A DNA stretch of 28,086 bases from a virus (lineage: Duplodnaviria > Caudoviricetes). Shown here piece after piece: positions 1 to 28,086 of this stretch. The stretch is taken from IMG/VR virus record IMGVR_UViG_3300020042_005495, positions 1 to 28,086 of that record, one strand, 5' to 3'. A program made the translations under genes and the position numbers. Positions within the stretch are counted from its first letter, which is position 1; every line of letters starts with the position of its first letter. The notes under the pieces are model-generated. The model was not told the origin of the DNA and did no database searches. It was given only the letters and a program-made list of their open reading frames with translations.

Positions 1-2
1 TG

Positions 3-10
3 CATAAATA
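3..10 (+). promoter_or_regulatory. T4-type late promoter variant (CATAAATA) upstream of gp3
   Basis: One mismatch to the gp55-recognised TATAAATA, followed by SD AAGGAG and the ATG of a late tail gene at 27. Confidence 0.6.
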
Positions 11-26
11 GTAAAAAGGAGATACT

Positions 27-572
27 ATGAGTGCCTTAACAAACACACCAACAAACAGAAACGCGCTTTCACCAATTAATTTTAGGATGGTGCTTCAGAA
101 AGCACCTGGTGTAACTTTCTTCCTTCAAGGGTTCTCATTACCTGGCTTGACGTTTGAGGGTGATATTAATATGCCTACTCCTTTTGTTAAGATTCCTATC
201 CCTGGGGATCATTTAAATTATTCTCCTCTAACTATTTCTTACCTGGTAGATGAGGACCTGAAAAACTACTTTGAAATTTTGAACTGGATGATTGACATTT
301 CAGGGCCAAGAGAGACACTGACCCCACCTGAATCAAATACTCGATTTGGGTTCAATAACTTAATTGATACTGATCCTCTGGCTACAGCTAGATCAGATAT
401 AAAGATCATGGTTCTTTCAAGCTCAAAGAACCCTAACATAGAGATAACTTTTTTTGATGCATTCCCAGTAGCTCTTGGAGAGTTATCGTTTAATACAACG
501 GCTACATCAGTTAATTACCTCGAAACCTCGGTCACCTTCGAGTATATAAAGTATAAGATTGTTAAACTATAG
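27..572 (+). CDS. gp3: T4 gp3-like tail completion / sheath stabilizer protein
   Basis: N-x-LSP..F, PG-D-x-L-x-Y..L-x-I-x-Y-x-VDEDL-x-NY and terminal F-x-Y pattern of the gp3/tail-tube fold; position before uvsY-uvsW as in T4-like phages. Confidence 0.85.
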   Translation: MSALTNTPTNRNALSPINFRMVLQKAPGVTFFLQGFSLPGLTFEGDINMPTPFVKIPIPGDHLNYSPLTISYLVDEDLKNYFEILNWMIDISGPRETLTPPESNTRFGFNNLIDTDPLATARSDIKIMVLSSSKNPNIEITFFDAFPVALGELSFNTTATSVNYLETSVTFEYIKYKIVKL

Positions 573-601
573 TTGACATTTGAAAAACTTTCATGTACAA
601 T
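573..601 (+). promoter_or_regulatory. sigma70-type promoter TTGACA-N17-TACAAT upstream of uvsY
   Basis: Perfect -35 (573-578), 17-nt spacer, -10 TACAAT (596-601) in the intergenic gap. Confidence 0.8.
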
Positions 602-625
602 GCAATCTAATACTGGGGGGATTGC

Positions 626-1060
626 GTGAAAACAGATGAGTTAATTATTGAATGGGAAAAGGATAGTGAGATTGATAGAACAGAGCTTGGTAGAGAGTCT
701 CTACGTATTCCCCAGCTCCACTCAAAATATCTTAAAGAGTTCTATCTAGCTAAAAGTCTTCTTGTGAAACTGAATGCTGATTATGATACATTGAGTAGAT
801 TAAAGCATCAATATTATCTTGGTATACTCTCAAAAGAAGAGCTTGAGCAGTATGGATGGGATCCACAACCGCTTAAAATTCTCAAGTCAGATATACCAAT
901 GTACCTGAGTTCTGATGCTGAACTACAAACTATACAGACCAAGATTCGCTTGACAGAGGACAAGATAGGATTAGTTGAAAATATTATACGTACACTCAAT
1001 AATCGAGGTTATCTGCTTAAAAATGCTATTGAGTGGGAAAAATTTAAGATGGGATTATGA
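626..1060 (+). CDS. uvsY: UvsY recombination mediator protein
   Basis: W..DS.ID...L..ES..IP.LHSKYL and R.Y.LKNAIEW.KF signatures; GTG start after GGGGGA; adjacent to uvsW. Confidence 0.9.
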   Translation: MKTDELIIEWEKDSEIDRTELGRESLRIPQLHSKYLKEFYLAKSLLVKLNADYDTLSRLKHQYYLGILSKEELEQYGWDPQPLKILKSDIPMYLSSDAELQTIQTKIRLTEDKIGLVENIIRTLNNRGYLLKNAIEWEKFKMGL

Positions 1061-2496
1061 TACAGATAGAAAAGTTTAACGACACTTACAACAAAGTACA
1101 TTGTAGTGACGACATAGCCCAGGAACTAAGTGACTACTTTACATTTGAAGTGCCTGGAGCTCGTTTTATTCCCTCTGTAAAGAACAAAAAATGGGATGGT
1201 AAGATACGACTTTTCAATTCTGGTACGCATAACATATACGCAGGATTAATTGATTACATAAAAGACTTTGCAAAGCAGAATGATTATCCTGTAGAGCTGC
1301 TATCTGACTTCTCTGAAAATGACACTGAATTTGATCCTGACCAATTCTTCAAAAATATTGGACTCACAAAGCAGCCTAGAGATTATCAGATAGCAGCTTT
1401 CCTTCATGCAATCAAGAAGAGAAGATCATTGCTATTATCTCCAACAGCATCTGGCAAGTCACTCATTATCTATTTAATTTGCAGGTACTACAGTAAGAAG
1501 ACGTTGTTAATTGTTCCCACAACGTCGTTGGTCCATCAAATGTATTCTGATTTTGAAGAATATGGATTTGATTCGAAGACCAATTGTCATATGATATTCT
1601 CTGGTCAAGAGAAAGACATCGATAAGCAGATATACATATCAACATGGCAGTCAATATACAATCTACCACGTAAATGGTTCCAGCAGTTCGAAGTTGTTAT
1701 AGGAGATGAGGCTCATTTATTCAAGGCCAAGTCTCTAACAACAATCATGCAGAACCTTTTTAACTGTCCATATAGATTTGGATTCACTGGTACGCTAGAT
1801 GGATCCCATACGCATAAATTAGTATTAGAAGGATTGTTTGGTACTGTAAAGAAAGTAACTACAACAGCAGAATTAATTGAGCAGAAACATTTATCTGAAT
1901 TTAAAGTTAAGGCAGTTGTTCTTAACTATGATGATTATTATAGGAAGTTATTAAAGGCAGCACCGTATAGAGATGAGTTGGATTTCCTTGTTCATCACCA
2001 GCCAAGAAATCAGTTTATCTGTAATTTGGCTATAGGGTTGAAAGGTAACTCACTTATTCTTTATCAGTATGTTGACAAACACGGAAAAGCGATATATGAT
2101 CTTATTAAAAGTAAAGCAGGGGACAGACAAGTTTATTTTGTCTCTGGTGAGATTAGTGGTGAGGACAGAGATATTATTAGAAGAGCTGTGGAGTTGGAAA
2201 CTGATTCGATTATTGTTGCTTCTTATGGTACTTTTTCTACTGGCGTCAATATTACGAACTTGCACAATGTCATTTTCGCTTCACCTTCAAAATCAAGAAT
2301 TAGAAACTTACAGTCCATTGGACGTGCCCTTAGAAAAGGAAATAGAAAAGAAAAAGCCTGCCTTTATGACATAGCTGATGATATTCAGTGGAAGCAGAGA
2401 AAGAATTACACACTTAATCACTTTGTAGAACGAATTAAGATCTATAGTGAGGAGAAGTTTGAGTATAAGACGTTCTCAATAGACCTAAAAGGATAA
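1057..2496 (+). CDS. uvsW: UvsW SF2 DNA/RNA-DNA helicase
   Basis: PRDYQ Q-motif, SPTASGKS Walker A, DEAH box, TGT motif III, QSIGRALR motif VI; WDGKIRLF N-terminus. Confidence 0.95.
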   Translation: MIQIEKFNDTYNKVHCSDDIAQELSDYFTFEVPGARFIPSVKNKKWDGKIRLFNSGTHNIYAGLIDYIKDFAKQNDYPVELLSDFSENDTEFDPDQFFKNIGLTKQPRDYQIAAFLHAIKKRRSLLLSPTASGKSLIIYLICRYYSKKTLLIVPTTSLVHQMYSDFEEYGFDSKTNCHMIFSGQEKDIDKQIYISTWQSIYNLPRKWFQQFEVVIGDEAHLFKAKSLTTIMQNLFNCPYRFGFTGTLDGSHTHKLVLEGLFGTVKKVTTTAELIEQKHLSEFKVKAVVLNYDDYYRKLLKAAPYRDELDFLVHHQPRNQFICNLAIGLKGNSLILYQYVDKHGKAIYDLIKSKAGDRQVYFVSGEISGEDRDIIRRAVELETDSIIVASYGTFSTGVNITNLHNVIFASPSKSRIRNLQSIGRALRKGNRKEKACLYDIADDIQWKQRKNYTLNHFVERIKIYSEEKFEYKTFSIDLKG

Positions 2497-2497
2497 A

Positions 2498-2902
2498 ATG
2501 GTTAAAATTATCAAGCTTCAAAATAACTCAGAGATAATTGGTACAATGATAGAGGACCAAACAGATAAAGTTGTTATTGATAATCCTTTCACGATCAATT
2601 ATATGTTTTCACCAAAGAGTGAACGGCCAGTAATAGGGTTGCTAAGATATCTACCTTTTGCCGAGCAGCGAGAGATATCATTCCATAAAGATAGTATTCT
2701 TAACGTGGTAGATGCTCGAGCATCCATGTCTGATTACTATTGTGTAGTACTCAAAACCTATGAAGCAGATATTGATGATAATATAGATAGAGAATTAAAC
2801 GAAATAACTGAAATGGAAAATGCAGAGAGTGAATTACATGATACAACTGATATGCTTTCAGCTATGCTCGAGAAACTGAATCCTAACAATAGCGTACACT
2901 AA
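2498..2902 (+). CDS. Conserved hypothetical protein between uvsW and gp55 (Sm-like beta-barrel N-terminus)
   Basis: IIKLQNNSEIIG..DNP N-terminus resembles Sm-like phage proteins; tightly packed in the operon. Confidence 0.6.
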   Translation: MVKIIKLQNNSEIIGTMIEDQTDKVVIDNPFTINYMFSPKSERPVIGLLRYLPFAEQREISFHKDSILNVVDARASMSDYYCVVLKTYEADIDDNIDRELNEITEMENAESELHDTTDMLSAMLEKLNPNNSVH

Positions 2903-2905
2903 AAT

Positions 2906-3445
2906 ATGGCTCAACATTACATTGACAATAAGAACTTCTACGAAGCGATCAAGAAGTATAGAGAGAGCATAAAGAAGGCACTAGAAGAAAACCAACCTAA
3001 GCCAAGAGTGCCAAATTACCTTGGTGAGTGTATTCTACTCATTGCTAACCGTCTTGCAACTAAACCTAATTTCATCAACTACTCGTACAAGGATGAGATG
3101 ATTGCGGATGGTATCGAAAACTGTGTAATGTATATTGATAACTTTGATCCAGAAAAGTCTACTAATCCATTTGCTTACTTCACACAAATAATTTACTTTG
3201 CATTCCTAAGACGGATACAAAAAGAAAAGAAGCATTTGTACATTAAGCATCAGGTATATAAAAACTCAATGGTGACCGATGAGATGTTCTATATGCAAGA
3301 TGGAGATGATTTTGATGGGCAGGGTATGGATAGTCATGTAGATAATGAAAAGATGAATGATTTTATTAAATCTTTTGAGGAAGGCTTAGAGAAGAAACGT
3401 AAGCCAAGTCAGAAAGCAGGACTTGAAAAGTTCTTTGAGGAGTAG
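2906..3445 (+). CDS. gp55: gp55 late-transcription sigma factor
   Basis: HYIDNK.F, NYLGEC..LIA..L..KPNF.NYSY..EMI.DGIENC, NFDPEKS.NPFAYFTQIIYFAFLRRI.KEKK. Confidence 0.95.
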   Translation: MAQHYIDNKNFYEAIKKYRESIKKALEENQPKPRVPNYLGECILLIANRLATKPNFINYSYKDEMIADGIENCVMYIDNFDPEKSTNPFAYFTQIIYFAFLRRIQKEKKHLYIKHQVYKNSMVTDEMFYMQDGDDFDGQGMDSHVDNEKMNDFIKSFEEGLEKKRKPSQKAGLEKFFEE

Positions 3446-3446
3446 T

Positions 3447-4496
3447 ATGAAGATTGCATTGATAACAGATACACACTATGGGGCCAGAGGAGACCATGCA
3501 GCATTCGACAAACATTTTAAGAAATTCTACGACCAAACGTTTTTCCCAACACTTGATGAACGAGGAATACGGAACGTTATTCATCTTGGGGATATGTTTG
3601 ATCGTCGTAAGTATATTAACTACCTTACTCTCAACAATTGCCGCGAGTACTTTTTTGATCCTTTACGTGATCGGAAAATTAAACTTGATGTTATCGTTGG
3701 TAACCACGATGTTTTCTACAAAAACACAAACTCAGTAAACTCTCCCGGCCTGCTGCTATCTGACTACAATAATATAACACCTTACAGTGACCCGGTAGAG
3801 CTAACATACGATGGTCTAGATATATTGATGCTGCCGTGGATATGCACTGACAACTACCAAGAAGTAATGGCGATGATTAACAGTACAAGAGCGCAAGTGT
3901 GCTTTGGTCATCTTGAATTAGCTGGTTTTCAAATGTATAAAGGACAGGTAAACGACCATGGATTTGATTCTAAAATATTCGAGCAATTTGATCTTGTTTG
4001 TACTGGTCACTTTCATCATCGTTCAAACTCTGGCAATATTCACTATCTCGGAAATCCTTATGAGCTTACGTGGGCTGATTACGAAGACCCAAGAGGGTTC
4101 CACATCTTCGACACAGAGACAAGAGAGTTAGAGTTTATACAGAACCCTAACAGGATGTTCCATAAGATATTCTTCAACAAAGAATATAACATTAGTGACT
4201 ACAGTCATTTAAAGGATACGTTTGTGAAGGTTATTGTTCAGAACAGAGACCTACAAGCAAAGTTTGATGTGTTAATTGATAAGTTGGAAAAGGCTGGTGT
4301 CGCTGATCTGCAAGTAGTTGATGATCACATGCACCAAGATCTTGTGGATGATAATGAAATTATTGAAGATGCAGAAGATACAATGACCATACTATCCAAG
4401 TTTTGTGAGCAACTAGAGACGCAGACAGACAAAGCACGTCTTGACAAATTACTCAGAAACCTGTATAATGAAGCGATCAACCTAGAGTCAGCTTAA
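3447..4496 (+). CDS. gp47: gp47 recombination endonuclease, Mre11/SbcD-like nuclease subunit
   Basis: DTHYG, GDMFD, GNHD, GHFH phosphoesterase motifs; start moved to ATG 3447 (MKIALITD) after SD GAGGAG and the gp55 stop. Confidence 0.93.
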   Translation: MKIALITDTHYGARGDHAAFDKHFKKFYDQTFFPTLDERGIRNVIHLGDMFDRRKYINYLTLNNCREYFFDPLRDRKIKLDVIVGNHDVFYKNTNSVNSPGLLLSDYNNITPYSDPVELTYDGLDILMLPWICTDNYQEVMAMINSTRAQVCFGHLELAGFQMYKGQVNDHGFDSKIFEQFDLVCTGHFHHRSNSGNIHYLGNPYELTWADYEDPRGFHIFDTETRELEFIQNPNRMFHKIFFNKEYNISDYSHLKDTFVKVIVQNRDLQAKFDVLIDKLEKAGVADLQVVDDHMHQDLVDDNEIIEDAEDTMTILSKFCEQLETQTDKARLDKLLRNLYNEAINLESA

Positions 4497-4504
4497 CACT
4501 CTAC

Positions 4505-4566
4505 GGAGAAGTGCTGGGCAAAGTGATCCACCCAAAGTCTGCCAGACTTCACTCCAGCACTTCTCC
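4505..4566 (+). other. Intergenic long hairpin between gp47 and gp46
   Basis: GGAGAAGTGCTGG (4505-4517) is the exact reverse complement of CCAGCACTTCTCC (4554-4566); inner AGTG/CACT and AAGTCT/AGACTT stems; no U-tract. Confidence 0.75.
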
Positions 4567-4584
4567 ACCCTACAATAAAGCACT

Positions 4585-6303
4585 ATGATATTATTTTCAG
4601 TGATCCGTTGGAAGAATATTCTATCTACTGGTGATGCTTGGACAGAAGTAAACTTTAGAAAATCTAAATCCACATTAATTGTTGGAGAGAATGGTGCTGG
4701 TAAGAGCACCATCTTAGATGCTATCTGTTTTGCTCTGTTTGCTAAACCGTTCAGAAAGATTAACAAGCCACAACTCGTAAACTCTATTAACAAGAAGGGC
4801 ATGTTAGTAGAGTTGGAATTTTCTATTGGTAGTAAGCAGTATCTGATTCGCAGAGGACAGAAGCCGAACGTCTTCGATATCATCTGTGATGGTAATATGT
4901 TGAACCAGACTTCCGATGTTAGAGAGTATCAAGAGATGCTTGAGGGTAATATACTCAAGCTAAACTTCAAGTCATTTTCGCAAATTGTTATTCTTGGCAG
5001 TGCATCGTTTACACCTTTTATGCAACTACCAGCTGCTCATCGTAGAGAGATTATTGAGGACCTGTTAGACATACAGATCTTCTCAGTTATGAATACTCTA
5101 CTAAAAGAAAAAGTAGCTTTGAATAAACAAGAGATTACGAGTGTTTCTTACGAGATGAAAGTTGCAGCTGATAAGATTGAGCTGCATAACAAACTTGTAA
5201 AGACCCTTACTGACAATAAACAGACTACCATCACTGCAAAGAATAATCAGCTCAAAGAAGTAACTGGTAATATGCAAATAGCTCTTGATGTCATTAAGGA
5301 GCACAGAGAGAAGATTATAACTCTCAAAGGCAATATAGTAGATGAGGATACGGTATCTGGTAAGTATTCTAACTACATTAATTTGAAACGTACAGGTGAG
5401 AATAAGCTAAAGAACATAAACGATGGTATTGTATTTTTACAGGATCATGAAAGTTGCCCAACTTGTAGTCAGAATATAGACGCTCACTTTAAAGATGGTA
5501 GTATTGAAGAGAAGACTAAACAAAAAGTGGAAGTTGAAACATCACTGTCTTCTTTGCAAGGACTCATCGCAGCTCTGGATGAGAGACTGATGGATATTTC
5601 TGATGTACACTCTCTTATTGAAGAACAAGGTACGTACATACAAGAATACAATACACAAGTAAAGATATATCAGAACACAATTAAACTGTTACAAGATGAA
5701 ATAAAATTGTTACAATCCGAGATTGAAGTGCAGCACACGGATGATGCAGAAGAGTTAAGTGCTATTAAACGAACTCTAAAGGCAGCCATCAATACAAAAG
5801 AAGAGCTACTGAAAGACAAATCAGCTCTTGATGTTGCAGCTGTGCTACTAAAAGACTCTGGTGTTAAGACTAAGATCATCAAGCAGTATATTCCTGTAAT
5901 AAATAAACTAGTTAACAAATACTTGGCTGCAATGGACTTCTTTGTTAACTTTGAGTTGAATGAGAACTTTGAAGAGACTATCAAATCAAGACATCGTGAT
6001 GATTTCTGTTATGAGTCGTTCTCCGAGGGTGAGAAGATGAGGATTGACCTTGCTTTGTTATTCACATGGAGAGCAATCAGTAAGCTGAGAAACTCTGCTT
6101 CCACTAACTTACTGATCATGGATGAAGTATTTGATAGTTCGTTAGACAATAACGGCACTGAAGAGTTCTTGAAGATCATAAGCACGTTGACTGCAGACAC
6201 GAACTTGTTTATAATATCCCACAAAGGTGATCAGTTGTTCGATAAATTCCACTCAGTCATCAAATTCCAAAAAGTAAAAAACTTTAGTCAGATGGTGAAA
6301 TAA
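4585..6303 (+). CDS. gp46: gp46 recombination endonuclease, Rad50/SbcC-like ATPase subunit
   Basis: GENGAGKS Walker A, coiled coil with CPTC zinc hook, FSEGEKMR signature, LLIMDE Walker B, ISH H-loop. Confidence 0.95.
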   Translation: MILFSVIRWKNILSTGDAWTEVNFRKSKSTLIVGENGAGKSTILDAICFALFAKPFRKINKPQLVNSINKKGMLVELEFSIGSKQYLIRRGQKPNVFDIICDGNMLNQTSDVREYQEMLEGNILKLNFKSFSQIVILGSASFTPFMQLPAAHRREIIEDLLDIQIFSVMNTLLKEKVALNKQEITSVSYEMKVAADKIELHNKLVKTLTDNKQTTITAKNNQLKEVTGNMQIALDVIKEHREKIITLKGNIVDEDTVSGKYSNYINLKRTGENKLKNINDGIVFLQDHESCPTCSQNIDAHFKDGSIEEKTKQKVEVETSLSSLQGLIAALDERLMDISDVHSLIEEQGTYIQEYNTQVKIYQNTIKLLQDEIKLLQSEIEVQHTDDAEELSAIKRTLKAAINTKEELLKDKSALDVAAVLLKDSGVKTKIIKQYIPVINKLVNKYLAAMDFFVNFELNENFEETIKSRHRDDFCYESFSEGEKMRIDLALLFTWRAISKLRNSASTNLLIMDEVFDSSLDNNGTEEFLKIISTLTADTNLFIISHKGDQLFDKFHSVIKFQKVKNFSQMVK

Positions 6304-6788
6304 TGATATCAATTATTGATAATGTAATATCAGAAAAGCAAGCTCGGTATTGTATTGATAAATTTCATCAAGACATTCCATCAACATTGTTTCATGGTAA
6401 GACTATTATAAGTAATGAACAGAATTTTAGAGATGATTTACAGTTTGTTGAAATAATGAACAGCATCATACAATATGCCTATTTGTTAAATCCATTGATA
6501 GAGGTTGAGTGGTCAGAACTTAATTACTGGCCTACTTTGACAGGAGTTGGTCTTCACTACGATACATCGTCCGATGAAACTGTATTTACTTCTGTAACAT
6601 ATTTAAATAATAGTTATAGAGGTGGTGAAACATACTTCGAAGATGGTACAGTAGTATCTCCTGTTATTGGAAGGACTGTATTCTTTGATGGAAACAAATA
6701 TAAGCACGGGGTCATGCAACTATCTCATGGTTCAAGATTTTCCCTGCCGGTATGGTATAAGAAAAAGGATTTAATAAATGATATATGA
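6303..6788 (+). CDS. 2OG-Fe(II) oxygenase (prolyl-4-hydroxylase-like)
   Basis: H-Y-D, TSVTYLN..Y.GGET.F, H-G-V...G.R-x-S motifs. Confidence 0.85.
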   Translation: MISIIDNVISEKQARYCIDKFHQDIPSTLFHGKTIISNEQNFRDDLQFVEIMNSIIQYAYLLNPLIEVEWSELNYWPTLTGVGLHYDTSSDETVFTSVTYLNNSYRGGETYFEDGTVVSPVIGRTVFFDGNKYKHGVMQLSHGSRFSLPVWYKKKDLINDI

Positions 6789-7296
6789 TTTAGTTGCTCC
6801 GGATCATCCATTACTTAGAACAAAGCTGGAGAGATTCAACTTCAGTAATCCTCCAATCAATCCACACGAGCTTGCAAATAACCTTATTGAAACAATGGTT
6901 CATTATAAGGGTATTGGTATCTCTGCTAATCAATGTGGGTTACCCTATAGAGCTTTTGTTCTTTGGTCTAATCCAACAAAGGTAATGTTCAATCCTGTTA
7001 TTGCTGACGTATCTACTGAACAGATTATGTTGGAAGAAGGATGCTTGACTTATCCAAATCTTTTCATTAAAATAAAACGTCCTAAGTTGGTTCGTGTTCG
7101 TTACATGGATTCGTTCGGTGAAGCACAGACGGACAAGTTTACTGGAATGTCAGCACGGTGCGTACTACATGAAATGGATCATCTTGATGGTGTTAATTTT
7201 ACATTCAAGGCAAACAAGTTTCACTATGATCAAGCAATGAGACAAAAGAACAAGCGTCAAAAATCTTATAAGGTGCCAGAACATGAGCAAAATTAA
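6778..7296 (+). CDS. def: Peptide deformylase
   Basis: Three PDF motifs: GIGISANQCG, EGCLT, HEMDHLDG. Confidence 0.93.
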   Translation: MIYDLVAPDHPLLRTKLERFNFSNPPINPHELANNLIETMVHYKGIGISANQCGLPYRAFVLWSNPTKVMFNPVIADVSTEQIMLEEGCLTYPNLFIKIKRPKLVRVRYMDSFGEAQTDKFTGMSARCVLHEMDHLDGVNFTFKANKFHYDQAMRQKNKRQKSYKVPEHEQN

Positions 7297-8134
7297 AGTA
7301 GCCGAGCTGTTTTACAGCTTGCAGGGTGAGGGTAAGTATGTTGGTGCACCTAGTGTGTTTCTACGGACGTTTGGATGTAACTTTACCTGTAGTGGATTTG
7401 GTATGCCTGCAGGAAAGCAATCTACCGAAAGAGAACCAATAGCTGTCAATATAGCACAGTACAAATCATACAATCATCTGCCTCTAGTGCATACTGGGTG
7501 TGATTCGTATGCTAGTTGGGATCCAAGGTTTAAACATCTATCTCCTGTACTTGATACTGATACAATTGTAGAAACAATCATGGAGATGCTACCAGAGAAT
7601 AAATGGAACAACGAGCATCTAATTATCACTGGTGGTGAACCACTTCTTGGATGGCAACGTTCGTATGAAGACTTGCTAACACATGAGAAGATGAAGGGAA
7701 TTAAGTCTATCACATTTGAGACTAACGGTACCCAGAATCTAACAGAAGACTTTAAGAAGTTTTTGTATAATTATTCAAAATATTATAAGGGTGATACAGA
7801 GATTATTTTCTCTGTTAGTGCTAAGCTGAGTCCATCGGGTGAAAAATGGGAAGATGCAATTTTACCTGAGGTTGTAAAGATATATGATTGGTATGGTGAA
7901 GTATACTTTAAGTTTGTAGTAGATAAAGAAACTGACATGTATGAGATTGACCGTGCTATTGAAGCATACCGTGGTGCTGGCATCAATGGGGATGTATACT
8001 TAATGCCTGTTGGTGGTACTGATCAACTTTATTTTAATAATTACAAAGCAGTAGCTGAAATGGCAATGAAACGTGGTTGGAGATATAGCCCTCGTCTCCA
8101 GGTAGACATTTGGCGTAATGCGTGGGGTACGTGA
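7283..8134 (+). CDS. queE: 7-carboxy-7-deazaguanine synthase QueE (radical SAM)
   Basis: E.FYSLQGEG...G.PSVFLR..GC, ITGGEP, ETNGT, S.KL, YLMP, R.SPRL motifs; Fe-S motif CX3CX36C. Confidence 0.88.
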   Translation: MSKIKVAELFYSLQGEGKYVGAPSVFLRTFGCNFTCSGFGMPAGKQSTEREPIAVNIAQYKSYNHLPLVHTGCDSYASWDPRFKHLSPVLDTDTIVETIMEMLPENKWNNEHLIITGGEPLLGWQRSYEDLLTHEKMKGIKSITFETNGTQNLTEDFKKFLYNYSKYYKGDTEIIFSVSAKLSPSGEKWEDAILPEVVKIYDWYGEVYFKFVVDKETDMYEIDRAIEAYRGAGINGDVYLMPVGGTDQLYFNNYKAVAEMAMKRGWRYSPRLQVDIWRNAWGT

Positions 8135-8146
8135 AAAGAATACTTT

Positions 8147-8599
8147 ATGGACATAACAACTGATGTTTTCTTCAAAGCGATGGCTTGCCTTGATCAGCAA
8201 GTCCGACAGAGTGAGATCCGATTTGACACTGTGGTTGGAATCAGTCGTGGTGGTCTTATTGCTTCTACTGTTCTGTCTCACAGGCTTGAGGTTCCTTTAC
8301 GGGTTGTGGAGTGGTCCACAAGAGATACGGGACTCCAATACTGTCCAGAGGATCTCTATCAATCAATCATTGAAGGAAAACGAATACTTCTTGTAGATGA
8401 TATTATAGACAGCGGTAAAACCATTCGAGAGCTGTTGGACATCTGGGGTAGGGAAGATGAGATTAATGTTAGTGTTGCATGCATTGTGTATAACACAGCG
8501 CAAGATCTTGCTGTTCCAGACTTTTGGTTCAGACAAATAGACCGAGATGTAGATAAAGAGTGGGTTAACTTTTGGTGGGAAAAGAATGGACATTTTTAA
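8147..8599 (+). CDS. Type I purine phosphoribosyltransferase (Gpt/XPRT-like)
   Basis: VVGISRGG, PRPP-binding ILLVDDIIDSGKT, C-terminal WVNFWWE (cf. W..FPW of Gpt). Confidence 0.88.
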   Translation: MDITTDVFFKAMACLDQQVRQSEIRFDTVVGISRGGLIASTVLSHRLEVPLRVVEWSTRDTGLQYCPEDLYQSIIEGKRILLVDDIIDSGKTIRELLDIWGREDEINVSVACIVYNTAQDLAVPDFWFRQIDRDVDKEWVNFWWEKNGHF

Positions 8600-9113
8600 T
8601 ATAGCAATAACAAAGTATCCTCCTATCTCTTACAAGTACACAAGTACTAAAGAGTATGTGGATGCCTTTCCAGTAGCATATCGTCAATGGAGAGCTGATA
8701 GTCATTGCAATCTGATTCATGGTTATAGTTTCTCAATGAAGTTCTTCTTTGGTACTAATGATCTTGATGTTCGTAACTGGGCAGCTGATTATGGTGGATT
8801 GAAAGAACTGAAAGAGGTATTACAGGATCAATTTGATCATACACTACTTGTAGCAGAGGATGATCCTGAACTTGAAACATATAAGATTCTGCAAGAGAAG
8901 AAGATGGCAAAGCTAACTATTCTTCCTAAACTTGGATGTGAAGGTCTTGCTGATCAGCTATACAAGTATGTAAACGGCGTGTACATCCCTGACTATTGGG
9001 GTGTGGGTGAGGCTAAGCGTTTATGGTGTTATCGTGTTGAGGTGCGTGAAACACAGTCTAATATGGCTTTCCGTGAAGGGCATCGTGAATGGAATGAGGA
9101 TCTATTTGAGTGA
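8586..9113 (+). CDS. queD: 6-carboxy-tetrahydropterin synthase QueD (PTPS family)
   Basis: SHC..IHGY, D.GGLK.LK..L...FDHT, CEGLA and V.V.ET motifs of the T-fold QueD family. Confidence 0.85.
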   Translation: MDIFNIAITKYPPISYKYTSTKEYVDAFPVAYRQWRADSHCNLIHGYSFSMKFFFGTNDLDVRNWAADYGGLKELKEVLQDQFDHTLLVAEDDPELETYKILQEKKMAKLTILPKLGCEGLADQLYKYVNGVYIPDYWGVGEAKRLWCYRVEVRETQSNMAFREGHREWNEDLFE

Positions 9114-9346
9114 GTGATTTACCTTTTGATCCTGCCAACCGACATACGAGGAAGCAATTTCCTTGGGCACCTGATGGAGTGTATGACCACTCTGGATATG
9201 AAGTCAGGTATGTAATAGAACAGGGCTACATCATGCTCAACATATCCAAGATGTGGTTGGACAATGGTGGCCCTGAAGATGTCGACATTGCACTGAGACT
9301 TCCTTGGGGCACTTACATGGATATTCCACCCAAACCTCCAAAATAA
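9110..9346 (+). CDS. Hypothetical protein
   Basis: GTGA overlap with queD stop, SD GAGGA; no recognisable motif. Confidence 0.6.
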   Translation: MSDLPFDPANRHTRKQFPWAPDGVYDHSGYEVRYVIEQGYIMLNISKMWLDNGGPEDVDIALRLPWGTYMDIPPKPPK

Positions 9347-9347
9347 T

Positions 9348-9911
9348 ATGAACCTAGCTGATTTTGTTAAGTGTTACGACAACGTACTTCCACCAGACTA
9401 CTGTGACTTCTTCATTAAGTTCTTTGAGGAAAACAAGGATGTTGCTGAAAGATTTGATAATGATGGAGCTCCCAACTTCTCAAAGCTTGATTTTACGGGC
9501 ATATCTGATGAAGAACTTTTCAATAACATCAACAAGTCAGTTGCGTTCATGTTTCACAACCATGCACAGAAGTATGCAACTGAGGTTGGCCTCCATGAAT
9601 TCTTTCCAAAAGATTACTCATTTGAATTAATTAGACTCAAGAAGTATGAGGTCAATGATCATGATGAGTTTAAACTTCACGTCGACATTGGCGACAAAGC
9701 CAGCAGCTCAAGATTCCTAAACCTATTTTGTTATCTCAATGACGTAGAAGAAGGTGGGGAGACTACTTTCCCTAACCTTGGACTATCGTTCAAACCTAAG
9801 AAGGGCTCCCTTCTCATATTTCCCCCCAACTGGTTCTTCCCGCACACAGGTGAAAAACCGTTATCAAATTCAAAATACCTTTTAGCCACAAATCTCCATT
9901 ACGCTGCGTAA
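9348..9911 (+). CDS. 2OG-Fe(II) oxygenase (prolyl-4-hydroxylase-like)
   Basis: F..H-V-D, R.L....YLNDVEEGGET.F, PKKG..LIFP..W..P-H, KY motifs. Confidence 0.9.
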   Translation: MNLADFVKCYDNVLPPDYCDFFIKFFEENKDVAERFDNDGAPNFSKLDFTGISDEELFNNINKSVAFMFHNHAQKYATEVGLHEFFPKDYSFELIRLKKYEVNDHDEFKLHVDIGDKASSSRFLNLFCYLNDVEEGGETTFPNLGLSFKPKKGSLLIFPPNWFFPHTGEKPLSNSKYLLATNLHYAA

Positions 9912-9920
9912 AATAATTTG

Positions 9921-9949
9921 TTGACTTATTTTTGAACAAAAGTTATAGT
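9921..9949 (+). promoter_or_regulatory. sigma70-type (early) promoter TTGACT-N17-TATAGT
   Basis: -35 9921-9926, -10 9944-9949; 17-nt block TGTTGACTTATTTTTGA is identical to the one at 15376. Confidence 0.8.
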
Positions 9950-9976
9950 GGTATCTCTTTTGAAATGGAGGACACT

Positions 9977-10165
9977 ATGACATTGAACGAAATCATCAAC
10001 GAAATTCACACCCCACTCATGGCTGATCGTAATACCATTGACGAAGCATTCGAGTATGCTTTGATGGTTGCAAAGGCATCCGATCACCCTATGGCCGTTA
10101 TGACTGCCGTGTATGTGGTTACTAATACTATCGCAAAACATCTCAAGGAGATAGATAATGGCTAA
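9977..10165 (+). CDS. Small hypothetical protein (62 aa)
   Basis: ATG 9977 after SD GGAGGA; the listed 9932 start lies inside the promoter. Confidence 0.7.
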   Translation: MTLNEIINEIHTPLMADRNTIDEAFEYALMVAKASDHPMAVMTAVYVVTNTIAKHLKEIDNG

Positions 10166-10367
10166 TATGAGCTACTGTATGTTTGAGAATACAATGAACG
10201 ACTTGCATCAGTGTGTGAGAACAATGCAAGAGGCACGTGATCTTGAAGATCTTAATCTTAATGAGTATGAGCAAGAGGGGTTTCGTGCACTTTACAAACT
10301 CAGCAAAGACTACATTGCTCTTTATAAAATGTTAACTGTTAATGATTTTGAGGAAGAAAATGAATAA
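10158..10367 (+). CDS. Small acidic hypothetical protein (MANMSYCMFENT type)
   Basis: SD AAGGAG, overlap with the upstream stop. Confidence 0.75.
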   Translation: MANMSYCMFENTMNDLHQCVRTMQEARDLEDLNLNEYEQEGFRALYKLSKDYIALYKMLTVNDFEEENE

Positions 10368-10542
10368 CGAATCACTTCGTGATAACTTTATCAAGGCTGT
10401 GAACTGCTTCAAGCACAAACCAGCCATGCTACGGCAGACAATAAAAGACGCAGAAATGTATAAAAACGAAGGAAAACTGTCCCAAACTGATGTTACTATC
10501 TTAAAAAGACTTGCTATGACCCACAGTTCATGCGTATTTTGA
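10360..10542 (+). CDS. Small hypothetical protein
   Basis: ATG 10360 after GAGGA, overlapping the upstream stop. Confidence 0.55.
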   Translation: MNNESLRDNFIKAVNCFKHKPAMLRQTIKDAEMYKNEGKLSQTDVTILKRLAMTHSSCVF

Positions 10543-10547
10543 AGGTG

Positions 10548-10576
10548 TTGACCTAATTTTGGTAATGTCTGATAAT
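10548..10576 (+). promoter_or_regulatory. sigma70-type (early) promoter TTGACC-N17-GATAAT
   Basis: TGTTGACCTAATTTTGG resembles the 9919 and 15376 blocks; 17-nt spacer. Confidence 0.7.
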
Positions 10577-10622
10577 GATCAAGCTGTTAAATTAAATGAT
10601 TAATTGATTAGGAGTTTATATT

Positions 10623-10937
10623 ATGGTAACAAAATCTAAAGTGGATCCGGACACTGGTTATACCCCGGAGCAGCAATTGGAGGCTTTCAACAATGTATTC
10701 TCAAAAAAGCCACAGCGCAAACTGGCCCGGAATCCGGATCCAGTAGCGACAGACAAGCCACAGACAAAGTCCGTGGATCTAAAGACTCAGGCAGTAAATC
10801 TGTACGGTCAGGGTCTGAGCGCAAAGGACGTAGCAAAGACTCTTAGCATCACGTATGCTAATGCTTACTACTACAAGCGTTTTGTGAAGAACGAAAAGGC
10901 TGATGCTCGTTTGCAAGAGTCGTTAGCTCGTGTATAA
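10623..10937 (+). CDS. Putative DNA-binding protein with C-terminal helix-turn-helix
   Basis: SD AGGAG; AVNLYGQGLSAKDVAKTLSITYANAYYY fits an HTH pattern. Confidence 0.65.
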   Translation: MVTKSKVDPDTGYTPEQQLEAFNNVFSKKPQRKLARNPDPVATDKPQTKSVDLKTQAVNLYGQGLSAKDVAKTLSITYANAYYYKRFVKNEKADARLQESLARV

Positions 10938-10940
10938 AGC

Positions 10941-10962
10941 GAGGTAGGGGAAACCCTACTTC
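10941..10962 (+). other. GNRA-tetraloop hairpin
   Basis: GAGGTAGGG-GAAA-CCCTACTTC, 9 bp including one G-U; no U-tract. Confidence 0.7.
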
Positions 10963-11120
10963 CTATATTAAAACACATTAGTTGCCCTTATAAGCAATTA
11001 TATTGAGGACTGCGGGATCCTGAACATACAGAGTACCGAGAAAAGCGATAACCAAATTGGAAACGATTTGTAAAGCGTACGGCTGCGTCAGGCTGGTTCA
11101 TTAGTGTGTTTTAATATGGG
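10962..11120 (+). ncRNA. Putative structured ncRNA cassette E1, closed by a 21-bp stem abutting the 5' end of tRNA(CAT)
   Basis: 10962-10982 pairs with 11100-11120 (3 G-U); nested inner stems and a GAAA-capped hairpin at 11053-11070; no ATG-initiated ORF on +. Confidence 0.65.
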
Positions 11121-11194
11121 CCTTAAGCATAAGTGGTATAGGCGCTCGGCTCATAACCGATAGATAGTTGGTTCGAATCCAACAAGGCCCACCA
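11118..11194 (+). tRNA. tRNA with CAT anticodon (Ile2/lysidine-type more likely than Met)
   Basis: GGGCCTT/AAGGCCC acceptor, loop CTCATAA, TTCGAAT T-loop, encoded CCA; A8 and one D-stem mismatch. Confidence 0.85.
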
Positions 11195-11209
11195 ATAACT
11201 GGAGATAAT

Positions 11210-11641
11210 ATGAAATCTTGGACATTGCCTATCAAAGAAAACGAGAACGGTGAAATGTACATCGAGCTCAATGATGAAATCCTCAATGGTAGTGGATTTA
11301 AAATTGGTGATACGTTAAACTGGAAAGATCTTAAAGATGGATCGTACAGCTTAACAAAGGCTGAAGGTGATCTGTACATTGTTGAAGGTATTAGCATGTT
11401 CCACAGTAAGTTTGTGATTCGTGCTAAGGAAGCTGAGCATGCAATGGATGAAGTTGTTATGGATACTGGTGATCTCAAAGAGTTCAGTCAGAATCATGTT
11501 GACTTCAACATCCTTGGTGCTCGTAAGATCACTACTGATGAGTACCTTGAACTATTTGACAAAGATAATTCCTACCTGTCCAGTTGGACGGAGGATCAGA
11601 AGATGGGTTTAATTAATGAGATTGATTATGAAGGTGATTGA
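11210..11641 (+). CDS. Hypothetical protein with N-terminal AbrB/MazE-like domain
   Basis: ATG 11210 after GGAG; G..YIEL..EIL..SG.K.GD.L.W pattern of swapped-hairpin DNA-binding domains. Confidence 0.65.
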   Translation: MKSWTLPIKENENGEMYIELNDEILNGSGFKIGDTLNWKDLKDGSYSLTKAEGDLYIVEGISMFHSKFVIRAKEAEHAMDEVVMDTGDLKEFSQNHVDFNILGARKITTDEYLELFDKDNSYLSSWTEDQKMGLINEIDYEGD

Positions 11642-11786
11642 ACGCTGGTATGAGAAGTTACTAGGCTATGACTGGAACTACAGGCTCCGTAAGCAGTTTA
11701 CCTTGACGGAGTGGATGGTGTTTCTTGTCGTTGGTTTTTTTGCTATATACTTTTTCTTTGACTGGATGATTAACGGAGATCCGTAA
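11628..11786 (+). CDS. Unlisted 52-aa single-pass membrane protein
   Basis: MKVIERWYEKLLGYDWNYRLRKQFTLTEWMVFLVVGFFAIYFFFDWMINGDP; fills the gap exactly with a TAATG overlap into the next gene. Confidence 0.7.
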   Translation: MKVIERWYEKLLGYDWNYRLRKQFTLTEWMVFLVVGFFAIYFFFDWMINGDP

Positions 11787-12451
11787 TGCGCGTACATATT
11801 GGGCCGTACAAGAACTGGGTTGGTCCATTCCAGATTGCTCAAAAGATCTTGTTCTGGATGGATAGGGAAGATGACCGTGTACACAACTTTGGTGAGTGGT
11901 TGGCTGGTAAGGATGATCACTCATGGTTAATGCGATCCTGCCTTTGGGTTGAAAAGTTTAGAAAGCAAAAGATCAGCGTTAGGATTGACAAGCACGATAC
12001 ATGGTCAATGGATCATACTCTTGCTCATATTATATTACCAATGTTGAAACAGCTTCAAGAGACCAAGCACGGATCCCCTCTTGTTGATGATGCAGATGTA
12101 CCGGATGAACTTAAAAGTACTACTGCACCACCTAAAGAAAACGATTGGGACATTGACGGCAACCATTTCAAGCGTTGGGACTGGGTACTTGGTGAAATGA
12201 TATTTGCTTTTGAGTGTGAGTTGAAAGAAGATTGGGATGAAGAGTTCTGGTCAGGTGAATGGGGTGAGACTAAGTGGACTGAAACGAATGATGAACATAC
12301 TGACCCGTTGACTAATAAATCTGAAAAGATGTATACTATGACTAACACAGGAAATCGTACCTGTGATTGGGAAGCGCGTCAGAAAGTTCAGGACCGTATA
12401 TCTAACGGCTTTAGACTCTTTGGCAAATATTATCAAAATTTATGGGATTGA
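11786..12451 (+). CDS. Conserved Trp-rich hypothetical phage protein
   Basis: D.W.MD.TLA.II.PMLKQL, WDWVL.EMI.AF and G..LFGKYY..LWD patterns typical of a phage hypothetical family. Confidence 0.8.
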   Translation: MRVHIGPYKNWVGPFQIAQKILFWMDREDDRVHNFGEWLAGKDDHSWLMRSCLWVEKFRKQKISVRIDKHDTWSMDHTLAHIILPMLKQLQETKHGSPLVDDADVPDELKSTTAPPKENDWDIDGNHFKRWDWVLGEMIFAFECELKEDWDEEFWSGEWGETKWTETNDEHTDPLTNKSEKMYTMTNTGNRTCDWEARQKVQDRISNGFRLFGKYYQNLWD

Positions 12452-12452
12452 C

Positions 12453-12980
12453 ATGAAGAAACTTTATATTGTGGCTGCCATTACTATGGCTTTGACTGGT
12501 TGTGCTTCTGGTCCTAAGATGGTTGACCTTCCTCCATCCAGAGGATCGGTGCCTGAATGGTTTGCTGCTGAACCAGAAAAGAATGGTGATGGTATTGTAG
12601 TAACTGCTACTGATACCTCACGTGATATGCAGTTTGCTATTGACAAAGCGATGATGCAAGGCCGTGTTGAACTAGCTAACCGTATTGGTGTTAAAGTGGA
12701 GTCTCTTGTTCGTGAAAGTGTTAACGAAGAGTCTGGTGGCAAAATGAAGGACATTAATCGTGAGGTGGATCGTGCTTCTAAACAAGTAACTAACCAGATG
12801 CTCTCAATGTACACTCGTGAGAGACTCGTTGTTATGAAAGAAGACGGTGGTTATCGTGCATTCATTATGCTCAAGATATCTGCTGATCAGAGTCAAAAGT
12901 TATTTAATAGCACTAACAAGAGTGGCAAGAGTAGAGAGCAACAACTTAAAGAACTTGATGATGCTATTTCACGTCAATGA
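12453..12980 (+). CDS. Lipoprotein (LPP20-like)
   Basis: ATG 12453; MKK + hydrophobic core + lipobox LTGC; P.WF and A..KA....R..LA motifs. Confidence 0.75.
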   Translation: MKKLYIVAAITMALTGCASGPKMVDLPPSRGSVPEWFAAEPEKNGDGIVVTATDTSRDMQFAIDKAMMQGRVELANRIGVKVESLVRESVNEESGGKMKDINREVDRASKQVTNQMLSMYTRERLVVMKEDGGYRAFIMLKISADQSQKLFNSTNKSGKSREQQLKELDDAISRQ

Positions 12981-13540
12981 ATGTAATTGATAATGCGCTG
13001 GGAAAGAATCAATTTGACCACTTGAGTGGTAGCATCCTTTCCCATGCGATGAGTTGGCAATATGCAAAGAACACTGCACTAGATAACGTCACGGAATCGG
13101 GTTTAGATTATAGCTTTGCACATTTGGTTTTTGATTGTGACTATTCTAGTCATCAACCTGAAACTCAGTTGTTTACTGGATGCTATCTGGCTTTACTTAC
13201 TTGTCTTGATAAGCTAGGTCTTGAACTTGATGAGTTATTCAGAATACGTGTTGGGTTGATTACAAATAAAGGTACATCATATCAACACCACATGCATGTT
13301 GATGATTTATTAAGAAATAATTATAGTATTGGTATATTATATGTTACGTCTAATCAAGATTGCCCCACTATTGTCAAAGATGGATTACATTCTATAAATA
13401 TAGATCACAAACAAAATACATTTGCTCTTTTTGACGGAGATAAGTTGCATTGCAGTACGTCACCAACTTTAGAAGCAGCAAGGGTAAACATTAATTATAA
13501 TTTCAGGTTAAAATGTACACACCAAGATGTAATCCTGTAG
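12977..13540 (+). CDS. 2OG-Fe(II) oxygenase-like protein
   Basis: H-V-D, ILYV, FDG...H.S..P...R..IN.N pattern. Confidence 0.7.
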   Translation: MNVIDNALGKNQFDHLSGSILSHAMSWQYAKNTALDNVTESGLDYSFAHLVFDCDYSSHQPETQLFTGCYLALLTCLDKLGLELDELFRIRVGLITNKGTSYQHHMHVDDLLRNNYSIGILYVTSNQDCPTIVKDGLHSINIDHKQNTFALFDGDKLHCSTSPTLEAARVNINYNFRLKCTHQDVIL

Positions 13541-13582
13541 TAAAACATCTTTGTACACCGAAGTATAGGATTTATACTTTCT

Positions 13583-13614
13583 AAGACCCGAGCATAACAA
13601 CTCGGGTTTTTTTT
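13583..13614 (+). terminator. Rho-independent terminator
   Basis: AAGACCCGAG-cataacaa-CTCGGGTTTT running into a T8 tract. Confidence 0.85.
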
Positions 13615-13624
13615 GTTCTTTCTT

Positions 13625-13714
13625 GGAAGCTTGGCCGAGTGGTTTAAGGCACCTGACTTGAAATCAGACGACTCAGTGATGGGTCCGTGAGTTCGAATCT
13701 CACAGTTTCCTCCA
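13625..13714 (+). tRNA. tRNA-Ser(TGA)
   Basis: GGAAGCT/AGTTTCC acceptor, loop CTTGAAA, long variable arm, TTCGAAT, encoded CCA (discriminator T). Confidence 0.92.
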
Positions 13715-13796
13715 TATTAAAGCACACTTGAATTAATAATGGCGTCCGGAGCTATGGATTGTTTTACGACAGTCCAGGAGTGTGCTTTAGTATGGA
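13711..13796 (+). ncRNA. Putative structured ncRNA cassette E2, closed by a 19-bp stem overlapping the 3' TCCA of tRNA-Ser
   Basis: TCCATATTAAAGCACACTT pairs with GAGTGTGCTTTAGTATGGA (2 G-U); inner hairpin TGGATTGTT/GACAGTCCA. Confidence 0.65.
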
Positions 13797-13832
13797 AACA
13801 TTGACAGGTATATCTAAATTAAGGAGGAACAA

Positions 13833-13988
13833 ATGTCTGCAGAAAAAATTATAAACAAAGCTTTTGGATCTATACCTAAAGAAGTGTCCATGCACATTGG
13901 AGATAATGCATGGATTCCTACAGTAAGAGGAATTAAATATTATAGTATTCTTTTTATTAGGAAATTACAGCGTATGATTAAATGGTGA
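13833..13988 (+). CDS. Unlisted 51-aa basic protein
   Basis: Strong SD TAAGGAGG; MSAEKIINKAFGSIPKEVSMHIGDNAWIPTVRGIKYYSILFIRKLQRMIKW. Confidence 0.7.
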   Translation: MSAEKIINKAFGSIPKEVSMHIGDNAWIPTVRGIKYYSILFIRKLQRMIKW

Positions 13989-14016
13989 GATCTCACCACC
14001 AACAAAGGAGAATAAA

Positions 14017-14619
14017 ATGGCAAATGTATTTTTAATTAGCGATACCCATTTTGGTCACGCTGGTGTCTGCCATTTCCTTCAAAATAATGGCACTAAGCTT
14101 CGGCCGTGGGATGATCCAAACGAGATGGATGAGGCAATGATTGAAAGATGGAACTCTGTTGTCAAACCAAAGGACAAGGTGTATCATCTTGGAGATGTAG
14201 TAATAAACCGTAAGGCTTTGAAGACACTGTCACGTCTTAATGGTGAGAAGGTTCTTATTAAAGGTAACCATGATATTTTTAAGCTCGAAGATTACACAGA
14301 GCATTTTAGAGATATTCGAGGCTACCATGTCCTCAACGGAATGATTTTGAGTCACATTCCTGTACATGAGGAAAGTATTGCTAGGTTTGGTGTTAACATT
14401 CACGGACACTTGCATAGTAATCGTGTGATGAAAAAGATAAGGGTTGAAGAGCGTGCTCCGGAACCTTTTGACCCTAGACCATACACAGTGGAGAAAGAAG
14501 TTATTGATCCAAGGTACTTTAACGTCAGTGTAGAGCAGATTGATTATACACCAATCTCTTTAGAAGATCTTAAACTTAGAATTGAAGAACAAGGTGGTTT
14601 AACTAACTTTAGAAGTTGA
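14017..14619 (+). CDS. Calcineurin-like metallophosphoesterase
   Basis: SDTHFGH, HLGDV, GNHD, SH.P, HGHLH motifs. Confidence 0.92.
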   Translation: MANVFLISDTHFGHAGVCHFLQNNGTKLRPWDDPNEMDEAMIERWNSVVKPKDKVYHLGDVVINRKALKTLSRLNGEKVLIKGNHDIFKLEDYTEHFRDIRGYHVLNGMILSHIPVHEESIARFGVNIHGHLHSNRVMKKIRVEERAPEPFDPRPYTVEKEVIDPRYFNVSVEQIDYTPISLEDLKLRIEEQGGLTNFRS

Positions 14620-14641
14620 TGTGAAAAAATATGGAGTTTAT

Positions 14642-14887
14642 ATGAGTGGCAAAGGTAGCAAACCAAGACCGTATAGCGTTGATCAGAAAACCTTTGATTC
14701 CAATTGGGATAGCATCTTTAACAGAAAGAAGAAGACTGAAGCAGAGAAGTTTGATGATGCTATAATGAAAAACGAGTACTATGATAAGCTGACCACTGAA
14801 GAAGCTTTGACAGAAATGATAAGAATTAGTGAAGAGATGGGTGCTTACATTAATGAACCTATTGATAATCCACTGATTAGGAAGTAG
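14642..14887 (+). CDS. Hypothetical protein
   Basis: ATG 14642 after GGAG; GKGSKPRP..V....F..NWD.IF N-terminus typical of small phage proteins. Confidence 0.7.
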   Translation: MSGKGSKPRPYSVDQKTFDSNWDSIFNRKKKTEAEKFDDAIMKNEYYDKLTTEEALTEMIRISEEMGAYINEPIDNPLIRK

Positions 14888-14892
14888 GTAGT

Positions 14893-15381
14893 GTGAGGAC
14901 TTTACTTTTTACTTTAATGCTGTTACCATCTATTGCAAGTGCTTGCGATAGTTATGTGATTGGTTTCAAAGGTATCAACAATGTATTCGATGACAATGCG
15001 TTCAGACGGTACGCAATGAAGTATAAGGCATGTTCACTTGCCTATAGTTGGAATCAAGTGCATACTGCTGTTAAGTTCATTAACGGTACAAACAAAAGGT
15101 ATCAACTATACGGATTCAGTAAGGGTGCAGAGAGCGTTGGTCAAGTGTTAAGCGTAGTTAAGCGTAAACCATATCATATTGTAACGATAGGGGCATACCA
15201 CACTGCAAATGTTAACTACAGGGCATACGGAGTATCAGCACAAAACTATTTTGATAGCTCCGGAAGTAGGAATAGATCCCCGGGCACACATATAAGAGGT
15301 GTTGATCACCAGGATATGCAGAGATATGTGAATAGTTACTACTTTGGCATCAGATCCTGCCAGCGGAAGAAAGGGTGTTGA
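14893..15381 (+). CDS. Secreted minimal alpha/beta-hydrolase-like protein
   Basis: Signal-peptide-like N-terminus; nucleophile elbow G-F-S-K-G; candidate Asp and His downstream. Confidence 0.55.
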   Translation: MRTLLFTLMLLPSIASACDSYVIGFKGINNVFDDNAFRRYAMKYKACSLAYSWNQVHTAVKFINGTNKRYQLYGFSKGAESVGQVLSVVKRKPYHIVTIGAYHTANVNYRAYGVSAQNYFDSSGSRNRSPGTHIRGVDHQDMQRYVNSYYFGIRSCQRKKGC

Positions 15382-15406
15382 CTTATTTTTGAGTATTGGA
15401 GATAAT
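15378..15406 (+). promoter_or_regulatory. sigma70-type (early) promoter TTGACT-N17-GATAAT
   Basis: Shares TGTTGACTTATTTTTGA with the 9919 promoter. Confidence 0.75.
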
Positions 15407-15437
15407 ATCTTTGTAAACATTGATAAAGGATACCAGT

Positions 15438-15857
15438 ATGAAATTAGCTGCCGGCAAGTATGTGATTGCAGACCCCTGCTACATTCTTAACGAGGAAGTC
15501 TACTTTAGACTGCTTAAAGAGACCAATTACTTCATGTATGAGGCTGTTGACCGCGGTGGTGTAATGGTTGATAGTAACACAGGTAAGTATTTTGCTGTGT
15601 TCAGTACCAAGTATGGTGATGGCACGTACTGCGATGGTAAAGGGTTCAAGTACGGTGTAGATGCAGGTTGCATTGCATGTATTCCTGCTGAGATGTGCGA
15701 GCTTGGTGAAGACCGTGAATACATCAACGAGGTGGAGTTCCCTAGGGATTTTGAGGTGCGGTACGAAGATGGTCTGATTGTGTATGGTCACGTGATCATC
15801 AATACAGATCCGGATGACTTCTACGAGGAAGAAGATAGCTACGAAGATGTAGCGTAA
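15438..15857 (+). CDS. Acidic hypothetical protein (DPCY / T.YGDG.Y / VDAG.I family)
   Basis: ATG 15438 after AAGGA; first gene after the promoter. Confidence 0.75.
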   Translation: MKLAAGKYVIADPCYILNEEVYFRLLKETNYFMYEAVDRGGVMVDSNTGKYFAVFSTKYGDGTYCDGKGFKYGVDAGCIACIPAEMCELGEDREYINEVEFPRDFEVRYEDGLIVYGHVIINTDPDDFYEEEDSYEDVA

Positions 15858-15863
15858 GAAAAT

Positions 15864-15948
15864 GGGAATGCGGCTAAGTAGGAGAGTGGCGGCTGACTGT
15901 AAATCAGTTCTTTCGGGTGAGTAGGTTCGATTCCTTCCATTCCCACCA
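15864..15948 (+). tRNA. tRNA-Tyr(GTA)
   Basis: GGGAATG/CATTCCC acceptor, loop CTGTAAA, variable arm, TTCGATT, CCA. Confidence 0.9.
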
Positions 15949-15956
15949 AGTTTGTT

Positions 15957-16031
15957 GCACCGTTCGTCTATCGGTTAGGACATTGCCCTTTCACGGCAGT
16001 AAGAGGAGTTCGATTCTCCTACGGTGTGCCA
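15957..16031 (+). tRNA. tRNA-Glu(TTC)
   Basis: GCACCGT/ACGGTGT acceptor, loop CTTTCAC, TTCGATT, GCCA end. Confidence 0.92.
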
Positions 16032-16147
16032 TTTGATATGCTGGTTGTAAGCCATGGGCCGCAAGCCTGAGTAACTATCACGATATCTGGTTATCTCGAG
16101 TAACTCCAGTGAGTCGATAGCAAATAGTGCAGCCAGCATTTCAAATG
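16030..16147 (+). ncRNA. Putative structured ncRNA cassette E3, closed by a 20-position stem overlapping the 3' CA of tRNA-Glu
   Basis: CATTTGATATGCTGGTTGTA pairs with TGCAGCCAGCATTTCAAATG (one U-U, two G-U); inner stems GGGC/GCCT, CTATC/GATAG, CTGG/CCAG. Confidence 0.62.
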
Positions 16148-16169
16148 TATTACTCATTAGAGGGATTAT

Positions 16170-16409
16170 ATGCTAGAAGTATTATTCACATTCTTAGCAT
16201 TGTTTTTTACTGATATATTTTACACATACTATCTAAGGTCTATACAGAATGAGCAGCCACTTGCTTCGAGCATTTGGGCTGTTATTGTATTTGCTGTTGC
16301 CAGTATAGCAGTAATCAACTATACTACTAATCACTGGCTTCTCATTCCTGCTTGCTTAGGTGCTTTCTGTGGTACCTATGTTGGTATGATTATGAGGAAA
16401 AGGAAATAA
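16170..16409 (+). CDS. Small membrane protein (about 3 TM)
   Basis: Three hydrophobic segments, G.F.GTY.G motif, basic C-terminus; SD GAGGG. Confidence 0.75.
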   Translation: MLEVLFTFLALFFTDIFYTYYLRSIQNEQPLASSIWAVIVFAVASIAVINYTTNHWLLIPACLGAFCGTYVGMIMRKRK

Positions 16410-16484
16410 GGTTCCAAAGTGTTCACGGACGCACACGACACTGTCACTGTCGAAGAAGGGGATCGTTACCCCTTGGGACCGCCA
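16410..16484 (+). tRNA. tRNA-Asp(GTC), non-canonical core
   Basis: GGTTCCA/TGGGACC acceptor, CGACA-CTGTCAC-TGTCG anticodon arm, T-arm AGGGG-ATCGTTA-CCCCT, GCCA end. Confidence 0.85.
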
Positions 16485-16520
16485 TTATATATAAGTTACT
16501 GTTAACCAACAAAGGTAACA

Positions 16521-17306
16521 ATGAAAGCTATACTTCTCTCCCTTGCATTGCTGAGTACTAATGTAATAGCAGCAACTCAGTATGTTTATAATTACACAAA
16601 AAAAGAAACAGTAGTAGATGAAGAGTCAGATAGAGTAAGACCAATAGCAAGTATAACAAAGCTGATGACTGCTATTGTAGTACTTGAAAGCAATGTTAGT
16701 TTGTATGAGAAAGTTCCTTACAAAGGATTTCATTCTATCCCATCTAAACTAAGATCTAGAGATGAGCTGTTATCTCTTTTGCTAATCAAGAGTGATAACA
16801 ATGCTGCAGAGGCTCTTGCAAAAAGCTTTCCTGGTGGTAGAGATGTTTTTATTCAAGCAATGAACAATACAGCTAAGTTCTTGGCTATGGATCATACAAA
16901 CTATGACGATCCATCTGGTCTCAGTGCGCGCAATCAAAGTACAGCAAAGGATCTTATAAAACTGTTGCATTATGCTTCGACCTATCCTAAAATAAAGCAG
17001 ATAGCATCAATGACAAGTTTTGTGTTGGTTGAGCCTTCTGTAAAGAAGGTATCAGCAAAGAAGAAGAAAAAGAAAGTAAAGACGTTTAGTAGCTACAGAG
17101 TGATAACAGTTAATAATACTAACTTTCACTTACTGAATGAGTATGAAGAGATAGAGATTTCTAAGACTGGATATACTAACCCAGCTGGTAAATGTCTAAC
17201 AATGTTTGTCACCAAGAACGGTGAGCAGTTTGCAGTAGTAATTCTTGGTGAACGTAATATGAAAGATGTAGAAAAAGTATCAAGAAGGATTTTAAATAGT
17301 TTGTAG
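16521..17306 (+). CDS. D-alanyl-D-alanine carboxy/endopeptidase, peptidase S11 (PBP7/DacA-like)
   Basis: Signal peptide; SxxK (ASITK), SxN (KSDN), KTG (SKTGYT) penicillin-binding motifs; DPSGL...N.STA.DL. Confidence 0.92.
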   Translation: MKAILLSLALLSTNVIAATQYVYNYTKKETVVDEESDRVRPIASITKLMTAIVVLESNVSLYEKVPYKGFHSIPSKLRSRDELLSLLLIKSDNNAAEALAKSFPGGRDVFIQAMNNTAKFLAMDHTNYDDPSGLSARNQSTAKDLIKLLHYASTYPKIKQIASMTSFVLVEPSVKKVSAKKKKKKVKTFSSYRVITVNNTNFHLLNEYEEIEISKTGYTNPAGKCLTMFVTKNGEQFAVVILGERNMKDVEKVSRRILNSL

Positions 17307-17320
17307 CACTTTTAGTTAAT

Positions 17321-17402
17321 GCGCATGTGGTGGAATGGTAGACACGCTAGTCTTAGGAACTAGTCTTTCGGGGTGGGGGTTCGAGTCCCTCCATGCGTAC
17401 CA
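17321..17402 (+). tRNA. tRNA-Leu(TAG)
   Basis: GCGCATG/CATGCGT acceptor, loop CTTAGGA, variable arm, TTCGAGT, CCA. Confidence 0.92.
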
Positions 17403-17468
17403 AAACTCTCCTCTGCATACGGAGTATAATGAGACAAGTTGTATGCACTAACAAATACTGAGGATACT

Positions 17469-17948
17469 ATGAGCCAGCCATATAAAGTTATAGGGGAGTC
17501 AGAATACATCTACTCTATTAATCCCACAGGTCTGGATTATAACGAGTACTTGGGTTGGGACATTGCCCCCCTACCTCTAGATCTTATACAAGTCGAACCA
17601 GTATTATCCTACATCAACTCAAAATTTAGTATAACTAATATAGGTGTATTACGCATGCCACCAAACAGGTGTTATGATTGGCACCAAGATGATGTTCGTG
17701 GTGTCTCTGTTAATATGTTGTTGAGTAGCGCAGATAATCATAGTCATTGTCTTTTCTCAAGGGGTTGGGTCAATAGTGATCAAATAGAAATAGATGAGCT
17801 GGTATATTTACCAAAGAAGCTATATTTATTCAACACTCAGATATCACACACCGTCATAAATTTTAATAAACCTAGATATATGTTCTCAGTACAATTTGAA
17901 AAAGACAAGACAAATTTAACTTTTGACGATATCAGCATCCTGTTTTAA
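17469..17948 (+). CDS. Cupin / Fe(II)-2OG oxygenase-like protein
   Basis: ATG 17469 after GAGGA; WH-Q-D, LFNT...H.V.N...R pattern. Confidence 0.65.
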   Translation: MSQPYKVIGESEYIYSINPTGLDYNEYLGWDIAPLPLDLIQVEPVLSYINSKFSITNIGVLRMPPNRCYDWHQDDVRGVSVNMLLSSADNHSHCLFSRGWVNSDQIEIDELVYLPKKLYLFNTQISHTVINFNKPRYMFSVQFEKDKTNLTFDDISILF

Positions 17949-18002
17949 AAGATAGGGGTATATGATTGGGAATATGTATTATGATTAAGGATAATTATTA
18001 AT

Positions 18003-18088
18003 GCCTGGGTGATGTAACGGTAGCCATAGGAGACTTAAAATCTCCCGCTCGTAAGGGCGTGCCGGTTCGAGTCCGGCTCCAGGTACCA
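18003..18088 (+). tRNA. tRNA-Leu(TAA)
   Basis: GCCTGGG/TCCAGGT acceptor, loop CTTAAAA, long variable arm, TTCGAGT, CCA. Confidence 0.92.
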
Positions 18089-18099
18089 AAGGAGAAAGT

Positions 18100-18300
18100 A
18101 TGAGTATAGTACTTAAACGTGAGCAAATAGAAAAGTTAATTGATGTCTATAACCACTTTAAAGACATAGAGACTTTCACACTATCATTAGAAGAAGACTC
18201 TGATATGATATCAATTAACTTTAGCATTAATGATGTGACAACGGAGTTCAGTCCAAAAGATAAATTTGATAAATCATTTAAACCAGTGGTGTATAAATGA
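18100..18300 (+). CDS. Hypothetical protein
   Basis: SD AAGGAG directly after tRNA-Leu. Confidence 0.7.
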   Translation: MSIVLKREQIEKLIDVYNHFKDIETFTLSLEEDSDMISINFSINDVTTEFSPKDKFDKSFKPVVYK

Positions 18301-18518
18301 AGATAGAGATTAGCGACGATACAGCAATAAGTATAATGTCTGATGTGATGGTACAAGATTATTACCATTTGCAAGCTGATATTGAAAGATATCGGGATAG
18401 ACCTATTCTTTCTGATATTGAAAAAGCAGATCTTGTGTGTTGGGAAAAAGCAAAGGAGAGTTTGGATATTGTCCTTGATTATTACTTAGGTTACGAATGG
18501 AAGAAACGATATGCATGA
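18297..18518 (+). CDS. Hypothetical protein
   Basis: Overlaps both neighbouring genes. Confidence 0.65.
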   Translation: MKIEISDDTAISIMSDVMVQDYYHLQADIERYRDRPILSDIEKADLVCWEKAKESLDIVLDYYLGYEWKKRYA

Positions 18519-18948
18519 TGATTATAAAGCAAAGGTTGGGTTTACTTGTTCCACGTTTGACCTGTTTCATGCAGGTCATGTTTTAATGCTGAAAGAAGCA
18601 GCTACTCAGTGTCAATGGTTGATAGTAGGCCTACAAACAGATCCTACTATCGATCGTCCAGAAAAGAATAAGCCAGTACAATCAGTATTTGAACGGTTTG
18701 TTCAACTTGAAGGCTGTAAGTATGTAGACGAGATTGTTGTGTACGAGACAGAGAAAGATTTGCTAGATATATTGAGTTCTTATCCAATAGATGTTAGGAT
18801 ACTAGGAAAAGAATATGCAGATAAAGCATTTACAGGTAGACATTTAAAACATATTGATCTATACTACAATAGTCGTGAACATTCGTTTTCTACCACTGAA
18901 CTACGTAACCGTATTCGTGAAGCTGAAGAACGAAAGCAAAGGTACTAA
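18511..18948 (+). CDS. Glycerol-3-phosphate cytidylyltransferase-like (TagD/RfaE-type) nucleotidyltransferase
   Basis: TFDLFHAGH (HxGH), LIVGLQTD, ER..QL..CKYVD, R.H..STT motifs. Confidence 0.9.
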   Translation: MHDDYKAKVGFTCSTFDLFHAGHVLMLKEAATQCQWLIVGLQTDPTIDRPEKNKPVQSVFERFVQLEGCKYVDEIVVYETEKDLLDILSSYPIDVRILGKEYADKAFTGRHLKHIDLYYNSREHSFSTTELRNRIREAEERKQRY

Positions 18949-18952
18949 CATA

Positions 18953-19027
18953 CTGGCGTTAGTATAATGGATAATACAGGGGATTTCTACTCCCTTAATG
19001 TGGGTTCGATTCCTGCACGCCGGACCA
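18953..19027 (+). tRNA. tRNA-Arg(TCT)
   Basis: CTGGCGT/ACGCCGG acceptor, GGGGA-TTTCTAC-TCCCT arm, TTCGATT, CCA. Confidence 0.88.
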
Positions 19028-19033
19028 TTTAAT

Positions 19034-19108
19034 GCGGGTGTAACTCAGTGGTAGAGTGTCAGCCTTCCAAGCTGTTCGTCGCAGGTTCGAACCCTGTCAC
19101 CCGCTCCA
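19034..19108 (+). tRNA. tRNA-Gly(TCC)
   Basis: GCGGGTG/CACCCGC acceptor, loop CTTCCAA, U73 discriminator, CCA. Confidence 0.93.
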
Positions 19109-19113
19109 AGTTG

Positions 19114-19142
19114 TTGATTTCTATTTCAAACCATAGTATAGT
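19114..19142 (+). promoter_or_regulatory. sigma70-type promoter TTGATT-N17-TATAGT upstream of the folE unit
   Basis: TGTTGA start shared with the other promoters; 17-nt spacer; intergenic. Confidence 0.6.
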
Positions 19143-19177
19143 GTGGAACATTGTTAATTGATTGGAGTGAATATATT

Positions 19178-19489
19178 ATGCTACATCACAGTGCTGAAAA
19201 CAAGGGTAGTTTTATTTCAAAGCAATATGATTATGTAGACTTTGATCCATTTAACAAGAAGCATAGGATTGCTTTTGTGGAATTTAAACTTTCCGGAAAG
19301 TGGCCTAGTAGTCTTCGATTCAATCTTGATCCGTTGTACAATAATGTACCTTCGATGATCAATCAGCAGCTGCTCGACTTCTACTTTAACAGAGATCGAG
19401 CTATCCCTGAAGAATTAAAGCAAAGATACATTACACAAAATGCTATCTACCCCATTGGAACAGCAACAGTAGGAGAACAATATGAGTGA
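19178..19489 (+). CDS. Hypothetical protein
   Basis: ATG 19178 after GGAG; FDP..K.HR..F..F...G.W pattern; overlaps the folE start. Confidence 0.7.
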   Translation: MLHHSAENKGSFISKQYDYVDFDPFNKKHRIAFVEFKLSGKWPSSLRFNLDPLYNNVPSMINQQLLDFYFNRDRAIPEELKQRYITQNAIYPIGTATVGEQYE

Positions 19490-20180
19490 TGAAGGTATGC
19501 TTCAACAGGTATCGGAAGTAATTAAACAACGTATTAAAGCTGATAAGGCACAGTTCAAAGCTAGTGATAACATCTCTAAGTATGTCTATGATAACGAGTT
19601 GCCAGTACTGGTAGAAGAAGTTAAGTGGAAGTTTCAAAAGGTATTAGATTCACTTATTATTGATACAGAGAACGATCCTAATTCTAAGGATACGGCTAAG
19701 CGTTTAGCCAAGATGTATGTGTATGAGTTAATGTCCGGTCGTTATGAACCTATGCCAGATGTTACCTCATTCCCTAATGAAGGTGAGAACCGATTTGAAG
19801 GCATGCTTGTAGTACGAGCTGAGATTCGTTCTATGTGTTCACACCATCACCAGCCTGTTAAGGGGGTTTGCTACATTGGTATCATTCCTACAGGTCGTGT
19901 GATTGGATTGTCAAAGTACGTACGTCTTGCTCAGTGGTGCGCTCGTCGTGGTCAGTTGCAAGAAGAGTTAGTCAATCAGATTGCACGAGAGATTATGACA
20001 GCCACCGATACTGAGAACGTTGCTGTATACATTGAAGCTACTCATGGCTGCATGGACAATCGTGGTGTGATGGCTCATTCATCAATGACTCAGACGTCTG
20101 CTGTACATGGTCTGTTCCATAATAATAGTGTTAAGCAAGAGTTCTTTGATAATATTAAATTGCAGTCAATGAGGAGTTGA
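19482..20180 (+). CDS. folE: GTP cyclohydrolase I
   Basis: TAKRLAKMY, SMCSHHHQP, GLSK..R, R.QLQE, EATHGCM..RGV motifs. Confidence 0.95.
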   Translation: MSDEGMLQQVSEVIKQRIKADKAQFKASDNISKYVYDNELPVLVEEVKWKFQKVLDSLIIDTENDPNSKDTAKRLAKMYVYELMSGRYEPMPDVTSFPNEGENRFEGMLVVRAEIRSMCSHHHQPVKGVCYIGIIPTGRVIGLSKYVRLAQWCARRGQLQEELVNQIAREIMTATDTENVAVYIEATHGCMDNRGVMAHSSMTQTSAVHGLFHNNSVKQEFFDNIKLQSMRS

Positions 20181-20205
20181 CTTTATTAATAAACTACTAT
20201 AGTAT
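20177..20205 (+). promoter_or_regulatory. sigma70-type promoter TTGACT-N17-TAGTAT
   Basis: -35 overlaps the folE stop; -10 TAGTAT at 17 nt (alternatively TATAGT at 15 nt). Confidence 0.5.
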
Positions 20206-20213
20206 TGGCTTCT

Positions 20214-20426
20214 ATGAAAGATTTGTCAGAATTTGCAAAAGAAGTATGGGCTGCAGAAAATGTTGAAACTAAGAGGAGTGCAATGCTACTCTTGTTGGGG
20301 CAGTTTCAACATAGGGATAAGATTCAACAGTTCATTGAGGAAGTAGAGTCGACTACATCTTCTAAACGTCTCGACTTCTTAGCGGCAAATCTTGTATTGA
20401 GAGACGGTGACCCTGTAATTAAATAA
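20214..20426 (+). CDS. Hypothetical protein (70 aa)
   Basis: ATG 20214 in frame with the listed ORF; no SD. Confidence 0.65.
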   Translation: MKDLSEFAKEVWAAENVETKRSAMLLLLGQFQHRDKIQQFIEEVESTTSSKRLDFLAANLVLRDGDPVIK

Positions 20427-20457
20427 TCTTTTTAACATGAAATAGGAGAAGTAAAGA

Positions 20458-20709
20458 ATGACACAGCATGAGAAACTAATGGGCTTTTTTAAGTCAGGTA
20501 AAGAGATCACTCCAGCACAAGCAGCTGGTTTGTTTCAAGTAACTAACCTTGCAGCACGGGTATCTGAGTTGCGTGCAGAAGGTAACTCTATCTACACCAA
20601 CAAAACTAAGAATGGCAAGACCGCTTACCGTCTTGGTACACCTTCGCGTCGTATGGTAGCATTGGCTTACCACTTGGGTGGTAACCAAGCGTTCACACGT
20701 AACGCTTAA
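20458..20709 (+). CDS. Small winged-helix DNA-binding protein
   Basis: SD AGGAG; IT..QA...F.V.NLAARVSELR.EG..I pattern of a wHTH; followed by a terminator. Confidence 0.75.
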   Translation: MTQHEKLMGFFKSGKEITPAQAAGLFQVTNLAARVSELRAEGNSIYTNKTKNGKTAYRLGTPSRRMVALAYHLGGNQAFTRNA

Positions 20710-20726
20710 TCACTAAAATGTGAGAT

Positions 20727-20756
20727 AACCCGCTGTCTAATAAACAGCGGGTTTTT
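20727..20756 (+). terminator. Rho-independent terminator
   Basis: AACCCGCTGT-ctaataa-ACAGCGGGTT ending in TTTTT. Confidence 0.85.
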
Positions 20757-20759
20757 ATT

Positions 20760-21143
20760 ATGAAAATTTACTTTGTAGAGTTTACACATAAGCAGTCACG
20801 TAAGAAATTTTATAAGTTTGGCATTACCAAGTATGGTGATGTTATGAAACGATTTTCAAAAGAAGAGAGTATTAAATTCAATAACGATCCAGCCCAATAC
20901 GATGACTTCAATATTAGAGTTATTGCTAGTGCTTGGAATGATTATGATCCAGTGTCTGAACAAGAGAAGATTCTATTGAAAAGATATCCAAAGAATATTT
21001 GGGTAGAGGAGTACGTTGGTACTACAGATAAAACTTATAAGTTTTCTGGTGTGACAGAATGTGTTAGTTTGACATACAATCAGGTTGTCGAAGCAAGAAA
21101 ATATATGTATAATCTAAGAAAGGAATGGGGCAATGACGTTTAA
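20760..21143 (+). CDS. GIY-YIG-superfamily (T5orf172-like) protein
   Basis: IYFV...YKFGIT.....KRF...E..L...G.TEC pattern. Confidence 0.55.
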   Translation: MKIYFVEFTHKQSRKKFYKFGITKYGDVMKRFSKEESIKFNNDPAQYDDFNIRVIASAWNDYDPVSEQEKILLKRYPKNIWVEEYVGTTDKTYKFSGVTECVSLTYNQVVEARKYMYNLRKEWGNDV

Positions 21144-21786
21144 AAATATAATTACACGTGAACATTTTCTAAAAGATGCTGATTACATGATGTCGCTTGC
21201 TGCAGATCTCCGTAACGAATACATTAACTACAATATCAACGTACTCGAAAAGGACCCATCAAAGATACGGTTAGCCGGAGAGGATACTTACACTAATGTT
21301 GATCACCTAATTGATACCCCAGCTAACTGGCATTCAATAAGCATTAAGTACCATTTTCGGGAAATGGTAAGAGATGCTGATGAAGAAATTAGAGAGTACC
21401 ATCCTACAGCAATCAAGCTTACAGAATACTATGGAGACGATTGTACAGTCAGTGGATACAGTACAATACAAGCCGGCACTATAATCCATCGCCACTCAGA
21501 TATAGAAAACGAGTCTGCCAGCAGTGTAAGAGTTCATATACCAATAATAATACCTCAAGGAGATGTTTTTTTAGAAGTTGCTGGAGAGATTGTTAAATGG
21601 GACGATATATTTATTTTTCATAACCAAAGGGCACACAGCGCTTGGAATTGCTCGGATCAACCTCGAGTGATTTTTGTTATAGACATAGCTCCACACCGAT
21701 TGGGATTACCACCTGGTGAACCTTATGACGCAATGAGGGATAATATTAATATAGCTCCATTTGAACACAATGGTATATTTGCTTGA
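21133..21786 (+). CDS. Aspartyl/asparaginyl beta-hydroxylase-like Fe(II)/2OG oxygenase
   Basis: YS....GT.I.RH-S-D, R.HIP.IIP, F.....HSAWN.....R..F.ID. Confidence 0.85.
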   Translation: MTFKNIITREHFLKDADYMMSLAADLRNEYINYNINVLEKDPSKIRLAGEDTYTNVDHLIDTPANWHSISIKYHFREMVRDADEEIREYHPTAIKLTEYYGDDCTVSGYSTIQAGTIIHRHSDIENESASSVRVHIPIIIPQGDVFLEVAGEIVKWDDIFIFHNQRAHSAWNCSDQPRVIFVIDIAPHRLGLPPGEPYDAMRDNINIAPFEHNGIFA

Positions 21787-21802
21787 TGAGAAAGGATAGT
21801 TA

Positions 21803-22225
21803 ATGATAAAAACTAATATTTGGGTAACATTTCAAAAAGAGGGTATCCACAAATACCCTGCAGCTGCAAGCGATCCAAAGCTTGCGGCTGTTTCTTTTCT
21901 TGCTAATGAACACCGACACATATTTCATTTTAGAATAGAACTTGAGGTGTTTCATGATGACCGCGAAGTTGAATTTATTTTGCTGAAGCGTGAGTTGGAA
22001 GGACTATATACTACAGGTACTCTTCAACTTAATAATATGTCCTGTGAGATGATTGCCAGAGAACTTCTTACTTATATTCATGAGACTTATCGTGGTCGCA
22101 ATTGCACAATCAGTGTTAGTGAAGATAATGAGAACGGATGTACTCTTGTATATGAAAAAGACATGACACTGAGCCCTGGTATATCTATAGATAAAACTGT
22201 AGCTCAACTTGCTGATTGGAAATAA
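21803..22225 (+). CDS. dpdL: QueD-paralog T-fold protein, DpdL-like (proposed CDG decarboxylase)
   Basis: LANEHRHIF = LxxxHRHxF, DRE.EF, SCEMIA and V.EDNENG motifs; adjacent to the DpdA-like gene. Family assignment recalled from the literature, not searched. Confidence 0.7.
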   Translation: MIKTNIWVTFQKEGIHKYPAAASDPKLAAVSFLANEHRHIFHFRIELEVFHDDREVEFILLKRELEGLYTTGTLQLNNMSCEMIARELLTYIHETYRGRNCTISVSEDNENGCTLVYEKDMTLSPGISIDKTVAQLADWK

Positions 22226-22228
22226 ATT

Positions 22229-23080
22229 ATGGCTACATTTTGTCACATCGCACCGATCCCTCATCTTGATGCTCTTAAAGGAGCCTCAACACATCTTCTG
22301 CTTGCTCACCTTGTTGAAAAGAGTCCACAATATGTTGACTTTTATCTTAACGAACAGAAGAATGGTAGTAAGTTAATTCTTGATAATTCTGCTTTCGAGA
22401 TGTATAAGCAGAACAGACCAATGTACGATATTCATAACTTAATCAATATGGCGAGGAAAGTTAATGCCGATTATGTTGTGATGTCAGACTATCCAAATGA
22501 TTATGGAACAAAAACAATCAATGCAGCAGAGCAACTAGCACCACAACTGAGAGAAGAAGGGTTTGGCACGTTCTTCTGTCCTCAGTCAAAGATTGGTGAT
22601 AAGAATGATCTGTTCAATGGCTTCGAATGGGCAGCAGAATCTGATCATGTTGATTATATTGGGGTATCAATTCTAGCTATCCCTAATGCGTATGCGGTTG
22701 AGAAGGGTAATAAGCTGCAACGATTTGTAAGTCGTTTTATGTTCATGCAAGAGTTGCGTGATTGTGGAGTGCTTGATAAGATTAAGGCGAATGGTAAGAA
22801 GTTACATATGCTTGGTATGCTTGATGGTCCCGGTGAGATTAGATTGATGGAACCATTCAAAGAGTATATTGATACATGGGATAGCAGCGCTGCTATATGG
22901 CTTGGCCTTCATGCTGGTAAGACATTTGACAGTTCTCCAACTGGCTTGTTACATGGTAAGTATGAGGAAGAGGTCAATTTTGACTATGAAAATAAGAGAG
23001 GTGTGTTGACTGCAATCATTAACAAGAGTATAATTGATAATTATATGTCAATGTACCTGACGGGGGGTCATGATGCCTGA
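22229..23080 (+). CDS. TGT/DpdA-like TIM-barrel protein (candidate 7-deazaguanine insertion enzyme)
   Basis: LILDNSAFE (cf. DSGAF/DSGGF), V.SD, PQ, H.LG and DTWDSS motifs in TGT-fold order; context with folE/queD/queE/dpdL. Confidence 0.65.
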   Translation: MATFCHIAPIPHLDALKGASTHLLLAHLVEKSPQYVDFYLNEQKNGSKLILDNSAFEMYKQNRPMYDIHNLINMARKVNADYVVMSDYPNDYGTKTINAAEQLAPQLREEGFGTFFCPQSKIGDKNDLFNGFEWAAESDHVDYIGVSILAIPNAYAVEKGNKLQRFVSRFMFMQELRDCGVLDKIKANGKKLHMLGMLDGPGEIRLMEPFKEYIDTWDSSAAIWLGLHAGKTFDSSPTGLLHGKYEEEVNFDYENKRGVLTAIINKSIIDNYMSMYLTGGHDA

Positions 23081-23471
23081 TTACAAATATAACGAAGACA
23101 AGTACATCACCGACATTAAAAAGTATCTTGATGGTACATACGGTGAACATTATATTGCCAAGGATATTCAAGTTGTAGATATTTGGGAGTCATTAGACAG
23201 TCTTGAAACAACTGCTCGTGATACTGCTATTAAATACTTGTGTCGGTATGGTAAGAAAGCTGGTAAAAACAAAAAAGATTTATTAAAAGCTATTCACTAC
23301 ATTATTCTTATGATGTACTCTCAAGATTCTGCAAGTAGTAAACACAACTACCTTCCTGATGAAGAGACTATAGTTAAAGCATTTCAACAACGTCCACTTG
23401 ATCCACAAATGCAAGATATTCGTGATGCTTATGAAAGGGTAGATTATCATGATTCACATACTAGGAACTAA
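23070..23471 (+). CDS. DUF3310 / T7 gp1.7-like protein (putative nucleotide kinase domain)
   Basis: TY..HY, AIKYL.RYGKK.G....DLLKAIHY motif. Confidence 0.7.
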   Translation: MMPDYKYNEDKYITDIKKYLDGTYGEHYIAKDIQVVDIWESLDSLETTARDTAIKYLCRYGKKAGKNKKDLLKAIHYIILMMYSQDSASSKHNYLPDEETIVKAFQQRPLDPQMQDIRDAYERVDYHDSHTRN

Positions 23472-23952
23472 TAGCAATTCTTCTCTGACAAACACACAAG
23501 AAGGCGATTCACAACCTAATGCAATTGACCTTCGTTTGGATAAAGTATTTAAAATGATGGACAAAGAGTTTATCATTGATAATAACCAAAAGACACATCG
23601 TGGCACTGTTGAGATGTTACCAGAAGATGGTTGGTTTGTCCTACCCGAAGGTACGTACGAAGTAGTAATGGAGAATATCATTCATGTCGGTGCTGATGAA
23701 GCTGGTTGGGTTATTACTCGATCAACGTTGAACCGTAATGGTATCTTTATTACATCTGGATTGTACGATTCTGGATATCACGGTGTTATGGCTGGTGCAC
23801 TTCATGTGAGTGGTGGTCCAGCAAAGATTAAGAAGGGAACGCGCGTAGCACAGTTCCTACTTTTTAAAGCAGAAGCATTATCGGAGTACAACGGCTCATA
23901 TGGTTTGAAGAGTGAGCATGATAAAAAATATACACAAGGAGTTTTACAATGA
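23449..23952 (+). CDS. dCTP deaminase / trimeric dUTPase family protein
   Basis: QPNAIDLRL, RSTLNRNG, YDSGY.G, GTRVAQ, YNGSY motifs. Confidence 0.85.
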   Translation: MIHILGTNSNSSLTNTQEGDSQPNAIDLRLDKVFKMMDKEFIIDNNQKTHRGTVEMLPEDGWFVLPEGTYEVVMENIIHVGADEAGWVITRSTLNRNGIFITSGLYDSGYHGVMAGALHVSGGPAKIKKGTRVAQFLLFKAEALSEYNGSYGLKSEHDKKYTQGVLQ

Positions 23953-24923
23953 GTGAAGGTTTCAAACTACAAGTAAGTATTGAGGAATTGCAAAAGCGCA
24001 AGCTGTTCCTTGCAGTTCCGATGTACGGTGGTCAGTGTGCAGGTATGTTTACACGATCGGTTGCTGATCTATCTGCTGTATGTACAAAGCATGGTATTCA
24101 GCTTCAGATGTTCTTCTTGTTTAACGAGTCTCTGATTACACGCGCTCGTAACTATTGCGTAGATGAGTTTATGCGTTCTGGTGCTACTCATCTAATGTTC
24201 ATTGATAGTGATATTGGATTCAATCCACAAGACGTTATCGCTCTGCTTGCTATGCAAGATGATGCAAGTGAGTATGATGTTATTGGTGGTCCTTATCCTA
24301 AGAAGTGTATCTCGTGGGAGAAGATCAAGCAAGCAGTTGACAAAGGTATGGCTGATGAGGATCCAAACCGTCTTGAGAAGTTTGTTGGTGATTATGTATT
24401 TAATCCCAAGACTACTCAGCGTGAGATCCCCCTCAACCAACCGGTAGAGGTTCTTGAGATTGGTACTGGCTTCATGATGATTCGTCGTAAGACATTTGAA
24501 GACTATCAGAAAGCATTCCCACATCTTTGGTATAAGCCTGATCATGTACGTACTGAGCACTTTGATGGTACACGTGAGATCATGGCTTACTTTGACTGTG
24601 TTGTTGATCGTAACTACGGTCAAGAAGATATGCATAAGCTGATCGAAGATCTTGCTAGAGGTGACGATACTGTAGAGTTGAAGCAGCGTGCACAAGCAAT
24701 GAAGGAAGCAGAAAAGACGGCATCTAAGCGTTACCTGTCTGAAGACTATATGTTCTGCTACAATGTACAGAAGATGGGTGGTAAGGTATTCTTCTGTCCT
24801 TGGATGCAACTACAGCACGTTGGTAGTTATGTGTTTGGTGGTTCATTGGCTGATCTTGCATCAATTGGTGCTTCTGCAACAGCTGATGCTGGTCAATTGA
24901 AGCACAAGAACAAAAAGAAGTAA
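23949..24923 (+). CDS. GT-A fold glycosyltransferase-like protein
   Basis: P.YGG, ESLITRARN, THLMFIDSDI (DxD), GTGFMMI.R, YLSEDY.FC, H.G motifs. Confidence 0.75.
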   Translation: MSEGFKLQVSIEELQKRKLFLAVPMYGGQCAGMFTRSVADLSAVCTKHGIQLQMFFLFNESLITRARNYCVDEFMRSGATHLMFIDSDIGFNPQDVIALLAMQDDASEYDVIGGPYPKKCISWEKIKQAVDKGMADEDPNRLEKFVGDYVFNPKTTQREIPLNQPVEVLEIGTGFMMIRRKTFEDYQKAFPHLWYKPDHVRTEHFDGTREIMAYFDCVVDRNYGQEDMHKLIEDLARGDDTVELKQRAQAMKEAEKTASKRYLSEDYMFCYNVQKMGGKVFFCPWMQLQHVGSYVFGGSLADLASIGASATADAGQLKHKNKKK

Positions 24924-24940
24924 TCTAAGGAATCTATACT

Positions 24941-25618
24941 ATGAAGTTCAGCGCGAGAACAATTCAAATTCTGAAGAACTTTAATCAGATTAATCCAAGT
25001 CTTGCTTTCTCACCTGGCAACACTCTTGCAACGATATCACCAATGTCAACGGTGATGGCCAAAGCTACTATTGCTGAGACTATTCCTCAGAGCTTTGCTA
25101 TCTTTGACCTGGCCCGCTTTCTTGGTGTATTATCGTTGTTTGAGGATCCAGATCTTGAGTTCAGCAAGCAGTTCATTATGATTAAGAGTGGCACACAGAC
25201 GTTGAACTATCTGTATGCCGATCCTAGTCATGTTAAATCTCCACCTGATAAAGAAATTGATATCCCTAATGATGCAGTGGAAAAGAATCTTACTGCTGCA
25301 ACCCTTCAATCCCTAATGAAAGCAGTAGCTGTACTCCAGTTACCAGATATTGCTTTTACAGGGAAGGATGGGAAGGTGTTGATTGAAGCTTTGGATACCA
25401 ATCCAAAAGCAAAAGGTGGACAGACAGCAAGTGATAACTTTGCCATCAATATTGGTGATACAACAAAGCAATTTAAGATGGTAGTGAAGCCAGACAATAT
25501 GAAACTGTTAGGTGGAGATTATACTTTAAAAATATCTTCAAAAAGGTTTCTCTACATGCAAGGAACTGATGTAAAGTATTGGATTGCATGTGAAGATAAT
25601 TCTGTCTTTGCTGGTTAA
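24941..25618 (+). CDS. gp45: gp45 sliding clamp
   Basis: MK.S..T..ILKNF..IN.S, F.I.DL..FL..LSLF..P, N.KLL.GDY, YWIA.E. Confidence 0.92.
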   Translation: MKFSARTIQILKNFNQINPSLAFSPGNTLATISPMSTVMAKATIAETIPQSFAIFDLARFLGVLSLFEDPDLEFSKQFIMIKSGTQTLNYLYADPSHVKSPPDKEIDIPNDAVEKNLTAATLQSLMKAVAVLQLPDIAFTGKDGKVLIEALDTNPKAKGGQTASDNFAINIGDTTKQFKMVVKPDNMKLLGGDYTLKISSKRFLYMQGTDVKYWIACEDNSVFAG

Positions 25619-25639
25619 CATGAACTGGAATACTATATT

Positions 25640-26578
25640 ATGTCAGGTGATTTTTTATGGGTAGAATCTTACCGTCCAAAAACAATAGCGGATACTATTC
25701 TGCCACCGTCTCTCAAGCAGACGTTTCAGCAGTTTATTAATCAACAAAACATTCCTAATCTTCTCTTGTGTGGCCGCGCTGGTGTTGGTAAAACAACAGT
25801 AGCACGTGCTATGCTGGAAGAGATTGGTGCTGACTATCTTATCATTAACGGATCGATGAATGGCAACATCGACACTCTTAGAAATGATATTAGACAGTTT
25901 GCTTCGTCTATATCTTTCTATGGAGGTCGTAAGTATGTCATTCTCGATGAAGCTGATTACCTTAACCCTAATAGCACCCAGCCTGCTCTTCGTAATTTTA
26001 TGGAGGAGTTCTCTAAGAACTGCGGATTTATTCTTACAGCTAATTTCAGCAATCGCATTATTGATCCTCTGCATTCTCGTTGCTCAGTAGTTGAGTTCAA
26101 GATTGAGAAGGATGATAAGCCGAAGATGGCTGCATTGTTATTCAAACGTGCACAGCAAGTATTGGACTCTGAGGGTGTAGAGTATGATCCAAAAGCAGTT
26201 GCTGAAGTTGTAAAGAAGTTCTTTCCAGACTTTAGACGTGTATTGAACGAGCTGCAGAGGTACTCGGCTACTGGCAAGATTGATTCTGGCATCCTTGTAA
26301 ACTTTACGGATGATAAGTTGAAGGGATTGGTCGAGTTAATTAAGCAAAAGAACTTTACAGAGATTCGTAAGTGGGTTGGTGAGAATACAGACATTGACAC
26401 AACAACATTCTTTAGGAAGTTGTATGATGCTGCTTCTGATTATATGAAGCCAAGTTCCATCCCTCAATTGGTTTTAATTCTCGCGGCATATCAGTATAAA
26501 GCAGCCTTCGTGGCAGACCAAGAAATAAATATACTGGCGTGTCTAACAGAAATCATGGTCGAAGGAGAATTTAAATGA
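25640..26578 (+). CDS. gp44: gp44 clamp loader ATPase subunit
   Basis: LWVE.YRP, GRAGVGKT, DEAD, Q.ALR.FME, SRC, FPDFRR. Confidence 0.95.
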   Translation: MSGDFLWVESYRPKTIADTILPPSLKQTFQQFINQQNIPNLLLCGRAGVGKTTVARAMLEEIGADYLIINGSMNGNIDTLRNDIRQFASSISFYGGRKYVILDEADYLNPNSTQPALRNFMEEFSKNCGFILTANFSNRIIDPLHSRCSVVEFKIEKDDKPKMAALLFKRAQQVLDSEGVEYDPKAVAEVVKKFFPDFRRVLNELQRYSATGKIDSGILVNFTDDKLKGLVELIKQKNFTEIRKWVGENTDIDTTTFFRKLYDAASDYMKPSSIPQLVLILAAYQYKAAFVADQEINILACLTEIMVEGEFK

Positions 26579-26757
26579 CATTACTAAGCGAATACGAACA
26601 AGGTCCAGTAAACTCAAGAGTGTTTAGACTTCAGGATGGTAACTATCAAGTATTAATATTTAACGCATCTAGTGGTAAAGAAATTGCTGAGTTCTTTAAG
26701 ACTTATGAGCAGGCCTGCGATCGTGCAGAAGATTCTGTGATGCAGTTGAACGGATAG
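26575..26757 (+). CDS. Small hypothetical protein
   Basis: ATGA overlap with gp44; SD AAGGAG. Confidence 0.7.
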   Translation: MTLLSEYEQGPVNSRVFRLQDGNYQVLIFNASSGKEIAEFFKTYEQACDRAEDSVMQLNG

Positions 26758-26758
26758 C

Positions 26759-26983
26759 ATGAAAACCCTCATTCACGTCAACCAAGCTCTTATTCGTAAG
26801 AACATTAAAGCTGAGGATGACGACAGAGTTCCAGTTCTTACTGTCAAAACATATAAGACAAACAGGTACGCTAACACTGTTGTCATCCATGGTCCAAGTA
26901 AGGTAGTATACTCACCTGATAAGCCTCTTAGTTGTGGTGCACGAGTGTGGATCGAGACTGAAGGTGAGGTTGACGTTGAATAA
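26759..26983 (+). CDS. Small conserved hypothetical phage protein
   Basis: IHVNQ..I..N.K...PV.TVK...V.I.GPS.VVYSPDKPL.CGARVWIET pattern. Confidence 0.8.
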   Translation: MKTLIHVNQALIRKNIKAEDDDRVPVLTVKTYKTNRYANTVVIHGPSKVVYSPDKPLSCGARVWIETEGEVDVE

Positions 26984-27263
26984 TATATTATGTGATATAC
27001 TTGAATGGATTAAAGATGATTATCGCTCTCACCCTTTTAGGTTTTCTATTGAGTTGTTTGCTTGGGCTATCAGCATTGGTTGCGCAATCATTATGGCACT
27101 CACAGTCCCCAATCCTCCTTTACTTCAAATGTATCCTGTTTGGATTACTGGCTGTGCTATGTATGCTTGGGCTAGTTATACTAGGAAATCTTTTGGCATG
27201 TTGGCTAATTACTTGTTACTGGTTACCATTGATACGGTTGGCCTTGTAAGACTGTTATCATGA
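26976..27263 (+). CDS. Small membrane protein (about 3 TM)
   Basis: Probable TTG start after GAGG; three hydrophobic segments; ATGA overlap with gp62. Confidence 0.7.
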   Translation: MNNILCDILEWIKDDYRSHPFRFSIELFAWAISIGCAIIMALTVPNPPLLQMYPVWITGCAMYAWASYTRKSFGMLANYLLLVTIDTVGLVRLLS

Positions 27264-27631
27264 ATCCATTTGACTTTGTCCAAGCAATCAATAAGAGCAA
27301 AGAAGATCTTCTAAAGGATCCGGAATTGGAGAAGCATTATCCTGCCTATATGGTAAATAAGGCTCTTTCATACTTCCCTGATACAATTCTCTATGCCAAT
27401 GAAATCAATCAGTTCCACCACCTAGATCCAAAGCTACAGTTCCATTTTTTTCTAAATAGTATACGTCCTGCGAAGCGATTTGCAAAGTGGGTGAAGAAAC
27501 AAGAAGATAATGACATTACAGCAGTTATGGAATATTATGGTTATAATCCACAAAAAGCCGAAAATGCTTTATCTATCCTTTCTTCTGAGCAGTTAACTAT
27601 TATAAAACAAAAATTAGAAAAAGGTGGATAA
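27260..27631 (+). CDS. gp62: gp62 clamp loader small subunit
   Basis: FDFV.AIN..K, Y.AYMVNKALSYFPDT..YANE.N, KRF.KW.K, YYGY...KA. Confidence 0.92.
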   Translation: MNPFDFVQAINKSKEDLLKDPELEKHYPAYMVNKALSYFPDTILYANEINQFHHLDPKLQFHFFLNSIRPAKRFAKWVKKQEDNDITAVMEYYGYNPQKAENALSILSSEQLTIIKQKLEKGG

Positions 27632-27632
27632 C

Positions 27633-28037
27633 ATGGGTATCATTGAAAGCCTAGTTGAAGTGGCTTTGGGTTCAGAAGAAGACTTCTTAAAGATTAAAGA
27701 AACATTAACACGTATTGGTGTAGCCTCGCGCAAAGACAGAAAGTTATTTCAGTCTTGTCATATTTTACATAAACAGGGAAGATACTACATCGTTCATTTT
27801 AAAGAGTTATTTGCTCTTGACGGTAAGCCATCTAACTTCTCAGATGATGATAAAGCAAGACGTAACACGATTATTAACCTGCTTGCAGAGTGGGGATTGA
27901 TTAAGTTAATTAACCCTCAGAAATCAAGTTCTCCAGTAGCCCCTTTTTCTCAAGTGAAAGTTATTACTCACAAAGAGAAGCATGATTGGGAACTGGTTGC
28001 CAAATACAACATTGGAGCCAAACGTAGGCCAGACTGA
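27633..28037 (+). CDS. regA: RegA translational repressor
   Basis: EDFLKIKETLTRIGVAS, L.QSCHILHKQG.YYIVHFKELF.LDG, RRN.I..LL..WGL. Confidence 0.95.
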   Translation: MGIIESLVEVALGSEEDFLKIKETLTRIGVASRKDRKLFQSCHILHKQGRYYIVHFKELFALDGKPSNFSDDDKARRNTIINLLAEWGLIKLINPQKSSSPVAPFSQVKVITHKEKHDWELVAKYNIGAKRRPD

Positions 28038-28086
28038 TGAATAACAATACATTATGGGATTTCCGCTTTCTCCAGTTAGCGGAAAC
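28037..28086 (+). CDS. 5' fragment of a probable dCMP deaminase (truncated by the window edge)
   Basis: TGATG overlap with regA; MNNNTLWDFRFLQLAE matches the WD.RF..LA N-terminus of deoxycytidylate deaminases; only 16 codons visible. Confidence 0.5.
   Translation, partial: MNNNTLWDFRFLQLAE

Follow-up and report, generated by a model that had tools for sequence, protein, structure and literature searches.

Small RNA cassettes with a predicted RNase III closing stem between the tRNA genes of a T4-like phage

The window analysed here is a stretch of 28,086 nucleotides (IMG/VR record IMGVR_UViG_3300020042_005495) from an uncultured T4-like phage, in which the cassettes described below sit between tRNA genes. 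As the original prediction had it, three non-coding inserts on the + strand, E1 (10962-11120), E2 (13711-13796), and E3 (16030-16147), are each closed by a long stem whose base pairs into a tRNA terminus. The E1 arms (10962-10982 and 11100-11120) form an unbroken stem of 21 bp, including three G-U pairs, around a cargo of 117 nt (10983-11099), and the 3' arm overlaps a tRNA with a CAT anticodon (11118-11194; tRNA genes called by ARAGORN). The E2 stem is likewise unbroken (19 bp with two G-U pairs; arms 13711-13729 and 13778-13796). It encloses 48 nt (13730-13777) and is prolonged by the 3' end of tRNA-Ser(UGA) (13625-13714). In E3, arms at 16030-16049 and 16128-16147 form a stem of 20 bp with one U-U mismatch around 78 nt (16050-16127), and the 3' CA of tRNA-Glu(UUC) (15957-16031) prolongs this stem. 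All three interior lengths are those originally given.

No unbroken stem elsewhere in the window is as long as that of E1 or E2, and the longest stems in five Markov-resampled windows reach 16-17 bp. Pairing is preserved at all three positions at which the two stems differ, in line with the earlier claim. The E3 stem has no sequence likeness to either of them, and in four relatives (L274, L283, L301, and L371) the E3 cargo is enclosed by a stem of the E1/E2 type. The outer pairs of E2 and E3 are made with the free 3' end of a tRNA. In E1, by contrast, the outer three pairs and the acceptor stem of tRNA-CAT compete with each other, and the minimum-energy fold keeps the tRNA together with an 18-bp stem (10965-11117).

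Scanning 196 viral and metagenome loci with a stem pattern gave 146 distinct elements, of which 62 directly follow a tRNA (0 nt), 65 lie at most 10 nt before one, and 88 do either; the expected tRNA-adjoining copies in related phages thus exist. On the tRNA strand, G-U pairs outnumber A-C pairs by 21 to 1 (one stem column, 130 elements), which supports the proposed function as + strand RNA. Placement is uneven: cassettes follow tRNA-Glu(UUC) in 34/64 cases and tRNA-Lys(UUU) in 23/40, and they never follow tRNA-Asp (0/36) or tRNA-Ser(GCU) (0/39). A small number of ancestral sites may cause this bias.

The cassettes could also be selfish or neutral DNA-level elements of the MITE, REP, or attC kind, with the inverted repeat as a recognition site: they end in inverted repeats of 15-20 bp, insert at tRNA ends, are patchily present, and in places directly adjoin one another (10 pairs among 295 elements). 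We consider this very improbable. Such elements are strand-symmetric repeats with a shared interior, whereas the cassettes show the G-U bias on the transcribed strand and copies within one genome have unrelated interiors. Moreover, the stems retain their pairing and RNase III positions although the sequence itself varies freely, and no adjoining transposase or integrase was called, one weak ATPase cross-match on the clamp loader aside. A match to a MITE or to an Rfam family would have spoken against a new system. Searched against Rfam 15 at E ≤ 5, the whole window matched tRNAs only, and no element was matched in 40 of the 78 pattern loci (gathering score) or in 14 cargo loci (E ≤ 1), in agreement with the initial failure to recognise a named family. 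We found no description of the cassettes in the literature searched, which was mostly open-access and did not extend to older papers on T4 and T5 RNAs. Six motif terms were absent from those supplementary files of PMC10690425 that were searched (8,495 structured-RNA candidates from IMG/VR).

The closing stems had been proposed as RNase III substrates, and the enzyme is indeed the likely cutter. Published work defines a substrate consensus and a minimum of 11 bp (PMC1540722). All three stems are at least 11 bp long, have the box pairs (proximal and distal), and lack antideterminants. In a single register, E1 and E2 carry 5/6 and E3 6/6 of the determinants, compared with 6/6 for T7 R1.1, although these are the determinants of Escherichia coli RNase III and may not be those of the phage's host. 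E1 lacks G-C at proximal position 1, and E2 has C-G in place of U-G in the distal box, an element that is not conserved across species (PMC3867540). Any other register of the E1 stem meets at most three determinants.

Further regularities appear at stem columns that the search pattern leaves free. Among 130 elements, column +9 is U-G in 77, C-G in 44, and U-A in 9, column +10 is U-A in 102, and pairing falls off past +11/+12, as it does in T7 R1.1. Stems found outside the pattern selection (65; 35 lacking the family word; 41 of the E3 type) scored above base-pair-order shuffles in 500/500 trials and scored lower when read inside-out. The 11 bp inside the cut and the proximal and distal box pairs are common to E1-E3, T7 R1.1, and the minimal substrate (PMC1540722). 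However, the stems described here enclose a small RNA gene, borrow their outer half from a tRNA CCA, and are putative cleavage sites. Leader-trailer stems of rRNA are also RNase III processing stems. The predicted cuts fall after 10969 and 11114 in E1, after 13718 and 13790 in E2, and after 16036 and 16142 in E3, which would release RNAs of 145, 72, and 106 nt, respectively. None of five related phage records codes for an RNase III.

Release had been attributed to a standard stem together with tRNA processing. The standard stem stands, whereas a contribution of tRNA processing is doubtful: because E3 in three members and E1 in two have no tRNA within 500-600 nt, the cassettes are probably released by RNase III itself. 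The same comparison bears on the suggestion that the stem gates tRNA maturation, which it would do by keeping the CCA end hidden up to the RNase III cut. In most tRNA-adjacent elements, CCA does pair with the far arm (82-85% at those columns), and the preference for tRNA-Glu and tRNA-Lys is strong. Nevertheless, elements without a tRNA preserve the outer pairing in different letters, so that these pairs resemble a helix length required by the enzyme, and only 7-8 bp would be left after the cut. Gating is thus a weaker reading than modular RNA release, and we judge it decidedly improbable.

The interiors of E1, E2, and E3 are conserved families with 9, 8, and 60 distinct members, respectively, found beside different tRNAs and sometimes beside none. 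The original prediction of varied cargos within a standard stem therefore holds, but the cargos form conserved gene families in their own right and are not a free payload. The claim that each interior folds independently finds support in covariation among homologs, whereas folding energy does not show it for E1 (z = -0.07) or E3 (z = +0.18); E2 reaches z = -2.66. The E1 cargo is a multi-helix fold with two hairpins capped by GNRA-type loops and a long irregular helix. Of 59 pairs in E1 with its stem, 14 show two-sided change, 5 of these within the cargo. E1 lies before tRNA-CAT in the window and elsewhere after tRNA-Glu (four cases), after tRNA-Lys (two), or away from any tRNA (the two mentioned above). 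A sequence search with the E1 region returned matches through the tRNA alone. A palindrome in E1 was considered and dismissed: 5/9 members break it, and its variable base covaries with an intramolecular partner.

The E2 cargo consists of two hairpins. A loop hexamer (13745-13750) is self-complementary in 8/8 members, with four sequences, one of them by G-U pairing only; alternatively, it could form one intramolecular pair closing a tetraloop. E2 follows tRNA-Lys in 7/7 relatives and tRNA-Ser in the present window. The Ser site holds a different cargo in relative L079 and is empty in L082, despite a syntenic Ser-Ser pair.

The E3 cargo is organised as a three-way junction with two hairpins, a short one (16056-16068) and a long one in two parts. 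Two-sided change is seen in 24/34 pairs, a level reached in 0/500 shuffles, with slid controls far lower; the homologs are related, and such shuffle counts overstate independence. Covariation, whose absence would have spoken against the original prediction, is present. The junction strands are nearly invariant, although two of the three had served as search anchors. By sequence comparison, E3 is a member of a widespread, uncatalogued RNA family. Cellular genome contigs gave 0 matches, plasmids none, and GenBank phages chance-level matches only.

The apical loop of the long hairpin carries a palindromic hexamer (16095-16100), a predicted kissing loop. It is palindromic in 50/50 members (null mean 2.8, maximum 10; column-shuffle mean 3.6) and in 10/10 held-out members, and all of its 11 different forms are palindromes. 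With the hexamer left out of tree building, parsimony places 21 changes of it on the tree. Restriction avoidance could be a driver of these changes; the phage encodes QueE-, QueD-, and FolE-like proteins, which may already protect its DNA. The central pairs change together, and pairing between them within a single loop is impossible. Self-complementarity is thus kept although the hexamer changes, and E3 therefore probably pairs with copies of itself. For some of the hexamers, the duplex is weak (-5.9 to -6.8 kcal/mol). A second loop of 4 nt is palindromic in most relatives, but not in the window's own short loop. The dimer-initiation loop of retroviruses likewise presents an apical six-base palindrome with unpaired flanks that can be exchanged for other palindromes. 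The likeness is at most functional, since E3 is an unrelated, separate small RNA of a DNA phage.

Such conserved interiors are difficult to reconcile with the stems being mere stalks that cut a polycistronic tRNA transcript, leaving the interiors as by-products. A tRNA touches both sides of 40/146 elements, the tRNA CCA is part of the helix, and a few stems (L086, L090, and L040) enclose a loop of only 4 nt, all of which would suit a stalk; loops shorter than 15 nt occur in 11/295 elements, mostly ordinary hairpins. However, the interiors form covarying families, cassettes persist where no tRNA is near, the Ser-Ser pair of L082 manages without one, and only 3/9 tRNAs of the window carry one. 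A loop that stays palindromic through all its changes is also unexpected of a by-product. We regard the stalk explanation as improbable.

Beyond E1-E3, the elements contain >130 unrelated cargo clusters (132 analysed), and close relatives carry different sets. The folding z-score of the cargos has a median of -0.3 (80 of the 132 clusters tested). Palindromic loops are not a feature of all cargos, as they occur in 67/132 clusters compared with ∼69 after shuffling (GC-rich palindromes, 37 compared with 43). Antisense guides were rejected, the longest matches of the cargos elsewhere in the window being 10-12 nt, which is the chance level. Known self-cleaving ribozymes and riboswitches gave no Rfam match in the window or in 14 cargo loci, and the word order of a hammerhead occurs in 1/295 elements and in none of E1-E3. 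A word likeness of E3 to the twister ribozyme fails because the bases required by the twister pseudoknot covary with the E3 closing stem instead. E1-E3 may still act as antitoxin mimics, as first proposed. They are single copies without an Rfam match; type III antitoxins and their phage mimics consist of tandem pseudoknot repeats beside or against a type III toxin. Y RNA or YrlA was discarded on the phage genes: a Ro60 (TROVE) gene is found in 0/5 related phage records (four at least 90% complete), although the host may supply one.

Judged by sequence and predicted structure, the stable RNAs III, IV, and 2H of phage T5 (AY543070) are an architectural precedent for E1-E3. These RNAs of 100-170 nt lie in a phage tRNA cluster, are annotated as "stable RNA with unknown functions" (misc_RNA), and have their ends within a long closing stem. 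The annotated ends leave 3' overhangs of 2, 1, and 3 nt within the stems, respectively, and the best RNase III registers lie 2, 1, and 2 nt from them, with 2H meeting 3/6 determinants. The stem of RNA III begins at the CCA of the preceding RNA, as in tRNA-adjacent cassettes, and RNA III has a palindromic hexamer within a hairpin loop, as does E3. In contrast, the T5 interiors show no sequence match to E1-E3 (blastn), and the E3 model matches T5 via the stem only (E of about 0.09 and 1.3). The T5 stems also lack a common sequence, whereas in the present elements many cargos are enclosed by the same recurring stem sequence. rnaC and rnaD of T4 (species 1 and 2, NC_000866) resemble E1-E3 as stable RNAs without assigned function in a T4-type tRNA cluster, and rnaC has two short words in common with the E3 core. 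Homology was not found: the E3 model does not match either RNA, and neither has a long stem closing it, with 9-11 of 21 positions paired.

With moderate confidence in the explanation as a whole, we interpret E1-E3 as three small non-coding RNA genes, unrelated to one another, with a common expression frame. They would be co-transcribed with the tRNAs, and host RNase III would recognise the closing stem as a one-sided site. The stem would extend for 11 bp inside the cut and for 7-8 bp outside it, and the CCA of the preceding tRNA often supplies this outer part. A single staggered cut would yield an RNA of 70-150 nt with paired, protected ends and leave the tRNA with a 4-5-nt trailer or, for tRNA-CAT, a 3-nt leader for ordinary trimming. 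Comparison of the loci shows that stem and cargo stay together when they are gained, lost, or moved; the likely route is recombination between look-alike stems and tRNA ends. E3 may form dimers or larger assemblies through its apical palindrome and, in most relatives, the second loop, and E2 may self-pair likewise.

What the RNAs do is a tentative guess: they may be accessory tools of phage-host conflict, compact folds that act as decoys by binding or distracting host defence proteins with an affinity for RNA, for example tRNA-cutting nucleases. Slightly more doubtful is that they are structural or catalytic RNAs (scaffolds, small cages, ligand binders, or new ribozyme folds) serving phage replication or translation. 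The nearly invariant E3 junction would fit such a role, and two self-complementary loops could give rings or chains. GOLLD and ROOL, which have no assigned function, are RNA-only cages from phage tRNA islands that assemble via kissing loops, among them symmetric ones identified from neighbouring loop bases that covary (PMC12286853), and GOLLD (RF02032) is present in 3/40 related loci scanned. However, GOLLD and ROOL are several hundred nucleotides long, whereas E3 has ∼106 nt, does not match their models, and has its hexamer in 11 forms. Loop covariation predicts that E3, too, forms oligomers. The many unrelated clusters and differing sets in close relatives favour an arms race, and Rfam ribozymes and riboswitches are not matched. 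An unlikely extension of the decoy proposal is that freshwater-type T4-like and larger phages maintain a plug-in library of >100 unrelated RNA genes, swapped between tRNA slots in one RNase III frame. Some of these RNAs, such as E3, would self-assemble with the palindrome as a fast-changing code of lineage identity, and the assemblies would be a protein-free counter-defence protecting the tRNA-Glu/tRNA-Lys pool.

In T4 and T5, stable RNAs from the tRNA regions still carry annotations without a function. Looking for a half-site of RNase III where a tRNA ends provides a candidate rule for finding such RNAs, with exact predicted ends, and a small sample yielded >130 candidate cargo clusters. Naturally occurring RNA oligomers are said to be rare (PMC12990946), and E3 would be a candidate of ∼100 nt with unusually clear support for intermolecular pairing. 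The stem frame may also represent a natural design by which a tRNA operon can give off a small RNA in stable form.

A sigma70-like promoter on the + strand (10548-10576; 10/12 consensus positions) likely drives the ORF at 10623-10937, E1, and tRNA-CAT. Another (15378-15406, + strand) lies upstream of the ORF at 15438-15857, tRNA-Tyr, tRNA-Glu, and E3 and would serve these. Three look-alike copies at 9921, 10548, and 15378 belong to repeat families D3/D4, and the total count of sigma70-like sites in the window is not above that of shuffles. A set of 14 RNA runs contains 5-11% of the sequence words. In the metatranscriptome contigs (4 of the 14 runs), which carry no ends, strand, or level, one listed piece covers E3 at a depth of 2; absent contig cover over E1 has no weight as evidence.

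The tRNA-abutting non-coding cassettes E1 (10962-11120), E2 (13711-13796) and E3 (16030-16147), each a closing stem around an interior cargo, belong to a real and widespread family. A search with the pattern of the E1/E2 stem arms matched 70 and 8 viral loci and at least 118 metagenome loci, and gave at least 146 distinct elements in at least 196 viral and metagenome loci. Among the matches listed, 88 of the 146 elements have a tRNA at either side (40 at both), 62 begin 0 nt after a tRNA, and 65 have a tRNA no more than 10 nt past their end; the scan proposed in the original prediction thus recovered both further copies and their tRNA adjacency. Another 16 of the 146 listed lack a tRNA in the fetched DNA, some being short loci or chance matches. 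The Rfam comparison proposed alongside gave zero matches to the elements (40 of 78 pattern loci; 14 cargo loci), and a search of the 28,086-nt window returned tRNAs only.

The best-stem score was bimodal (∼7 and 15-22) over 815 distinct tRNA ends from 248 loci, a distribution that gives no genome-wide rate because the loci were picked for carrying the element. On the tRNA strand, the one pattern column permitting both shows G-U 21 times and A-C once (130 elements). Selection therefore acts at the RNA level on the cassette stems, in agreement with the + strand RNA function previously read from G-U tolerance. A broader stem search yielded 295 distinct elements, which blastn grouped into 184 clusters; 132 of these clusters were left after filtering for tRNA-adjacent or consensus-like elements (cargo length 27-215 nt; T-arm-like word in 10), an upper estimate for the sample because short-sequence clustering splits families. 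In one cargo (L043:1501-1569), a D-arm-like hairpin comes after a T-arm, an order resembling a permuted tRNA. Cassettes lie directly after 34 of 64 distinct tRNA-Glu(UUC) genes and 23 of 40 tRNA-Lys(UUU) genes, and never directly after the distinct Asp, Ser(GCU), Cys, Gly(UCC), Val(UAC) or Phe tRNA genes of these loci; ancestry may cause this preference. Cassettes without an upstream tRNA share a GTGG..AAAAA-type word just upstream of position 1501 on the tRNA strand (L001, L008, L044, L046, L051, L053, L068, and L074), possibly a promoter or antitermination signal.

No unbroken stem in the window is longer than those of E1 (21 bp) and E2 (19 bp), and five resampled windows reached 16-17 bp; the E3 stem has 20 bp including one mismatch. 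In the pairing of E1 into a tRNA terminus, the tRNA acceptor stem competes with the three outer pairs. The independent folding ascribed to each interior found no support for E1 and E3 when folded alone, where they were no better than shuffles, whereas covariation among homologs supports both. A strong intergenic hairpin between the SbcD-like and SbcC-like genes (4503-4568; z -5.24) has a 14-15-bp closing stem, no nearby tRNA, and a sequence unlike the cassette family.

The cargos represent three uncatalogued RNA families. E1 was found at 13 loci (9 distinct members including the window; 2 chance matches dropped) with two-sided change at 14 of 59 aligned pairs, and E2 at 15 loci (8 members; 2 chance matches dropped). 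For E3, 80 loci gave 55 distinct matches, from which 3 chance matches, 1 cut-off copy, and L315, missing the third search motif, were set aside; the 48-row alignment shows two-sided change at 24 of 34 pairs, exceeding all shuffles and slid controls. In L315, the palindrome is visible by eye despite the missing motif.

The cassettes change position. E1 lies after tRNA-Glu in four members, after tRNA-Lys in two, and after no tRNA in two, and in the window it precedes tRNA-CAT; E2 sits behind tRNA-Lys in all 7 relatives and behind tRNA-Ser in the window. The closest relative (L079) has a nearly identical E3, E2 at Lys, a different cargo at Ser, and a tRNA-CAT site without E1; in L082 the Ser site is empty. 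The E3 cargo occurs within either stem type, and three members are tRNA-free for 600 nt. L079:9100-9333 and L082:9100-9332 have in common a ∼200-nt non-coding stretch directly upstream of tRNA-CAT, where E1 lies in the window.

The cleavage register of the stems was first hinted at by an older published RNase III site consensus, which is no part of the evidence given here. A site for the Escherichia coli enzyme spans an 11-bp helix and carries a proximal box of four pairs and a distal box of U-A/U-G; a single set suffices (PMC1540722, in excerpt). With numbering anchored on the T7 R1.1 sequence from its record (6/6 on this scale), one register carries 5/6 determinants in E1, 5/6 in E2, and 6/6 in E3, the remaining registers reaching at most 3. 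At positions left free in the search pattern, +9 is U-G in 77, C-G in 44, and U-A in 9 of 130 elements, and +10 is U-A in 102 of 130; the paired fraction is 0.88 at +10 and has dropped to 0.45 by +13. Pattern-independent stems scored above base-pair-order shuffles (4.32 versus 3.74, n = 65), as did a second such subset without the family word (4.26 versus 3.81, n = 35) and E3-type stems (4.56 versus 3.84, n = 41), with 0 of 500 shuffles as high in each case, a modest effect among related members. The same pattern-independent stems scored lower when read inside-out. The consensus used is that of E. coli, and the distal box is not kept across species (PMC3867540, in excerpt). The register predicts + strand products at 10970-11114 (E1), 13719-13790 (E2), and 16037-16142 (E3). 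Since five related phages lack an RNase III gene, the cutting enzyme would be that of the host.

E3 offers strong comparative evidence for self-pairing. All 50 cores have a palindromic hexamer in the hairpin loop (16095-16100 in the window) that ends 9-11 nt upstream of a conserved word, compared with 2.8 palindromes (maximum 10) in the shuffle control. Ten hexamers occur among these cores; positions 2/5 show every one of the four standard pair types, and the central dinucleotide takes three forms. When the 3' columns are shuffled, 3.6 palindromes remain. The hexamer requires 21 changes on a tree built without it, a weak tree from short sequences. A later scan with different anchors (56 loci) added 10 new cores, all palindromic, including an eleventh hexamer. 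The central pairs are impossible inside one loop, and covariance of adjacent loop bases was applied likewise to OLE and GOLLD (PMC12286853, in excerpt). In 45 of 50 cores the short loop of E3 is also palindromic over 4 nt, the window copy being one of the exceptions. All 8 E2 members have a self-complementary loop, but variation falls mainly on the outer pair, which an intramolecular pair would also explain. Because the rejected E1 loop palindrome is unconserved among members and all cargos together show no palindrome excess, self-pairing would be a property of E3, perhaps of E2 and a few small clusters, and not of the whole class. Changing palindromic hexamers also occur in cargo clusters 6, 8, and 12 (e.g. 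L012, L070, and L036), each with few members.

The window is an entire virus record of a T4-like phage, with genes for tail tube, UvsY, late sigma factor, SbcCD-like nuclease, clamp and clamp loader, and translation repressor, and nine tRNA genes, all on the + strand. QueE-like, QueD-like, and GTP cyclohydrolase genes (7283-9113 and 19482-20180) suggest 7-deazaguanine DNA modification. E1-E3 would be co-transcribed with the tRNAs, as promoter-like sites suggest; three sigma70-type promoter-like sequences that resemble one another lie at 9921-9949, 10548-10576, and 15378-15406. A hairpin and T run resembling a terminator (13583-13610) end 14 nt upstream of tRNA-Ser, so that E2 transcription may rely on read-through. 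Host RNase III would then release the cargo RNA by a predicted cut at the determinants, and E3 RNA, judging from covariation, would form dimers or larger forms. Comparison shows the cassettes exchanged as units, probably through recombination between similar stems and tRNA ends. That the released RNAs act as accessory decoys in phage-host conflict is a guess we consider somewhat doubtful.

E1-E3 would belong to a kind already known, the stable RNAs that are released from stems in phage tRNA clusters. They would work like T5 RNA III, IV, and 2H, which are annotated as stable but without a known function and have their ends within long stems (overhangs 2, 1, and 3 nt); the best RNase III registers of the T5 RNAs lie 1-2 nt away from the annotated ends. 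The E1-E3 interiors show no homology to these RNAs or to T4 rnaC/rnaD. The long-hairpin loop of T5 RNA III (L329:2285-2390) holds a palindromic hexamer identical to one E3 hexamer; this RNA is a cultured test case for dimers. A literature search, with most subscription journals outside its scope, found no description of the cassette family, and such an RNA goes unnamed in the excerpts of PMC12990946 and PMC12412911. E1-E3 may be among the 8,495 candidate structured RNAs from IMG/VR, without a name (PMC10690425, in excerpt). E3 would be a small-scale version of the GOLLD/ROOL theme, yet is not a member. GOLLD RNAs lie near cassettes at L008:347-811, L043:2072-2492, and L059:1617-2083, and in L059 the cassette begins ∼10 nt downstream of GOLLD.
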